DNA of 64,000 nt from an uncultured Actinomycetota bacterium (GCA_963728125.1 CAVSIZ010000003.1:11250-75249); one strand, 5' to 3'; shown: positions 1 through 64,000, counted from the first letter of the stretch. Numbers and translations: made by a program. The notes: a model not told the origin generated them from the letters alone.

Positions 1-118
1 CGTTCGCCGGCATCGTGAAGTGCTGCATGACGCCCGGCAAATCGCAGAACCGGACGTCGACGTACTCCACGCCCTCGTCCTTGACGTAGCTCAGGACCTC
101 GTCGGCGTTCTCGAACAT
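1..118 (-). CDS. glnA: glutamine synthetase type I, N-terminal fragment (gene runs off the left edge)
   Basis: Reverse complement of 1-118 reads [39 protein letters not shown], the canonical GSI N-terminus. It is absent from the ORF track because it is truncated by the window edge. Confidence 0.85.
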
Positions 119-182
119 CCAACCTCCCTTGTCCGGGAGCCGGATGCGCCCGGAGTGACGTCCGCGACAGTAGGTCAGGGCA

Positions 183-240
183 GTTTCTCGGCCATTGCTC
201 TGATGTTTCGCCGGTGTTACCCACCTGGTCGCAGTGTTAC
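183..240 (-). promoter_or_regulatory. putative GlnR operator (phased GTnAC / GAAAC half-sites) upstream of glnA
   Basis: Read in glnA orientation: GTAAC-n6-ACCAG-n4-GTAAC-n6-GAAAC-n6-GCAAT-n6-GAAAC, ending about 65 nt upstream of the glnA ATG. This matches the actinobacterial GlnR a/b-site pattern gTnAc-n6-GaAAc. Confidence 0.5.
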
Positions 241-300
241 GGCAGAGGTCAACGGTGGTCCCGACGTGCAACATCGGGGCACGCCACTAGCCTCGTTGTC

Positions 301-738
301 GTGGATCGTACGGGGGCCGCGACCGGTGACGGCGCCGGCCCGACCCCGCAGGCCTACCCGGGTCAGCGGCTCGGCCGACCCCAGTCCGGACCCGGATCGG
401 TGGCGAGTTTCGGCCCGCGGCTGCTCGCCTTCATCCTCGACTCGGCGATGAGCCTGCTCGTCGCGCTGCTGCTCTTCCGACCGCTGGAGCAGTGGACGGT
501 CAGCGCCGTCTTCGCTGTCGAGGTCCTGATCCTCACCGCATTCGGCGGGGCAAGCGCGGGGCAGCGCGTGGTCGGCATGCGGGTCGTGCGGATGTCCGAC
601 GGCGACCCGATCGCCATTCCTGCCGCCATCGTGCGGACGGCACTGCTCCTGCTGATCATCCCGGCGATCATCTGGGACGCCGATGGGCGCGGCCTGCATG
701 ACAAGGCCGCCGGCACGGTGCTGATCCGCACCCGCTAG
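301..738 (+). CDS. RDD family membrane protein
   Basis: ORF 214..738. Motif YPGQRLGRPQSGPGSVASFGPRLLAFILDSAMSLLV followed by TM segments, typical RDD. GTG at 301 chosen as start (uncertain). Confidence 0.7.
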   Translation: MDRTGAATGDGAGPTPQAYPGQRLGRPQSGPGSVASFGPRLLAFILDSAMSLLVALLLFRPLEQWTVSAVFAVEVLILTAFGGASAGQRVVGMRVVRMSDGDPIAIPAAIVRTALLLLIIPAIIWDADGRGLHDKAAGTVLIRTR

Positions 739-757
739 GCGCCCGTCAGCGGCAGGG

Positions 758-1438
758 TCAGCGGGAGGGTGGGCGCGGCATCTTCGGCATGCGCGCGTTG
801 CGGGGGAGCGGTCCCTTGGGCACCGGCAGCGGCTGCTGCGGCAGGGCGCGCAACCGGTTGTTGACTTCACGTACCTCGGCGGGGCGCAGATTGCGCGGCA
901 GCTTCGCCAGGTGCGACGGGAGCTTGCGGAGCTGAACCTGACCGTCCGCGTCGCCGACGACCACGTCGTACACCGGCGCCTCGGGCACGAACCGGCTGAT
1001 CTTGCGCTTCTCGGCGGTCAGTAGCCCGGTCAACCGCGTCGGCGAACCTTCGCCGACGAGCACGATGCCGGGACGCCCGACCGCGCGGTGAACGATGTCC
1101 TGGTTCCGCGTCACCGCGATCGCCGGCGTGACGGTCCAGCCGCGGCGCAGCGTGTTCAGTACCCCGGCGGCCGCCCCCGGTTGGCCCTCGATCTGGCGGT
1201 AGGCAGCGCGTTCGGCGCGCCGACCGAAGACAATCACCACGACGAGTAGGGCCGGCGTGATGCCGAGCAGTCCCCAGATGATGGGCGCACCGGTGACGAG
1301 GCCGATCACGACGAAGATCAGCAGCGTGCCCAACGCGCACGCGAGCAGGATCCATCCGATAGCCGGATCGGCCTTGCGAGTCATGCGATAGGCGACGCCG
1401 ATCTGCCGCAGCCGTGCGAACCGCTCCTTGCGAGCCAT
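758..1438 (-). CDS. DUF4191 domain-containing membrane protein (Rv2219-like)
   Basis: ORF 758..1471. The conserved N-terminus MARKERFARLRQIG starts at the internal ATG 1438. Two TM helices and conserved position between glnA and lipA. Confidence 0.75.
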   Translation of the reverse strand: MARKERFARLRQIGVAYRMTRKADPAIGWILLACALGTLLIFVVIGLVTGAPIIWGLLGITPALLVVVIVFGRRAERAAYRQIEGQPGAAAGVLNTLRRGWTVTPAIAVTRNQDIVHRAVGRPGIVLVGEGSPTRLTGLLTAEKRKISRFVPEAPVYDVVVGDADGQVQLRKLPSHLAKLPRNLRPAEVREVNNRLRALPQQPLPVPKGPLPRNARMPKMPRPPSR

Positions 1439-1482
1439 GCACGGAGGATACGTGGCGGCCGTTGGGGTCACGGATGCTCGTT

Positions 1483-1531
1483 TGGTTCCCTACTGCGCAA
1501 CACGCCCGGCGTGTCGAGCACAAGGGAACCA
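1483..1531 (-). terminator. nested hairpin between lipA stop and DUF4191 start
   Basis: TGGTTCCCT (1483-1491) pairs with AGGGAACCA (1523-1531). An inner palindrome CACGCC-c-GGCGTG lies at 1501-1513. No U-tract. Confidence 0.3.
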
Positions 1532-1544
1532 ACCAGCGTGACGA

Positions 1545-2471
1545 TCAGCCGGGGATGACCTCGCGCGCCGCGATGGCCTGCGCGTACAACCGTCCCGCCC
1601 GATAGGACGAACGCACCAGCGGGCCGGACAGGACTCCGACGAAGCCGAGCGACTCCGCCTCCTGGCTGAGCTCGACGAACTCCTCCGGTCGCACCCACCG
1701 GATCACCGGGTGGTGGCGGACAGAGGGCCGCAGGTACTGCGTGATGGTCAACAGATCGCAGCCCGCGTTGCGCAGTTGCCGCATCGCGTCGGTCACCTCG
1801 GCGCGCTCCTCGCCCATGCCGAGGATGAGGTTGGACTTCGTCACCAGGCCGGCCGCACGAGCCTGCCGGATCACGTCCAGCGAGCGGTCGAAGCGAAAGC
1901 CGGGGCGGATCTGCTTGAAGATGCGCGGCACGGTCTCGAGGTTGTGCGCGAGTACCTCCGGCTCGGCCCCGAAGACCTCGTCGAGCAGCGCCGGCGTGGC
2001 ATTGAAGTCGGGGATGAGTAGCTCGACGCCGGTCCCCGGGTTGAGCGCGTGGATCTGCCGGACGGTCTCGGCGTAGAGCCAGGCACCGCCGTCGGCTAGG
2101 TCGTCACGGGCCACCCCGGTCACCGTGGCGTAGCGCAAGCCCATCGCCTGCACCGACTCGGCCACGCGTCGGGGCTCGTCGACGTCGAGGGCCGCGGGCT
2201 TGCCGGTGTCGATCTGGCAGAAATCGCAGCGTCGCGTGCACTGGTCGCCGCCGATGAGGAAGGTCGCCTCGCGGTCCTCCCAGCACTCGTAGATGTTGGG
2301 GCAGCCGGCTTCCTCGCAAACCGTGTGCAGCCCCTCGCGCCGCACCAGCGCCTTGAGCTCGGTGTACTCCGGACCGGTGCGCAGCTTGGTCTTGATCCAC
2401 GCCGGCTTCTTCTCGATCGGCGTCTGCGCGTTGCGCACCTCGAGGCGGAGGAGCTTGCGGCCGTCGGGCAT
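1545..2471 (-). CDS. lipA: lipoyl synthase
   Basis: ORF 1545..2720, trimmed to [27 protein letters not shown] (ATG 2471; alternative GTG 2483). Radical-SAM motifs [12 protein letters not shown] and CTRRCDFC. Confidence 0.9.
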
Positions 2472-2542
2472 GACAGCGGTCACGGTGCTCCTCCCTCCAA
2501 TACGTACGTTGGCCAGCAGATGCTCGGTAGGCGCTGTCCAGG

Positions 2543-3193
2543 CTACGCCGGCACAGCCGCCGGCCGCCGAACGAGGAGCGTCGGCAGGTGTCGCTCCACG
2601 ACCGGGAGGACATCGTCTACCGACACCGGGCGGTGCAGCTCGGCTGACAGCGAGGTCACGCTTGCATCGCGGATTCCGCACGGCACGATCCGGTCGAACC
2701 ACGACAGGTCGCAGTCGCAATTCAGGGCGAAGCCGTGCATCGTGACGCCACGAGACACCCGGATGCCGATGGCCGCGACCTTGCGGTCCTGCACGTCATC
2801 GCTGCCGCGGACCCACACCCCACTACGCCCCGCCACCCGCTCCGCCGCGAGTCCGACCTCAGCGCAGACGTCGATGAGCATGTGCTCCATCCGGCGCACA
2901 TAGGCGACCACGTCGACCGGGTCCTGCAGCGCGACGATCGGGTAGCCGACCAGCTGTCCGGGACCGTGCCAGGTGATCTTGCCGCCCCGGTCCACGTCGA
3001 CGACAGGCGTGCCGTCGACGGGTCGGTCCAATGGCTCGGTACGGCGCCCCGCGGTGTAGACCGGGGGGTGTTGCAGGAGCAGGACGGTGTCGCCGATGTC
3101 GCCGGCGACGCGGGCGGCATGGAGGCGGCGTTGCTCGTCCCAGGCTGCGTCGTACGGCAGCTCGCCGACGTAAGTAGCCCGCAACGCTGTCAC
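2543..3193 (-). CDS. lipB: lipoyl(octanoyl) transferase
   Basis: 216 aa with [19 protein letters not shown] and the PCG motif (RIVPCGI). Adjacent to lipA. Confidence 0.9.
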
Positions 3194-3292
3194 CCGGTCA
3201 GCGTACGTGCCGTTGGCCCGGCGAGCCGTGGAGCAGCGGCCCTGCGAGGATCGGGGGACACACCCTCACGTCCCGCAAGGAGCCCCTCCCGC

Positions 3293-5446
3293 ATGACCAC
3301 CTCGGACACGACCACCGCCGAGCAAACCCCGGAGCGCCGCTCACGGTGGCGGTTTGTGCTCCCTGCCGCGGTCGTCATCGTCTGGCTCTTCGTCGGCGGA
3401 CCGCTCGGCTCGTTCACGGGTCGGTTGGCGGAGGTCCAGTCCAACGACAACGCCAGCTTCCTGCCCTCGGACGCGGAGTCGACACGAGTCACCGAGCTCC
3501 AGGAGGGCTTCCAGGAGCAGACGGTTCTCCCGGCGATCATCATCTGGGAGAGCGAGGACGGCCTGAGCGCCGAGACGCAGCAGGCTGCCGTCTCCGACCT
3601 GGAGGCCATCGCTTCGCTGGACGGAGTCGTCGGGCAGGTCAGTCCGCCGATCCCGTCCGAGGACGGGCAGGCACTGCAGGCGATCGTCCCCCTGGATCCG
3701 AACCTCGGCGAAGGACTCATCGACGTCGTCGAGGAGATCCGGGCACAGCTCGCGGACACGCCAGGTGCCGAGGTGTACGTCGCGGGACCGGCCGGCATCC
3801 TTGCGGATTTCGCCGATGCCTTCGCTGGGATCGACGGCATCCTGCTCGTCACTGCCGGTGTGGTCGTGCTCGTCATCCTGCTCATCGTCTATCGCAGCCC
3901 TGTGCTGCCGTTCCTCGTGCTCCTGAGCGCGCTGCTCGGCCTGGGTGTCGCCTCAGCAGTGGTCTACTTCCTCGCCGATAGCGACATCATCACGCTCAAT
4001 GGGCAGAGTCAGGGCATCCTGTCGATCCTCGCCGTGGGCGCCGCGACGGACTACGCGCTGCTTTTGACGGCACGATTCCGTGAGGAGCTGCGCGAGAACC
4101 AGGATCGCTTTGCGGCGATGCGGGTGGCCCTGCGGCAGTCGTTCGCGCCGATCGTGGCGTCGGGGAGCACCGTGATCCTCGGCGTGCTGTGCCTGCTCTT
4201 CAGCGAGCTCAACTCCAATCGCGGCCTGGGTCCGGTCGCTGCGATTGGCATCGCCTGCTCGCTGCTGGTCGCGCTCACCTTCTTGCCTGCTGCTCTGGTG
4301 CTGCTCGGCCGGGTCGCCTTCTGGCCCTTCCGACCGGCGTACGGATCCCCGCATCCGGAGACAACAGGAGTCTGGGGCCGGGTGGCGCGGCTGGTGGGCC
4401 GTCGCGCGCGCCGGGTGTGGATCGTGACCGCTGCGGTTCTGCTCGCGTTCGCAGCATTTGCACCCACCCTCGACGCGGACGGGCTGTCCGAGACCGAGCT
4501 GTTCCTCCAGCCGGAGGAGTCGGTCGAGGGTCAGGCCGCGCTGTCGCGGCACTTTTCCGGCGGGGCCGGAAACCCAGTCGTGGTCATTGCGAACGAGGAC
4601 GCTGCCGATGAGGTGCTCGAGGTCATGGAGAGCACCGACGGCATTGACAGTGCCGCCATCGTGACGGAGTCAGGTCAGCCGGGTCAGGGACCTGCCAAGG
4701 TCGTCGATGGTCAGGTCCAGATCGACGCCGTTCTCGGCTCGGATCCGAACAGCGACGAGGCCTTTGCCACCGTCCGCGGCTTGCGGGTCGACTTGGATGA
4801 CGTCAGTGGTGCCGATGCGCTGGTCGGCGGCACGACTGCAATCAACCTTGATGTCCGCGAGAGTTCGCAGCGGGACAACACGGTCATCATTCCGATCGTC
4901 CTGTTGGTGATCTTCGTCGTCCTGGCCCTCCTGTTGCGCGCTCTGCTCGCACCGGTGCTGCTGATCGCTACCGTGGTCCTGTCTTTTGCGGCCACGCTCG
5001 GGGTGGCGTCACTGGTGTTCGACTACGTCTTCGGCTGGCCGGGCTCGGATCCCTCGGTGCCGCTGTATGCGTTCGTGTTCCTCGTCGCGCTGGGCATCGA
5101 CTACAACATCTTCTTGATGACGCGGATCCGCGAGGAGTCGTTCCGTCGTGGGACGCGGCCGGGCATCCTCAAGGGCCTAGCGGTGACGGGCGGTGTCATC
5201 ACGTCCGCGGGCATCGTGCTGGCGGCGACGTTCAGCGCGCTGGGCGTCATCCCCATCCTCTTCCTCGCGCAGATCGCGTTCCTCGTCGCCTTCGGCGTCC
5301 TGCTCGACACGATCGTCGTTCGGTCCCTCCTCGTGCCGGCGCTGTCGTACGACATCGGGCCCCGCATCTGGTGGCCGAGCAAGCTGGCCCGCCGCGAAGA
5401 GCCAGAGGAGGCGCGAGCACCCGAGCTGGCCGACGTCGGCGCCTGA
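3293..5446 (+). CDS. MMPL family transporter (copy 1)
   Basis: ORF 2735..5446. The real start is likely ATG 3293 (MTTSDTTTAEQTPERRSRWRFVLPAAVVIVWLF). It has 12 TM-type hydrophobic blocks and two extracytoplasmic loops, with GTDYALLL and LGIDYNIFLMTRIREE motifs. Confidence 0.85.
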   Translation: MTTSDTTTAEQTPERRSRWRFVLPAAVVIVWLFVGGPLGSFTGRLAEVQSNDNASFLPSDAESTRVTELQEGFQEQTVLPAIIIWESEDGLSAETQQAAVSDLEAIASLDGVVGQVSPPIPSEDGQALQAIVPLDPNLGEGLIDVVEEIRAQLADTPGAEVYVAGPAGILADFADAFAGIDGILLVTAGVVVLVILLIVYRSPVLPFLVLLSALLGLGVASAVVYFLADSDIITLNGQSQGILSILAVGAATDYALLLTARFREELRENQDRFAAMRVALRQSFAPIVASGSTVILGVLCLLFSELNSNRGLGPVAAIGIACSLLVALTFLPAALVLLGRVAFWPFRPAYGSPHPETTGVWGRVARLVGRRARRVWIVTAAVLLAFAAFAPTLDADGLSETELFLQPEESVEGQAALSRHFSGGAGNPVVVIANEDAADEVLEVMESTDGIDSAAIVTESGQPGQGPAKVVDGQVQIDAVLGSDPNSDEAFATVRGLRVDLDDVSGADALVGGTTAINLDVRESSQRDNTVIIPIVLLVIFVVLALLLRALLAPVLLIATVVLSFAATLGVASLVFDYVFGWPGSDPSVPLYAFVFLVALGIDYNIFLMTRIREESFRRGTRPGILKGLAVTGGVITSAGIVLAATFSALGVIPILFLAQIAFLVAFGVLLDTIVVRSLLVPALSYDIGPRIWWPSKLARREEPEEARAPELADVGA

Positions 5447-5454
5447 GTTCGCTG

Positions 5455-6168
5455 CTAGCTGAGCAGTCGAGGCTGGATGCGGGTCTCGGTGACGCCGCCA
5501 CCTGCCAGCGCTTCGATCTGATAGGCCGCGGCTTCGGGCCGGTCCGCCACGGCTTCGACCAGCTCCGTGCCGGCGTAGTGCAGGCCGACACCGTCGTCGG
5601 TCGCGTACGACATCGGCAGCGTCCCGTCCTCGACCAGTCGGTGCAGCAGTGGCCGGCGCTGCTCCTCGGAGTCGTAGTGCACGCCGTTGCCGTACGGCAG
5701 CAGGCCGAGCCCGTTCGTGACTGGTCGCAGCGTCGGTCCGAACGAGTCGGTCGGGCCGCCGACATGCCAACAGATCGAGCCAGCGCTGACGCCGGTGAGG
5801 ACGACGCCGGATTCCCACGCCTCTCGCATTACGTGATCGACGCCATGCAATCGCCACAGCGCAAGCAGATTCGCGACCGAACCGCCGCCGACGTAGATGA
5901 CGTCCTGTGCGAGCAGGTGTTGGCGTACGTCCGGCACGTTCGGCATCTGGAACAGCGACAGGTGACTCGCATCGACACCCCCGAGCGCGGCCATGGCGGC
6001 GTAGACCAGCGTCAGATAGCGGTCGCTGTCACCCGTTGCTGTGCCGACAAAGCAGAACCGAGCGCGTTCGGCACCCGATAACCGCAGGGCATGCTGCACA
6101 AGTGGCCCGGCGTCATACATGCCGCGAACGTTGCCGCGGAAGCCGCCGCTCGTGGCGAGGATGTTCAC
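5455..6168 (-). CDS. peptidase E-like / type 1 glutamine amidotransferase-like (S51 family)
   Basis: 237 aa. Has the pattern IYVGGGSVANLL ... GVSAGSICW typical of S51 dipeptidase E family. Confidence 0.7.
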   Translation of the reverse strand: MNILATSGGFRGNVRGMYDAGPLVQHALRLSGAERARFCFVGTATGDSDRYLTLVYAAMAALGGVDASHLSLFQMPNVPDVRQHLLAQDVIYVGGGSVANLLALWRLHGVDHVMREAWESGVVLTGVSAGSICWHVGGPTDSFGPTLRPVTNGLGLLPYGNGVHYDSEEQRRPLLHRLVEDGTLPMSYATDDGVGLHYAGTELVEAVADRPEAAAYQIEALAGGGVTETRIQPRLLS

Positions 6169-7427
6169 GCGCTGAGGTCCTGTAACACGGCGTCGGCGGC
6201 GCGGCGTCCCGACACCATCGCGCCCTGGATGGAGCTGGAGTCGCGCGCATCGCCGCAGACGTACAGCCCGGGCTCAACGCGCACCGGCTTGCGGAAGTCG
6301 TGCGGGGGCGGCATCGCTGGCAGCGCATCGGCAATCGGGTAGCTACGCAGCATCGTCCATCGCCGAGTGTCCGTGCCGTACAACACGGCCAGGTGCTTTC
6401 GCACGGCGCTCTCGTCTGCGTCGGTATGCACGCCGAGCACACTCGATGAGACGAGCGTTGTGCCCTCGGGCGCGTAGGCAGGCGCGGCATTGCTGATGGG
6501 GACGGTATTGATCACAGGTCCGCGATGGCGTACGCCATCGACGACCAGAATCCCGTCGCCGTCGAGCAGCACGTCGTCGGTGACGTGATAGTAGGTCGTC
6601 ACGGACTTCATTGCCGGTACGGGCAGCGAGGGCAGCAGCGCCGATGCCGTCCGCGGGTCGGTGGCGACGACGACCGCTCGGGCGCGAACGGCGCGGCCGT
6701 CACCGAGTCGTGTCTCGGCGGGGGAGACGGCAGTCACGTTCGCCTGCGTCGCAATCCGCCCCACCAGCTCGCGGGCAAGCTGCTTGGGGATGTCGCCCAT
6801 GCCAGTGGCTGGCACAGACGGAGTGCCGCGAACGAATGTGCGCAACAGCAGGTCGAAGAACCGGCTCGAGGTCTCGAGCTCGTCCTCCAGGAACGTGCCC
6901 GCAAAGAATGGACGAATGAGCTGGTCGACGGCGCGATCGCTGACACCACGCTCGCGCAGCGCCGCTCGTGTCGTCGTCTCGGTCGCCGTCAGCAGGTCGT
7001 GCGCAGGGCGCCGTACGTCCTCGACGGCCATCGCGGCGAGACGCGCCTTGTCCTGCACGCTGCCGATGGGGGCGAGTGCCGAAGACAGCGCCCAGGTCGG
7101 GCGCCGGCGTGGATCGGCGATACGAGCACGGCGGCGTCCATCGAGCGCGACGATGACGCCCGGTGCCAAGGCCTGCAGGTGCAGGCGACGATGGTCGAGA
7201 ACCCGCCTGCCCTCGGGGTACGCGGGGTTGTAGAGCTGAAACCCGCGATCGAGCAGGAAGCCGTCGACATCGTCGGTGCGTACCCGGCCACCGACGTCGT
7301 CCGAGGCCTCGAGGACGACGACATCGAGACCGTGCTGGTGGAGGCGGCGCGCAGCGCACAGCCCCGCGAGCCCCGCGCCCACCACGACGACGTCGGCGCT
7401 GTCCGGGAGCTCCGCGCTGTCGATCAC
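6165..7427 (-). CDS. NAD(P)/FAD-dependent oxidoreductase (amine-oxidase-like)
   Basis: N-terminal dinucleotide fold VVVVGAGLAGLCAARRL...VLEASDDVGGRVRTD. 4-nt overlap with the downstream S51 peptidase gene. Confidence 0.8.
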   Translation of the reverse strand: MIDSAELPDSADVVVVGAGLAGLCAARRLHQHGLDVVVLEASDDVGGRVRTDDVDGFLLDRGFQLYNPAYPEGRRVLDHRRLHLQALAPGVIVALDGRRRARIADPRRRPTWALSSALAPIGSVQDKARLAAMAVEDVRRPAHDLLTATETTTRAALRERGVSDRAVDQLIRPFFAGTFLEDELETSSRFFDLLLRTFVRGTPSVPATGMGDIPKQLARELVGRIATQANVTAVSPAETRLGDGRAVRARAVVVATDPRTASALLPSLPVPAMKSVTTYYHVTDDVLLDGDGILVVDGVRHRGPVINTVPISNAAPAYAPEGTTLVSSSVLGVHTDADESAVRKHLAVLYGTDTRRWTMLRSYPIADALPAMPPPHDFRKPVRVEPGLYVCGDARDSSSIQGAMVSGRRAADAVLQDLSA

Positions 7428-7534
7428 CAGGGCACGCTACCGACGGCTCCCCGCGCTGCGCCGCTCGACCTGTGCACGTCGGAGCCTGTGGACAACCGAC
7501 GCCGCTCGACAGCGAACTCTGTTTCGCTGGTGGT

Positions 7535-9019
7535 GTGCAGGACTTCGAGGTTCCCGGATACGTCCTCGATCGACTCCTCGGCTTCGGGGGCACCGGAGAG
7601 GTATGGGCCGCGCATCCGGCTGCGGGCGGACCCGCCGTCGCGGTGAAGCGGCTGCGCCCAGGCAGCGATCGTATGGCCACGGAGGAGGCCAGGCAGCGGT
7701 TGCGACGAGAGGCGCTCGTGCTTGCCGAATTCGACGATCCGCATGTGGTGCGGTTGCACCGGGTGCTCCGGGCGTCCACCGGCGATGACGTCTTGGTCCT
7801 CGACCTCGCCGAGGGTGGCAGCCTCGCGCGCGTGCTCGCGCTGCGGGGTCGGCTCGCCGTCGGCGAAGTCGTGACGATCGCCGTACCGCTCGCGCAGTCC
7901 CTCGCCACTGCTCATCGACGCGGCATCCTGCACGGCGACGTGAGTGCTGCGAACGTCCTATTCGCTGCCGATGGGCGCCCGCTGCTCGCCGATCTCGGCG
8001 TGGCACGACTGATCGGCGAACCGGTGGGGACTGACAACAACCCGCAGGGCACCGCCGGGTTCACCGACCCGGTCGTACTGACGGGCGAGCCGGTGCGAGC
8101 TGCGAGCGACGTCTACGGCCTCGCCGCCGTGTGCTGGACCGCGCTCACCGGATCAGCTCCTGACCCGAGGGTCAGCACGATGTCCGCGGGCGCACGAGCC
8201 GAGGCCCTGCGCGCGCACGCGCCGGGGACGCCAGACACGCTCGCCGACGCGATCGCCCGCGGTCTCGCCGCGGACCCCACCGATCGGCCGGATGCCGCAC
8301 AGTTCTCCCAGCTGGTGTGGAGGTGTGCCGCGGCTCAGCCCGTACGGCTGCCGGCCGGCACGTCGACACTGGAGGCGCCGGCCGACAACGGTGACGCGGT
8401 GACGCATCGCGTCCGACCGGCACATTCATCCGCGCCGGCCGCGACATCCGCGCCAGCCCGCCGTCGGCGCAGACGCTGGCGACCTCCTGCGGTCGACGCC
8501 CACACGGTGCTGCGAGGCAGCGCTCTGCTCGTGGTCCCCGTGCTGCTGGCGATGGCGGTGTGGACCGGCACGCAGTGGGCCGACAGCACCGGTGCCGAAG
8601 ATCCGGCGCCGGCAGAGCACGCTGCCGCCGAAACGGATTGGGCTGCCGTCCTGAGCAAGCTCGATGAGCAGTGGTCGACAGCATTCAGTACCGGAGACGT
8701 CGACGCGCTGCGCGCTGTCGATGCTTCAGACTCTGCGGCGCTGGCCGGTGACCGTGCGCTTCTGCAGCGCTATGTCGACGCGGGCGCGAGTGCGCGCGGC
8801 TTGCGAGTCGAGCGGCTGAGCGTGTCCGCGGTGTCGGTGGTCGACGATCGCGTCGTGCTTCGCGTCGTCGACCGGATCCAGCCGTACGACATCGTCGATG
8901 CCGGCGGTGCCGTGCTCCGAACCGAGCCCGGTCGAGGCGAGACAGCGTGGCGCATCACGTTGGTGCAGACCGACCCGGCAGACGCAGCGTGGCGAATCGC
9001 GTCAGTGGCTCGGGCGTAA
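7535..9019 (+). CDS. Ser/Thr protein kinase-like membrane protein with atypical catalytic loop and NTF2/SnoaL-like ectodomain
   Basis: ORF 7163..9019 trimmed to GTG 7535 (VQDFEVPGYVLDRLLGFGGTGEVW). Has VAVK, HGDVSAANV and DLG motifs, one TM segment (ALLVVPVLLAMAVW) and a C-terminal domain of about 130 aa. Confidence 0.8.
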   Translation: MQDFEVPGYVLDRLLGFGGTGEVWAAHPAAGGPAVAVKRLRPGSDRMATEEARQRLRREALVLAEFDDPHVVRLHRVLRASTGDDVLVLDLAEGGSLARVLALRGRLAVGEVVTIAVPLAQSLATAHRRGILHGDVSAANVLFAADGRPLLADLGVARLIGEPVGTDNNPQGTAGFTDPVVLTGEPVRAASDVYGLAAVCWTALTGSAPDPRVSTMSAGARAEALRAHAPGTPDTLADAIARGLAADPTDRPDAAQFSQLVWRCAAAQPVRLPAGTSTLEAPADNGDAVTHRVRPAHSSAPAATSAPARRRRRRWRPPAVDAHTVLRGSALLVVPVLLAMAVWTGTQWADSTGAEDPAPAEHAAAETDWAAVLSKLDEQWSTAFSTGDVDALRAVDASDSAALAGDRALLQRYVDAGASARGLRVERLSVSAVSVVDDRVVLRVVDRIQPYDIVDAGGAVLRTEPGRGETAWRITLVQTDPADAAWRIASVARA

Positions 9020-9025
9020 GCGGGA

Positions 9026-9922
9026 TCAGCCGGCGAGTCCGGACCGCATCGCGCTCTCGATGTCCGGGTGCTCGAACGTGAAGCCAGCGGTCTCCAAGAC
9101 ACGGGGAAGCACTCGATGGCTGGCGAGGACCTCGTTGGCGAACTCGCCGAGCCCGACCTGGAGCGCGACAGCGGGCACCCAGAACGGGGTAGGCCGGTGC
9201 AGCAGCATGCCCAACGTCTGGGTCGCTTCCCGATTCGTGACCGGATCGGGAGCGGTGACATTGACCGCCCCGTCGACGTCGTCGGCCGTCAGGAGGAAGC
9301 GGATCGCGCGGACTTCGTCCACCAGGCTGACGAAGCTCCAGTACTGGTGCCCCGACCCGAGGCGGCCGCCCAGCCCTAAGCGGAAGATCGGAACGCAGCG
9401 TTCGAGAAGCCCACCGCGGCGCGACATGACGAGCCCACTACGAAGCCGACAGACCCGGATGCCCGCATCCTGCGCGGGCGACGTCGCCGCTTCCCACTCC
9501 GTGCAGGTCTCGGCGAAGAAGTCGCTCCCGGCCGGGTCGCTTTCCTCGATGGGACGGTCACCGGTGTCGCCGTAGTAGCCGATCGCAGATGCATTGAGCA
9601 GCACTCGGGGACCGGGGTCGATCTTGGCCAGTGCCTCGCTGAGCGTTCTCGTGCTGTCGACCCGACTCGCCCGGAACTTTGCCTTGAACGACTCGGTCCA
9701 GTGGAGGGCATCGCCGGCGTTGACGCCGGCGAGGTTGATGGCGGCATCGACGCCGCTGAGCGCCGACGCGTCCAGCGATCCTGCCGCCGGATCCCACGAC
9801 ACCTCGTCCGGCGCGGCCGCGTCTCGACGCACCAGACGGGTCACCTCGTGCCCGTCGGCGCGCAGCGCTCGGACGAGTGGTGTGCCGATCATTCCCGACG
9901 AACCGGCGATGACGATCTTCAC
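9026..9922 (-). CDS. TIGR01777-family SDR / epimerase with DUF1731 (Rv2216-like)
   Basis: 298 aa. N-terminus KIVIAGSSGMIGTPLV, GTG start. Conserved position next to sucB. Confidence 0.8.
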   Translation of the reverse strand: MKIVIAGSSGMIGTPLVRALRADGHEVTRLVRRDAAAPDEVSWDPAAGSLDASALSGVDAAINLAGVNAGDALHWTESFKAKFRASRVDSTRTLSEALAKIDPGPRVLLNASAIGYYGDTGDRPIEESDPAGSDFFAETCTEWEAATSPAQDAGIRVCRLRSGLVMSRRGGLLERCVPIFRLGLGGRLGSGHQYWSFVSLVDEVRAIRFLLTADDVDGAVNVTAPDPVTNREATQTLGMLLHRPTPFWVPAVALQVGLGEFANEVLASHRVLPRVLETAGFTFEHPDIESAMRSGLAG

Positions 9923-9985
9923 GAGGACATCATCCCGTGCGGATGGTGTCCCGGCATCCCGCGATCAGCCGGCCCCGTCGCCCGC

Positions 9986-10039
9986 AGTTGTCTTGTCCGA
10001 ACGGCACCCGCGTGTGCAGGCGACCGCGTTCGGACAACT
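9986..10039. repeat. REP-like palindromic element, copy A (also a likely terminator of sucB)
   Basis: TTGTCCGAACG (9993-10003) and CGTTCGGACAA (10027-10037) are separated by 23 nt. The same 13-mer arms AGTTGTCCGAACG/CGTTCGGACAACT with the same spacer length recur at 57416-57465. Confidence 0.5.
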
Positions 10040-10053
10040 CGGCAGGCGACGCC

Positions 10054-11997
10054 CTAGAGACCGAGTTCCGCCTCGAAGCGGCCCTCCTCGAGGCGCTGCT
10101 TCACCGTGACGAGGAACCGCGCAGCGTCTGCGCCATCGACGAGACGGTGGTCATAAGTGAGCGCGAGGTACGCCATCGACCGCACCGCGATCACCTCGCC
10201 GAGGTCGGGGTCCTCGACGACGACCGGCCGCTTGACGACAGCGCCGGTGCCGAGTATCGCCACCTGTGGCTGATTGAGGATCGGCGTGTCGAAGAGCGCG
10301 CCGCGGCTACCGGTGTTCGTGAGCGTGAACGTGCCGCCGGACAGCTCGTCAGGGCCGACCTTGTTCGAACGGGTGCGCTCCGCAAGGTCGGCGATCTTGC
10401 GGGACAGGCCACCGAGGTTGAGATCACCGGCGTTCTTGATCACGGGAACGAGCAGGCCGCGCTCGGTGTCGACGGCGATTCCCAGGTGCTCCGCGTCGTA
10501 ATAGGTGATCTCACCCTTGTCGGTGTCGATCGACGCGTTGACCGCCGGATGCTGCTTGAGCGCCTCGATCGCCGCGATCGCGAAGAACGGCAGGAACGAC
10601 AGGCGGACGCCCTCGCGCGCCTCGAACTCGCCCTTCACCTGCTGACGTAGCCGGGCAATGTTCGTGACGTCGACCTCGACGACCGTGGTGAGCTGAGCCG
10701 ATACCTGCAGCGACTCGACCATCCGCTGGGCAATGACCCGCCGCAGACGCGACATCTTCTCGGTCTGTCCGCGCAGCGGCGACGGCGCCGGCGCGTTGGC
10801 GGCGGGACCAGCCGCCGCGGCGGCGGCATTGGCCGGTGTGCCGACGGGTTGGGCCTGCGGCGTCTGGGGTTCCGGCTCCTTGTCGCGAGCCGGCTCCTGC
10901 TGTCTGGCTCGAGCTGCCTCGAGCACGTCCTGCTTGCGGATCCGCCCACCCACACCTGATCCCGACAGCGTTGATAGGTCGACGCCATGCTCGGTGGCAA
11001 GCTTGCGGACCAGCGGGGTGACGTAGGCGCTGCCGTCGCCGCTCGGCGTCTCGCGTGCGGCTTCGCCATCACCGGTGGCGGAGTCAGCGGCAGCTTCGGA
11101 CTCGTCAGCGCCACCGCCATAGTCGGCCCGTCCTGACTGTGGCTGGGCGGGGGTCTGGGCAGAGCTGCCGTTGCCGTTGGTTTGTTGCTGCGGCGACGCC
11201 TCCGCTTGCGGCTTCTCGGCTTGCGGTTCCTCCGCCTGCCGCTCCTCCTGAGGGGGAGCCGGCTGGGGAGTCGACGTCGACCCGGATTCGGCACCACCGA
11301 TGATCGCCAGTTCGGTGCCAACGTCGACGGTCTCGTCCTCGCGAACGTTGATGCGGGTGAGGACGCCGGCCGCCGGCGACGGGATCTCGGTGTCGACCTT
11401 GTCCGTCGAGACTTCCAGCAGCGGCTCGTCCGCTTGGACCTGGTCGCCTTCCTGCTTGAGCCAGCGCGTCACGGTGCCCTCGGTCACGCTTTCGCCCAAG
11501 GCGGGCAGGACGACGGGCGTGCCGCCGTCCGAACCGGACTGCTGACTGCTCTGCTGCGCCGGCTGCTGTTCCGATTGTTGCTGGGCCGGTTCCTGCTCAG
11601 GCTGCTCTTCGTCCTGCTGCTCTGCCTGCTGCGGCTGCTGCTCATCGGGCTCGGGTTCCTGCTGCTCCTGCTGGGCGCCGCTGTCCTGTTCGGCCGGTGT
11701 CTCCTCGGCCTGCGTTTCTTCAGTTGGCTGGTCGCTCGAGCGGGACTCACTGGTGTCCGACGAGTCGCCGATCACGGCGAGCTCGCTGCCGACCTCGACC
11801 GTCTCGTCCTCGTGCACCTTGATCTGCGTCAGGACGCCGGCGGCCGGCGAGGGGATCTCCGTGTCGACTTTGTCGGTGGACACCTCGAGCAGCGGCTCGT
11901 CCGCCTGGACCTCGTCGCCTTCCTGCTTGAGCCAGCGCGTCACGGTGCCCTCGGACACGCTCTCGCCGAGCTGGGGCATGGTCACGGAGACGGACAT
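10054..11997 (-). CDS. sucB: 2-oxoacid dehydrogenase E2 component (dihydrolipoamide succinyl/acyltransferase), two lipoyl domains
   Basis: 647 aa. Two lipoyl domains ([19 protein letters not shown] twice), an E3-binding domain and a catalytic domain with DHRLVDG. Confidence 0.9.
11300..11997 (-). repeat. internal duplication: two near-identical lipoyl-domain coding units separated by a Gln/Glu/Pro-rich linker
   Basis: Near-identical peptide blocks ([40 protein letters not shown]) are encoded at about 11300-11545 and 11753-11997. The antisense shadow ORFs are also near-identical. Confidence 0.8.
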
Positions 11998-12048
11998 CTG
12001 CTGCTTCGACTCCTTCGTAGTTCACGACTCGCGTGGGAGCGTAGGTCC

Positions 12049-13419
12049 TCAGCCGTGCGTGTGCAGCGGCTTGCCGGCCAAGGCCATGTGCGCCTCGCCC
12101 ACGGACTCCGACAACGTGGGATGCGGATGGATCAGCGCCGCCACCTCAGTCGGCAGCGCCTCCCAGTTGTAGATGAGCTGTGCCTCGGCGAGATTCTCAC
12201 CGAGGCGAGCGCCGACCATGTGAATACCAACGACGGGTCCGTCCTTCTGCGCGATGACCTTCACCGCACCCGCTGTCTTGAGGATCTGCGCCTTGCCGTT
12301 GCCGGCGAGGTCGTAGGTGAACTCGTCGATCTCGAGGCCGCGCTCGCGCGCCACGGTCGAGGTAATACCGACTGACGCGACCTCTGGATCGCAGTACGCG
12401 ATGCGCGGGACGCCGTCGTGGTCGATGGGTGCGGGGTTCAGGCCGCCGAGCCGCTCGGCGACAAGGATGCCCTCCTGGAAGCCGAGGTGGGCCAGCTGCA
12501 ACGTCGGGATGAGGTCGCCAACCGCCGAGATGGTCGGGATGTTGGTCTGGCACCACTGGTCGACCTTGACGTACCCGCGGTCCATCTCCACGCCGACGGT
12601 GTCGTATCCGAGACCCTCGGACACCGGCCCGCGGCCCACCGCCACGAGCAGCAGCTCGGCGTCCAACGTCTTTCCGCCCTCGAGGCTGACCCGGACACCG
12701 TCATCGGTGTACTCGACGCCAGAGAACCGAGCGCCCAGCTCGAAGCCAATCTTCCGGCGCCGGAACGCGCGCTCCAGCAGCTTCGACGACGACTCCTCCT
12801 CGAGCGGAAGCAGATGAGGAAGCATCTCGACGATCGTCACCTCGGCGCCGAACGACCGCCAGACGCTGGCGAACTCGACCCCGATCACGCCGCCGCCGAG
12901 GATGACTGCGGAGGCGGGTACGGAATCGAGCGTCAACGCGTTGTCGGAGCTAATGACGCGGTTACCGTCGATGTCCAGGCCCGGGAGCGACTTCGGCACG
13001 GAGCCGGTCGCGAGCACGATGTGCCGACCTTCGTAGACCTGGTCGTCGACCTGGACGGCGGTCGGTGAGACGAGCGTGCCGCTGCCCTCGACGTAGGTGA
13101 TCTTGCGGCTGCGGACGAGGCCCTGCAGGCCCTTGTAGAGCCGGGAGACGACGCCGTCCTTGTAGCCGTTGACGCCCTTCATGTCGATGCCGTCGAACGA
13201 CGTCTTGACGCCGTACGTCTCACTCTCACGCGACTGGTCGGCGATCTCGCCCGCGTGCAGCAGGGCCTTGGTGGGGATGCAGCCGCGGTGCAGGCAGGTC
13301 CCGCCGAGTTTGTCCTTCTCGATCAGCGCGACGTTCATGCCCAACTCGGCCGCTCTCAGCGCGCAGGCGTAGCCGCCGCTGCCGCCTCCGAGGATCACCA
13401 GGTCGAAGGGGTCAGCCAC
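12049..13419 (-). CDS. lpd: dihydrolipoyl dehydrogenase (E3)
   Basis: ORF 12049..13647 trimmed to GTG 13419 (VADPFDLVILGGGSGGY), preceded by AAGGAG 6 nt upstream. Redox-active GGTCLHRGCIPTK and C-terminal HPHPT motifs. Confidence 0.9.
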   Translation of the reverse strand: MADPFDLVILGGGSGGYACALRAAELGMNVALIEKDKLGGTCLHRGCIPTKALLHAGEIADQSRESETYGVKTSFDGIDMKGVNGYKDGVVSRLYKGLQGLVRSRKITYVEGSGTLVSPTAVQVDDQVYEGRHIVLATGSVPKSLPGLDIDGNRVISSDNALTLDSVPASAVILGGGVIGVEFASVWRSFGAEVTIVEMLPHLLPLEEESSSKLLERAFRRRKIGFELGARFSGVEYTDDGVRVSLEGGKTLDAELLLVAVGRGPVSEGLGYDTVGVEMDRGYVKVDQWCQTNIPTISAVGDLIPTLQLAHLGFQEGILVAERLGGLNPAPIDHDGVPRIAYCDPEVASVGITSTVARERGLEIDEFTYDLAGNGKAQILKTAGAVKVIAQKDGPVVGIHMVGARLGENLAEAQLIYNWEALPTEVAALIHPHPTLSESVGEAHMALAGKPLHTHG

Positions 13420-13501
13420 CGAATGCTCCTTTGTTATTCGTTCGCTTGCGCCATCCATCCTTCCACTGCTGGTCCAGTACCCCATCTCATACGGTGGCGG
13501 C

Positions 13502-13846
13502 ATGCGCTTGTCCTCGTTGTTCCGCCGGCAGCGGCCCGGAACGCTGCGTACGGCCGATCGAGCCGACGCGGACCACCTCAGCGAGTTCGCCCGATCGCGA
13601 CGCGGGGTCGAGGCGTTCGTCGAGCCGCGCACGACGGTGACCGACACGACCGTCGTGCTCGTCGCTCACGACGGCGAGTGGACCCGCCGTCGGGTGGCAA
13701 GCGCTCGGGCTGCTCACGACCTCGCCGGCAAGCTGGGTATCCCCGCGTACGACGCGGCCGTGGTCGGGTACCCGGCCCGGATGCGCGAGTGGACTGCTCG
13801 ACAGGCTCGGGCCAACGACGGCGGCAGCGCGGACGATTCCGGCTGA
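13502..13846 (+). CDS. hypothetical protein (114 aa)
   Basis: Non-shadow ORF in the gap between lpd and the downstream operon, with plausible composition. No family recognised. Confidence 0.45.
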   Translation: MRLSSLFRRQRPGTLRTADRADADHLSEFARSRRGVEAFVEPRTTVTDTTVVLVAHDGEWTRRRVASARAAHDLAGKLGIPAYDAAVVGYPARMREWTARQARANDGGSADDSG

Positions 13847-13872
13847 GGCACCGGCCTCGGCGAGGGGGAGCG

Positions 13873-16644
13873 GTGCTTGTCGCCGGCACGCTGAAGATCC
13901 GGCCGGGAGAGGGTCGGGTCGTCGCCACGGTTGCGGGTGCCTTCGCGGCAGTCGAGGCCGGCCGCGGACTCGGGGAGGTGGGCGTCCAGGCACTGGTCCT
14001 CGACAGCGCCGGACCAACGATCCTGCCGCCGCTCTACATCGCACTCGGGCTGGTCGGTCTCGTCGCGACGCTGTCGTACGGCGCGCTGATCGGACGCTTC
14101 CGTGGGGTGCTGTTCCCCGCGTCACTACTCATCATCGCCGCCGTCATCGGCGTCGAAGGCGTGGCCGTTCTCCTCGCTGGGGACGTGCGCTTGTTCGCTG
14201 TCGCCTGGGTGTCGGTGTTCACGGCCGGAGCGCTGCTGACAACCGTGCTGTGGACCGTCGCCGGGCGCATCTTCGATACGCGGCAGGCCAAGCGGCTGTT
14301 CCCCCTGTGCACCGCGGCCACGATCGCCGGCGGGTTCCTCGGACTGCTCGCTGCTGGTCCACTGTCACAGCTGGTCGGCGTGGAACCTCTGATCGTCGGC
14401 CAGGCAGTACTCACCCTGGCGGGCGGACTCGCCTTGTGGCGGGTCCGGAACCGGCTCGACGTCGGCCGCCGACGCGGTGTCGACGAAGATCGCTCGCTAC
14501 GCGCCGGCGCGGCCTATGTCTGGCGTTCCCCGGTGATGCGCCTGGTGGCGATCGCCTACCTGCTGTTCGCCGTCCTGCTGTTCTCGATGGCCTTCCCGTT
14601 CTCCGCCGCGATGGCAGCTGCCTTCCCCGACCGTGCCGACCTCGCGACGGCGCTCGGCCTCCTTGCCGCGGCGGTGACCGCTGTGTCGTTCCTCCTCGCC
14701 GCGCTCGTCGCCAACCGCCTGTACGCGCGCTTCGGCGTGACCACCGTCGCGTTGCTGCTGCCGCTCGTCTATCTCGGCGGCTTCGGCATCTGGCTGATCG
14801 CGTTCACCACGGTCACCGCGATCGGGGTGAAGTTCGCACAAGAAGCCACTCAGCGTGGACTGTCCAACACCGTGTGGAGCGCGCTGTTCACTGTTGTCCC
14901 GTCCGCTCGTCGCGGCCAGGTCCTCGCCTTCATCGATGGCGTACCCGGCCAACTCGGCACTGTGCTCACCGGAGCGCTCCTCCTCGGCGCCGCGACCGTT
15001 GGCGTGGACGCGACATCGAGGCCGCTCTTCGCGCTCGGTGCTGCAGCCGCGGTCGCATGCCTGTGGACCGTGGTCCTTGTTCGCCGCCGCTATCCCGCTG
15101 CCCTGCTGGCCACGTTGCGGGAAGGGCCGGGGGAGCAGGTGCTCGAGGGCGGTCCGGGTCTCGCTGCACTCGCCCTTCACCCAGGAATGGCTGCGCAGCT
15201 GCGGACTGCCTTGCAATCGGACCGTCCGAGTGACCGTCGGCTCGCGGTCGAGCTATCGAACCGGCTCGACGTGCGGGACGTGGTGATCGACGTGGTCCCT
15301 CTGGTCGACGATCCGGAGCCGAGCGTTCGTCGAGCGGCGCTTGCCACCGTCGGCCGGCATGGCCATCCCGCCACGTTGGATGCGATCGCCCCAGGAGCCA
15401 TCGACCGGCTTGCTCTCGACGAGGACCCACGGATTCGAGCCGAGCTCGCCCTGGCACTGAGTCGGTGGCAGCGCATCGACGAGGGTCACTCCATCACCGA
15501 TGCGCTGCTCCGATCCGAGCAGGCCGACGACCGAGCCGCTGGGCTGCGGGTCGTCGCCGAGCTGCGTGGCGATCAGTGGAGCGAGCAGCTCATTGCAGCA
15601 CTCTCCGACGACGCGCCGACGGTGCGCACAGCAGCAGCGAATGCTCTCGTCAATCGACCCGATCTGACGGCACGTGTGCTCCGCACGCTGCTCTCAGGTC
15701 CCGAGGTAGCTCGCGATGCTGCCCTGGCAGCTCTGGACGGGGACGACCCGCTCGTACGGGACACGCTGGTGCCCTGGGCGCTGGACTCCGTCACGCGGGC
15801 AACGACGCTGCGCCAGCAGGCTGCCGATGTCTCCACGAAGGCGGGCGAAAGCGCCACGTTCCTCAGCGACCTCCTGCGCCGTCGCAGCGCGACGATCGAG
15901 AACCGCCTGCTTCGGGTGCTCGCCATCCTGGGAGCTCCCGAGGCCGTTGGCCCGATCCGCCGATGCCTGCACTCGGGCGACGCAGAGACCCGAGCTCAAG
16001 CCATCGAGGCCCTCGATGCTCTCGGCAGCGGGCCACTCGCGCGGGCCGTGGTCCGCTTGATCGACAGCGAGCCGGGCTCCGGCCCCGCGAGTGACGCGGA
16101 GGCAACGTCGATTCTTCACCGGCTAACCGAGTATCCGGATCTCTGGGTTCGCGCTCTTGCCCTTCGTACACTCAGCGAGGATCGCGCCGGAGGTGCTGCG
16201 ATGCCTGACGGTCGCACCGTGCGGGACGACCTCGACCGAATGCTGCTGCTTCGCCGGGTCCCGCTGTTCTCGATGCTCGAACCGGAGGACCTCCAGCGGG
16301 TATCCGCGGCAGCGGTGGAGCGGACGTACGCCGCCGGTGAAGCCCTGATGAATCAGGGAGACGTTGGCGACGAGCTCATCGTGATCGTCGAGGGAACGGT
16401 CGACGTCGTCCAGCAGGACGGGAACGGCTCGCGGCGATTCATCCGCAGCTACGGTGCCGGCGACCACATCGGCGAGCTGGCCGTCCTGCGACAGGGGATA
16501 CGGGTCGCGACCGTTCTCGCCGACGAGCGAGGTGCACGAGGCCTCGTCCTCAACGGTGGAGCGGTGCAGGCGATTCTGCGCGAACGACCCGACGCCGCCA
16601 TGGCCATGCTGGCAACGCTGGCCGAACGGATCAGCACCCAATGA
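13873..16644 (+). CDS. multidomain membrane protein: TLC/MFS-like transporter + HEAT repeats + C-terminal cyclic-nucleotide-binding domain
   Basis: ORF 13255..16644 trimmed to GTG 13873. About 430 aa of TM helices, then repeated DDPxxxVRxAA HEAT-like units. The CAP-type cNMP domain reads LLRRVPLFSMLEPEDL...GDHIGELAVL...RVATVLA. Confidence 0.8.
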   Translation: MLVAGTLKIRPGEGRVVATVAGAFAAVEAGRGLGEVGVQALVLDSAGPTILPPLYIALGLVGLVATLSYGALIGRFRGVLFPASLLIIAAVIGVEGVAVLLAGDVRLFAVAWVSVFTAGALLTTVLWTVAGRIFDTRQAKRLFPLCTAATIAGGFLGLLAAGPLSQLVGVEPLIVGQAVLTLAGGLALWRVRNRLDVGRRRGVDEDRSLRAGAAYVWRSPVMRLVAIAYLLFAVLLFSMAFPFSAAMAAAFPDRADLATALGLLAAAVTAVSFLLAALVANRLYARFGVTTVALLLPLVYLGGFGIWLIAFTTVTAIGVKFAQEATQRGLSNTVWSALFTVVPSARRGQVLAFIDGVPGQLGTVLTGALLLGAATVGVDATSRPLFALGAAAAVACLWTVVLVRRRYPAALLATLREGPGEQVLEGGPGLAALALHPGMAAQLRTALQSDRPSDRRLAVELSNRLDVRDVVIDVVPLVDDPEPSVRRAALATVGRHGHPATLDAIAPGAIDRLALDEDPRIRAELALALSRWQRIDEGHSITDALLRSEQADDRAAGLRVVAELRGDQWSEQLIAALSDDAPTVRTAAANALVNRPDLTARVLRTLLSGPEVARDAALAALDGDDPLVRDTLVPWALDSVTRATTLRQQAADVSTKAGESATFLSDLLRRRSATIENRLLRVLAILGAPEAVGPIRRCLHSGDAETRAQAIEALDALGSGPLARAVVRLIDSEPGSGPASDAEATSILHRLTEYPDLWVRALALRTLSEDRAGGAAMPDGRTVRDDLDRMLLLRRVPLFSMLEPEDLQRVSAAAVERTYAAGEALMNQGDVGDELIVIVEGTVDVVQQDGNGSRRFIRSYGAGDHIGELAVLRQGIRVATVLADERGARGLVLNGGAVQAILRERPDAAMAMLATLAERISTQ

Positions 16645-18713
16645 CTGACGTCGGAACGCTACCCACCGGAACGATCACGTTCCTCCGGTCGGACGTCGAG
16701 GGCTCCATGCGCCTCGTCCAGGAGCTCGGATCCCGCTTCGACGAGGTCAATGCCCAGCATCAGGCACTGGTTCGTTCCGCCTGCGCCGAGTACGGAGGTC
16801 ACGAGGTCCGCACCGAGGGCGACGCCTTCTTCGTGGTCTTTCCCGATGCGCACGACGCCGTGCGCGCTGCGGTGGCGATCCAAAAGTCGATTGCGACGCA
16901 CGTGTGGCCGGCCGGCGTCACGCTTCGCGTCCGAATTGGGCTGCACGCTGGTTCCGCGTACCGCGCTGGCGACGACTACGGCGGACTGGAGGTCAACCGG
17001 GCCGCCCGGATCGCGGCTGCCGGGCACGGCGAGCAGATCGTGATCTCCGATGCAGTGCGGGCGCTGGTCGAGGCGGATCTACCGCCCGGCGCCGCCATCC
17101 GCAATCTCGGCTGGCACCGGCTCAAGGATCTTCCCCAGCCCCAGCAGCTATTTCAGCTCGACGTCGAGGGGCTGCCCACGCAATTCCCGCAGCTGCGGAC
17201 GGCGAGTGCCTCGGTGGGCAACCTGACGATTCGGCTCACGAGCTTCATCGATCGTGCCGATGAGCTTGCGGCACTGCAACGGTTCTTGGAACACAATCGG
17301 CTGCTCACGCTCACCGGTCCGGGTGGCACAGGAAAGACGAGCCTGGCTCTCGAACTCGCTCGGCAGGTCGCGCCCGACTTTCCCGACGGCGCGTGGCAGG
17401 TGAATCTGGCCAGCCTGTCCGAGCCCAGCGCCGTGCGCGCGACGATCGCCCGGACTCTAGGGCTCTACGACGGGCCGGTGGACTCCGCGGCAGCCCGACT
17501 CGACGCGTATCTCGCCGACCGCACCCTGCTGCTCGTGCTCGACAACTTCGAGCACCTGCTCGATGCGGCCCCGGAGGTGTCCGACCTGCTGTCCGGGTCG
17601 CCAGGATTGCGCGTCGTCGCAACCAGCCGGGCACCCCTGCGGCTTGCCGGTGAGCAAGAGTTTCCCGTGCCGCCGCTCCCCGTTGACAGTGCGGCGATCC
17701 AGCTGTTCCTCGATCGAGCTCGGGCCGCACGCCCTGCGCTACGCGGCACGCCGGAGGAAACGCAGCACATCGCCGGCATCTGTGTCGCGTTGGACGGTTT
17801 GCCACTGGGGATCGAGCTCGCAGCAGCGCGGGTGCTCACCCTGCCATTGGCTGCGATCGCTGAGCGGCTGGCCCGGCATCAGCCGCTGCCGGGACATGGG
17901 TATCGCGATCTGCCGCAGCGGCACCAGACTCTCGACGACACCATCAACTGGAGCTACCACCTGCTGACACCGACGGCGCAGCACCTGCTCGCGCAGCTGT
18001 CGGTCTTCGTCGGTGGCTTCGATCTCGAGCAGGCGCACGAGATCGCCCGCGTCGACGTCCTCGATGACATCGTCTCGCTGTGCGAGCAGAGCCTGCTCGT
18101 GCCGGTCGAGTCGGCGAGCGGCATTCGGTATCGGATGCTCGAGACCATCCGCGCGTATGCCGCTCGGCGGTTGGACGCAGCTGGGGAGACCGACACGCTT
18201 CGGGAGCGGCACGCGCAGGCGTACCTCGGTCTCGCCCAGCGCGCCGCAACCCACTACCTACGCCACGACCAAGCCGAGTGGCTCGACCGGCTCGTCGCGG
18301 ACGATGCCAACCTCCGCTTAGCCATGCTCTGGGCTATCGAGACCGAGGATGCCGCGTTCGGGATGCGCCTCGGTGGCGCGATGTGGCGCTACTGGGTGAC
18401 CACCGGGCGACTTGCCGAAGGTCGAGCGCTGATGACACGCGTGATGGCGCTCGACGGCGCGGCAGAGCGTTCGGAGGGTCAGGATCACTCGGCCTCGATG
18501 CAGCCGGCAGCCTGGCCTACTGGGCCAGGGATCAGGAAGTCCATGCGGGATCTCTACGACGAGCAGCTCGCACTCGCGCGTTCACGTAGGCGACGCAGCA
18601 GCCCAGGCGAACGCGGCGTTCAACGTCGCGCACAGCCGATTCATGCTGGCAACGACCCGCCCGGCGCCCACGCGATGGTCGAGCTTCGCGCGGGAGCGAG
18701 TACGTGGAGGTAG
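16641..18713 (+). CDS. class III adenylate/guanylate cyclase fused to STAND/NB-ARC-type ATPase; TPR tail disrupted
   Basis: Cyclase core GTITFLRSDVEGS...RTEGDAFFVVF...GLEVNRAARI. P-loop TGPGGTGKTSLALE. The ATGA start/stop overlap with the upstream gene is at 16641-16644. Reading frame coherence is lost after about 18470. Confidence 0.8.
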   Translation: MTDVGTLPTGTITFLRSDVEGSMRLVQELGSRFDEVNAQHQALVRSACAEYGGHEVRTEGDAFFVVFPDAHDAVRAAVAIQKSIATHVWPAGVTLRVRIGLHAGSAYRAGDDYGGLEVNRAARIAAAGHGEQIVISDAVRALVEADLPPGAAIRNLGWHRLKDLPQPQQLFQLDVEGLPTQFPQLRTASASVGNLTIRLTSFIDRADELAALQRFLEHNRLLTLTGPGGTGKTSLALELARQVAPDFPDGAWQVNLASLSEPSAVRATIARTLGLYDGPVDSAAARLDAYLADRTLLLVLDNFEHLLDAAPEVSDLLSGSPGLRVVATSRAPLRLAGEQEFPVPPLPVDSAAIQLFLDRARAARPALRGTPEETQHIAGICVALDGLPLGIELAAARVLTLPLAAIAERLARHQPLPGHGYRDLPQRHQTLDDTINWSYHLLTPTAQHLLAQLSVFVGGFDLEQAHEIARVDVLDDIVSLCEQSLLVPVESASGIRYRMLETIRAYAARRLDAAGETDTLRERHAQAYLGLAQRAATHYLRHDQAEWLDRLVADDANLRLAMLWAIETEDAAFGMRLGGAMWRYWVTTGRLAEGRALMTRVMALDGAAERSEGQDHSASMQPAAWPTGPGIRKSMRDLYDEQLALARSRRRRSSPGERGVQRRAQPIHAGNDPPGAHAMVELRAGASTWR

Positions 18714-19303
18714 GCGACCCGGTCGGCGTGGCTCGGGCGAATTGGTCGCTGTGCCGTGCAGACGATCGAGACGGAAGACCCGCAGGCTTGCGTCGCGCGA
18801 CGTTCGTCGAGCTGCTGCATCGATTCCACGATCTGCCGACCCGGCCTACGAGGGCATGGCGTGCTTCGGCCTCGCGTGGGACGCGATCCGCGCAGGGGAC
18901 GTCCGAGAGGCATCGCGATGGGGTCTGCGAGGAATGCTCTGCGGATCGACCCCTGCACGACGTGGCCAGCCAGACGATTGGACGTTGCAGGAGTCGGGGT
19001 CAGTTCTGCTCGAGCTTGGCGACGCGGAGGGCGCCGCGACCGTCCTCGCTGCTTTTCGAACACTCAGCGATCGGTACGGCGTTCGCGCTCCCATCGCCTT
19101 CGAACGGATTCTCGGAGTCCGTCACATCGATGAGCGGATTGCGACCAGCTTGGGATCGGATCGTGCGGCCAGGCCGCGACGCCGCGGGGACGAGTCATGA
19201 CGCTCGACGAGGTCTTCGCGTACCTACTGCGAGCGGCTGGACGCGCTCGGGATCGAACCAGCCGAGGTCTGAGTGCCCAGAGAAGGATCCTCAGAACGAG
19301 TGA
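18470..19303 (+). pseudogene. degenerate TPR-like C-terminal region of the cyclase-STAND gene, split over all three forward frames
   Basis: TPR-like peptides hop between frames: AAGSLAYWARDQ, MRDLYDEQLALARS, VGDAAAQANAAFNVAHSRFML, VGDPVGVARANWSL, ADPAYEGMACFGLAWDAIRAGDVREA, LLELGDAEGAATVLAAF, MTLDEVFAYLL. Confidence 0.55.
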
Positions 19304-19671
19304 TGGACTGCCTCGACGTTGTTGCCGTCGAGGTCACGCAGGAAGACGCCGTAGTAGCCAGCGTGGTACTCCGGCCAGATCCGAGGCTCGTGCAGGATCT
19401 CGGTCCCCGCTTCCTGCGCTGCTGCGTGCACGGCATCGACCGCCTCCCGCGACGGGGCAGTCAAGGCCAGGTGGATCGGCCGTGCGCCGCGGTCGACGAG
19501 CGGCCCGAACCACAGCCGCGGGAAGCCGTCGGGCCCGCTGAGCCCGACGACCGTCCCTTCGTCGTGCGTCTGCCGCATCGCCTCCCGGACTCCGAGAGCA
19601 GCGAAGACGCTGAGGTAGAAGTTTGCTGCTGCGTCTACATCCTCGACTTGCAACGCCAGATGATCGATCAC
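19291..19671 (-). CDS. VOC family (glyoxalase/bleomycin-resistance fold) protein
   Basis: Only the last 126 codons of ORF 19291..20931 look real (VIDHLALQVEDVDAAANFY...LDGNNVEAV). GTG 19671 overlaps the MMPL stop as GTGA. Confidence 0.75.
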   Translation of the reverse strand: MIDHLALQVEDVDAAANFYLSVFAALGVREAMRQTHDEGTVVGLSGPDGFPRLWFGPLVDRGARPIHLALTAPSREAVDAVHAAAQEAGTEILHEPRIWPEYHAGYYGVFLRDLDGNNVEAVHHSF

Positions 19672-21764
19672 GGCCTCGACCGTACGCCCAGCCTGCTCGG
19701 CCACCAGGCCCGGATGCCCAGGTCGAGCGTGGCTGCGGGGACGAGCAGCGAACGCACCACCACGGTGTCCAAGAGGACGCCGACGGCCACGACCACACCG
19801 AGCTGGAGCATGGGCACCACCGGTAGCACAGCGAGTACGGCAAAGGTGGCCGCAAGGACGAGCCCCGCGCTGGTGATGACGCCGCCAGTGACCACGAGCG
19901 CGCGCAACACGCCGTTCCGTGCGTCGCCCGTGCGGCTCACTTCTTCCCGGGCCCGCGTCATCAGGAAGATCGTGTAGTCCACGCCAAGGGCCACGAGGAA
20001 GAGGAATGCGAACAGCGGCAGGGGAAGGAAGGCCTGGCTGTACGCGTCGTAGCCCAGAACGTTGAGTAGCAGTGCGGAGGCGCCGAGCGCGGCGGCGTAC
20101 GACAGCACCACGCTGAGCAGCAACACAATCGGCAGCACGATTGCACGCAGCAGTACCAGCAAGACAAGGAGCACCACGCCGAGAATCAGCGGCATTACGA
20201 CTCGTTCGTCCCGCTCGACGGCAGCTTCGGTGTCGAGTTCGATGGCCGTGGAGCCGCCGACGAGGGCGTCGGCGCCGTCGATGTCGTGCACGGCAGCACG
20301 CAGCCGCGTCACTGTCGCCTTTGCCGCGTCGCTGTCGGTGGCGTCGGTAAGCACAGCGGACAGCTGGATCCAGCCGTCGGCTCCGCCCTGCTCCTCGACG
20401 GAGACGACGCCCGGCACGACAGCTGCCTCGCTCGCTGCTTCGTTCTCGAATCCCTGGCGAACCAGGATGTCTGCGGGGTCGCCGGATCCGCCGGGGAAGT
20501 GGGCTTCGAGCGTCTGCTGCCCAGTTACTGACTCGGGCGTCGAGGTGAACATGCCGCTCATCGGCAGCCCGCTGGATAGCGTCGTGATGCCGAGGGCAAG
20601 TGCCGCCAGGCCAAGAGTGGTCCCGATCCACAGCGCACGCGGTCTGCGGCCGACGAGTCGGCCAACCCGTTCCCAGGTGCGGTGCTGTGTTGCTTGCTCT
20701 GCAGGATCGAAGCGCGGCGTGAACGGCCAGAACACCCACCGGCCGAGGATGACGAGCAGTGCCGGTAGGAGCGTGGTCATCGCTACGAATGCGGTAGCGA
20801 TGCCAACGGCAGCGACCGGGCCGAGGCTGCGGGTCGAGTTGAGGTCGGCTGCGAGCAGGCAGAGCATTCCGATCGCGACCGTGGTGGCCGACGCGAGGAG
20901 GGCGGGGAACGCACTGCGCAGCGCACGCCACATTGCCACGTACCGATCCTCGTGACGATGCAGCTCCTCGCGATAGCGCGCGATGAGGAGGAGTGCGTAG
21001 TCCGTACCGACGCCGAAGACCAGCACCGTGAGGATGCCGATGCTCTGCGCGTTGACCACCAGTCCGACGCGATCGGCGAGCAGCCAGACGATGGCGTTGG
21101 TCAGCACATTGGCAAGTCCGACGACGATCAGCGGGAGCAGCCAGAGCACGGGACTGCGGTACGTCAGCAGCAGGACCACGGTGACGACAACGACGGTCGC
21201 GATCAGCAGGGTCGACTCGACACCGTCGAACGCTGATTCGAGATCGGCCGAGGCGCCGGCGGGTCCAGTGACGAGGACGTCCAGCCCGGGCGGCGCACCC
21301 GGTTGCACGACGTCGCGCAACGCCTCGACATTCGCGGTCAGCGTCTCGTCGTCATCGGGAAGTGGGACGACGAGCAGCATCGCTTCGCCATCCGGCGCTG
21401 GTGTCGGGGGTGGGATCGCGGCAACTGCGAGGGAACCGGCGGCCGAGACGTGCGCAGCTACGGCGGCACGGTCTTCATCGGTCAACCCGCCCGGTCGCTC
21501 GTACACGACCAACGCCGTCTCCGCGCCGGAGTCGCGGAAACCCTCGACGATCTCTAGGACCCGCGTGGACTCTGCTCCGGCCGGCAACCAGGCCGAGGCT
21601 TCGTTGTTCTCGACATCGCTCAGGCTGCCTGTGATCGCCGTACCTCCGACGACGAGCGCCAGCCACCCGACGATGATCAGCCAGGCAATTCCCCGCCCGG
21701 GCATCGAGCGTTGACTCGGTGAGTCGGGGACGGGTGGGCGCTCGTATTCGATGTCGACTGTCAT
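19668..21764 (-). CDS. MMPL family transporter (copy 2)
   Basis: 698 aa. Same architecture and motifs as copy 1 (GTDYALLLIARYREE, LGVDYTIFLMTRAREE). Confidence 0.85.
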   Translation of the reverse strand: MTVDIEYERPPVPDSPSQRSMPGRGIAWLIIVGWLALVVGGTAITGSLSDVENNEASAWLPAGAESTRVLEIVEGFRDSGAETALVVYERPGGLTDEDRAAVAAHVSAAGSLAVAAIPPPTPAPDGEAMLLVVPLPDDDETLTANVEALRDVVQPGAPPGLDVLVTGPAGASADLESAFDGVESTLLIATVVVVTVVLLLTYRSPVLWLLPLIVVGLANVLTNAIVWLLADRVGLVVNAQSIGILTVLVFGVGTDYALLLIARYREELHRHEDRYVAMWRALRSAFPALLASATTVAIGMLCLLAADLNSTRSLGPVAAVGIATAFVAMTTLLPALLVILGRWVFWPFTPRFDPAEQATQHRTWERVGRLVGRRPRALWIGTTLGLAALALGITTLSSGLPMSGMFTSTPESVTGQQTLEAHFPGGSGDPADILVRQGFENEAASEAAVVPGVVSVEEQGGADGWIQLSAVLTDATDSDAAKATVTRLRAAVHDIDGADALVGGSTAIELDTEAAVERDERVVMPLILGVVLLVLLVLLRAIVLPIVLLLSVVLSYAAALGASALLLNVLGYDAYSQAFLPLPLFAFLFLVALGVDYTIFLMTRAREEVSRTGDARNGVLRALVVTGGVITSAGLVLAATFAVLAVLPVVPMLQLGVVVAVGVLLDTVVVRSLLVPAATLDLGIRAWWPSRLGVRSRP

Positions 21765-21928
21765 GCAGTCACGATTGCGGCGTGGGAGGGGTCAGGTCGT
21801 CCGCCGTGAGTCCCTTTGCGGGTGCGTCGTACGGAGCAGGCTGGGGACCTCTTGTACGACTGCGGTGGTAGTCAGGCGTCGACCGTGAGCGGATGACGCC
21901 ACGCCGGTAAGCCGCCTACCGTGCGGCC

Positions 21929-23104
21929 GTGAGCATGTGGCGGTCGTGGGGCGACTCGACCATGCCTCCGTGGGAGCGCTGGCACGGAGCGGCGCCGGTC
22001 GTCGCGCTCTGGGTGTCCGCCGTCCAGCTGCTCGGCACGTACTTCGCCACGCACGACCAGACCGGCGCAACGCCGCTGGTGCCCTGGGGGATGGTCCTCC
22101 TCGCGGTCGGCGGTGTGTCGCTGGCGTTCATGAATCGCAGTCCCATGGGCGTCCTGATCGTCACCCAGATCACCACGATCGCGTACTACGTTCTCGGCTT
22201 CCCGGTCGACGGGCCGGTGTTCCTCGCGCTCTTCGTCGCCCTCGTCAACGCTGTGCTCAAGGGATACGGCCGGTGGCCCTGGATCTTGTACACCGTCGGA
22301 CTGCTGGTGCGCTTTCTCCTGATGTGGGTCGTCCAGGACGAGCTTCCGAGCCCGGGTGCGCAGCTGGGCCAGGCGGCCTGGGGGTACCTGTTCCTGGCCG
22401 GCGCTGCGCTGTTTCGCAATCGCTCCGATCACTTCGCCGAGGTACGCCGCCGCCAGGCCGAGAGCCGGCGGCGTGAGGTAAGCGAGGAGCGGTTGCGCAT
22501 CGCCCGCGAGCTGCACGATGTCCTGGCGCACAACGTGTCGCTGATCAACGTGCAGGCGAGTACGGCGCTGCACCTGATCGACGCCGAGCCCGAGCGTGCA
22601 CGTACCGCGCTGGCCGCCATCAAGGAAGCCAGCCACGAAACGCTGCAGGAGCTGCGCGCCACGGTCGGAGCGCTGCGCCAGGTGGACGAGGGCGCGCCCC
22701 GCGCGCCAACGGCCGGTCTGGCTCGAGTGGACGAGCTGGTCCGACAGACCTCGGAAGCAGGGTTGCGGGTGGATGTCGTTCGTCTCGGGGTCCCCGGGCC
22801 GCTACCACCGCGCGTCGACCTCGCGGCGTACCGCATTGTGCAGGAGGCTCTCACCAACGTTCGGCGCCATGCGGGCGTGGACGAGGCCTCGGTGACTCTG
22901 ACGTACGGGCCGCGCGACCTGGGGATCGAGGTATCGGACGCGGGTGCAGGGAATGGTCAGGTCGACAGCAACGCGATGGAGGGCCATGGCCTGCAGGGGA
23001 TGCGTGAACGAGCAGCGGCTCTCGGCGGGACGCTGCACGCTGGACCGCGCCCGCAAGGTGGCTGGAGCGTCGTGAGCGTGCTGCCCGTGACCTCGGAATC
23101 ATGA
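21929..23104 (+). CDS. sensor histidine kinase (HisKA_3 / NarL-partner class)
   Basis: N-terminal TM helices, H-box RIARELHDVLAHNVS, and an HATPase region with N and G boxes. Confidence 0.85.
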   Translation: MSMWRSWGDSTMPPWERWHGAAPVVALWVSAVQLLGTYFATHDQTGATPLVPWGMVLLAVGGVSLAFMNRSPMGVLIVTQITTIAYYVLGFPVDGPVFLALFVALVNAVLKGYGRWPWILYTVGLLVRFLLMWVVQDELPSPGAQLGQAAWGYLFLAGAALFRNRSDHFAEVRRRQAESRRREVSEERLRIARELHDVLAHNVSLINVQASTALHLIDAEPERARTALAAIKEASHETLQELRATVGALRQVDEGAPRAPTAGLARVDELVRQTSEAGLRVDVVRLGVPGPLPPRVDLAAYRIVQEALTNVRRHAGVDEASVTLTYGPRDLGIEVSDAGAGNGQVDSNAMEGHGLQGMRERAAALGGTLHAGPRPQGGWSVVSVLPVTSES

Positions 23105-23766
23105 CGCGCGTCCTGCTCGTCGATGACCAGGCACTGGTACGTGCGGGTTTTCGGGCGCTGCTGGATGCGGAGCCGGACATCGAGGTGGTTGGTGAGGCGG
23201 CCGACGGCGAGGCGGCGGTACGACTGGCGGGGAGCCTGATGCCCGACGTCGTGCTCATGGACATTCGTATGCCCGGCATGGACGGTCTCGCGGCGACCGC
23301 GCAGATCGGCAGCGACGCGCGACTCGCAGGCGTACGCATCGTGGTCCTCACGACATTCGACCTCGATGAGTACGTGTTCGAGGCCTTGCGGGTCGGCGCC
23401 AGTGGGTTCCTCGTGAAGGACACCGAGCCAGTGGACCTGCTGCATGCAGTTCGCGCGGTGGCGCGCGGAGACGCGTTGCTGTCGCCGGGGGTCACCCGTC
23501 GGTTGATTGCCGAGTTCGCCACCCGCCTGCGTTCGCCGGGATCGGTACCCGGACTGGACTCCCTGACCGACCGGGAACGTGAGGTCGTCACGCTCGTCGG
23601 CGAGGGATTGTCGAACGACGAGATCGCGCAGCGGCTGTTCGTCAGCCCGGCGACAGCGAAGACGCACGTCAGCCGGTCGATGATGAAGCTCGGAGCACGC
23701 GATCGGGCGCAGCTCGTGGTGTTCGCTTACGAGTGCGGGTTGGTTCGGCCGGGCTGGCTGTCCTGA
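23101..23766 (+). CDS. response regulator, NarL/LuxR family
   Basis: Receiver domain (VLLVDDQ...VVLMDIRMPGMDG) plus LuxR HTH (LTDREREVVTLVGEGLSNDEIAQRLFVSPATAKTHV). 4-nt overlap with the kinase gene. Confidence 0.9.
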   Translation: MTRVLLVDDQALVRAGFRALLDAEPDIEVVGEAADGEAAVRLAGSLMPDVVLMDIRMPGMDGLAATAQIGSDARLAGVRIVVLTTFDLDEYVFEALRVGASGFLVKDTEPVDLLHAVRAVARGDALLSPGVTRRLIAEFATRLRSPGSVPGLDSLTDREREVVTLVGEGLSNDEIAQRLFVSPATAKTHVSRSMMKLGARDRAQLVVFAYECGLVRPGWLS

Positions 23767-23817
23767 GTCGTTAGCCCTTATCAGTGGGGTCTGACAAGAA
23801 TCTTCGAGCGCTGCTCC

Positions 23818-23832
23818 TTATCCACAGGATAA
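23818..23832. promoter_or_regulatory. perfect palindrome TTATCC-aca-GGATAA inside an AT-rich leader (23767-23918)
   Basis: Seen directly. It lies about 90 nt upstream of the DUF222/HNH gene start, in the most AT-rich stretch of the window. Confidence 0.25.
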
Positions 23833-23918
23833 TCGTCAAGAATTGTTTTACTTGGTCCGTGCCAATTCTGCTGTGGACGAGCCCGGAATTGTCGGTGACG
23901 GGGTTTACGCTTTTCTTC

Positions 23919-25224
23919 ATGGCCACCGATCTGCGAACCGCGCTGCGCATGTACGAGGCCGGCGCGCGCGCGATCCTGGACGTGGACTGGTCGGTGGAGA
24001 TCGACGATGAGCTGCTCGACGGGGTACGCCGCATGGACCGGGTGGAGCGGCAGCTGCCGGCCGGGCGCAGCGCCGCCTTGGCGGAGGTGAAGGTCCGCGG
24101 GCTAGCGGAGCAGCACGGCTGCCGGTCGGATGCGGCGTTGCTGCGGCAGCTGCTGAACTGTTCGGCGGCGGCGGCGGGATCGTGGCTGTCGCAGGCGGAT
24201 GACCTCGTCCCTGGCCGGTCGTTGTCGACGGGCGAGTTGTTGCCGCCGCGCCACCCAGCGCTCGCGCAGGCGGTCGCCGTGGGGGAGGTGAGCGCTGAGC
24301 ACGTGCGGTTGATTCGGCACACGATGCGTCGCATCCCGAACACCATTGATCAGCCGACCCGGGACCAGGCGGAGAAGGACCTCGTGGAGCATGCCCGCAC
24401 TCTCGATCCCGATCAGCTCAGGCACGCGTGCGCGCGGCTGCTGATGTGCCTGGACCCGGACGGATCTCTGGGCTCCACCGACGAGGAGCGGCGGCGGCAG
24501 CGGGCGTTCACGATCGGCCGGCAGGATCGGCACGGCATGTACCCGGTGCACCGGCCTGCTCGACCCGGAGACCGGCGCGCTGCTGCGCGCGGCGTTGGAA
24601 CCGCTCGCCGGGCCCAGGCACACCGCGCAGGAACGCGACATGCGGACCGTGTCGCAGCGGATGCACGACGCCGTCCGCGACGCCGCCAAACTGATGCTGG
24701 CCTCCGGGGACCTGCCGTCCCAGGCCGGGGTGCCCGCGACGCTGTTCATCACCGCGAAGCTGGACGACCTCGAACGCGGGACGGGGCATGTAACCACCGC
24801 GCACGGCGGACTGCTCCCGATCCGCGACGTGCTCCGCCTCGCGGCGAACGCCCGGCTGGTGCCGGCGGTGTTCGACACCGACGGGGAACCGCTGTGGCTC
24901 GGCCGAAGCCAGCGCCTCGCGTCCAGACCCCAGCGCCACATCCTCACCGTCATGGATAAGGGCTGCGTCTACCCCGGCTGCGATGTGCCGGCGACCCGGT
25001 GTGAGGTGATGCACCTGCATGACTGGGTGAAGGGCGGTCCCACCAACATCGACAACCTCGCGTTGGGTTGCGACTACCACCATCACCGGTTCGGCGAATG
25101 GACACTGGAACGCCGTAATGGGCGGGTGTGGTGCATTCCGCCGATGTGGGTCGACCCCGCCAAACGACCGAGAATCAATTCCGTGTTCCACGACCCCGAA
25201 TTACCTATACCGCCGCCCGAGTAA
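23919..25224 (+). pseudogene. DUF222 / HNH endonuclease (REP13E12-like), single frameshift near 24549
   Basis: ORF 23784..24959 carries the DUF222 N-terminus up to GRQDRHGMYPV. ORF 24595..25224, in another frame, continues TGLLDPETGALLRAALEPLAG ... CVYPGCDVPATRCEVMHLHDW...NLALGCDYHH (HNH). Confidence 0.75.
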
Positions 25225-25392
25225 TTCGCCACGGAATTCGTACCGCATGGGGCGTATGGCCGCGAGGCGACGTACTGCACCGGGTGTAGGCGAGATCGAG
25301 CCTGCGGGGCGACGACGAGGGGTGTGTGCGCGAGCAGGCTGGTTTCCAGCGTCGGCACGAGAGCCGGCAGTGCACGAGGAGATGAGAACGCG

Positions 25393-25845
25393 ATGAGTAC
25401 CAACGAACAGGAGGCGGGACCGCGGCGGGTACGTGCCGGCGATGCTGAACGGGAGCGAGCGGTCGAGCAGCTGCGACGCCACCACGAGGAGGGACGGCTC
25501 GACAGCGACGAGTTCACCGAGCGCATGGAGGTGGCGCTGGCCGCTCGCTGGGTCGACGAACTTCCAGGGCTCCTCACCGACCTCCCGGGACTCGACCGGG
25601 TCGCGTCGACTGATCCGCAGAGCCGCCGCGGCGAGGGAGCTCGTGGCCGACGCGGTCAATGGCGTCCGTTCGCTCCCGTGGTCGGCCCGATCGTCGCGGT
25701 CGTGGTGGTGCTCGCCGTGATCGGATCGATCGGCGCTATCGCGAACGGCTTCTTCCCGTTCCCGCTGCTCTGGCTGCTGTTCGGGCTCTTCCTGTTCAAG
25801 CCGTGGTTTCGGCACCGGTTCCATCACGCGAGTCGCCAGCAGTAG
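25393..25845 (+). CDS. DUF1707 domain-containing membrane protein
   Basis: RAGDAERERAVEQLRRHHEEGRLDSDEFTERM is the DUF1707 signature, and the C-terminal part is hydrophobic. ATG 25393. Confidence 0.8.
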   Translation: MSTNEQEAGPRRVRAGDAERERAVEQLRRHHEEGRLDSDEFTERMEVALAARWVDELPGLLTDLPGLDRVASTDPQSRRGEGARGRRGQWRPFAPVVGPIVAVVVVLAVIGSIGAIANGFFPFPLLWLLFGLFLFKPWFRHRFHHASRQQ

Positions 25846-27396
25846 CTACAGAGTCAGCCGCCCGTCGGCGATGTCGCGGGCGAGCTGAACCAGGGTGCGA
25901 ACGCCGGCGCCGGTGCCGCCCTTGGGGGTGTAGCCGTACGCCTCACCCTCATTGAAGGATGGGCCGGCGATGTCGAGGTGAACCCAGGGCAGCCCGTCCG
26001 GCACGAACTCGCGCAGGAACAGGCCAGCCACGAGCATGCCGCCGAAACGCTCACCCATGTTGGCGATGTCGGCCACGTCGGTGTCCATCGACTTCCGCAG
26101 CTCGTCCGGCAGCGGCATGGGCCACATCTGCTCTCCGGCCCGGGTCGCGGCGTCGTGTACGGAAGCGCGCACCGCGTCGTCGTTGGACATGATCGCCGAG
26201 GTACGGCTCCCCAGGGCGATGAGCTGGGCACCAGTGAGCGTGGCAATGTCGACGAGCAGGTCCGGCTTCTCCTCGCTGGCCCGCACGATCGCGTCGGCGA
26301 GCACGAGCCGGCCCTCGGCGTCGGTGTTGAGCACCTCCACGGTGCGGCCGCCGTACATGGTGAGCACGTCCGACGGTCGCTGCGCGGTGCCGGACGGCAT
26401 GTTCTCGGCCAGCGGCGCCCACCCCGTGACGTTGACCGGGATGCCGAGCTGCGCGATGGCGACCATCGCGGCGACGACGGCCGCAGCGCCGCTCATGTCG
26501 GCCTTCATCCACTCCATGCCCTGGGACGTCTTCAGGGACAGGCCGCCGGAGTCGAACGTGATGCCCTTACCGACAAGAGCGAGATGCTTGGTGGCCTTAC
26601 GCGGTCGGTACGCGATCCGGACCAGGCGCGGCGGGTTCGTCGAGCCCTGCCCGACGCCGAGGATGCCGCCGTAACCGCCGTCGGCGAGCGCGGATTCGTC
26701 GAGCACCTCCACGTCGAGGCCGACCTTGTGCTCGCGCGGCAAGCCGACGGCAATGTCGGCGAACTCCACCGGATGCAGGTCAGACGGTGGAGTGTTGACC
26801 AGGTCCCGGGTGAGGCCTACCGCCGCAGCGACAGTGGCCGCGTCGTTGACGGCCGCCTTGACGGCCTTGTCTTTGGCGCTCGGGGTGAGCAGGACCAGCT
26901 GCTCGACACCGGGCTTGTGCTCGGGCTGCGAGGCGACGCGGTAGCGGTGGAAGGTGTACGACCCGAACAGCGCGCCCTCGGCGACCGCCCCCGCCTGCGC
27001 GGCGCTGCTGGCGGGCAGTGCCAACCCCACCGAAGCCGTCCCCGCTAACGCCCGGACGGCTGCGCCAGCGGCGCGACGCAGCGCCTCGAGATGAGCGGGA
27101 TCGTCGGCGTCGTCCGGTGCCGGCCCGAGTCCGACGACGACAACGACGTCAGCGCGGAGCGCACCAAGGGTGGCGACCTTCGTCACGCTGCCGACCTTGC
27201 CGGTGCCGCTGAGGGCGGCCACCGTGCTGGCGAGGCGGCCACGCAGGGCCTTGTCGACGGCTCGCGCCTCGCTGCTGAGGACGAGATCGCCCGTCCCGTT
27301 GGAGCGGCGAGTGCCGGCTTCCGGTCGTACGCCGACGACGAGCGCATCCACGGCGGCCTTGGCGGCGGCGGTCTTGCTTAGGCGAATCGTGGTCAC
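25846..27396 (-). CDS. pepA: leucyl aminopeptidase (M17)
   Basis: 516 aa with the [12 protein letters not shown] motif and [11 protein letters not shown]. Confidence 0.9.
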
Positions 27397-27431
27397 GTAA
27401 CGGTCCCGTCATCGGCTCCAGTAACCGGCCG

Positions 27432-28568
27432 ATGCTAGCGTCGGTGTGCGTGACGTTCGCTCCTGCAGCCGCGCTCCGGCACAGCCCTCTCTACGAGCGG
27501 CACGCAGCACTCGGGGCGAAGCTCGCCGACTTCGGCGGGTGGGAGATGCCCATCGAGTACCCGGGTGGCGGCGTCATCAAGGAACACACCGCGGTCCGTA
27601 CGGCCGTGGGCATCTTCGACGTCAGCCATCTTGGCAAGGCGGCGATTCGCGGCGAAGGTGCCGCGGCATTCGTCCAGGAGACGTTGAGCAATGACCTGGA
27701 CCGCATCCACCCGGGCAAGGCGCAGTACACCCTCTGCGTCGACGACGCGTCCGGCGGCGTTGTCGACGATCTGATCGCCTACCTGCGTGCCAGCGACGAC
27801 GTGTTCCTCGTGCCCAATGCCGCCAATGCCGTCGGCGTCATCCAGCGGCTGCGTGACGCCGCTCCAGCGTCGGTCGAGGTCGTCGACGAGCACGAGGCGT
27901 ACGGCGTGCTCGCGGTGCAGGGTCCGAACAGCGCTCAGCTCCTCGCTGACGTGGGCATCAGCACCGGACACGACTACATGTCCTTTGTGGAAACCAGCTG
28001 GCAGGACCGCGACGTCGTCGTCTGCCGCACCGGCTACACCGGTGAGCACGGCTACGAGCTGCTGCCTCGGTGGGACGACACGGGGGACCTGTGGGACGCG
28101 TTGCTCGAGGCCGGGCAGGCGTACGGCGCCTTGCCGTGTGGCCTTGGCGCCCGCGACACGCTGCGTACCGAGATGGGGTACCCGCTCCACGGGCAGGACC
28201 TCACTCTCGACATCACCCCGGTCCAGGCCCGACTCGGCTGGGCCGTCGGCTGGAAGAAGCCTGCGTTCTGGGGACGCGACGTCCTCGTCGCCGAACGCGA
28301 GGCCGGGCCGCGGCGATTGCTGCGCGGACTAGAAGCCACCGACCGGGGTATTCCTCGACCGCACATGCAGGTACGCGGCAGCGACGGCGCGTCCGTGGGT
28401 GAGGTCACCAGCGGCACCTTCTCGCCGACGCGGCGCATCGGGATCGGCCTTGCCCTCCTGGCGTCGGACGTCAGCGAGGGAGATGTCGTCTCCGTCGACG
28501 TGCGCGGTCGCACATCTGCCATGCGCGTCGTCAAGCCACCGTTCGTTCAACCCTCTGCTGCGAGCTGA
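27432..28568 (+). CDS. gcvT: glycine cleavage system aminomethyltransferase T
   Basis: [38 protein letters not shown] and [18 protein letters not shown]. The exact start is uncertain. Confidence 0.9.
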
Positions 28569-29269
28569 TGAGTTCTTCCTCCTCGATACCGTCCGAACAC
28601 CATTCCACCGACGACAAGCCCAGCCCCGCGCTGGACTGGCGGTCCATCGCGGGCGGCGCAGGAGCGGCCTCGATCGTCGCCTACGCGTCCTCACGACTCG
28701 GTGTCGCCGGCACGATCACCGGCGCGGCCATCATGTCGATCGTCGCTGCGGTGACGTCGACGTACATCGCACGCGCCGCTCATCAAACCGAGCGGCAGGT
28801 CCGCAAGGTCACCCAGCAGATGAGTGCCGCCGCGTCCGCGCACGCACCTACGGCGGCGGAGCGGCACACAGCCGAAACGGATGTCGCGCTGCCGCACCCG
28901 GAGCCAGTGCCCACACCAGAGACCGATACCGAGAACGAGGCCGAACCTGAGACCAATGGCTGGGTCTGGCCGTGGCGCAGGATGGCCATCCTCGCCGGTG
29001 TGCTCTTCGCCGCGACGATCGCTGTCGTCTACTTCGTCGGCATCGCCAGCAATGCCGAGCAGCCGCTCGCCCCGCGCGAGTCTGCACCGCAGCCTGCCGC
29101 CACGAATCAGACCGATCAGCAACCGGCTCCTACGGATGACGGGGCGCCAACACCGAGCCCAAGCGCATCGGCCCCGTCGACCGCGACGCCAAGCCCGACG
29201 TCCACGGCTACCACCACGAGGACGCCCACCGAACCTCCCGGCACCCCCTCACCGACGAGCGGAGGGTGA
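28568..29269 (+). CDS. hypothetical membrane protein with Pro/Thr/Ser-rich tail
   Basis: 233 aa with two hydrophobic segments and a low-complexity PT-rich C-terminus. The start overlaps the gcvT stop (TGATG). Confidence 0.5.
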   Translation: MSSSSSIPSEHHSTDDKPSPALDWRSIAGGAGAASIVAYASSRLGVAGTITGAAIMSIVAAVTSTYIARAAHQTERQVRKVTQQMSAAASAHAPTAAERHTAETDVALPHPEPVPTPETDTENEAEPETNGWVWPWRRMAILAGVLFAATIAVVYFVGIASNAEQPLAPRESAPQPAATNQTDQQPAPTDDGAPTPSPSASAPSTATPSPTSTATTTRTPTEPPGTPSPTSGG

Positions 29270-29997
29270 GCATGCGTCCCCTCGTCGGCATCACTGCCTA
29301 CGCCGAGAAGGCCCGCTGGGGTGTCTGGGGCGACGTCCCCGCCGTGCTACTGCCGGAGCGCTACGTCGCGCATGTGTCGGCCGCGGGCGGCATTCCCGTG
29401 CTGCTGCCTCCGCGGCCCGCGCCCGAGCTCGCCGATCGCCTCGACGCGCTCATCCTCGCGGGTGGGGCGGATATCGATCCGCGGCGGTATGGCGAGCAGC
29501 ACGAGACCGGGCTGGAAGCGCTGCGCCCGGACCGGGACGAGGCGGAGCTGGCTCTCCTCGACGCTGCGGTCGAGCGCGATCTTCCGACGCTCGGGATCTG
29601 CCGCGGCATGCAGCTGCTCTGCGTGGCCCACGGGGGAACGCTGATCCAGCACCTGCCCGACGTCGTCGGTCATGACAAGCATCGCGCGGTCGTGGGGGAG
29701 TACTCCTATCACGATGTGTCGACCGACCCGGGCAGCCGGCTTGCCGGCATCCTCGGTCGGGACGCAAACGTGCTCTCATACCACCATCAGGGAATCAAAT
29801 CGTCGGGTCGGCTCACGCCATCTGCGTGGGCCTTCGACGGCACGATCGAAGGTGTGGAGGATCCACACCGACGTTTCCTCGTCGGTGTGCTCTGGCATCC
29901 CGAGGCCGGTACCGACGGGCGGCTGTTCCACAGCCTGGTGGCCGCGGCATCGAACGGCCGGGAGAACCGCGTGTCGCAGGTTGCGCACGCGCCGTAG
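29266..29997 (+). CDS. gamma-glutamyl-GABA hydrolase-like class I glutamine amidotransferase (peptidase C26)
   Basis: GICRGMQLL nucleophile elbow and VLWHPE motif. Start is GTG 29266 (GTGA overlap) or ATG 29272. Confidence 0.8.
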   Translation: MSMRPLVGITAYAEKARWGVWGDVPAVLLPERYVAHVSAAGGIPVLLPPRPAPELADRLDALILAGGADIDPRRYGEQHETGLEALRPDRDEAELALLDAAVERDLPTLGICRGMQLLCVAHGGTLIQHLPDVVGHDKHRAVVGEYSYHDVSTDPGSRLAGILGRDANVLSYHHQGIKSSGRLTPSAWAFDGTIEGVEDPHRRFLVGVLWHPEAGTDGRLFHSLVAAASNGRENRVSQVAHAP

Positions 29998-30018
29998 GAG
30001 GGAAACCCTCAGACAGCC

Positions 30019-30888
30019 ATGGAGAGACAGCCATTGCCCACGGGCAACGACCAGACCGCAATCATCCCCCAACTCGGCGAGGACCACTTCGATGTGGTCA
30101 TGCGCGGGTACGACCGACGCCAGGTCGACGAGCGCGTCGCGCGGCTGCGCAGCCGCGCTCAGGAGCTCGAGAGACGGCTGGAAGCAGCGCAAACCGACGC
30201 CTCCGATGCGTGGCGTGAGGTGGAGAGCTTCCGGCAGTCGGCCACCCACGCGGCGCCCACCGCTCAGCAGCTCGGCGACCGGATCACCGGCCTGCTGCGG
30301 CTTGCCGACGAGGAGGCAACCGCTCGTCGGTCCGCCGCCAAGGTCGACGCCGACCGTCTCACCAAGGAGGCGGAGGAGCGGACCAAGCAGGCCCTGAGCG
30401 AGGCCGAGGAGCGGGCGCGCAAGATCCTTACGGAGGCGGAAGAGAAGTCTCGGCGAAGCGACATCGACGCCCGGCGTCGCATCGACAGCCTCGAGCGGCA
30501 CCACACCGATCTCGTGCAGCGGATGACCCGGATGCGCGACGTCCTCGTCGACCTCCTCGGGCAGGAGCGGGCGGCGAGCGAGGCCGCGAAGCCCGCTCCC
30601 AGCTCCGCGCCGGCCGGACAGCCGGGCACACCGGGTGGCAAGGCGGAAGAGTCGGTCCGGATCGTTGCGGCGCAGCCGTCTGCACAAGCGCCCGCCAACG
30701 GCCCCGCCGAGCCGGTCCAGCCCGGTGCCGAGGGACCGGCCCGATCGAACGGTCGCGACGAGCCGCAGCGGCCCGGTCAGGCCGGGCCACCGCGACCTCA
30801 ACCGCCGACGACTCAGCCATCAACGACTCAGCCGTCAACCACTCAGGGACCGATTACTCAGGGACAAAGCGGGCAACGTCGTAGCTAG
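30019..30888 (+). CDS. DivIVA domain-containing coiled-coil protein
   Basis: FDVVMRGYDRRQVDERVARL is a DivIVA-type N-terminal motif. It is followed by a long coiled coil and a Pro/Thr/Gln repeat tail. Confidence 0.75.
   Translation: MERQPLPTGNDQTAIIPQLGEDHFDVVMRGYDRRQVDERVARLRSRAQELERRLEAAQTDASDAWREVESFRQSATHAAPTAQQLGDRITGLLRLADEEATARRSAAKVDADRLTKEAEERTKQALSEAEERARKILTEAEEKSRRSDIDARRRIDSLERHHTDLVQRMTRMRDVLVDLLGQERAASEAAKPAPSSAPAGQPGTPGGKAEESVRIVAAQPSAQAPANGPAEPVQPGAEGPARSNGRDEPQRPGQAGPPRPQPPTTQPSTTQPSTTQGPITQGQSGQRRS
30802..30861 (+). repeat. 4 x 15-bp imperfect tandem repeat encoding (P-x-T-T-Q)n at the 3' end of the DivIVA-like gene
   Basis: The four adjacent units are ccgccgacgactcag, ccatcaacgactcag, ccgtcaaccactcag and ggaccgattactcag. 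Confidence 0.8.
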
Positions 30889-30933
30889 ACCCGCACCCCG
30901 AGCGTTGAGAACCTGCCGCGGTACTTCGACTCG

Positions 30934-31233
30934 ATGACGTCCGCGGAACCTGCCGGAGGCGACGCGGTACGGACGACGGCGAACGTCGACGGTCAGAAGG
31001 TGGAAGGCGAGGCGTGGTTTCGCGTCGACGATGGCGCTCGCCGCATCGAGTGGGGATCCGAGGGACCGAACGATTACTCGGGCTGGCTGAGCGTCGCCAA
31101 CGGTGACGATGGCGGGTCGACGGTCGAGGTGCATGTGTCGACCGAGCGGGCGGCCAACGGGGACGTCGATGAGGGCCTCGAGCAGACGCTGGACAACATC
31201 AAGCGGCTCGTGGAGGAGCAGGGCGCGGCCTGA
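30934..31233 (+). CDS. hypothetical protein (99 aa)
   Basis: Acidic ORF with coding-like composition in a gap between annotated genes. No family recognised. Confidence 0.45.
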   Translation: MTSAEPAGGDAVRTTANVDGQKVEGEAWFRVDDGARRIEWGSEGPNDYSGWLSVANGDDGGSTVEVHVSTERAANGDVDEGLEQTLDNIKRLVEEQGAA

Positions 31234-31261
31234 CCCCGGTCCCTGCTCCCTCCCCGCTGCG

Positions 31262-31996
31262 TCAGCCCAGGTCGAGGCGATCGAGCCACAGGTCGAGTAG
31301 CTCTCGCGACCCCAGCACGTCCACCTGGGAATGGTCGACCGACCGGCGGCGATAGATCACGGTGAGCACGTCGGTGAGTGGGCCGCGCAGGGCGACCGCC
31401 GCCTTCTCGTGGTCGTGCCGCCAGGTCAGGCCGTGGGAACCGGACTCGATGAACCACTCGGCCGCCAGGTCAGGATCAGTGTCGGTGGCGTGCAGGTGCA
31501 GGTTCGCCGCTGAGCCGTGCAGTCGATCGAGCGCCGGCCCGTGGTCAGGCCGCGGGCTGGCAACGTTCTCGAGCAGCTCGTCGATGGCGTCCACCGCGAG
31601 CTGCGGATCGATGGTGTAGTCGGTGTCGAGGGCGAACGCTGCGTCGGCCCGGTGAATGGCGAGGTCGTGCATGGCGCGACGTACCCAGAACGCTGTCGGC
31701 AACGTGAAGCCGCCAAACTCAGCCGGGTGATCGGCCCCGGCAGCCCGCAGCGTGCGCGAGAACGTCATGCCAGCATCGGCAACATTCTGTGGCGCGTCGT
31801 CGGCCACCTCGACATCGCGAACCGCAGCTTCGAGAGTGATCAAGTTGCCGACGACATGCCCCTGCAGGTCCGCGAGAGTCCAACCCGGACAGGTCGGCAC
31901 CGGTCGCGACAGGTCGGCGTCGCGGAGAAGCTCATCGAGCAGATTCGCCTGACGGATGACCTCGTCGCAGCACCGGTCGTACGAGAACTCCATCAT
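31262..31996 (-). CDS. maleylpyruvate isomerase family mycothiol-dependent enzyme (DinB-like, TIGR03083-type)
   Basis: N-terminal pattern LSRPVPTCPGWTLADLQGHV plus a C-terminal MDMPI-like domain. Confidence 0.7.
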   Translation of the reverse strand: MMEFSYDRCCDEVIRQANLLDELLRDADLSRPVPTCPGWTLADLQGHVVGNLITLEAAVRDVEVADDAPQNVADAGMTFSRTLRAAGADHPAEFGGFTLPTAFWVRRAMHDLAIHRADAAFALDTDYTIDPQLAVDAIDELLENVASPRPDHGPALDRLHGSAANLHLHATDTDPDLAAEWFIESGSHGLTWRHDHEKAAVALRGPLTDVLTVIYRRRSVDHSQVDVLGSRELLDLWLDRLDLG

Positions 31997-32634
31997 CGCG
32001 CGACGCGGTAGCTCACGTGCGTCACTGCGGGGGAGTCGACGACGCGGGTGATCTCCAGCGGGGGCAGGTCGGAGCCCACGGCGTCGAAGAGGCGCGTGCC
32101 ACTGCCCAGCAGGATCGGCGCGATGTGAACCTGGAACCTGTCGACGAGCCCGGCCCGGAGGTACTGCTGAATGACGTCAGCGCCGCCACCGATGCCGACG
32201 TCCTTGCCTCCCGCCGCCGATCGCGCCTGCTCGAGCGCGGATTCGATGCCATCCGTCACGAACGTGAAGGTGGTTCCGCCCTGCATCTGCAGCGGTTCGT
32301 GTGGATGGTGGGTGAGGACGAAGACGGGCATTCGAAACGGCGGGTCGTCACCCCACCAGCCGGTCCACGACTCGTCCCATGGGCCTGGGCCGCCGCCGAA
32401 CATCCCTCGACCCATGATCTCGGCACCGATGGTGTCCATCGCCTCGGCGAGCACATCGGCGTCCTGGTTCCGCGTCCCTCCTGGCATGTTGTGCCGTTCG
32501 TGGAAGCTCTCCAGGTCGTACGCCCACTCGTGCAGACGTTCGCCGCCGTCGCCCAGCGGCGCCTCGGTGCGCGGGTTGGGTCCCGCGACGAACCCATCGA
32601 GAGACATGCTGATGTCGAACGTGAGCTGTGACAT
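31993..32634 (-). CDS. dihydrofolate reductase family protein (RibD C-terminal domain)
   Basis: MSQLTFDISMSLDGFVAGP ... ITRVVDSPAVTHVSYRV is typical of the family. 4-nt overlap with the downstream gene. Confidence 0.75.
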   Translation of the reverse strand: MSQLTFDISMSLDGFVAGPNPRTEAPLGDGGERLHEWAYDLESFHERHNMPGGTRNQDADVLAEAMDTIGAEIMGRGMFGGGPGPWDESWTGWWGDDPPFRMPVFVLTHHPHEPLQMQGGTTFTFVTDGIESALEQARSAAGGKDVGIGGGADVIQQYLRAGLVDRFQVHIAPILLGSGTRLFDAVGSDLPPLEITRVVDSPAVTHVSYRVAR

Positions 32635-32670
32635 GGCGATCCTCAGGTGGTCATAAGTGGGTTAGCTGCC

Positions 32671-34032
32671 TCAGGTGGAATTGCCGACAGACGCGTGCTC
32701 GGTCGGTGCATCTGGTGCGTCTGATGATGCCGGCTGTCCGTGCTGGTACCGGTCCGACAGCACGCGGTAGTACTTCGATCGCAGCGCGACCAGAGACAGG
32801 ACGAGCCCGATCACGCCAGTGATCGTGAAGACCAGCGCGATGCCTCGATCGGGTCCGGTGCCGAACCAGTCGCCGATCAGGTCGACTCCCGAACCCGTGG
32901 TCATGAAGGGGATGAACACGAACTGTGCGATCGGGCTGATGAGGAACGCCGTCAGCGGTGAGGCGGAGAGCTCGACGCTCTGCGCGAACCCGAAGACGCG
33001 TCCCTGCCGCTCGAACGGCACCACCTTCTGCAGCACTGTCTGCTCGGCCGCTTCGATAAAGGGGATGACGCAGAGGTAGACGAAGATGCCCACCGTGAGC
33101 AGCACAATCGACGAGCGCAAGGAAAACGTGCAGGAAATCAGCCAGATCACGACGTTCGCCAGCAGCAGCGAACGCAGCGGGTTCGCACCGAGACCTCGCC
33201 GAGCGATCACCAGACCACCCACGATGAAGCCGGTGCTGAGGAATCCCCAGAGCAGCCCCCAGACCTCGACGGACACCAGCGACAAGCCGTAGGCGTCGAG
33301 CAGCGCCATGTAAACGCCGCCAAGAAGGTTGTTGATGGCGCTGAACGCGATGAGGGCGAACAAGCCGGGGATGGCGCCGACGACAGCGAGCGTCCCGCGA
33401 ATGTCCACGCGCGGGCCGTCGCCGTCGTCGCTTGCAGCGACGCGGTCCTCGGGCATGCGTACGAGCATCAGGTGCACGATGGACGCCGCCGTGACAACGA
33501 TCGCGAGGATGAGCACGTAGAGCATCCCGGACAGCCCGACGAGAATTCCGCTGATGACGGACGTCACGAGGAACGAGATCCCGGATGCCGTACCGACCAG
33601 TCCATTGGCTTTGTCGCGACGCTCCTCGGGGATCAGCAGCGTGACTGCGGTGGTCATGGCGATGGTGCGGATGTTGCCGACGATCACGCCGGCCATGAGG
33701 AGCAACGTGAACACCCACAGCGTCGGGCTCGCTGGATCGGCGAACGCGGCCCGGCCGACACCGACGTAGATCGCCAGGCAGATGCCGTACAGCACGAGTG
33801 ACACCGCACTGGAGACGACCATCGCCGCCTTCTTGCGGTGGTGGTCGACCAGGCTGCCGAACCAGAGTCCGGACAGTGCCGTGAAGGCGAGGTAGATGCC
33901 CGCGATGACGCCGGTGGCGAAGACCGATCGCGTTTCGAGGTAGACGAAGAACGTGATGGCGAACCACACGGTGAAGTTGATGACCGACACCAGCAGCGTG
34001 TTGGCCAGCAGGTGAAAGAACGTTCGCCCCAT
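32671..34032 (-). CDS. MFS transporter
   Basis: ORF 32671..34722 trimmed to ATG 34032 (MGRTFFHLLANTLLVSV). About 12 hydrophobic helices. Confidence 0.8.
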   Translation of the reverse strand: MGRTFFHLLANTLLVSVINFTVWFAITFFVYLETRSVFATGVIAGIYLAFTALSGLWFGSLVDHHRKKAAMVVSSAVSLVLYGICLAIYVGVGRAAFADPASPTLWVFTLLLMAGVIVGNIRTIAMTTAVTLLIPEERRDKANGLVGTASGISFLVTSVISGILVGLSGMLYVLILAIVVTAASIVHLMLVRMPEDRVAASDDGDGPRVDIRGTLAVVGAIPGLFALIAFSAINNLLGGVYMALLDAYGLSLVSVEVWGLLWGFLSTGFIVGGLVIARRGLGANPLRSLLLANVVIWLISCTFSLRSSIVLLTVGIFVYLCVIPFIEAAEQTVLQKVVPFERQGRVFGFAQSVELSASPLTAFLISPIAQFVFIPFMTTGSGVDLIGDWFGTGPDRGIALVFTITGVIGLVLSLVALRSKYYRVLSDRYQHGQPASSDAPDAPTEHASVGNST

Positions 34033-34046
34033 GCGTGTGTTGGTGC

Positions 34047-34427
34047 TCAGCTGTCCTGAATGACGGCGAAGATGTTGCCGGCCGGATCGGTGAACCACGC
34101 GATGGGCGGGCCCTCGTCCCCGCGCGCGATTCCCTTCTCGTCCTGCTCGAAGCCGTCGTATCTCACGAAGCTGACTCCGCGCTCGGTCAAGCTGTCGACC
34201 GTCTGCTCGATGTCGTCGACAGGGAAGTTGAGGATCGTGTAGACCGCCGGCGCGTGATCGGGCTTCGGATAAACCATGACGTCCCGACCGTCCGCGATCT
34301 GGAGACGCAGCAAGCCCATCTCCTCGACGTCGAAGACGTTCAGCCCAAGCGTCTGTCCATAGAACGTCTTGGCCTGCTCCAGATCCGGTACGGCGAAGCT
34401 GCTGAAACCCTCGCTGTTGCCGAGCAT
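34047..34427 (-). CDS. VOC family (glyoxalase fold) protein
   Basis: MLGNSEGFSSFAVPDLEQAKTFYGQTLGL ... FTDPAGNIFAVIQ. Confidence 0.75.
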   Translation of the reverse strand: MLGNSEGFSSFAVPDLEQAKTFYGQTLGLNVFDVEEMGLLRLQIADGRDVMVYPKPDHAPAVYTILNFPVDDIEQTVDSLTERGVSFVRYDGFEQDEKGIARGDEGPPIAWFTDPAGNIFAVIQDS

Positions 34428-34529
34428 GTCGTGTCCTCTCGCGTGGTTGACGACGGTGACAGGGAGTCTGGTACGCCCCACCGACATCCTGACCGTCGGG
34501 CCACGCTGAACTCATCGGTGGCTGGTGAA

Positions 34530-35258
34530 CTATCCCGTCGCCATCACCAGCAGAGCCAGCGTCGTCGTGAGCTCCACGGCTGCACCCATCACGTCGCCGG
34601 TGATGCCGCCGAGTCGTTGCATGCAGTGCCAAACAAGGCCGGCTGCAGCACCAAGCGCGAGGAGTAGAGCAACCAGTCCCACCCAGCCCACCGCGAGGAA
34701 AGCTCCGCCGGCCACGACACATGCGGTGATGACGAGCAATGGCCAGGAGGCGGTGCCGGCAACGAGGACCCCCAGGCCGTCAGTGCGCGCAGCGGGCACG
34801 CGTCGGGCACAGCACACCAGGATGCTGAGCCGCCCGATGACGACGGCGATCAGAAGCGCCCGCCAGGACGCTTCGGCCAGAGACGTCACCTGGATGAACA
34901 GGACGAGGACGAGGGCGGCAACCCCGAACGGCCCGATGTCCGACGCACGCATCACGGCGAGCGCACGGTCAGCTGGTCGCCGTGAACCGAGGCCATCCGC
35001 GGTATCGGCGAGTCCGTCGAGGTGCAGGCCACGCGTCAGGATCGCCAGGCTGGCGAGGGCGAGTGCGGCCGCCGTCAGCGCGGAGAGGCCGAGTCGCTCA
35101 GCCAGCACGAGAACGACGCTGCCCGCAGCACCGAGTGCTGCACCCACGGGGACGAACCACCACAGGGCCCGCTTGGCTGCCTCGCGGTCAACGGCACCGA
35201 CATCACCCACGGGTACCGCGGTCAGCAGCCCGACAGCCAGCCGAAGCGCCGCTGTCAT
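34530..35258 (-). CDS. cobS: adenosylcobinamide-GDP ribazoletransferase
   Basis: ORF trimmed to ATG 35258 ([17 protein letters not shown]), which overlaps the cobT stop as ATGA. Polytopic membrane protein with [13 protein letters not shown]. Confidence 0.85.
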
Positions 35259-36322
35259 GCTGGCGCTACGCCCGCCTCGTCCAGCGTCGCCATCTCGCGG
35301 AGCGTGGCGCCGGCTGCAGCGAGAATGGGCAGCGCGACCAGAGCGCCGGTGCCCTCGCCCAGCCGCATGCCGTAGTCGACGACCGGTTCGAGGCCCAGCC
35401 GCTGGAGCGCGATGGAGTGCGCGGGCTCGGGAGAGCGGTGCCCAGCGAGCCACCAACGAGCCGCGCCGGGTGCCATCCGGTGGGCGACCAGCGCTGCGGC
35501 ACCGGAGACGACACCGTCGAGGACGACGGGCGTGCGCCGGACCGATGCCTGCACCAGCGCCCCGGCCATCGCAGCGATGTCGGCGCCGCCCGCGACGCTG
35601 AGCACGCGGACCGGATCACCGAGGTGGGGACGAGTTCGGCGCAGTGCGTCGCGGACCACGGCGGCCTTACGCATCCAGCCGTCGTCGTCGATACCGGTGC
35701 CACGACCGACCACGCTGGCGACGTCGCTCGACGTGAGCGCGGCGACCAGGACCGCCGCGGGCGTCGTATTGCCGATTCCCATGTCGCCAGTGAGGAGCAG
35801 GTCGGCACCCGCATCCACCTCGTCGTCGACGACGGCCATCCCTGCCTGAAACGCCGCTGTCGCTTCGTCGTACGACAGCGCGTCCTCAATGTCGATGCGC
35901 CCGGACCCGCGCCGTACCTTCCACCGGCTCAGATCAGCTGGCAGGTCGTCGAGGTCGGCGTCGACGGACAGGTCGAGCACGCGGACGGTCGCGCCGGCGA
36001 GCCGCGCCAAGACATTCACGGCAGCCCCGCCGGCGACAAAGGTCCGCACCATGGCCGCGGTGACCTCGGCGGGATAGGCCGATACGCCTGCGGTCGCGAC
36101 GCCGTGGTCGCCGGCGAAGATCAGCACGCGCGGGCGCGCGAACGGGCGTGGTGGGCATGCATCCTGCACTCCGGCCAGCCAGATCGACAGGTCCTCGAGT
36201 CGGCCGAGCGCGCCGGCAGGCTTGGCGAGCAGCGCCTGCCGGTGCTTGGCGTCGGCGCGCGCCTGCTGCGAGGGAAGGGGAACAAGCTTCGCGACGTCGC
36301 CGAGGTCGAACGGTTCCGTCAC
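35255..36322 (-). CDS. cobT: nicotinate-nucleotide--dimethylbenzimidazole phosphoribosyltransferase
   Basis: 355 aa with [12 protein letters not shown] and GEGTGA motifs. Confidence 0.9.
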
Positions 36323-37620
36323 AGCCGCATGACCCTACCCGCGACCAGCAGCGCCACCTCGTCGGATTCGGCGGCAATGCGCGCGTTGAGCCGACCCAGT
36401 TCGTCGCGGAAACGTCGCCCAGACTCGGTGGCTGGCACGACGCCGCTTCCGACCTCGTTGCTCACGGCGATCACGTTCGCCGTCGTGCCGCGCCACGCGT
36501 CGATCAGGTCGTCGATGCGGTCATGCAGATCAGGCGCGTCGAGGAAGGCGCCGAGCCACAGCGTGAGGCAGTCCACGAGGACTGGCCCGGTGGCCTCCCG
36601 AAGCAGTGCTGCCAGCTCGACCGTCTCGACGGTCGTCCACTGCGGGGGTCGACGAGCGCGATGCGCCTCAACACGGGCAACCCACTCCTCATCCGCGGGG
36701 TCAACCACGCTGGTGGCGACGTACGTGACCTTCGGTTCGGCGGCGAAGCGTCGCTCCGCCTCGACCGACTTCCCCGATCGTGCTCCACCCAGGAGGAGTA
36801 CCCGTCGCGGCGGTTTCTCGTCGGGCTCGCGCTGTCCCGCCTGCAACACCGTGCCGTCCGGCACTACCCGAGCCCCCCACGCGGACAACCGGCGCGACAG
36901 TTCCTGCGTCGGCGGGTTGCGATGTCCGAGGTGGATGGCGACGACGTCGGTGCCCGGCGTGATCGCACCGCGCCGGCGCAGTTCGGCCAACGTGCTCGGG
37001 AACGTCGTCAGATCAAGGTGCCCCGTCGCATGCTCAGTCCAGTCGCCGCAGGTCTCCTCGAGCAGCACAGTGTCGTACGCCGCGTTCCGCGTGGCCTCGA
37101 CGGCCGCATCGGGCAAGGGCCCGGTGTCGGTGCCGTAGAGAATCCGCGCAGTGTCGTTGGCAACGTCGTAGAGGACGGCATCGCGTTCATGGGCCGCGGG
37201 CAGGACGCGCACGTCGTATCCGGCTGCGTCGAGGCGGTCGTCGGCTCGTACGGGCCGAAGCCGTACCGGATCGTCGGGACCGATCCAGTCCTGGCACGCC
37301 ATCAGCGCCGACGGGGGACCGATCAGATCGAGCTGATCGGTCGCACCCGCCCAATGCCGCCACAGCAGCGCGGCCGGTCCGGTGTGATCGGGATGATCAT
37401 GCGTGAGCAGGATTGCCCGCACGTCGCTCAGCGAGCGTCCGAACCGTTGCGCTGCGCGTGGCGCCTCCGGCCCGCAGTCGAGCATCAGCCGGCCGTCGAC
37501 GAGAACGGCGGTCTGCCCACGAATCTCTCCAGCCCGGCGGGCGGCCACGCATGACGCGCACATGCAGAACGGATTCGGCCAGCCGTCCGCACTGCCGGTT
37601 CCGAGGAGGACCAGCTCCAT
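36319..37620 (-). CDS. cobU: fusion: PhnP-like MBL-fold hydrolase (N) + adenosylcobinamide kinase/guanylyltransferase CobU (C)
   Basis: ORF 36319..37929 trimmed to ATG 37620 ([24 protein letters not shown]). Has [11 protein letters not shown] (HxHxDH). The C-terminal 175 aa carry [15 protein letters not shown] and [11 protein letters not shown]. Confidence 0.8.
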
Positions 37621-37634
37621 TAGCGTTGGCTCCC

Positions 37635-37844
37635 ATGGTGTGGACGTGGCGGTACGAGGACGGCAATGGCAATCCTGTCGATCGGCCGGGCGCGCCGCGC
37701 GAAGACTTTCCCACGCAGGCGGACGCGGAGTCATGGCTCGGTGAGTCGTGGCGGGACCTGCTGGCCAACGGCGTCGACCAAGTGACGCTGCTCGACGGTG
37801 ACCGCGTTGTCTACTCCGGAATGAGCCTGCACCCGGCCGACTGA
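37635..37844 (+). CDS. small conserved hypothetical protein (69 aa)
   Basis: MVWTWRYEDGNGNPVDRPG...FPTQADAESWLGESWRDLLANGVDQVTLLDGDRVVY. Coding-like, and divergent from cobU with only a 14-nt gap. Confidence 0.55.
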   Translation: MVWTWRYEDGNGNPVDRPGAPREDFPTQADAESWLGESWRDLLANGVDQVTLLDGDRVVYSGMSLHPAD

Positions 37845-37876
37845 AGCCGGCCGAAGGGCGCGGCCGCGCGTCAACT

Positions 37877-37923
37877 GGTTCCGCGCGTACGCAAACCGAC
37901 AACGACGGCGTACGCGAGGAACC
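37877..37923. terminator. strong hairpin between convergent genes (bidirectional terminator candidate)
   Basis: GGTTCCGCGCGTACGC (37877-37892) pairs with GCGTACGCGAGGAACC (37908-37923). 16-bp stem with 1 mismatch and a 15-nt loop. Confidence 0.55.
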
Positions 37924-37942
37924 AGGCAATGACTGGCGGCGA

Positions 37943-38944
37943 TCAGGGACGGCGCTTCGGGCTCACGGTCTTGGCGGCGTCGCGCTCGACCACCGGGTCG
38001 AGGATCTCGTCGATGCGCTTCAGCAGGTCGGCGTCCAGTTTCTTGCCGGCAGCGCCGGCGTTGTCGACGACTTGCTCCGGCCGGCTGGCGCCGATGATGG
38101 CCGCGGAGACGTTGTCGTTCTGCAGCACCCATGCGGTGGCGAGCTGAGCCATGGACAGGCCGGCATCGTCGGCGACCGGCTGCAGTCGCTGCACACGAGT
38201 GAGCACGTCGTCGTCGGTGAGGTAGCGACGAATCATGTTGGCGCCGCCCTTGTCGTCGGTCGCTCGCGACCCAGCGGGTGGCTGCTCACCCGGTCGGTAC
38301 TTCCCGGTGAGGATGCCCTGGGCGATGGGGGAGAACACGATCTGCCCGACACCGAGCTCCTCAGACGTCGGCACGACGCGGCTCTCGATGACGCGCCACA
38401 GCATCGAGTACTGCGGCTGGTTCGAGACCAGCGAGACACCGAGCTGCCGAGCGAGGTCCACGCCGGCACGGATCTGGTCCGCGGTCCACTCCGAGACACC
38501 GATGTACAGCGCCTTGCCGGCACGGACGACGTCGGCGAACGCCTGCATCGTCTCCTCGAGCGGCGTCTCGTTGTCGTAGCGATGCGCCTGGTACACGTCG
38601 ACGTACGACATCTGGAGCCGGCGCAGCGAGGCGTCGATTGATTCGAGGATGTGCTTGCGCGACAGGCCGCGGTCGTTCTTGCCCGGACCCATCGACCAGA
38701 AGACCTTGGTGAGGACCTCCAGACCCTCCCGGCGCTCGCCCTGCAGCGCGCGCCCGAGCACCTCCTCGGCGCGACCGCCGGCGTAGACGTCAGCGGTGTC
38801 GAACGTGGTGATGCCCGCGTCGAGTGCGGCGCGTACGCAATCTTGCGCAGCGTCCTCCTCGACCTGTGAGCCGTGGGTCAGCCAGTTGCCATATGCGATC
38901 TCGCTGACGATGAGCCCGCTGTCGCCGAGGTGTCGAAACTCCAT
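37943..38944 (-). CDS. aldo/keto reductase
   Basis: 333 aa. MEFRHLGDSGLIVSEIAYGNW, GITTFDTADVY and other AKR signatures. Confidence 0.85.
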   Translation of the reverse strand: MEFRHLGDSGLIVSEIAYGNWLTHGSQVEEDAAQDCVRAALDAGITTFDTADVYAGGRAEEVLGRALQGERREGLEVLTKVFWSMGPGKNDRGLSRKHILESIDASLRRLQMSYVDVYQAHRYDNETPLEETMQAFADVVRAGKALYIGVSEWTADQIRAGVDLARQLGVSLVSNQPQYSMLWRVIESRVVPTSEELGVGQIVFSPIAQGILTGKYRPGEQPPAGSRATDDKGGANMIRRYLTDDDVLTRVQRLQPVADDAGLSMAQLATAWVLQNDNVSAAIIGASRPEQVVDNAGAAGKKLDADLLKRIDEILDPVVERDAAKTVSPKRRP

Positions 38945-38975
38945 GCCTCAACCCTAGGTGCGCAGCGTCGATCCC

Positions 38976-39674
38976 TCAGATCGTGGCGCCGGGCTTCACC
39001 TGCGGCTTGGGAAGGCGCAGCCGACGCAACTGCATGCTGCGCAGCAGCGCGTACGACGTCGTGCCCTTGGCTTGCTCGTCGGGGAAGCGCTGCTCGACCG
39101 TCTTGCGCAGGCCGCGAGCGAGGAGGAACGAATCGACGATGACCACGGCGAGCAGCACCAGCCAGAGCAGGATGCCGATGCTGTAGACGACCTCGTTGCG
39201 TACGAACGTGGCGAGCAGGACGACGAGCGCGACCGGCAGGAAGAACTCTGCCGCGCTGCGTCGGGAGTCCACATAGTTGCGCGCCAACCGCCGGACCGGC
39301 CCACGATCACGAGCCGGCAGGTTCTTCTCTTCGCCCGTCAGCAGCGCCTGCCGCGAGGCCATCCGCTCCTGCCGGGCACGCTCTCGGGTGCGGCGGTACG
39401 CCTCCTTGCGATCCTTCGGTGCGCGGACAGCCTGGCGGCGCTGTTGCTCCGCGTCGCGACGCTTCGGGGTGGGCCGTCCCTTGCCGACCTCGGGGGTCTC
39501 CCCGACGTCCATCGGGGTCGCAGTCTCGGTGCTGCTCGAGCGCCGGCGGAGGAGGGGACGGATCACGCCATCAGGATAAGGGCCGGATCCGGGGCGCGGG
39601 CCCTCGCCGAGGCTGCGACGGCGCCCTAGGGTGGGGGACCGGGATTGATTCCTGCGCCTGAACCACGGCCACAC
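38976..39674 (-). CDS. DUF3043 domain-containing membrane protein (Rv2206-like)
   Basis: KGRPTPKRRDAEQQRR ... LPARDRGPVRRLARNYVDSRR plus two TM helices. GTG 39674 (VWPWFRRR) chosen as start; uncertain. Confidence 0.75.
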   Translation of the reverse strand: MWPWFRRRNQSRSPTLGRRRSLGEGPRPGSGPYPDGVIRPLLRRRSSSTETATPMDVGETPEVGKGRPTPKRRDAEQQRRQAVRAPKDRKEAYRRTRERARQERMASRQALLTGEEKNLPARDRGPVRRLARNYVDSRRSAAEFFLPVALVVLLATFVRNEVVYSIGILLWLVLLAVVIVDSFLLARGLRKTVEQRFPDEQAKGTTSYALLRSMQLRRLRLPKPQVKPGATI

Positions 39675-39698
39675 GTATGAAGGAGGCGGCCGCAGCCC

Positions 39699-40553
39699 AT
39701 GGGTGTCATGAAGCGGATGTCCATGATCTTCCGTAGCAAGGCGAACCGCGTCCTCGACAAGGCCGAGGATCCGCGCGAGACGCTCGACTACTCCTATCAA
39801 AAGCAGCTAGAGCTGCTCCAAAAGGTTCGCCGCGGCGTCGCCGACGTCGCCACCTCCCGCAAGCGCATCGAGCTGCAACTGCAGCAACTGCAGGCGCAGT
39901 CCGACAAGCTCGAGGATCAGGGTCGCAAAGCGCTGGCGGTCGGCCGTGAGGACCTTGCACGCGAAGCGCTGACGCGTCGCTCCGGTGTCCAGCAGCAGAT
40001 GCAGGACCTGCAGACGCAGTACGTCTCCCTGCAAGGCGAGGAGGAGAAGCTGACGCTCGCCTCGCAGCGCCTCCAGGCCAAGGTGGACGCCTTCCGCACC
40101 CGCAAGGAGACGATCAAGGCCACGTACACCGCCGCCGAGGCGCAGACCCGCATCGGCGAGGCGTTCTCCGGCATCTCCGAGGAGATGAGCGACGTCGGGC
40201 TGGCGATGCAACGGGCGGAGGAGAAGACCCAGACGCTGCAGGCACGCGCAGGTGCGATCGACGAACTGCTCGCCTCCGGGGCGCTCGACGACCCGACCGG
40301 CATGGCGAAGGACGACATCACTGCCGAGCTCGACCGGCTGTCGTCCACGCAGGACGTCGAGCTGGAGCTGCGCCGCCTGAAGGGCGAGCTGCCCTCCGGC
40401 GCATCCGCGGCTGAGCTCGAAGCGGGCACGAGTGTCACCACGCCGAGGGAGGCAACGGCGACCCCCATCCCGGCGGAACCTATGGAGCCGGCCGGCCACC
40501 GCGGCAGCCCGAGCGGCAGGGAGATGCAACGTGATCGTCCGCATTCTCGGTGA
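39699..40553 (+). CDS. pspA: PspA/IM30 family protein
   Basis: FRSKANRVLDKAEDPRETLDYSYQKQLELLQKV plus a long coiled coil. GAAGGAGG lies 12 nt upstream of the ATG. Confidence 0.85.
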   Translation: MGVMKRMSMIFRSKANRVLDKAEDPRETLDYSYQKQLELLQKVRRGVADVATSRKRIELQLQQLQAQSDKLEDQGRKALAVGREDLAREALTRRSGVQQQMQDLQTQYVSLQGEEEKLTLASQRLQAKVDAFRTRKETIKATYTAAEAQTRIGEAFSGISEEMSDVGLAMQRAEEKTQTLQARAGAIDELLASGALDDPTGMAKDDITAELDRLSSTQDVELELRRLKGELPSGASAAELEAGTSVTTPREATATPIPAEPMEPAGHRGSPSGREMQRDRPHSR

Positions 40554-40809
40554 GGGCCAGTTCGAGGTCGGCGACGACGGCGTGGCCGACCTCAACCGAC
40601 TCGACCAGGACCTCCAACGGGCGCTCGACGGCGACGACGACGCGGCATTCCGGTCGGCGCTGTCTGCGCTCTTAGCGAAGGTGCGCGAGTCGGGCATTCC
40701 GCTGGCGCTTGACGCGTTGGAACCATCAGACCTGATCCTTCCGGCTGAGGACGCCCACGTCGACGAGGTACGCGACATGCTCGGCAACGAGGGCCTGATC
40801 CCTGGGTAA
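40531..40809 (+). CDS. small acidic PspA-associated protein (PspAA-like)
   Basis: GTG 40531, VIVRILGEGQFEVGDDGVADLNRLDQDLQRALDGDD. Overlaps the pspA 3' end by 23 nt. Confidence 0.6.
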   Translation: MIVRILGEGQFEVGDDGVADLNRLDQDLQRALDGDDDAAFRSALSALLAKVRESGIPLALDALEPSDLILPAEDAHVDEVRDMLGNEGLIPG

Positions 40810-40863
40810 TTCCGTGGTTCACCACAGCTGACTGAGCAACGAAAGGAAGCTCGCGACACCGCG

Positions 40864-41784
40864 ATGGCCCACTCTCGCTACGCCCCCGACCGCGGCTTGT
40901 CGGCCCGTATGGGCCTCACCATGTTCCTGCTCGGGTTGCTCTACATCGTCTTGTTCGTCGTCATCGGCTGGGCGCTCGGCGGTACCAGCAGCGCCTGGGT
41001 CATTGCGCTCGTGGTGGCTGCGGCCGCCCTGTGGGCGCAGTGGTTCTTCTCTGATCGGCTGGCGCTGTACTCCATGCGCGGGCGGATCGTCACCCCGCAG
41101 GAAGCACCACAGCTGCACGCGATCGTCGACCGGCTGTGTGCGCTGGCCGACATGCCGAAGCCGCAGGTCGCGATCGCCGACGTCGACATCCCCAACGCCT
41201 TCGCCACCGGACGGTCGCCGAAGCGCGCAGTCGTCTGCGCCACCACCGGGCTCATGCGCCGTCTCGACGACCGTGAGCTCGAAGGCGTCCTCTCTCACGA
41301 GCTGTCGCACGTCGCCCACCGTGACGTCACGGTCATGACCATCGCGTCGTTCGTCGGTGTGCTTGCCGGTTTCCTCACCCGGATCGGGATCTTCTCGGGC
41401 ATGGGTGGCGGCCGCGACCGCGACAGCAATGCGGCAGTCGTCCTCCTGGTCGTGACGCTGGTCAGCGTGCTCGTCTATGCCGTCAGCTTCCTGCTCATCC
41501 GCGTGCTGTCCCGCTACCGCGAGCTGTCCGCAGACCGCACCGGCGCCCTGCTCACCGGGCAACCGTCGGCACTGGCCAGCGCGCTGGTCAAGATCAACGG
41601 TGACATGGGCCGCATCCCCACCCGCGACCTGCGGCAGGCCGAGGCCTTCAACGCGTTCTTCTTCGCCCCCGCCATTGCCAAGGGAACCAGCCTCTCCTCG
41701 CTGTTCTCGACGCACCCGCCGCTGGAGCAGCGGCTCGCCCAGCTGAACCGCATCTCGGCGCAGCTCGGGCGCGCGGCCGGCTAG
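40864..41784 (+). CDS. htpX: zinc metalloprotease HtpX (M48)
   Basis: HELSHVAHRD zinc motif, four TM segments and a STHPPLEQRL C-terminal motif. Confidence 0.9.
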   Translation: MAHSRYAPDRGLSARMGLTMFLLGLLYIVLFVVIGWALGGTSSAWVIALVVAAAALWAQWFFSDRLALYSMRGRIVTPQEAPQLHAIVDRLCALADMPKPQVAIADVDIPNAFATGRSPKRAVVCATTGLMRRLDDRELEGVLSHELSHVAHRDVTVMTIASFVGVLAGFLTRIGIFSGMGGGRDRDSNAAVVLLVVTLVSVLVYAVSFLLIRVLSRYRELSADRTGALLTGQPSALASALVKINGDMGRIPTRDLRQAEAFNAFFFAPAIAKGTSLSSLFSTHPPLEQRLAQLNRISAQLGRAAG

Positions 41785-41799
41785 GCGTCTGATCGTTCG

Positions 41800-42369
41800 A
41801 TGGGCATCCTCGACTCGCTGCTCGGCCGGACCAAGCCGGTGCAGCCCAACCTCGATGCGTTGTTCGCCGTGCCCAATGCGGCGATCACGCTCGAGGTAGG
41901 CGCAGATCTGCGGCCTACGGGCGTCGGATCGGTCTGCTTCCGCGCGGCGGAGGGTGGCGCCTTCACCCAGCTGCAAGCCGAGATCCAGAGCTTGCTCGAC
42001 GCGGACGACGGACCCAAGGTCGAGGTCACTCGCGACGAGTACGGCTACACCTGGCTCGTCAGCACCACATCTCCGCCGGACGTGTCGGCGCTCGTCACCG
42101 ACCTGCACGCGGTCAACAGCACGCTGCAAGACCATGGCTTCGGTCCGCAGCTGCTCTGCTCCCTGGTGTGCTTCGCCGACGCTTCAGGCCGGCGCGTTGG
42201 TCTGGTCTACCTCTACAAGCGCGGCACGTTCTACCCGTTCGTGCCGCTCGACGGGCAGCACCGTGACAACGCCCTCGAGTTGCAGGTGCGCGGGCTGCTC
42301 GAGGGTGACCTGCGCATCGAGAGCGACCTGTCGCGCTGGTTCCCCGTCTGGGGGGCACCGGGTCTATGA
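41800..42369 (+). CDS. conserved hypothetical protein downstream of htpX (PspAB-like)
   Basis: 189 aa. MGILDSLLGRTKPVQPNLDALFAVPNAAITLE... Starts 16 nt after the htpX stop. Confidence 0.6.
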   Translation: MGILDSLLGRTKPVQPNLDALFAVPNAAITLEVGADLRPTGVGSVCFRAAEGGAFTQLQAEIQSLLDADDGPKVEVTRDEYGYTWLVSTTSPPDVSALVTDLHAVNSTLQDHGFGPQLLCSLVCFADASGRRVGLVYLYKRGTFYPFVPLDGQHRDNALELQVRGLLEGDLRIESDLSRWFPVWGAPGL

Positions 42370-42439
42370 CGGCTCGCCGACCTTCGTCGACTGCGCTCCA
42401 GTGGTGTGCTCGCGACGAAGGCCGGCTCGTGACCCACGG

Positions 42440-43906
42440 GTGCTCGCCCTCGACTTCGGTACCTCATCGGCGCGCGCACTCGTCCTCGACGCTGAGGCCG
42501 CTCCCGTTCCGGACGCGCTCGCCCGACACAAGGTCAAGCTCACCGTCGACGATCAGGGTGCGGCGGAGCTGGATCCGCGGACATACCTCGACGGAGTCGT
42601 CGCATGTATCGACGAGCTGCGCGAGGGCGGCCATCTCGATGGCATCACCGACGTGGTCGCCTCGACGCAGTGGCACTCACTGATGGCGCTGGATTCTTCG
42701 GGCGAGCCGATGAGCGGGCTGCTGACGTGGGCTGACACCCGGGCCGCCGAAGAGCCGCTGCCTGACATCGCCGACCCGATCGCCTGGCACCGCCGCACGG
42801 GCACCTGGGTCCACGCGCAGTACTGGAGTCTCAAGGCGCCATGGCTGCTGCACCAGCTCAGCGCCACGCCCGCGCTGCTCGTCGGCCTGCCGGAGTACGT
42901 CTATGCCTCGCTACTCGGCGAGAGCGGCGCGTCGGCGTCGTCCGCGTCGGGCACCGGCCTGTTCGACTGGGCCAAGAATGCGTGGGACGACGAGGCCATC
43001 GACGTCGCTCGCATTCCTCGCGACCTGCTGCCAGTCGTCCTGCCAGACGACTGGACCGGCGTCGTGGAATCGTCCTGGCCGAAGCGGTGGCCGGAGCTCG
43101 CCGAGGCGCGGTGGCATCCGCCGCTCGGAGATGGTGCCGCGTCCAACCTCGGCGCGGGCTGCATCGATCCGTCAGCCGTGGCCGTCACCATCGGTACGTC
43201 AGCCGCAGTCCGGGTCGTCCAGCCGGCGAACGAGGCAGCGGACGTTCCGCCCGCGCTCTGGCGCTATCGCGTTGACAAGGACCGCGTCGTCAGCGGAATC
43301 GCATTCTCTGCCGGCGGTGGCATGTTCGCCTGGGCCAAGGACGTCCTCGACCTTCCTACCGACGACAAGGGCGAGACGGTCGGGCTGCGCGATGTCCCCA
43401 TCGGCTGCAACGGCGTCACCTTGCTCCCGTACCTCGCCGGCACCCGCGCTCCGCGGCACGTGCCCGCCGGGAGCGGGGTCATCGCCGGACTGTCGCTCGG
43501 CACCGATCCGGTCGAGCTCGTCGCCGCCGCGATCGAAGGCATGTGCTTCGAGATCTCGAGCGGCTTGGAGACGCTGGTCGGGCTGCTCGACGACAGCGGG
43601 GAGGGCTCGTCGCCGGACGTGGTCGGCGGTGGTGGCGGCTTGGAGAAATCACCGTTCTGGCAGCACCGGCTGGCGGCTGCCATGGGTAGCCGGCTGCGGA
43701 TGGCGTACGTCCCCGAGACCGCCGCGCGCGGCGCGGGGATGCTGTCCCTGGGCTTGGTTGACGAGTCGCACGCGCCGCAGTGGACAGAAGGCGTCATCGC
43801 CACCGACGAGGAGATCGCGGCGATGGACGAAGCGCATCGGCGCTACGACCGGCTGCGCGAGTTGCACGGCATCCCCGCCGCCGGCGCTGCCAGCGCCGCG
43901 ACCTGA
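42440..43906 (+). CDS. FGGY-family carbohydrate kinase (gluconokinase/xylulokinase-like)
   Basis: ORF 41954..43906 trimmed to GTG 42440 (VLALDFGTSSARALV). Has GDGAASNLGAG and FGGY C-terminal motifs. The start could be about 36 nt earlier. Confidence 0.8.
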   Translation: MLALDFGTSSARALVLDAEAAPVPDALARHKVKLTVDDQGAAELDPRTYLDGVVACIDELREGGHLDGITDVVASTQWHSLMALDSSGEPMSGLLTWADTRAAEEPLPDIADPIAWHRRTGTWVHAQYWSLKAPWLLHQLSATPALLVGLPEYVYASLLGESGASASSASGTGLFDWAKNAWDDEAIDVARIPRDLLPVVLPDDWTGVVESSWPKRWPELAEARWHPPLGDGAASNLGAGCIDPSAVAVTIGTSAAVRVVQPANEAADVPPALWRYRVDKDRVVSGIAFSAGGGMFAWAKDVLDLPTDDKGETVGLRDVPIGCNGVTLLPYLAGTRAPRHVPAGSGVIAGLSLGTDPVELVAAAIEGMCFEISSGLETLVGLLDDSGEGSSPDVVGGGGGLEKSPFWQHRLAAAMGSRLRMAYVPETAARGAGMLSLGLVDESHAPQWTEGVIATDEEIAAMDEAHRRYDRLRELHGIPAAGAASAAT

Positions 43907-43909
43907 GGG

Positions 43910-45088
43910 TTACGGCAGGGCCAGCATCCGATCCAGGGCGGCGCGGGCCTCGCTGGCGGTCTGCGGGTCGACGGTGATGCGGTTGACAACACGCCCCGCG
44001 GCGAGATTCTCCATCGCCCACACCAGGTGCGGCAGGTCGATGCGATTCATCGTCGAGCAGAAGCACACGGTGCGGTCGAGGAACGTGATCCGCTTGTCCG
44101 GGTGCCGCTTGGCCAGACGCTGCACGAGGTTGAGCTCGGTGCCCACCGCCCAGGCCGAGCCGGACGGCGCGGCATCGATCGTGCGGATGATGTATTCGGT
44201 GGAGCCGACGAGGTCGGCCTTGGTCACGACCTCGTACGTGCACTCGGGATGGACGAGCACGTTGACGTCAGGGACGCGCTCTCGCACGTCTGCCACCGCG
44301 TCAGCGGTGAAGCGACCGTGCACCGAGCAGTGCCCGCGCCACAGGATCATGGTGGCGTCGCGCAGTTGCTGCGTTGTCAGCCCGCCGCCCGGCTTGTGCG
44401 GATTGAAGACGACGCAGTCGTCGAGCGACATGCCCATCTGCAGCACGGCGGTGTTGCGGCCCAGGTGCTGGTCGGGGAGGAAGAGCACCTTCTCGCCCTG
44501 CTCGAACGACCACTCGAGTGCGCGCTTGGCGTTCGAGGAGGTGCAGATCGTGCCGCCGTGCCGGCCGGTGAAGGCCTTGATGTCGGCGGAGGAGTTCATG
44601 TACGTCACGGGCACGGTGTCCGCTGCCACGCCGGCGTCTTCGAGGACCTCCCACGCCTCGGCCACCTGGTCCAGGGCGGCCATGTCTGCCATCGAGCAGC
44701 CGGCCGCGAGGTCGGGCAGCACGACCTGCTGAGAGTCACCGGTCAGGATGTCGGCGCTCTCGGCCATGAAGTGGACACCGCAGAACACGATGTAGTCGGC
44801 CTCCGGCCGGGCGGCCGCGTCGCGCGCCAGCTTGAACGAGTCGCCCGTGACGTCCGCGAACGCGATCACCTCGTCGCGCTGGTAGTGGTGGCCGAGCACG
44901 AAGGCACGGTCGCCCAGCGCGTCGCGCGCTTGTCGACCTCGCCGTACCAGATCGGGATCGGACGCGGCTGGCAAATCACCGGGGCACTCGACCCCGCGCT
45001 CGCTGCTGGGGTCGGCGTCACGCCCGAGCAGGAGCAGCGCCAGCGGCGTCGGCGTGACACCGGTGGGCAGGTCGAGGTCGACGGTCAT
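43910..45088 (-). CDS. nadA: quinolinate synthase
   Basis: ORF trimmed to ATG 45088 (MTVDLDLPTG). Has FVLGHHYQRDEV, FCGVHFMAESADIL and CSVHGRF. Confidence 0.9.
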   Translation of the reverse strand: MTVDLDLPTGVTPTPLALLLLGRDADPSSERGVECPGDLPAASDPDLVRRGRQARDALGDRAFVLGHHYQRDEVIAFADVTGDSFKLARDAAARPEADYIVFCGVHFMAESADILTGDSQQVVLPDLAAGCSMADMAALDQVAEAWEVLEDAGVAADTVPVTYMNSSADIKAFTGRHGGTICTSSNAKRALEWSFEQGEKVLFLPDQHLGRNTAVLQMGMSLDDCVVFNPHKPGGGLTTQQLRDATMILWRGHCSVHGRFTADAVADVRERVPDVNVLVHPECTYEVVTKADLVGSTEYIIRTIDAAPSGSAWAVGTELNLVQRLAKRHPDKRITFLDRTVCFCSTMNRIDLPHLVWAMENLAAGRVVNRITVDPQTASEARAALDRMLALP

Positions 45089-45111
45089 GATGAAATTCTC
45101 CCTGACGAGCG

Positions 45112-45960
45112 CTAGAGGTACGCGCCTGATGGAACGTACGGAGCCGGCGGCTTCATCCCGCGCAGGCACAGGTAGCCGGACGTCTCGACCGCCAGACCGG
45201 CGGCTAGACCGATGTCGAGGGCCCATTCGTTCTCGACTGTGATGTTGCGCACATTGACCTCGGCGCCCGGCGTCGACCGCGCCAATACCTCCCACAGCAG
45301 CTTGTGCGCGACTCGGCGTGACGTGGCGGCGAGCAAGGCGAGCGAGCCATCGAGCACGTACGCGTACCCATTGCCGAGGAACGTGTCGCAGACCAGCAGT
45401 GGATGATCACCGCCGAGGAGCCGGTGATCCGGGCCATGCGAAGCGCCCCGGACCTGACGGTCGACGGACTCGAGCAGCGCCAGGTCGGCGATCGTTCCGG
45501 GTCGAACGTGGTCGACGAAAGGCAGCACGGCGCGGTCGACGGTGCCACTCAGCGTCATCATCGGATGCAGGCTGAACCCGGCCAGCCGATAGCGCCGGGC
45601 GGCTCGGGGATCGGGCGAGGACACGATCATGCCGCGGACGGATCCCTCGGCGTAGCTCAGCGTGCGCTCGAGCAACGCTCGCCCGATGCCGTGGTTCTGC
45701 GCCGTCGGGAGCACTGCGTAGGACGACAGCATCCACAGCCGCTCACGGCGAACGGCAATGGCCTCGCCGACCACCTCCCCGCCCACCTCGGCGATCCAGC
45801 AGCCCGCGGGATCGGTTGCCAGTTGATGCTGTACGCGCTGCCGGAAGCGTTGTGCCCGGATCGGTGATCGGGGAAAGCCGTGGCCGAACGGCGCAAAGGC
45901 CGCTTCGGTGATCGACTCGACGGCGGGGATGTCCTCCACGCGCATCGGGCGGAGCATCAT
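45112..45960 (-). CDS. GNAT family N-acetyltransferase
   Basis: ORF 45112..46239 trimmed to ATG 45960 (MMLRPMRVEDIPAVESI). Acetyl-CoA motif VLPTAQNHGIGRALLE. Confidence 0.75.
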   Translation of the reverse strand: MMLRPMRVEDIPAVESITEAAFAPFGHGFPRSPIRAQRFRQRVQHQLATDPAGCWIAEVGGEVVGEAIAVRRERLWMLSSYAVLPTAQNHGIGRALLERTLSYAEGSVRGMIVSSPDPRAARRYRLAGFSLHPMMTLSGTVDRAVLPFVDHVRPGTIADLALLESVDRQVRGASHGPDHRLLGGDHPLLVCDTFLGNGYAYVLDGSLALLAATSRRVAHKLLWEVLARSTPGAEVNVRNITVENEWALDIGLAAGLAVETSGYLCLRGMKPPAPYVPSGAYL

Positions 45961-45991
45961 GCGCGGACCGCCATAGGAGAGACTTTGCCTC

Positions 45992-47089
45992 ATGCGGGTC
46001 CTCGTTGCTCCGGATAAATTCGCGGGCACCCTCACCGCGGTCGAGGCAGCCGATGCCATCGCGCAGGGGTGGCACCGCACGGCTCCCGACGACATCGTGA
46101 CGACAGCACCGCTGTCCGACGGCGGTCCCGGCTTCGTGGACGTCGTCCAGGCAGCGCTCGGCGGGAAGCTGCTGTCGGTCACCGCGACCGGTCCGCGCGG
46201 CGAGCAGGTGCCGACAACGCTGCTCCTCGTCGACGGCACCGCTTACATCGAGGCGGCGCAGGCATGCGGCCTGCACCTCATCCCTGCGCAGGAGCGCGAT
46301 CCGACCACGGCGACGTCGTACGGCGTCGGACAGTTGATCGGGTCGGCGGTGGACGAGGGCGCTGCCCGGATCGTCGTCGGGCTCGGTGGCAGCGCGACCA
46401 ACGACGGCGGTGCCGGGATGCTCGCCGCGCTGGGTGCGATGCCGGTCGCCGAGCTTCGGCTCGGTGGTGCCGCGCTGGCCGACGTGACGGAGGTCGACCT
46501 TTCGCCCGCTCGTGAGCGCGTCGCCGGCGTGGAGCTGGTAGCGGCGAGTGACGTGGACAACCCGCTGCTCGGCCTGCGCGGAGCGAGCAACGTCTTCGGC
46601 GCCCAGAAGGGCGCCACACCCGACGACATCCAGCGCCTCGATGGAGCCCTCACTCGTTTCGCCGAGCAGACCGATCGGCGGCTCGCGGACAGCAAGGGCG
46701 CCGGAGCGGCCGGCGGCCTCGGCTTCGGGCTGGCGCTGCTCGGGGCCACTCGAGTGCCGGGCATCGGCACCGTCCTCGATCTGGTCGGCTTCGACGCGCT
46801 GGTCCAGTCGGCCGACGTGGTGGTGACGGGCGAGGGCTCGTTCGACTACCAGTCGCTGAGTGGCAAGGTCGTCAACGGCGTGGCCGAAGCCGCGACTCGG
46901 GCGGCTCGCCCGACCGTGGTTCTCGCCGGGCGGGTCGAGGTCGGGCGGCGCGAGATGGCCGCCGTCGGGGTGGAGTCCGCCTACTCGGTCGTCGAACTCG
47001 CTGGGTCCGTCGAGGCTGCACTGGACCGACCGGCGGAGCGACTTGCTGACTTGGCCGCGCGCGTGGCTCGCACCTGGTCGCGCCGCTGA
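45992..47089 (+). CDS. glycerate kinase
   Basis: MRVLVAPDKFAGTLTAVEAADAI...PLSDGGPGF...VTGEGSFDYQSLSGKV. Rv2205c-like position. Confidence 0.85.
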   Translation: MRVLVAPDKFAGTLTAVEAADAIAQGWHRTAPDDIVTTAPLSDGGPGFVDVVQAALGGKLLSVTATGPRGEQVPTTLLLVDGTAYIEAAQACGLHLIPAQERDPTTATSYGVGQLIGSAVDEGAARIVVGLGGSATNDGGAGMLAALGAMPVAELRLGGAALADVTEVDLSPARERVAGVELVAASDVDNPLLGLRGASNVFGAQKGATPDDIQRLDGALTRFAEQTDRRLADSKGAGAAGGLGFGLALLGATRVPGIGTVLDLVGFDALVQSADVVVTGEGSFDYQSLSGKVVNGVAEAATRAARPTVVLAGRVEVGRREMAAVGVESAYSVVELAGSVEAALDRPAERLADLAARVARTWSRR

Positions 47090-47229
47090 AACCAGTGGTC
47101 GCGTACTCGGCCTGAGTGGCGCAACGTGTCACTATGGACGGGAATGCAGCGCCGGGGTGACCCGGTTGACTGTGCAGAACCCGATGTCCGTAGGACCAAA
47201 TGTCCGCACCACCCCATAGGAGCTCGTCC

Positions 47230-47610
47230 ATGACGGTCAGTGGCAGTACCGAAACCACGACCAGCCCGACGTCGACTCCGGCGCCGAGCGGGATCATCCT
47301 CACCGACGTAGCAGCTGGCAAGGTCAAGAGCCTGCTCGAGCAGGAAGGCCGCGACGACCTGTCGCTGCGCGTTGCGGTCCAGCCGGGCGGCTGCTCCGGC
47401 CTGCGCTATCAGCTCTTCTTCGACGAGCGCTCGCTCGACGGCGACGTCGTCAAGGACTTCAGCGGCGTCTCCGTCGTCACCGACCGGATGAGCGCCCCCT
47501 ACCTCGGCGGCGCCACGATCGACTTCGTCGACACGATCGAGAAGCAGGGCTTCACCATCGACAACCCCAACGCCTCCGGCTCGTGCGCCTGCGGAGACTC
47601 GTTCCACTAA
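47230..47610 (+). CDS. erpA: iron-sulfur cluster insertion protein (HesB/IscA family)
   Basis: RVAVQPGGCSGLRYQLFFD and the C-terminal CACGDSF. TAGGAG lies 7 nt upstream of ATG 47230. Confidence 0.9.
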   Translation: MTVSGSTETTTSPTSTPAPSGIILTDVAAGKVKSLLEQEGRDDLSLRVAVQPGGCSGLRYQLFFDERSLDGDVVKDFSGVSVVTDRMSAPYLGGATIDFVDTIEKQGFTIDNPNASGSCACGDSFH

Positions 47611-47619
47611 CACTTTTGT

Positions 47620-47635
47620 GCCGCTGACCAGCGGC
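47620..47635. terminator. short GC hairpin between convergent erpA and ATPase genes
   Basis: GCCGCTG-ac-CAGCGGC. The effective stem is 6 bp. No U-tract. Confidence 0.35.
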
Positions 47636-47636
47636 G

Positions 47637-48710
47637 TCATCCGTTAGGCGCGCACTCGCTGATCGCCAGGCGCATGTGCCGCTCGCTGATCGCAGGAGCA
47701 GCGTCGTCGCAGGCCCGAGCCAGGGCCGTGTGAGCCACGTACATCACCCGCCGGCGCAGGTCACCCGTTCTCCCGCGCAGGTAGTGGCGCATCAGCAGGC
47801 GCATCGCTACTGGAGTGACCAGCTCAGTCAGCGGCTGATCGGTGAGATCGGCGACGCGCTGCGCCAGGATCCGGGCCAGGCCCGTCACATCCGGCACGGG
47901 TGGCACGTGTACGGAGCTCTCGATGAAGCCCTCCGCGGATCGATACCCCGGCTGGGTGACGTAGTGGTCGTGCACCGCGATCACCGCTGCCGCGGGTAGC
48001 TCCTCGGCGATCAGCCGAACCACCCGACCGAAGAATCCGTCGACCAGTCGCGCCGAGTCGGCGGGAGCCGATACCTGCAGCCACTTGTCGGTGTCGTCGA
48101 ACACCAGCACGGGCAGCAGGTCCCGTGCCGCGATGAGCTCGAGGATGCGCCGCGCCTGCTCGACCACCTCCGCTCCCGAGCGAGGTGAGGATGGCGAGCT
48201 CGCCGAGTCGAGTTCCGCGGCGAGCTCCAGCCGTACGCCCATCCAGCTCGGAGCCACGCTGACCTTGGTCGGACGGCGCCGATCCGCGGGCAAGGTGGGA
48301 GTCGTCCGGCGCAGGATCCGGCGAGCGTCGTCCTCGTCGGCCGGCTGCGCGTACGCGATGTACCGAGCGACGGTGCGCACCAGATGCGCGGCGAAGGCGA
48401 CCGGAGAGGTCGCCACCTCCTCGTCCTCCAGCGATACCGGAATCGGCAGCGGGGCGAGGTCCTCGACCAGCGGTCCCAGCACGTACGACACGACACTCGA
48501 CTTGCCCGACCCGCTGCTGCCGATCAGCGCGACTTGCTCACCGCGCCGCAATGCCGCGTCGAGGGTCTGCTCGCAGGTCGCCCCGCCGGTCAGCTCGTCG
48601 AACGGCACGTGGAAGCGGAACAGTTCTGCCTGCCGCGGCGCCGGGTCGAACACGTGCTCATCGCGAAGGCGTAGCAAGGTGTCAGCGGTGTCGGTGGCGT
48701 CCGCGGTCAC
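47637..48710 (-). CDS. ORC/Cdc6-like AAA+ P-loop ATPase (no wHTH), distal gene of a 3-ORF operon
   Basis: Walker A LIGSSGSGKSS, Walker B LPVLVFDDTDKW, and a lid-like GDLRRRVMYVAHTALARA...ISERHMRLAI resembling Cdc6 GDAR..DLL...V..HV. GTG 48710 overlaps the upstream stop as GTGA. Confidence 0.7.
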   Translation of the reverse strand: MTADATDTADTLLRLRDEHVFDPAPRQAELFRFHVPFDELTGGATCEQTLDAALRRGEQVALIGSSGSGKSSVVSYVLGPLVEDLAPLPIPVSLEDEEVATSPVAFAAHLVRTVARYIAYAQPADEDDARRILRRTTPTLPADRRRPTKVSVAPSWMGVRLELAAELDSASSPSSPRSGAEVVEQARRILELIAARDLLPVLVFDDTDKWLQVSAPADSARLVDGFFGRVVRLIAEELPAAAVIAVHDHYVTQPGYRSAEGFIESSVHVPPVPDVTGLARILAQRVADLTDQPLTELVTPVAMRLLMRHYLRGRTGDLRRRVMYVAHTALARACDDAAPAISERHMRLAISECAPNG

Positions 48711-49000
48711 GGTCGCACGGTAACCGCCGTGTAGACCGTCCGTGGTCGGCCGGGACCGTTGCGCACCGTCGTCGTCTCGACGAGCCCCACATCGAGCAGC
48801 TCACGGAGCAGCTGGGTGGCACGCGACCGAGTCCAGCCGTGCCGGGCGAGGAGGCCGGGATCGGACGCGCTGGCCGGGCCAGAGGCCTCGAGGTCCGCGA
48901 CGAGCTCGGCGGCAGCGGGGGAGACGGCTGACAGCCGCCGATCGCGTTCTCGGGCGCTGCCCGCCAGCTCCTCGGTAGCGGCCGGGCTCGGCCAGCGCAA
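48707..49000 (-). CDS. winged-helix DNA-binding module, probably the displaced C-terminus of the upstream ATPase
   Basis: AAAELVADLEASGPASASDPGLLARHGWTRSRATQLLRELLDVGLVETTTVRNGPGRPRTVYTAV fits an H1-H2-H3-wing pattern. The only in-frame start is a TTG at 49000, just after a TGA. Confidence 0.55.
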   Translation of the reverse strand: MRWPSPAATEELAGSARERDRRLSAVSPAAAELVADLEASGPASASDPGLLARHGWTRSRATQLLRELLDVGLVETTTVRNGPGRPRTVYTAVTVRP

Positions 49001-49664
49001 CTCGGGTGGCGCTCAGCAACGCCCGCGGATTACCCGCGGCGAGGTCGACGATCGTCGCCAGCGCGTCGTCGGCGAGTTGCCCGTTGGGTACGCGAGCGCG
49101 GACGAGCGCGCGCGCCTGATCGTCCGGCAGGTCAGGCAGCACCACTTCGACGTCGAAGAACGCGTCCGCCGGAGGGCGCAGCAGGGTGGCTCGGTCGCGG
49201 TCGGTGCACGTCACTGCCCAGCGGACAGGCAGCTGCCACAGCTCGTCGCGCAGCGTGCCGAACAGGCCGTACGCCGCGCCGGGCACGGCGTTGTCGAGCA
49301 ACGCCACCGCCGGCAGCACGTCCGCGGGGGTAGAGAGGAGGCGTTGCAGCGGCCAGTCGTCTGTTCTGTCGAGAGCAGTGCGGCGCCGCGTGCCGTCGCC
49401 GTCCATGAGTCGCGCCGTCACGACGTCGACGAGCTGCTGCGTCGACAGCGCCGTACCAGCGTCGATCCAGAGCGAAGCAATCCCTTGCTCCCGCAGCTTC
49501 CTCGCTACTTGGCGCAGCACCGTGGTCCTACCTGACCCGCGCTCGCCGACCAGCAGCACGTTGAGATCCGTGCTGACGGCGTTCATTACACGGCTCATGG
49601 CTTCGTCGCGGCCCACCACAAGTGCAGCGTCGAGCTGGTTGTCGAGGAGCGGTCGACCACTCAT
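48801..49664 (-). CDS. ORC/Cdc6-like AAA+ ATPase, proximal gene; the last ~60 codons of the ORF as given look out of frame
   Basis: ATG 49664 (MSGRPLLDNQLDAALVVGRDEAM). Walker A LLVGERGSGRTTVL, Walker B AVALLDNAV, lid AAGNPRALLSATRVAL. After ...ALAEP the frame becomes Arg/Pro-rich junk while the wHTH continues in the +1 frame. Confidence 0.65.
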   Translation of the reverse strand: MSGRPLLDNQLDAALVVGRDEAMSRVMNAVSTDLNVLLVGERGSGRTTVLRQVARKLREQGIASLWIDAGTALSTQQLVDVVTARLMDGDGTRRRTALDRTDDWPLQRLLSTPADVLPAVALLDNAVPGAAYGLFGTLRDELWQLPVRWAVTCTDRDRATLLRPPADAFFDVEVVLPDLPDDQARALVRARVPNGQLADDALATIVDLAAGNPRALLSATRVALAEPGRYRGAGGQRPRTRSAAVSRLPRCRRARRGPRGLWPGQRVRSRPPRPARLDSVACHPAAP

Positions 49665-49754
49665 GTTCAGCACAAAACTCACTATACGTTCACAACGTTT
49701 CGTGAGAAAGCAGACGGCGCTGTAGCGCGAGGATCGCCCAGTACCCTGCACCGC

Positions 49755-50742
49755 GTGCGCATCGCCGTCACTGGGTCCATCGCGACAGACCATCTGATGA
49801 CATTTCCGGGACGGTTCGCCGACTCGTTCGTCACCGACAAGCTGCACTCTGTGTCGCTGTCGTTCCTCGTCGATGACCTGCACGTGCGGCGCGGCGGCGT
49901 TGCCGCGAACATCGCCTTCGGACTCGGGTGCCTGGGCCTGCGGCCTGTACTTGTCGGTGCCGTCGGCCCGGATTTCGCAGACTATCGCTCCTGGTTGGAG
50001 CGGCATGGCGTCGACTGCGACTCCGTCCGAGTGTCGACCGTGGCCCAGACCGCGCGGTTCGTCTGCACGACCGATATCGATCACAACCAGATCGCCTCTT
50101 TCTATCCGGGTGCCATGACCGAGGACCGCGAGCTCGAGCTGTGGCCGGTGGCCGAACGCCTCGGCGACCTCGACCTGGTCCTCATCGGCGCTACCGATCC
50201 GGCCGCGATGACCCGACACACGCAGGAGTGCCTCCAGCGCGGCTACCGATTCGTAGCCGATCCGTCGCAGCAGCTGGCGCGGATGGACGGTCCGGAGATC
50301 CGGCTGCTGGTCGAGGGCGCGGCGTACCTGTTCACCAACGAGTACGAAGCAGCCCTGACCGAACAGAAGACCGGCTGGACCTCGCAGCAGATCCTCGATC
50401 GTGTCGACGTGCGGGTGACCACACTCGGCAAGAAGGGCGCCATCGTCGAGCGGTCCGGGCAGCCTGTCGGTCCAGGTGGCCTGCCCGCGCGAGGAAGGCA
50501 AGGTCGATCCGACCGGCGTGGGTGACGCGTTCCGCGCTGGGTTCCTCGCCGGCATCGGGTGGGGCCTGTCGGACGAACGCTGCGCACAGCTCGGCGCGAT
50601 GCTCGCGACGTTCGTCATCGAGACGGTCGGCACCCAGGAGTACGACCTCGGGCATGGGCAGTTTCTCGACCGCTTCACCGAGGCGTACGGCGCTGAGGCT
50701 GCTGCCGATATCACCGCTCATCTGCGGCTGATCCCCGCCTGA
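49755..50742 (+). pseudogene. PfkB-family carbohydrate/adenosine kinase (Rv2202c adoK-like), frameshift near 50469
   Basis: ORF 49755..50525 reads well to ...GAIVERSGQPV. ORF 50476..50742, in another frame, continues VQVACPREEGKVDPTGVGDAFRAGFLAG. Confidence 0.75.
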
Positions 50743-50765
50743 CGCGCCCGCCTTCAGGGCCGGAC

Positions 50766-51455
50766 GTGCGCAACGAGCCACCGCCGAGCCGCTGGATCTT
50801 CCCACCGCCGAGCGCAGCCGACGCGGAGGGGATCGTCGCCCTGGGCGCGGATCTGCTGCCTGGAACGTTGCTGGCTGCCTACCGCTCCGGCCTTTTTCCG
50901 ATGCCGATCGGGCGACGGTACCCAATGGCCTGGTGGTCACCGGATCCGCGGGGGATCTTGCCGCTGGAGTCGTTGCGCATCAGCCGGTCGCTGCGAGCAT
51001 CGACGCGCCGATTCGAGGTGACCGTCGATGCCGCCTTTGCTCGAGTGGTGCTCGGCTGCAGCGACCCGGGTCGCCCGCACGGGTGGATCAGCCGCGACAT
51101 CCGAGACGCCTACGTGGTGCTGCACCGGCTCGGCTGGGCGCACAGCGTCGAGGCGTGGGCGCCGGACGGGACATTGGCCGGCGGCCTGTACGGCGTGGCC
51201 ATCGGCGGACTGTTCGCCGGCGAATCAATGTTCTCGGCGGTGCGCGACGCGTCAAAGGTGGCGCTGGTGCACCTGGTTGGCTTGCTCCGTGCGGATCCAC
51301 GACCGCACCGGTTGCTGGACGTCCAGTGGGCGACCCCGCACATGCAATCGCTCGGCGCCCGTGCGATCCCACGCGAGGAGTACCTGGCCCTGCTCGCCCG
51401 TGCTCTCGAGCTGCCGCTTCCCGAGGCGTTCGCTCAGCGCAGCGAGCTCAGCTGA
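50766..51455 (+). CDS. aat: leucyl/phenylalanyl-tRNA--protein transferase
   Basis: LLAAYRSGLFPM...WWSPDPRGILP...GGLYGVAIGGLFAGESMF. Confidence 0.85.
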   Translation: MRNEPPPSRWIFPPPSAADAEGIVALGADLLPGTLLAAYRSGLFPMPIGRRYPMAWWSPDPRGILPLESLRISRSLRASTRRFEVTVDAAFARVVLGCSDPGRPHGWISRDIRDAYVVLHRLGWAHSVEAWAPDGTLAGGLYGVAIGGLFAGESMFSAVRDASKVALVHLVGLLRADPRPHRLLDVQWATPHMQSLGARAIPREEYLALLARALELPLPEAFAQRSELS

Positions 51456-51702
51456 GGCGGCGGACGAGGTACGCGCTGCCGCGTCCGTCGTCGAGGTCGA
51501 CAGCGCCGACGTACTCCTGTCCGCGCATTCCGCACCACGCGGGGACGTCGACGCGGGCCGCTGAGTCGTCAGCCAGCACGGCGATGACCTCGCCGACGTC
51601 GACGTCGCGCAGGTGACGAGCTAGCTCGATGACGGGTACCGGGCAGCGGCGCCCCAGCGCATCGATGACGAGCTGAGCGCCCTCGACTCCGTACCTCGTC
51701 AC
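51448..51702 (-). CDS. TusA-family sulfurtransferase
   Basis: ORF trimmed to GTG 51702, which overlaps the upstream stop as GTGA. Has the LGRRCPVPVIELARHL active-site Cys motif. Confidence 0.75.
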   Translation of the reverse strand: MTRYGVEGAQLVIDALGRRCPVPVIELARHLRDVDVGEVIAVLADDSAARVDVPAWCGMRGQEYVGAVDLDDGRGSAYLVRRLS

Positions 51703-52835
51703 AGCCCACCCACTCCGGCGGTATCCCGCAGTCGGCTCACGACGCCGGGCAGGACGTCGAGGAAGCGGTGCACGTCCTCGTCTGTCGTAGCGCGGGTGAG
51801 TGATACCCGGACGTTTCCATGGGACAGCACGCCCATCGCCTCGAGTACGTGACTCGGCTGTATCGCGCTCGACGTGCACGACGAGCCAGACGACACCGCG
51901 AACCCACGCCGATCGAGCTCGTGCAGCAACGCCTCGCCGTCCACGTACAGGCAAGAGAACGTCACCAGGTGCGGCAGCCGCAACGTGGGATGCCCAACCA
52001 CCTCCACGTCTGGCACGAGCTCCGGGACCCGGCGCCGGATGAGGTCGACCAGCGGTCGCTGGAACGTGTCGAGCTCTGCCGCTTCAGCCAGCCGGGCCTC
52101 CAGCGCGGTCGCCGCCGCCAAGATCATGGGGACGTTCTCGAACCCCGGAGCGCGCCCGCTCTCGCGCTCGTCGGCCGGTCCAGGGGTCCGCCACCGAAGG
52201 CCGTGCCGGATTGCAAGGACGCCTACGCCGGCAGGGCCACCCCACTTGTGTGCGCTCGCGGTGAGGTACGACCAGCCGTCCTCGACGGCGAAGCGGCCAA
52301 CGGTCTGGGCGGCATCGACGAGAAGGGGGACGCCGCGGTCGCGGCACAGTGACGTGACCTCGAGCACCGGTTGCAGCGAGCCCACCTCGTGATTCGCGGA
52401 TTGCAGGCAGGCCAGGGCGGTGTCATTCCGCAGGCACGTGGCGTACTCCTCGGCGTCCACCCTTCCCGTGCGGTCGACCGGCGCGGAGCTGACATCGCCG
52501 CCGTCGCGCTCGTGCCGCTCGGCCGCGTGCAACACCGCAGAGTGCTCGACGGCGCTGATGACCAGGTGACGACCGATCCGCCGACGGGCGTGCAGCGCGC
52601 CGAGGATGCCGACGTGCAGTGCCTGCGTGCCGGAGGCGAGGAAGGTGATCTCGTCGGGGCGCGCGCCGAGCCCCGCGGCCACGGATTCGCGGGCCCGGTC
52701 GAGCAGCAACCGCGCCTGCCGAGCCTCCCGGTAGAGCCGAGCCGGATCGGCCCAGCCGGCGTCGATTGCGGCGAGGAGCGTCTCCCGGGCGGACGGATGC
52801 AGCGGCTCCGTCGAGGCCGCGTCCAGGTACGCCAC
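51699..52835 (-). CDS. cysteine desulfurase (class V aminotransferase, NifS/IscS-like)
   Basis: SAHKWGGPAGVG (PLP lysine) and SSGSSCTSS (active-site Cys). Confidence 0.85.
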   Translation of the reverse strand: MAYLDAASTEPLHPSARETLLAAIDAGWADPARLYREARQARLLLDRARESVAAGLGARPDEITFLASGTQALHVGILGALHARRRIGRHLVISAVEHSAVLHAAERHERDGGDVSSAPVDRTGRVDAEEYATCLRNDTALACLQSANHEVGSLQPVLEVTSLCRDRGVPLLVDAAQTVGRFAVEDGWSYLTASAHKWGGPAGVGVLAIRHGLRWRTPGPADERESGRAPGFENVPMILAAATALEARLAEAAELDTFQRPLVDLIRRRVPELVPDVEVVGHPTLRLPHLVTFSCLYVDGEALLHELDRRGFAVSSGSSCTSSAIQPSHVLEAMGVLSHGNVRVSLTRATTDEDVHRFLDVLPGVVSRLRDTAGVGGL

Positions 52836-52984
52836 GCATAGACGCTAAACCCTCCCTGGCCAGGCGACAGGGGTAGCGGCAGAGTAGGGTTTGGCCTGGA
52901 TAAAGCAGGTGAAACCCGCGTCGGCTCGACCACCCGCGGCTGTCGGGTCCGGACGGTCTGGCGCTCATCGCAGGAAGGCACTTC

Positions 52985-53860
52985 GTGGGTCCCGACGGCT
53001 CGCCTCGTACCCCCCGGCTGTCGCCGCGGCGTCGTGTGCTCCTGGTGCTGGTCCTGGGCTCGATGATGGCGACGGCCGGCTGCTCCATGTCCATCGAGGA
53101 CCTGCCCCCGGTCATGGACATGCCGCGTCCCGTGACTGATCAGGGCAACCTGATCTTCACGCTCTGGCAGGGCTCCTGGGTCGCTGCTCTCGCGGTCGGC
53201 GCCGCCGTCTGGGGGCTCATCATCTGGGCGTGCATCTTCTTCCGCCGCCGCAAGGGTGAGACGGGGCTGCCGCCGCAGGTTCGCTACAACCTGCCGATCG
53301 AGATCCTCTACACCATCGTCCCGTTCCTCATGGTCCTGACGTTCTTTTACTTCACGGCGCGCGACCAGGCGGAGCTCTACGAGCTGACGGACGATCCCGA
53401 CCAGACGGTCAACGTCATCGGGTACCGCTGGAGCTGGACGTTCAACTACACCGATGAGGACGTCTACGACACCGGGACGCCGGCCGAGCCACCAACGCTC
53501 GTACTCCCCGAGGACGAGCGGATCCGCTTCGACTTGCAGTCGGCCGACGTCATTCACTCCTTCTGGATCCCCGCCTTCCTCTTCAAGATGGACGTCATCC
53601 CCGGGCGGCTCAACCAATTCGAGGTCGTCCCCTCCGAGCAGGGGACGTTCGTCGGCAAGTGCGCGGAGCTGTGCGGCGTCGACCATGCGCGGATGCTCTT
53701 CAACGTCCAAGTGGTGAGCCGCGAGGAGTACGACGAGCATGTGGAGAGACTGCGTGCGGCCGGGCAGACCGGGCAGCTGACCACGGAGACCGTCAACAGC
53801 GACGCCGGCACGAGTCAGAACACCGGTGACCAGTCCAGCCGGGGAGAGGACACCTCGTGA
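52985..53860 (+). CDS. ctaC: cytochrome c oxidase subunit II (lipoprotein-type signal)
   Basis: CuA motif [12 protein letters not shown]. The N-terminal ...MATAGCS looks like a lipobox. Confidence 0.9.
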
Positions 53861-55596
53861 CCATCCTCGAAGAGCCGCGTAGCACCACCACTACCCGGCC
53901 GGCCGCGCCGCCGCGCAAGCAGGTCGGTCGCATCATCGTCTCCTGGCTGACGTCGACTGACCACAAGGTCATCGGCTACATGTACCTCATCACCTCGTTC
54001 GTGTTCTTCCTGCTCGCGGGCGTGATGGCCCTGATCATCCGGGCCGAGCTTGCCCAGCCGGGTAGCCAGTTTGTGAGCAACGAGCAGTACAACCAGCTGT
54101 TCACGATGCACGGCACCGCGATGCTGCTGCTGTTTGCGACCCCGCTCTTCATCGGGTTCAGCAACGTCATCATGCCGCTGCAGATCGGGGCACCCGACGT
54201 CGCGTTCCCGCGGCTGAACCTGTTCAGCTACTACGCGTTTCTGTTCGGTGGACTGCTCGTCTTCGGTGGATTCCTCACCCCGGACGGCGCGGCGGCCTTC
54301 GGTTGGACCGGGTACGCGCCCCTGTCCAACGAGATCTACTCCCCGGGCATCGGGGCCGACCTGTGGATCGTCGGCCTGGCCCTCGGTGGCCTCGGCACGA
54401 TCCTCGGCGGCGTCAACTTCATCACGACGATCTTCACGATGCGCGCGCCCGGCATGACGATGTTCCGGATGCCGATCTTCACGTGGAACACCCTCGTGAC
54501 GGCCATCCTGGTGCTGTTCGCGTTCCCGATCCTGACCGCGGCGCTGATGGCGCTGCTCGCCGACCGACAGCTCGGCGCGCACGTCTTCGACGCTGAGAAC
54601 GGCGGGGGGATCCTGTGGCAGCACCTGTTCTGGTACTTCGGGCATCCCGAGGTCTACATCATTGCGTTGCCGTTCTTCGGCATCATCACCGAGATCCTGC
54701 CGGTGTTCAGCCGCAAGCCGATCTTCGGCTACCGCGGTCTGGTGTTCGCGACGATCACGATCGCGGCCCTGTCCACCGCGGTGTGGGCGCACCACATGTT
54801 CGTCACCGGCGCGGTGCTGCTGCCCTTCTTCTCCTTCATGACGTTCCTCATCGCCGTCCCCACCGGAGTCAAGTTCTTCAACTGGGTCGGCACGATGTGG
54901 CGCGGCAGCATCACGTTCGAGACGCCGATGCTGTGGGCGATCGGCTTCCTCGTCACGTTCCTGTTCGGCGGCCTGACCGGCGTCATCCTGGCGTCGCCAC
55001 CGCTGGACTTCCATGTCTCCGACAGCTACTTCGTCGTCGCGCACTTCCACTACGTCGTGTTCGGCACCGTCGTGTTCGCGATGTTCGGCGGCTTCTACTA
55101 CTGGTGGCCGAAGTTCACCGGGAAGATGCTCGACGAGCGGCTCGGACACATCCACTTCTGGACGCTGTTCATCGGCTTCCAGGTCACATTCCTCATTCAG
55201 CACTGGCTGGGCGTGCAGGGCATGCCGCGGCGCTACGCCGACTACCTCGCGAGCGACGGTTTCACTCTGTTCAACACGATCTCGTCGATCGGGGCGTTCC
55301 TGCTCGGAACGTCGATGATCCCGTTCGTGTGGAACGTCTACATCACCGCCAAGCGCGCACCGCGCGTCAACGTCGACGACCCGTGGGGCTGGGGAATGTC
55401 GCTGGAGTGGGCGACGTCGTGCCCGCCGCCGCGGCACAACTTCACCTCGATCCCACAGATCCGCTCCGAGCGACCGGCCTTCGACCTCCACCATCCCGAG
55501 ACCGGTCGGCAGTACGAGCCCAGCGAACGTGATCCGCTGACGAACCTGCTTGGACCGCCCGACCTGCAGGAGCCGGGCAAGGGGCCGGACGCGTGA
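53857..55596 (+). CDS. ctaD: cytochrome c oxidase subunit I
   Basis: 579 aa. WFFGHPEVY-type motif ([12 protein letters not shown]) and HHMF. 4-nt overlap with ctaC. Confidence 0.95.
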
Positions 55597-56000
55597 GGAA
55601 CGAAGGCATCATCTTCGCCATCATCACGATCTTCTTCACGATCGTGACGCCCATCTACTGGCTCCTGTCGTACGAACCGGCGGGCACCGTCGCCCTGGCG
55701 CTGACCGCCGTCATGTCCGCGCTGATCGCGTTCTACGTGCTGTTCACGGCGCGGCGGCTCCCGGGACCGCGTCCGGAAGATCGCACCGACGCTGAGATCG
55801 AGGAGGGCGCGGGGGAGCTCGGCTTCTACAGCCCCCACAGCTGGTGGCCGCTGTTCCTCGCCGCGTCTGCCGCGGTGACCGCACTGGGGCTGGTGTTCGG
55901 GTGGTGGCTGGTCGGCCTCGGGCTCATCTTCGTGTTGCTGAGTCTCGGCGGTTTCCTCTTCGAGTACTACCGCGGCGCGGCGGCTCGCCAGTACCGCTGA
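55593..56000 (+). CDS. ctaF: cytochrome c oxidase subunit 4
   Basis: 135 aa four-helix membrane protein immediately after ctaD (4-nt overlap). Actinobacterial CtaF pattern. Confidence 0.85.
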
Positions 56001-56161
56001 CCTACTGAGCGTCGCCGCGCGAGGCGCACGCCGAGGCGATTCACACAGTTGTGATGCACGGCATCGACGCGTCAGCTTGGTGAGATCCGGGGGAGCAGCG
56101 ACAATCGACTGTTGCGATGACGCTCGGCGTCGTCGGCGCAGGTCGATGGGGGACGGAAGGC

Positions 56162-57343
56162 ATGGGCAAGGTCGAGATGCGACGGATCGCGCTGGCGCTG
56201 GTTCCGGCGCTGCTGCTGGTTGCGGGCTGCACCAACGGCGGTACCACGCCGGCCAGCTCTACGTCCGCTCGTGGCGGCGACAGCCGACCCCGACGGTGTC
56301 CGAGGCCCTCGTCGTCATGGACCCGCCCGACGGTGCCGTCGATATCGCGCCCGACGCCACGATCACCGTCCGAGCCGAGCAGGGCACCCTCGAGAAGGTC
56401 GTGCTGTCCGGCGGAGCTGCGATTCCCGGCACGCTGAGTCCAGACCGCACCACCTGGACCGCTACCGGCCTGTTCGCCGGGAACCCGCTACGTGCTGTCG
56501 GCGCGCGCCGAGGACCGCCACGGACTGTCCACGCTGCAGACCACGTCGTTCACGACCGTGGTGCCGACCGCCACCGCCAAGGTCAAGATGGCACCCGTCC
56601 AGGACGAAACGGTCGGCGTCGGCATGCCGATCATGCTCACCCTGACCGAACCGACCGCCGATCGAGCTGCGGTCGAGCGCCGGCTCACCGTCGAGTCGTC
56701 TCCGCCGGTGACCGGATCGTGGTACTGGCTGAGCGACAGCTCCCTGCACTACCGGCCGCAGACGTACTGGCCGGCCAACACCGCGATCACGGTGCGCATG
56801 TCACTGCGCGGGGTCCCGTTCGGCAACGGTGTCTACGGCGAGCAGGACCGCGTCGTCTCGTTCCGCACCGGCGACGCGATGATCAGCACCGTCGACGTGG
56901 CCGGCCACCAGATGACCGTGACGCAGAACGGCCAGCCGCTGCGGACCATCCCGGTCACCACCGGCAAACCCGGCCAGGCGACCCGCGCCGGAATCAAGAT
57001 CATCAGCGAGAAGTACGTCGACAAGCGCATGGACGCGGCGACGACCGGCGTCGACTCCACCGATCCCGACTACTACGTCGTCGACGTCAAGTACGCGATG
57101 CGAGTGACCAACACCGGGGAGTTCGTGCACGCGGCTCCGTGGTCGGTGGGCTCGCAGGGCAACGACAACGTCAGCCACGGGTGCACCGGCATGAGCACCG
57201 AGGACGCCCGCTGGTTGTTCGAGATCAGTCGACGCGGCGACGTCGTCGAGTACGTCAACTCCGATCGACCGCTCGAACCGGGCAACGGCATCACCGACTG
57301 GAACGTGCCCTGGGACCAGTGGATGCAGGGCTCAGCGCTGTAG
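56162..57343 (+). pseudogene. L,D-transpeptidase lipoprotein (YkuD domain), two frameshifts (about 56280 and 56485)
   Basis: Signal/lipobox MRRIALALVPALLLVAGC (frame of ORF 56117). Ig-like segment PTPTVSEALVVMDPPDGAVDIAPDATITV (frame of ORF 56077). Catalytic part with SHGCTGMS (ORF 56492..57343). Confidence 0.75.
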
Positions 57344-57415
57344 CGGGGTGGGCCCGAACTCGTGCAGAGAGACGCGGCATAGGCGCGAAGGCTCAGCCGA
57401 GCAGTGCATTCACCC

Positions 57416-57465
57416 GAGTTGTCCGAGCGTGCTCGGCTTGAAGTGCGGGCCGCGTTCGGACAACT
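57416..57465. repeat. REP-like palindromic element, copy B (between convergent ldt and qcrB)
   Basis: AGTTGTCCGAgCG (57417-57429) and CGTTCGGACAACT (57453-57465) are separated by a 23-nt spacer. Arms match copy A at 9986-10039. Confidence 0.5.
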
Positions 57466-57786
57466 TGCGCGGGCGTGAGTGAGGCGGACTCTCAGTCGGC
57501 GCTGCCGGTCAGCTCTCTACGGTCGGCGTGCTCCACTGACTCCTCGGCCGTCGCCGACTCCAGCTCGACGTCGTGATGGTGCGCGGCCTCGATCTCCTCC
57601 GGCGTCGGCTTGTCGACGTGGGTGCCGTAGTAGAACTTGCTGACCTTTGCTCGCGCCTTGGCCGCGAGCCGACCAGGACGGGACACGCCGTTCTCGTCGA
57701 CCGCGGGGCCGAGCTCGAGCGCGTGCTGGTCCTCGCGGGCGAGCAGGAAGTGACGCTCCGACCGCTGATCGGCTCGTGGACCTCGA

Positions 57787-59163
57787 TCATTTCTCCCAGT
57801 CCGCTCGCCGGACCACGATGCCGGTCTCGCGACCGTGCAAGACCTTGTCTCGGTCACGACGCTGCAGTCCGAGGCAGATCCGTCGCGTGATCACGAAGGC
57901 GATCGGCGGCAGCACGATCACGGCAACACGTACCGTCCAGGTAATCGCATTGATGGAGAGGCCGAACGTGTTGGCGATGATGTCATTGCCACCGTCAATG
58001 AGCAGCACCACATAGAACGTCAACGCCATCACCCCGAGGCCGGTCCGCGTGGGGTTGTCCCGAGGGCGGTCGAGGATGTGGTGCTCGCGCTTGTCGCCAG
58101 TCACCCATTGCTCTATGAACGGGTACAGCGCGTACACGGTAAAGACCAGGCCGGGAATGACGGCGGCCGGGATGAAGACATTCCAAGCGATGGTGTGCCC
58201 GAGGATGTTCGACTCCCAGTTGGGCATCGCGCGAAGCGCGCCGTCGATAAACCCGATGTACCAGTCCGGCTGCGACCCCGCGGTGATTTGGGTCGGGTTG
58301 TAGGGCCCGAACATCCACACCGGGTTGATCTGCGCGATGCCGCCGAGCAACGCGAGCACGCCGAAGACGACGAAGAAGAAGCCGCCGGCCTTGGCCATGT
58401 AGATCGGGAAGAACTTGTATCCCACGACGTTGTGCTGCGTCCGGCCAAGACCGGGCCACTGCGAGTGCTTCTGCACGACCACCAGGAAGATGTGCAAGGT
58501 AATGAGGGCGATGATGATCCCGGGGATCAAGAGGACGTGCACGATGAAAAGCCGCGGGATCAAGTCGTCGCCGGGAAATTCCCCACCGAACAGGAAGAAG
58601 GACGCGTACGTACCGATCAATGGGATCGACAGCAGGACGCCTTCAATGATTCGCAAGCCGGTCCCGGACAGGAGATCGTCTGGCAGCGAGTAGCCCGTGA
58701 AGCCCGCGCCGAGCCCGAGAGTGAGCAGGCCCACGCCGAGCAGCCAGTTCAGCTCGCGAGGCTTGCGGAAGGCGCCGGTGAAAAAGGCGCGCAGGGAGTG
58801 CACGACCATGGCGGCCACGAACAGCAGCGCTGCCCAGTGATGAATCTGCCGCATCAGCAGTCCACCACGAATGTCGAAGCTGATGTCGAGGGTGGAGGCG
58901 TAGGCCTCGGACATGTGAATGCCGCGCAGCGGGACGTAGGAGCCCTCGTAGACGACCTCGGTCATGCTCGGCTTGAAGAACAGCGTGAGGAACGTGCCCG
59001 ACAGCAGCAGCACGATGAAGCTGTAGAGCGCGATCTCACCCAGCATGAAGGACCAGTGGTCCGGAAAGACCTTGTTCAGGGTTCGCTTGAGGAACCCGCC
59101 GCCGCGCAGCCGCTCGTCGAGCCAGCTCCCGGTGGCGCCAAGGCCACGCTCGATGGTGCTCAT
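57787..59163 (-). CDS. qcrB: cytochrome bc1 complex cytochrome b subunit; conserved C-terminal extension displaced into other frames down to 57492
   Basis: 458-aa ORF with cytochrome b helices. After ...LHGRETGIVVRRAD the conserved tail continues in other frames as (G)EMIEVHEPISG and then ERHFLLAREDQHALELGPAVDENGV...KFYYG (ORFs 57509..57790 and 57492..57857). Confidence 0.85.
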   Translation of the reverse strand: MSTIERGLGATGSWLDERLRGGGFLKRTLNKVFPDHWSFMLGEIALYSFIVLLLSGTFLTLFFKPSMTEVVYEGSYVPLRGIHMSEAYASTLDISFDIRGGLLMRQIHHWAALLFVAAMVVHSLRAFFTGAFRKPRELNWLLGVGLLTLGLGAGFTGYSLPDDLLSGTGLRIIEGVLLSIPLIGTYASFFLFGGEFPGDDLIPRLFIVHVLLIPGIIIALITLHIFLVVVQKHSQWPGLGRTQHNVVGYKFFPIYMAKAGGFFFVVFGVLALLGGIAQINPVWMFGPYNPTQITAGSQPDWYIGFIDGALRAMPNWESNILGHTIAWNVFIPAAVIPGLVFTVYALYPFIEQWVTGDKREHHILDRPRDNPTRTGLGVMALTFYVVLLIDGGNDIIANTFGLSINAITWTVRVAVIVLPPIAFVITRRICLGLQRRDRDKVLHGRETGIVVRRADWEK

Positions 59164-60233
59164 CCGCGCTCCCAGAAACTCGGGCCCACGGGCTGCTGGA
59201 ACCCTTGAGCTGCTACCAAGTATCCCTCGGAGTCGACGGTGATCGCGAGCTGAGGCATGTTCCGAGCTGCCGGCCCGAAGACGACGCGCCCGCTGTCAGA
59301 GATGTCGAACGTGGACTGATGGCACGGGCACAGCAGGTGGTGGGTCTGCTGCTCGTAGAGGGAGGTTGGACAGCCCACATGGGTACAGATCTTGGAGTAG
59401 GCAAGGATGCCCTCGTGATCCCAGTTGTCTCCCTGCTGGGACACGATCTCGTCCGGGCGCAGCCGGACCAGGATGATCGCACTCTTCGCCAGCTGGTTGA
59501 GATAGTCGTTGTCGTTAACGCCCTCTTCGATCTCGGTCTGCACCTCGGGAACACAGGAGATGAGGCTGCCCACGGACAGATCGGTCGGTCGAATCGGCCG
59601 CTGGCTCACGTCGACGAGGATGCGCTGCCCTTCCACCCACAGGGTCTCCCGCAGGCGACGCTGCGGCAGGGGACCCAGATCCCCGAGGAGGAGCACCACC
59701 GGGAGCGGGAGCAGCGCCATCGCCGCCAGCAACGAGCGCCGCAGGACGGGACGGCGGATCCATGCGCTCTCGTCGACGCCGGCACGCCAGCTGTCGACGA
59801 CGGCCTGCCGCTCTTCGGCCGAGGACCGCATGGGATGCCGCTCCTGGACGTACTCATCCTCCGCCATGAGCGTCTTGGTCCAGTGGATGACTCCGGCACC
59901 GATGCAGAACAGCGCAAGGCCGAGGAAGCTCCCGAGCAGGATCGTCGACAGCTGAGTTCGAGCGATGTTGTCGTCGGACTCGCCGAGCTTGATGGCCAAA
60001 TAAGCGACGCAGAAGGCGAGAGTGGACAGCGCGGCAATGCCGAAGAGCCCGGCCACTTGCCGCTCGGCTTTCTGTGCGGCTTTGGCGTCGATCTCCTGCC
60101 GCTTCGGGCCGTGGACGTCGAACTCGGCCGGCAGGGGGTAGATCTCCTCGCCCGGCCCACCTTCGGAGTGCAGATCGGCATGGACGATGCCGCGGTCGCC
60201 CGTCTGGTCGGCCTCGCGCATCTGGTCAGTCAT
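59160..60233 (-). CDS. qcrA: cytochrome bc1 complex Rieske iron-sulfur subunit
   Basis: Rieske motifs CTHVGCP and CPCHQS, plus N-terminal TM helices. Confidence 0.9.
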   Translation of the reverse strand: MTDQMREADQTGDRGIVHADLHSEGGPGEEIYPLPAEFDVHGPKRQEIDAKAAQKAERQVAGLFGIAALSTLAFCVAYLAIKLGESDDNIARTQLSTILLGSFLGLALFCIGAGVIHWTKTLMAEDEYVQERHPMRSSAEERQAVVDSWRAGVDESAWIRRPVLRRSLLAAMALLPLPVVLLLGDLGPLPQRRLRETLWVEGQRILVDVSQRPIRPTDLSVGSLISCVPEVQTEIEEGVNDNDYLNQLAKSAIILVRLRPDEIVSQQGDNWDHEGILAYSKICTHVGCPTSLYEQQTHHLLCPCHQSTFDISDSGRVVFGPAARNMPQLAITVDSEGYLVAAQGFQQPVGPSFWERG

Positions 60234-61020
60234 GATGCACCCTTCCGGCCAGCCAGATCGCCAGGAAGATCAACGCGGGGATGCCCAGGATCCAGATTAC
60301 GGCGCCCTCTGCGACCGGACCGATCCGACCGAGACCGAGCCCGCCCGGGTTGGGCTCCTGGTCGAGCTCGCGGATCCACCGGATGATCGCCCGCTTTTCC
60401 TCCGACGTGATCGTCCCGTCGCCGAACACGGGCATCGACTGCGGGCCGGTCAGCATCGCCTCGTAGATGTGCTTCGGCGAGGAGTTCCTGATGCTGGGTG
60501 CGTACTTGCCGTTGGTCAATGCCCCGCCCTCGCCGGCGAAGTTGTGGCATTGAGAGCAGTTGGTCCGGAACAGCTCGCCGCCCTCCGTGAGGTCGGCATC
60601 CTCGTACGCCAGCTGCTCCTCCGTCGGAATGGCCGGTCCGGGACCGAGGGTCGCAACGTAGGCAGCCATCGCCGCGATCTGCTCGTCAGTGAATGTCACG
60701 GCCTTGTCCGGTGCCTGGACGCCCGGTGCGGCCAGCGGCATCCGGCCCGTACCCACCTGGAAGTCAACGGAGGCGGCACCAACCCCGATGAGCGTGGGCC
60801 CGTCGGAGCTGCCCTCACCGTTGAGGCCGTGGCAGCTGGAGCAGTTCTGCAGAAACAGCGCGCGACCCTCTTCGACCTGCTCCTGGCTAGCAGCCGAGGA
60901 CGCTTCCGCCGCGGGCGACGTCATCACCGCGGAATAGAGGGCGCCCACGATGAGCAGGGCGAGGAGCAGCACCACTCCCGCGGCCCACGGGTGCCGCCGA
61001 CGTGCGGAGAGCCAGGTCAC
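60226..61020 (-). CDS. qcrC: cytochrome bc1 complex diheme cytochrome c subunit
   Basis: ORF trimmed to GTG 61020 (VTWLSARRRHP). Two CxxCH motifs (CSSCH, CSQCH) and a C-terminal TM anchor. Confidence 0.85.
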   Translation of the reverse strand: MTWLSARRRHPWAAGVVLLLALLIVGALYSAVMTSPAAEASSAASQEQVEEGRALFLQNCSSCHGLNGEGSSDGPTLIGVGAASVDFQVGTGRMPLAAPGVQAPDKAVTFTDEQIAAMAAYVATLGPGPAIPTEEQLAYEDADLTEGGELFRTNCSQCHNFAGEGGALTNGKYAPSIRNSSPKHIYEAMLTGPQSMPVFGDGTITSEEKRAIIRWIRELDQEPNPGGLGLGRIGPVAEGAVIWILGIPALIFLAIWLAGRVHHD

Positions 61021-61057
61021 GGGCCGTCCTTTGGCAGGATTATCGAAGGGGTAGTGC

Positions 61058-61702
61058 TCACTTGAGGATGTAGATCGTCGCGAACAAACCGATCCATACG
61101 ACATCGACGAAGTGCCAGTAGTACGACACCACGATCGCGGAGATCGCCTGCTCATGGGTGAAGCGCCTCGCGGCGTAGGTCCGGCCGAGCACGAACAAGA
61201 AGGCGATGAGCCCGCCGGTGACGTGCAGACCATGGAATCCGGTGGTCAGGTAGAAGACGGAGCCGTACGCATTGGATGAGATCGACAGGCCCTCATCGAC
61301 CAGTTGGACGTACTCGTACACCTGAGCGACGACGAACACGGTGCCCATGACGAACGTGATGACGAACCAGATGCGTAGCCGGCGCACGTCGCCGCGCTCA
61401 GCGGCGAAGACCCCGAGCTGACAGGTGACCGACGACAGCACCAAGATCAGTGTGTTCACGCTGGAGTACGGGATGTTGAGCATCTCCGTGCTCTCCAGCC
61501 AGACCTCCGGTCCCTGGACCGACCGGATCGTGAAGTACATCGCGAACAGGCCCGCGAAGAACATCAGCTCCGAGGCCAGCCACACAATCGTCCCAACGCT
61601 GACCATGCTCGGCCGATCGGCCTGACCAGCAACGCGAGGCCGCTCGACGGCGGATGCTGTCGCCACGCGGTCATTATTGCGGTCATCGGGTGCAAAGGAC
61701 AT
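61058..61702 (-). CDS. ctaE: cytochrome c oxidase subunit III
   Basis: ORF 61058..62182 trimmed to ATG 61702. Has [15 protein letters not shown] and YWHFVDVVW motifs. Confidence 0.9.
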
Positions 61703-61789
61703 CTCGACCCCCCGCGACGGCAGCCCCGAACAGGGAACCCCCGCTACGATTCGCCCGTCTCTTCGGATCCGGCCCGCTGAGGACCACTC

Positions 61790-62206
61790 ATGCCTGAGCA
61801 CAACGACGCGATGACGCTGCTCCTCTATAGCGACGACGCGCGCACCCGGTCCTCGGTCAAGCTCGCCGTCGGCCGCCGTCCTGCCGCCGACGTACCCCGC
61901 GTCACGTGGGTGGAGTGCGCCACCGAACCGGCTGTGATTGCCAGGGTCGACAAGGGCGGGCTCGACCTGATCCTGCTCGACGGCGAGGCCAGCCCAGCGG
62001 GTGGGATGGGTATCTGCCGCCAGCTCAAGGACGAGATCTTTCACTGCCCGCCGGTGATCGTTCTCATCGGCCGCCAGGACGATCGCTGGCTCGCCACGTG
62101 GTCGCGTGCCGACGCCGTGATCGCGTATCCGCTGGACCCGATCCGGGTGGCGGCGTCGGTCGCGGAGATGATGCGCCGCCACGCGCGCACCTCGACGGGC
62201 CAGTGA
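61790..62206 (+). CDS. atypical (pseudo-)receiver domain protein
   Basis: CheY-like pattern LLLYSDD ... LILLDGEA ... VIVLIG ... AYPLDP. The acidic pocket is present, but the conserved T/S and K positions are replaced. Confidence 0.6.
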
Positions 62207-63244
62207 CCATCGAGTTCTCCTGGCCCGCGCTGCTGTCCGCGCTGCTGCGTGGCGAACCGCTGACCGCTGACCAAACCTCCTGGGCGATGGAGGAGGTCAT
62301 GACGGGCGAAGCGACCCCGGCTCAGCTCGCCGGGTTCGTCGTCGCACTGCGGGCCAAGGGGGAGACCGCGGCGGAGGTTGCCGGCCTGGTGGCGACCATG
62401 CTCCGGCATGCCACCCGGGTCGACATTCCCGGACCCACGGTCGACACCTGCGGGACGGGCGGCGACCGCGCACACACCGTGAACATCTCCACCATGGCGG
62501 CGATCGTCGTCGCCGCGGCCGGCGGCCGGGTCGTCAAGCACGGCAACCGGGCGGCATCTTCGGCGTGCGGATCCGCCGATCTCCTCGAGGAGCTCGGTGT
62601 CGCCGTGGACCTGACCCCAAGCCGGCGTCGCGGCATGTGTGGAGGAGGCCGGGATTGGCTTCTGCTTCGCCCCGCTGTTCCACCCCGCCCTGCGACACGC
62701 GGCTGGGACACGGCGCGAGCTTGGTGTCGCGACCGTGTTCAACTTCCTCGGACCGCTGGCCAACCCGGCCCAGCCCGGTGCCCAGGCAGTCGGCGTCGCG
62801 GATGTTCGGATGGCCCCCGTCATGGCCCAGGTCCTCGCTGATCGCGGCGCCTCCGCCCTCGTCTTTCGCGGGGAGGATGGCCTGGACGAGCTCACCACGA
62901 CGGCGCCGTCCCGGGTGTGGTCCGTACGGCACCGGCAGGTGACCGAGTCGCGGATCGAGCCGGCCGAGGTCGGCCTCGAGCAGGTACCCGCTGCTGCACT
63001 GCGAGGTGCGGACGCCGCCTACAACGCCGGTGTCACCCACAAGTTCCTCGCTGGCGAGGTGGGGCCGGTGCGTGACGCCGTGCTCCTCAACGCCGCCGCC
63101 GCCCTGGTTGCGCTCGATCCAAGCGAGGAGCCGCTCGCGCCCCAGCTGATTGCCGGCATGGGCCGTGGCGCGGCGGTCGTGGATTCCGGTGCAGCCGCAG
63201 ACGTTCTGGAGCGCTGGATCGACGTCAGTCGCAGCGTCGCCTGA
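62203..63244 (+). pseudogene. trpD: anthranilate phosphoribosyltransferase, frameshift near 62620
   Basis: GTG 62203 overlaps the upstream stop (GTGA). [14 protein letters not shown] and KHGNRAASS lie in the first frame. After DLTP the protein continues in another frame as [23 protein letters not shown] (ORF 62639..63244). Confidence 0.8.
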
Positions 63245-63256
63245 CCCGCCGCTCGA

Positions 63257-63550
63257 TCAGTCGGGATCGGCGTCGTCGTAGCCGAGCGCAAACGCCGACT
63301 CGAGGTCGTGCCGTGAGTACGTGCGAAAGGCGATGTGCGTCTGAGTCGTCAGCACACCGGCCACCTTGTTGAGCCGGTCGGCGATCACGTCAGCGAGCTC
63401 GTCGTGGTGGCGTACGCGAACCATCGCGACCAGGTCCACATCGCCGGTCACCGAATAGACCTCGCTGACGCCGGGTAGGTCGGCGAGCTGCTCGGCAACC
63501 TCGGGAATGGCGTCGACCTGGGCCTTGACGAGCACGATCGCGGTGATCAC
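63257..63550 (-). CDS. Lrp/AsnC ligand-binding-domain protein (stand-alone RAM domain)
   Basis: 97 aa. MITAIVLVKAQVDAIPEVAEQLADLPGVSEVYSVTGDVDLVAMVRV. Confidence 0.8.
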   Translation of the reverse strand: MITAIVLVKAQVDAIPEVAEQLADLPGVSEVYSVTGDVDLVAMVRVRHHDELADVIADRLNKVAGVLTTQTHIAFRTYSRHDLESAFALGYDDADPD

Positions 63551-63597
63551 ACGGGCAGCGTATCGAGGGCGGTATTGACATCCCGCCGAAGCCGGGG

Positions 63598-64000
63598 TCA
63601 GCGGGCGGGCCGATGCAACGTGCGCAAGTGCCGGCGGTCATCGCGGTCCTGGGGATGCTCGGACAGGGTGTCGAGCCAGTCCCGGAGGCGGCCGGCGCCG
63701 TGCCGCGGCGAGCACCACGTCCCCTCGAGCTCCACCAGCCGGGTCCCCGGCGTCTCGAGCCACCGCAGCACGCACTCGGTCTCCTCGCTGCTCGATGCCG
63801 GCGTCGGGCCGAGGGCGGGAACGACCGTCTCCGCGGTCTCGCGGAGCGCGTCGACATGCGGGCGCGGCGGTACGCCCACGGGGACAACGCCCGCCGCCGC
63901 CAGACGCCCGTACCGCACGACCGCCAGCTCCCAGCCACGTTCCGCGGTCGGTCGCGCAGCGACCAGCTCGGGACAGCCCGTCAGGGCCTCGAGTCGCTGC
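63598..64000 (-). CDS. C-terminal part of an Rv2191-like DEDD exonuclease / GIY-YIG family protein (5' end outside window)
   Basis: The frame is open to the window edge. ...ELVAARPTAERGWELAVVRYGRLAAAGVVPVGVPPRPHVDALRETAE...ECVLRWLETPGTRLVE matches my recollection of the conserved tail of this family next to trpD. Confidence 0.5.
   Translation of the reverse strand, partial: QRLEALTGCPELVAARPTAERGWELAVVRYGRLAAAGVVPVGVPPRPHVDALRETAETVVPALGPTPASSSEETECVLRWLETPGTRLVELEGTWCSPRHGAGRLRDWLDTLSEHPQDRDDRRHLRTLHRPAR

Follow-up and report, generated by a model that had tools for sequence, protein, structure and literature searches.

An ORC/Cdc6-like AAA+ ATPase Pair behind a Predicted Palindromic Promoter-Operator: A Probable Conflict or DNA-Surveillance Module of Actinomycetota

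Introduction

Archaeal Orc1/Cdc6 proteins (2v1u, 2qby; the Orc1-1/Orc1-3 heterodimer on origin DNA) have an AAA+ base, a helical insert after strand 2 and a lid with a GDAR-like sensor-2 motif, and the insert and the sensor-2 arginine of the lid are part of the published Orc1/Cdc6 feature list (PMC12839542). A cognate palindromic box is located by the gene, and two paralogs appear to work together. Members of this fold are also known as regulators. Orc1-2 of Saccharolobus is a non-initiator Orc1/Cdc6 protein that acts as a signal-responsive, DNA-binding transcription regulator (PMC6061795, PMC9738581), and Orf8 of the pleolipovirus SNJ2 is an Orc1/Cdc6-fold regulator on a mobile element (PMC10123103). 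The triggers of regulators of this type are DNA damage and phosphorylation (PMC6061795, PMC9738581, PMC10123103). In the BREX system, BrxC/PglY consists of an ORC/Cdc6 ATPase with a winged helix-turn-helix, while BrxD is a stand-alone ORC/Cdc6 ATPase (PMC12839542).

The locus described here lies in a 64,000-nucleotide stretch of DNA from an uncultured Actinomycetota bacterium (the window). It consists of two genes, A and B, which are located on the minus strand between erpA and pfkB, as read from the open reading frames of the window and from relatives. Both products find their best fold match in archaeal Orc1/Cdc6 and share with it the base, the insert and the lid; the GDAR-like motif is GNPR in A and [DN]LR in B, and A ends in a winged helix. 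The cognate palindromic box and the apparent cooperation of two paralogs are shared as well. Unlike the archaeal proteins, A-B comes from bacteria and occurs in Actinomycetota only; A is compact (~320 aa) and its catalytic residues are often degenerate, B is without a winged helix, MCM and a replication context are absent, and the box coincides with the promoter of its own gene. Orc1-2 and SNJ2 Orf8 differ in being archaeal single proteins instead of a paralog pair, and their likeness to A-B is one of fold. Judged from sequence and structure models, A-B is probably an uncharacterised conflict or DNA-surveillance module that occurs sporadically in Actinomycetota.

Organization of the A-B Locus

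The original prediction described three translationally coupled open reading frames, with the winged helix as a separate gene between two ATPases. The locus is real, but it contains two genes, one of them frameshifted. The three-gene reading was rejected, since a DNA alignment with the relatives L001 and L005 joins the first ATPase and the winged-helix module into one gene. The features of the locus are as follows:

47637-48710, minus strand: gene B, 357 aa, intact (open reading frame and translation)
48707-49673, minus strand: gene A, which in the window carries a +1 frameshift; ~318-321 aa if read across it
48985-48989, minus strand: extra base breaking A in the window only, in a C-run on the coding strand (compared with L001 and L005)
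47620-47635, no strand assigned: hairpin GCCGCTGACCAGCGGC, read from the sequence, in the 26 bp that separate the convergent erpA and B stop codons

Other parts of the predicted layout were found as described. The GTGA overlap at 48707-48710, then read as the winged-helix stop and the start of the second ATPase, joins the stop of A to the GTG start of B. The flanks are indeed erpA (Fe-S_biosyn) and a PfkB kinase, and the cassette in the window holds no effector, transposase or integrase. Based on promoter geometry, the probable start of A is the leaderless GTG at 49673, with ATG at 49664 as the alternative. The hairpin may serve erpA and B as a shared terminator without a T-tract; the terminator scan gave no canonical terminator in this gap.

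Near position 48987, the window reads GCCGAGCCCGG, L001 GCCGA-CCCGG and L005 GCCGAG-CCGG, and A is a single 318-aa open reading frame in both of these close relatives. A further 1-bp insertion private to the window lies 1.5 kb away in the housekeeping gene pfkB (~50466), and L001 carries an indel of its own at the position matching 51234 of the window. Because of these two indels, the frameshift in A looks as much like an assembly error as like a pseudogene, and the A-B copy is probably intact in the source organism. It is rather unlikely that the frameshift is real and that the cassette is decaying here, leaving a truncated ATPase, possibly a stand-alone winged-helix peptide, and B, which would still be made. 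The extra base does stand in the sequence as given, the dN/dS of A is raised in the window lineage (0.55 vs L005), and split or frameshifted A or B genes occur elsewhere too (L017, L045, L080 and L167). Against decay stand the strong purifying selection on B, the unbroken A of both close relatives, and the pfkB insertion and the L001 indel, a pattern typical of consensus errors in metagenome assemblies.

Fold and Conserved Motifs of A and B

NTPase motifs are present in both proteins, GERGSGRTT and VALLD in A, and GSSGSGKSS and VLVFDDTD in B. Their longer forms (VALLDN and VLVFDDTDKW) and the lid motifs AAGNPRALL in A and GDLRRR...ISERHMRLAI in B were also found as quoted in the original prediction. 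The ORC/Cdc6-type AAA+ fold that had been proposed for both proteins is supported by structure models, as the top Foldseek match of each is Aeropyrum pernix ORC1 (2v1u_A). The model of A, built on P0121 (92% identical to the A of the window; pLDDT 93.5), matches 2v1u_A at E 3.9e-10 and 2qby_A at 1.3e-9, and also 1fnn. The model of B (pLDDT 88.5) matches 2v1u_A at E 1.8e-6, with human ORC4 and A. pernix ORC2 as further matches. TM-scores to Orc1/Cdc6 structures are only ~0.45-0.55, partly because the domain orientations differ. The initiator-type helical insert after strand 2 and the lid with the sensor-2 arginine are present in both models: helices 81-94 and 111-117 lie between strands 70-74 and 126-130 in A, and five helices lie between strands 85-89 and 199-204 in B. 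In agreement with the prediction, a winged helix is present in A and absent from B. A runs from an ORC/STAND-like NTPase through a helical lid to a C-terminal winged helix-turn-helix (model residues 255-319; weak matches to the MarR, TrmB and Cdc6_C profiles), while B is an ORC/Cdc6-like AAA+ ATPase whose model ends at the lid. Lower-ranked matches of the B model include TnsC (7rzy, 7plh). An hhalign comparison (98%, E 2e-13) shows A and B to be paralogs.

In profile searches, the cut-off was reached neither for TIGR02928 (orc1/cdc6; 16 bits vs a cut-off of 181) nor for Pfam ORC-CDC6-like PF24389 (21 bits vs 27), and the sole curated profile above its cut-off was AAA_16. A sequence search of PDB chains with the A and B profiles returned only P-loop matches (RecA, midasin, ABC transporters), and this uninformative result made the fold search necessary.

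The two proteins differ in the conservation of their active sites. The Walker A (GxSGxGKSS), Walker B (hhhhDD[TS]DxW) and sensor-2 Arg319 of B are invariant in the family; Lys70, Asp205/206/208, Trp210 and Arg319 vary little or not at all in the motif table. With a dN/dS of 0.07-0.085 vs relatives, B is under strong purifying selection. The corresponding values of A are 0.26-0.55. In the A of the window lineage, the Walker A lysine is replaced by arginine, and the residue after the Walker B aspartate is asparagine, not glutamate. Across the family, the motif table has this lysine in 53 of 71 A sequences and the glutamate in 21 of 71, and the sensor-2 Arg220 of GNPR is invariant.

STAND NTPases (NACHT, NB-ARC, Avs) have the same order of NTPase, helical domain and winged helix as A. 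NLR and Avs3 structures are among the Foldseek matches of A, and its weak profile matches are nSTAND5, ORC-CDC6-like and NACHT, with Pfam nSTAND5 at 29.4 bits, under the 34-bit cut-off. The Walker B of B (hhhhDD.D.W) resembles the STAND form. A-B differs from STAND NTPases in having no C-terminal sensor repeats, in mostly having no N-terminal effector, and in being two proteins, not one.

Type 2 BREX (Pgl) was first described in Streptomyces. Like A-B, BREX has one winged-helix ORC/Cdc6-type ATPase and one stand-alone, with no obvious nuclease, but BrxC is 1200-1300 aa long and has extra domains, in contrast to the compact A. The PADLOC models of BrxC, BrxD and PglY gave no match to A or B at E up to 1, and BrxF matched at the P-loop only (E 0.015-0.05). 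The BREX partners PglZ, PglX and a methyltransferase are absent, and no partner genes are conserved among the loci.

The claim that the pair matches no named system is supported by PADLOC, NCBIfam and Pfam. For defence systems, PADLOC-DB v2 (2023) and the NCBIfam antiphage models (2026) were scanned. The best PADLOC scores (PDC-M54A, mad3, mad8 and PtuA; E 1.6e-4 to 1e-3) cover 25-60 P-loop residues, and NCBIfam DS8_antiphage reached 19.8 bits vs a cut-off of 790. A search of the literature found no description of the A-B family or of its genes on pFiD188. The family comprises ~300-500 sequence clusters, which currently carry the name 'AAA family ATPase' or, incorrectly, 'EcfA2' or ABC transporter ATPase, and it merits a family definition of its own in genome annotation.

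Promoter and Predicted Palindromic Operator

The following two features overlap upstream of A:

49678-49706, minus strand: palindromic operator (predicted) CTCACGAAACGTTGTGAACGTATAGTGAG, 29 bp, the window form of the family consensus CTaACaaaaCTTACTGTAAGTATtGTnAG
49681-49708, minus strand: sigma-70-type promoter, -35 TTCTCA, 16-nt spacer, -10 TATAGT

Small palindromes had been noted in this region, and a palindrome is indeed present (CTCAC..ACGTT GTG AACGT..GTGAG at 49678-49706); in its extended form it is, as read from the aligned loci, a putative family-wide promoter-operator. The AT-rich stretch around it had been counted as one of only two in the window, whereas it is one of six 40-bp stretches with a GC content of <=45%. 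The promoter scan upstream of A gave one site vs 0.1 expected. Its -10 element ends 7 nt ahead of GTG 49673, and owing to this distance the A mRNA is probably leaderless. This geometry recurs at other loci, where a TAnnnT -10 element stands 6-7 nt ahead of the start codon.

In nearly all loci the palindrome lies over the -35 and -10 of A, and in 53 of 70 loci it pairs at 10-14 of 14 positions, usually above shuffles. The consensus CTaACaaaaCTTACTGTAAGTATtGTnAG was derived from 51 loci. The operator arms co-vary with lineage and with the recognition helix of the winged helix, and arm types among lineages include CTAAC, CTGAC and GCAAAAGTAGC. The same operator is found on plasmid pFiD188 and in a variant in which B is fused to a TIR domain. 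Such a conserved palindrome over the A promoter implies that A would repress its own transcription through its winged helix. The 29-bp palindrome, conserved over the A promoter on an apparently leaderless transcript, looks like the new element of this family.

This layout resembles that of type II toxin-antitoxin pairs, in which the first gene is also DNA-binding, a palindrome lies over the promoter and the genes overlap by 4 bp. A-B is likewise small, scattered over unrelated loci and found on a plasmid beside true toxin-antitoxin pairs. The difference is that A and B are both large AAA+ NTPases, each paralogous to its partner.

An operator over a promoter is also what would be expected if A-B controlled host physiology as an ATP-dependent transcription regulator, for instance in a DNA-damage or stress response, with A, modulated by B, binding palindromic boxes at its own and a few other promoters. 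Signal-activated Orc1/Cdc6 homologs such as Orc1-2 and SNJ2 Orf8 provide precedents (PMC6061795, PMC9738581, PMC10123103). In addition, second operator-like sites are located upstream of the endonuclease IV gene nfo in five loci (L021, L022, L023, L026 and L041), and the pair lies just upstream of nfo in 16 loci of a Nakamurella/Mycobacteriales clade. These sites are found in one sub-clade only and lie 55-85 bp upstream of the nfo promoter, not over it, and for both reasons they were not taken as proof of a regulon. No second operator site is present in the 64 kb of the window, which also speaks against this alternative.

Distribution and Insertion Site

The A-B pair was found in ~80 Actinomycetota genomes and on one plasmid, pFiD188 of R. 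fascians. A search of 185,579 species gave 87 matches, every assigned one from Actinomycetota. A is directly upstream of B in ~74 of the 78 loci with upstream DNA, and in about two-thirds of the loci the two genes overlap by NTGA. The pairwise-distance matrices of A and B correlate (r = 0.88), which at the sequence level indicates that the two co-evolve.

The neighbouring genes vary by lineage, with 14 of 85 loci in the largest shared-neighbour cluster, and all-against-all clustering of the flanking open reading frames gave no conserved third gene. Most genes next to the pair have housekeeping functions. Of 104 immediate neighbours scanned with Pfam and PADLOC, only ~6 look defence- or toxin-antitoxin-like, too few for a clear defence-island signal. 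Housekeeping neighbours and the constraint on B would both suit a host regulator. The patchy occurrence (87 of 185,579 species), the plasmid copy next to toxin-antitoxin genes and the fusion of B to TIR or protease domains would be unusual for a core regulator, and such a function is considered a minority possibility.

Less probable still, and by a wide step, is that A-B initiates the replication of, or maintains, a plasmid or integrated element, with the palindrome as an origin-recognition box, comparable to archaeal orc1 genes, which are located next to origins. The Orc1/Cdc6 fold with its winged helix and the AT-rich cognate palindrome beside the gene agree with this, as does the pFiD188 copy, which adjoins Phd/RelE and RES toxin-antitoxin pairs in a maintenance region. 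However, that copy is at 41-43 kb of the linear, 199-kb plasmid and thus not central; the pair occurs on 1 of 72,556 plasmids and in no phage, and phage genomes, viral contigs and the BFVD fold library held no relatives. The chromosomal copies are 2.1-kb cassettes amid housekeeping genes with no conserved helicase, primase, integrase or partition genes, and the palindrome coincides exactly with the -35 and -10, as an operator would.

The predicted insertion into erpA-pfkB synteny holds, because the pair is missing from this interval in all 58 more distant relatives; in 35 of these the erpA-pfkB gap is only 75-232 bp. The borders had been suggested to carry an inverted 8-mer:

47614-47621, plus strand: left 8-mer TTTTGTGC, once in the window, judged a chance match
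49670-49677, plus strand: right 8-mer GCACAAAA, once in the window, overlapping the probable A start just downstream of the -10

The repeat had been called improbable by chance. The chance of an inverted repeat of at least 8 bp between both borders is 0.03 when estimated from shuffles and 0.06 from equally spaced intervals in the rest of the window, and it does not mark the borders consistently, as the right copy, and with it the repeat, is lost in L005. Inverted repeats of 6-8 bp, as expected by chance, are present at the borders of 70 other loci. No flanking direct repeat or target-site duplication was found at the window locus, and the insertion site and its surroundings hold no tRNA and no Rfam family. 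As element termini the 8-mers were therefore rejected: they are at chance level and unconserved in L005, other loci have no better repeats, and there is no duplication.

These repeats would have been the termini of a transposon, of which A-B would be a relic or helper, namely target-selecting ATPases like TniB, TnsC or IstB whose transposase was lost. The TnsC matches of B fit such an origin, as does locus L004, which is bounded by resolvase and transposase genes. It is nevertheless very improbable and largely refuted, since the transposase, profile and terminal-repeat checks were all negative: the window and most loci have no adjacent transposase, no TniB or IstB profile matched, and the inverted repeat is at chance level and unconserved, with no target-site duplication.

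Recent horizontal transfer in the window lineage was also rejected, as GC, GC3 and dS equal those of the flanks and neighbouring genes. The cassette is a long-standing resident of this lineage and behaves like an ordinary chromosomal gene pair.

Proposed Function and Effector Variants

Rare variants of B give hints on function. In one, B is fused to a CAP12/Pycsar TIR domain (PF10137, E 1e-21) and has a hydrophobic C-terminal tail, by eye a transmembrane helix; A lies upstream and a type I methylase next door. Another is a fusion of Trypsin_2, a trypsin-like protease, to B. Such fusions account for 2 of the top 150 clusters and point, as indirect support, to a function in conflict. A further hint of this kind is an HNH gene located upstream of a B gene that is without A. 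Most copies are without a recognisable effector, and none is conserved nearby.

The preferred explanation is that of a self-contained accessory cassette of promoter-operator, A and B, in which A would repress itself, B would act as a switch and the role would lie in genetic conflict; as a whole, it is given about even chances. According to this model, A, as a dimer or oligomer, would bind the predicted operator by its winged helix and repress the leaderless A-B transcript. B would join A via the AAA+ interface, like the partners of the archaeal Orc1-1/Orc1-3 and eukaryotic Orc1/Orc4 pairs, and serve as a nucleotide-driven switch. A trigger may then shift the pair to another nucleotide or oligomer state, in an anti-phage, anti-plasmid or addiction role. 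In the rare variants this switch might drive a TIR or protease effector, while the output of the common effector-less form could be DNA binding, occlusion or de-repression. Several observations were counted against a role in conflict, namely the effector-less state of most copies, the housekeeping neighbours, the lack of phage and viral matches, the silence of PADLOC and NCBIfam, the flank-like GC, GC3 and dS, and the rarity of effector fusions.

A more speculative and on balance doubtful extension is that A-B forms a bacterial ORC-like heteromer, in which a catalytically degenerate, DNA-reading A and a catalytically active B would assemble both on the cognate box and on DNA that is foreign or damaged, and so provide protection or signalling with no enzymatic effector. 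If true, it would be an Actinomycetota-specific immune or surveillance machine in the style of origin recognition, with nucleotide-gated DNA occupancy as its output. If functional, the cassette offers a compact and readily testable system of two proteins (~320 and ~350 aa) and one defined DNA site of 29 bp, and it would show how bacteria employ ORC/Cdc6-type switches for purposes other than replication. The known conflict systems could gain a module specific to Actinomycetota, which might also reveal how an NTPase pair can act without a nuclease, NADase or pore. The natural TIR and protease fusions would provide a built-in read-out.

Locus organization and the frameshift in gene A

Three coupled minus-strand open reading frames had been predicted between erpA and an adoK-like kinase gene. 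All three frames are found in the window, as are all of the quoted Walker, lid and sensor motifs, and the predicted GTGA overlap is present at 48707-48710, where the GTG start of gene B and the stop of the upstream frame coincide. The number of genes is two and not three, because two close relatives, L001 (98.6% identity to the window across 17 kb by DNA alignment) and L005 (96% identity), each encode the first two frames as a single 318-aa protein that combines ATPase, lid and winged helix (gene A). The features of the locus are as follows.

47200-47610, plus strand, erpA, one flank of the cassette
47637-48710, minus strand, gene B, ORC/Cdc6-like AAA+ ATPase without winged helix, 357 aa, GTG start
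49012-48707, minus strand, open 'wHTH' frame, part of split gene A
49664 (ATG) to 48801 (stop), minus strand, 'ATPase 1' frame, part of split gene A
49755-50742, plus strand, PfkB/adoK-like kinase gene, the other flank

The two parts of A overlap by about 200 nt in differing frames, and a single extra base near 48987 breaks A in the window. At this site, the DNA alignment reads GCCGAGCCCGG in the window, GCCGA-CCCGG in L001 and GCCGAG-CCGG in L005. The pfkB gene of the window also carries a private 1-bp insertion at about 50466, which is absent from L001 and L005 and splits the kinase gene into two frames (49755-50525 and 50476-50742). This insertion is probably an assembly error and suggests that the window consensus carries scattered single-base indels. 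L001 has a private extra base of its own at L001:5478 (window 51234), within the window ORF 50766-51455 (plus strand), and no gene was called in L001 for the counterpart of this ORF. Private single-base indels scattered over conserved genes have the look of metagenome-assembly consensus errors, and the frameshift in A is quite likely an artefact rather than a true pseudogene. The three private indels (two in the window and one in L001) share a ...CCG(A/G)... sequence context, possibly the mark of a systematic base-calling error such as one at a methylation motif.

Fold and relationship of A and B

AAA_16 is the sole Pfam family above cut-off for A and B; nSTAND5, ORC-CDC6-like, NACHT and MarR/TrmB/Cdc6_C fall below the Pfam cut-offs. 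With PADLOC and NCBIfam, including the 2026 antiphage models, matches were limited to 25-60 residues around the P-loop, and searches of PDB-chain sequences with A and B gave P-loop matches and nothing else. The original prediction had named no known system, and indeed none in the libraries searched (Pfam, PADLOC, NCBIfam) corresponds to the family; no paper was found in the literature on this A-B family. The predicted assignment of both proteins to the ORC/Cdc6-like ATPases was borne out by Foldseek searches with AlphaFold models built on family alignments (pLDDT 93.5 for A, modelled on the 92% identical family protein P0121, and 88.5 for B). Aeropyrum pernix ORC1 on DNA (2v1u_A) ranked first for both, with E values of 3.9e-10 (A) and 1.8e-6 (B). 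The next matches for A were the S. solfataricus Orc1-1/Orc1-3 heterodimer, P. aerophilum Cdc6 and eukaryotic ORC/Cdc6 subunits, with NLRs, Avs3, RuvB and RFC further down; for B, human ORC4 and A. pernix ORC2 came next, and HslU and TnsC ranked lower.

Protein A has the same order as Orc1/Cdc6 in a compact form, with an AAA+ base carrying a helical insert after strand 2, a lid and a winged helix, whereas in B the helical insert after strand 2 is far larger, and a lid is present but no winged helix. Profile-profile comparison aligns A and B from Walker A to sensor 2 (98% probability, E 2e-13, 215 columns), and an FGR motif after Walker B and a sensor-2 motif (GNPR / [DN]LR) are common to both profiles; on this sequence evidence, A and B are paralogs. 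The A-B parts belong to the known ORC/STAND NTPase world. Many members are named 'energy-coupling factor transporter ATP-binding protein EcfA2' or ABC transporter ATPases by JGI; these names seem to derive from the P-loop alone and are contradicted by the predicted folds.

Active sites and selection

In B, the Walker A Lys is invariant, as are Asp206 and Asp208 of Walker B, Trp210 and Arg319, and Asp205 is present in 69/71 sequences. In A, the Walker A position is Lys in 53/71, Arg in 13 and other residues in the rest, and the invariant Walker B Asp is followed by Glu in only 21/71; in the window copy, these two catalytic positions are occupied by Arg and Asn. Because the active sites differ in this way, B looks like a working ATPase and A like a DNA-binding subunit that would bind nucleotide at most. 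In ORC, composite sites are made jointly by degenerate and active subunits, a pattern that A and B recall. Compared with the relatives, dN/dS is 0.07 for B and 0.55 (L005) or 0.26 (L001) for A; the counts behind the A values are small (24 non-synonymous and 17 synonymous changes). In A (window 48707-49664), dN/dS is higher and dS lower than in B and all neighbouring genes (0-0.09).

A conserved operator over the promoter of A

The AT-rich stretch with small palindromes upstream of A is present as predicted, but it is not one of only two in the window, where five further short stretches have at most 45% GC. These lie at 23794-23880, 25170-25210, 39784-39828, 55599-55647 and 61036-61078 in a window of 68% GC. 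A consensus scan of 2.6 kb found one sigma-70-type promoter, with 0.1 expected, and a palindrome spans it.

-35 TTCTCA, 16 nt, -10 TATAGT, ending at 49681, minus strand, promoter of A
49678-49706, minus strand, operator, 29-bp odd palindrome CTCACGAAACGTTGTGAACGTATAGTGAG

A 29-bp palindrome occurs at the same place upstream of A, with 10-14 of 14 positions paired, in 53/70 loci. Among about 70 loci, it usually beats shuffled controls and in most cases ends at most about 10 nt from the start codon. The operator consensus is CTaACaaaaCTTACTGTAAGTATtGTnAG (51 loci). Across loci, the -35 overlaps the left arm and a TAnnnT -10 the right arm, and the -10 lies 6-7 nt upstream of the ATG/GTG, the geometry of leaderless transcripts in Actinobacteria. 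Because of this geometry, the start of A in the window is probably GTG 49673 and not ATG 49664. The arms vary by lineage with their symmetry kept (CTGAC/GTCAG, CGCAC/GTGCG, TTCAC/GTGAA), and in Thermoleophilia the operator is a different perfect palindrome, GCAAAAGTAGC-T-GCTACTTTTGC. The arm variants track changes in the recognition helix of the winged-helix domain (GWTRPRVVQV, VTRPRLVALF, GWSRQRAA, GWTSSRASQV), a correlation that is confounded with phylogeny and supportive only. In the simplest reading, A would bind its own core promoter as a dimer or higher oligomer, leading to autorepression. The conserved promoter-operator is a new observation here. No second operator copy was found within the 64-kb window. 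In some Acidimicrobiia (L069:8779, L070), the operator-promoter is present in tandem duplicate, about 100-210 bp upstream of A, and only a 3-codon ORF follows the upstream copy in L069.

Insertion between erpA and pfkB

The cassette had been proposed to be a lineage-specific insertion. Among 80 metagenome loci with PfkB proteins 66-74% identical to that of the relative, 58 have an erpA gene of matching orientation upstream, and A and B are absent from all 58 intervals. The gap between erpA and pfkB measures 75-232 bp in 35/58; the others, at 449-2776 bp, are occupied by other genes, mostly for opposite-strand secreted or membrane proteins. In the window the gap spans 2144 bp and is coding except for 26 + 90 bp. 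Therefore, the insertion reading holds. The insertion is old in the lineage of the window, because it is common to the window, L001 and L005, the dS of A and B is similar to that of neighbouring genes, and the cassette (70% GC) has the same GC and GC3 as its flanks.

The 8-mer inverted repeat at the borders (47614-47621 and 49670-49677), once judged improbable by chance, is present but has a chance probability of about 0.03-0.06 and is lost in L005, where no border inverted repeat exceeds 6 bp. In 70 other loci, border inverted repeats are 6-8 bp and chance-like. No tRNA, Rfam element, direct repeat or meaningful inverted repeat was found at the cassette borders, and a transposition relic is considered extremely improbable.

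In about 40% of more distant relatives (e.g., L087, L108, L122, L130, L138, L145, L151, L156-L158), the gap holds other genes, mostly opposite-strand and encoding Ala/Pro/Gly-rich proteins with an N-terminal hydrophobic segment; one is thiolase-like and one alpha/beta-hydrolase-like. The content of the interval varies independently of the A-B cassette.

Distribution, pairing and neighbours

Single-sequence searches gave 138 clusters of B relatives at 90% identity, and 308 (E <=1e-30) or 1033 (E <=1e-3) clusters were found in 1.84 billion representatives, almost all of 340-355 aa. Relatives of A number 97 (single sequence) or 476 (profile), all of 317-370 aa. A scan of 185,579 species, one genome each, yielded 87 loci. 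Every one of these loci that is named at phylum level comes from Actinomycetota (Actinomycetes, Acidimicrobiia or Thermoleophilia), and cultured carriers include Nakamurella lactea, Piscicoccus intestinalis and Mobilicoccus pelagius. A single metagenome bin bears the label Eisenbacteria and may be mis-binned.

Gene A lies directly upstream of B in about 74/78 loci having upstream DNA, with a 4-bp NTGA overlap in about two-thirds of the pairs. Pairwise distances among A proteins correlate with those among their B partners (r = 0.88), and the pair is inherited as a unit. A conserved third gene was not found among the flanking ORFs, whose biggest cluster (14/85 loci) is lineage-specific synteny. 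The contexts are diverse. Besides the erpA/pfkB setting of the window, L001 and L005, the pair has acetyl-CoA synthetase and a sigma factor as its context in N. lactea and, in a Phycicoccus bin, resolvases, a transposase, a YhcG nuclease and a type ISP restriction fragment; other contexts are LarA with malic enzyme and DUF222 with GCV_T. Most of the 104 immediate neighbours in 54 loci have metabolic or housekeeping roles, and about 6 resemble defence or toxin-antitoxin genes (ResIII helicases, type I methylases, HipA).

One of 72,556 plasmids carries the pair, the linear plasmid pFiD188 of Rhodococcus fascians (NC_021080.1). There, A has the same operator, and the pair comes after a Phd/YefM-RelE/ParE pair and a two-gene toxin-antitoxin unit whose last gene encodes a RES-family NAD+ phosphorylase (38666-41319). 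Downstream are an Lsr2-family gene and a DEAD/DEAH helicase. The pair was not found in the phage genomes and viral contigs searched, and a replication or maintenance module of a mobile element is improbable.

Effector fusions and possible function

Fusions of B are rare (2 of the top 150 B clusters). P0267 (577 aa), present in three contigs that come from two or more samples, joins full-length B to a CAP12/Pycsar-type TIR domain (PF10137, E 1e-21) and, as read by eye, has a C-terminal hydrophobic stretch that is a candidate transmembrane helix. At its locus, A lies upstream with a 4-bp overlap and the standard operator, and a type I methylase adjoins. P0240/P0359 (585 aa; L172:8001-9758, GCA_035533475.1) joins a Trypsin_2 peptidase to B; a divergent HTH_17 gene accompanies it, and A is missing upstream. 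It lies among GCV_T, FUR, BTAD and Laminin_G_3 genes, where related genomes (L165, L166) have an ordinary A-B pair, which suggests allelic replacement in a variable spot. In two Geodermatophilaceae bins (L010:9430-9948 and L011), B lacks A and is preceded, 50 bp upstream, by a gene for a 172-aa HNH endonuclease with a Shine-Dalgarno-like GGAGG after it.

An inserted accessory cassette of two co-inherited ORC-type paralogs, with an intact B, a degenerate A that serves as the DNA-binding partner and a conserved operator over a probably leaderless promoter, is very likely the correct description of the locus. It is small, clearly bounded and directly testable. A conflict or surveillance module, for which the chances are about even, is favoured on three grounds: the modularity seen around B is typical of NTPase-centred conflict systems, the family is patchily distributed, and its plasmid copy has toxin-antitoxin pairs as neighbours. 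Against this role, fusions are rare, the common form is effector-less, neighbours are mostly housekeeping genes, and the cassette evolves like a resident gene pair in this lineage, given the low dN/dS of B, though not of A.

The main rival, a host ATP-dependent transcription regulator comparable to archaeal Orc1-2, which acts in the DNA-damage response, or to SNJ2 Orf8, is possible but rather unlikely. A single observation speaks for it. In 16 Nakamurella/Mycobacteriales loci, the pair sits just upstream of endonuclease IV (nfo, AP_endonuc_2), and 5/16 have a second operator-like site upstream of nfo, about 0.9 kb downstream of B (L021:11940, L022:5369, L023:11882, L026:5387, L041:11986). However, this site is confined to a sub-clade and lies 55-85 bp upstream of nfo's own promoter. 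That promoter, TGTCGG-N10-TACCCT, resembles the mycobacterial RecA-independent DNA-damage promoter.
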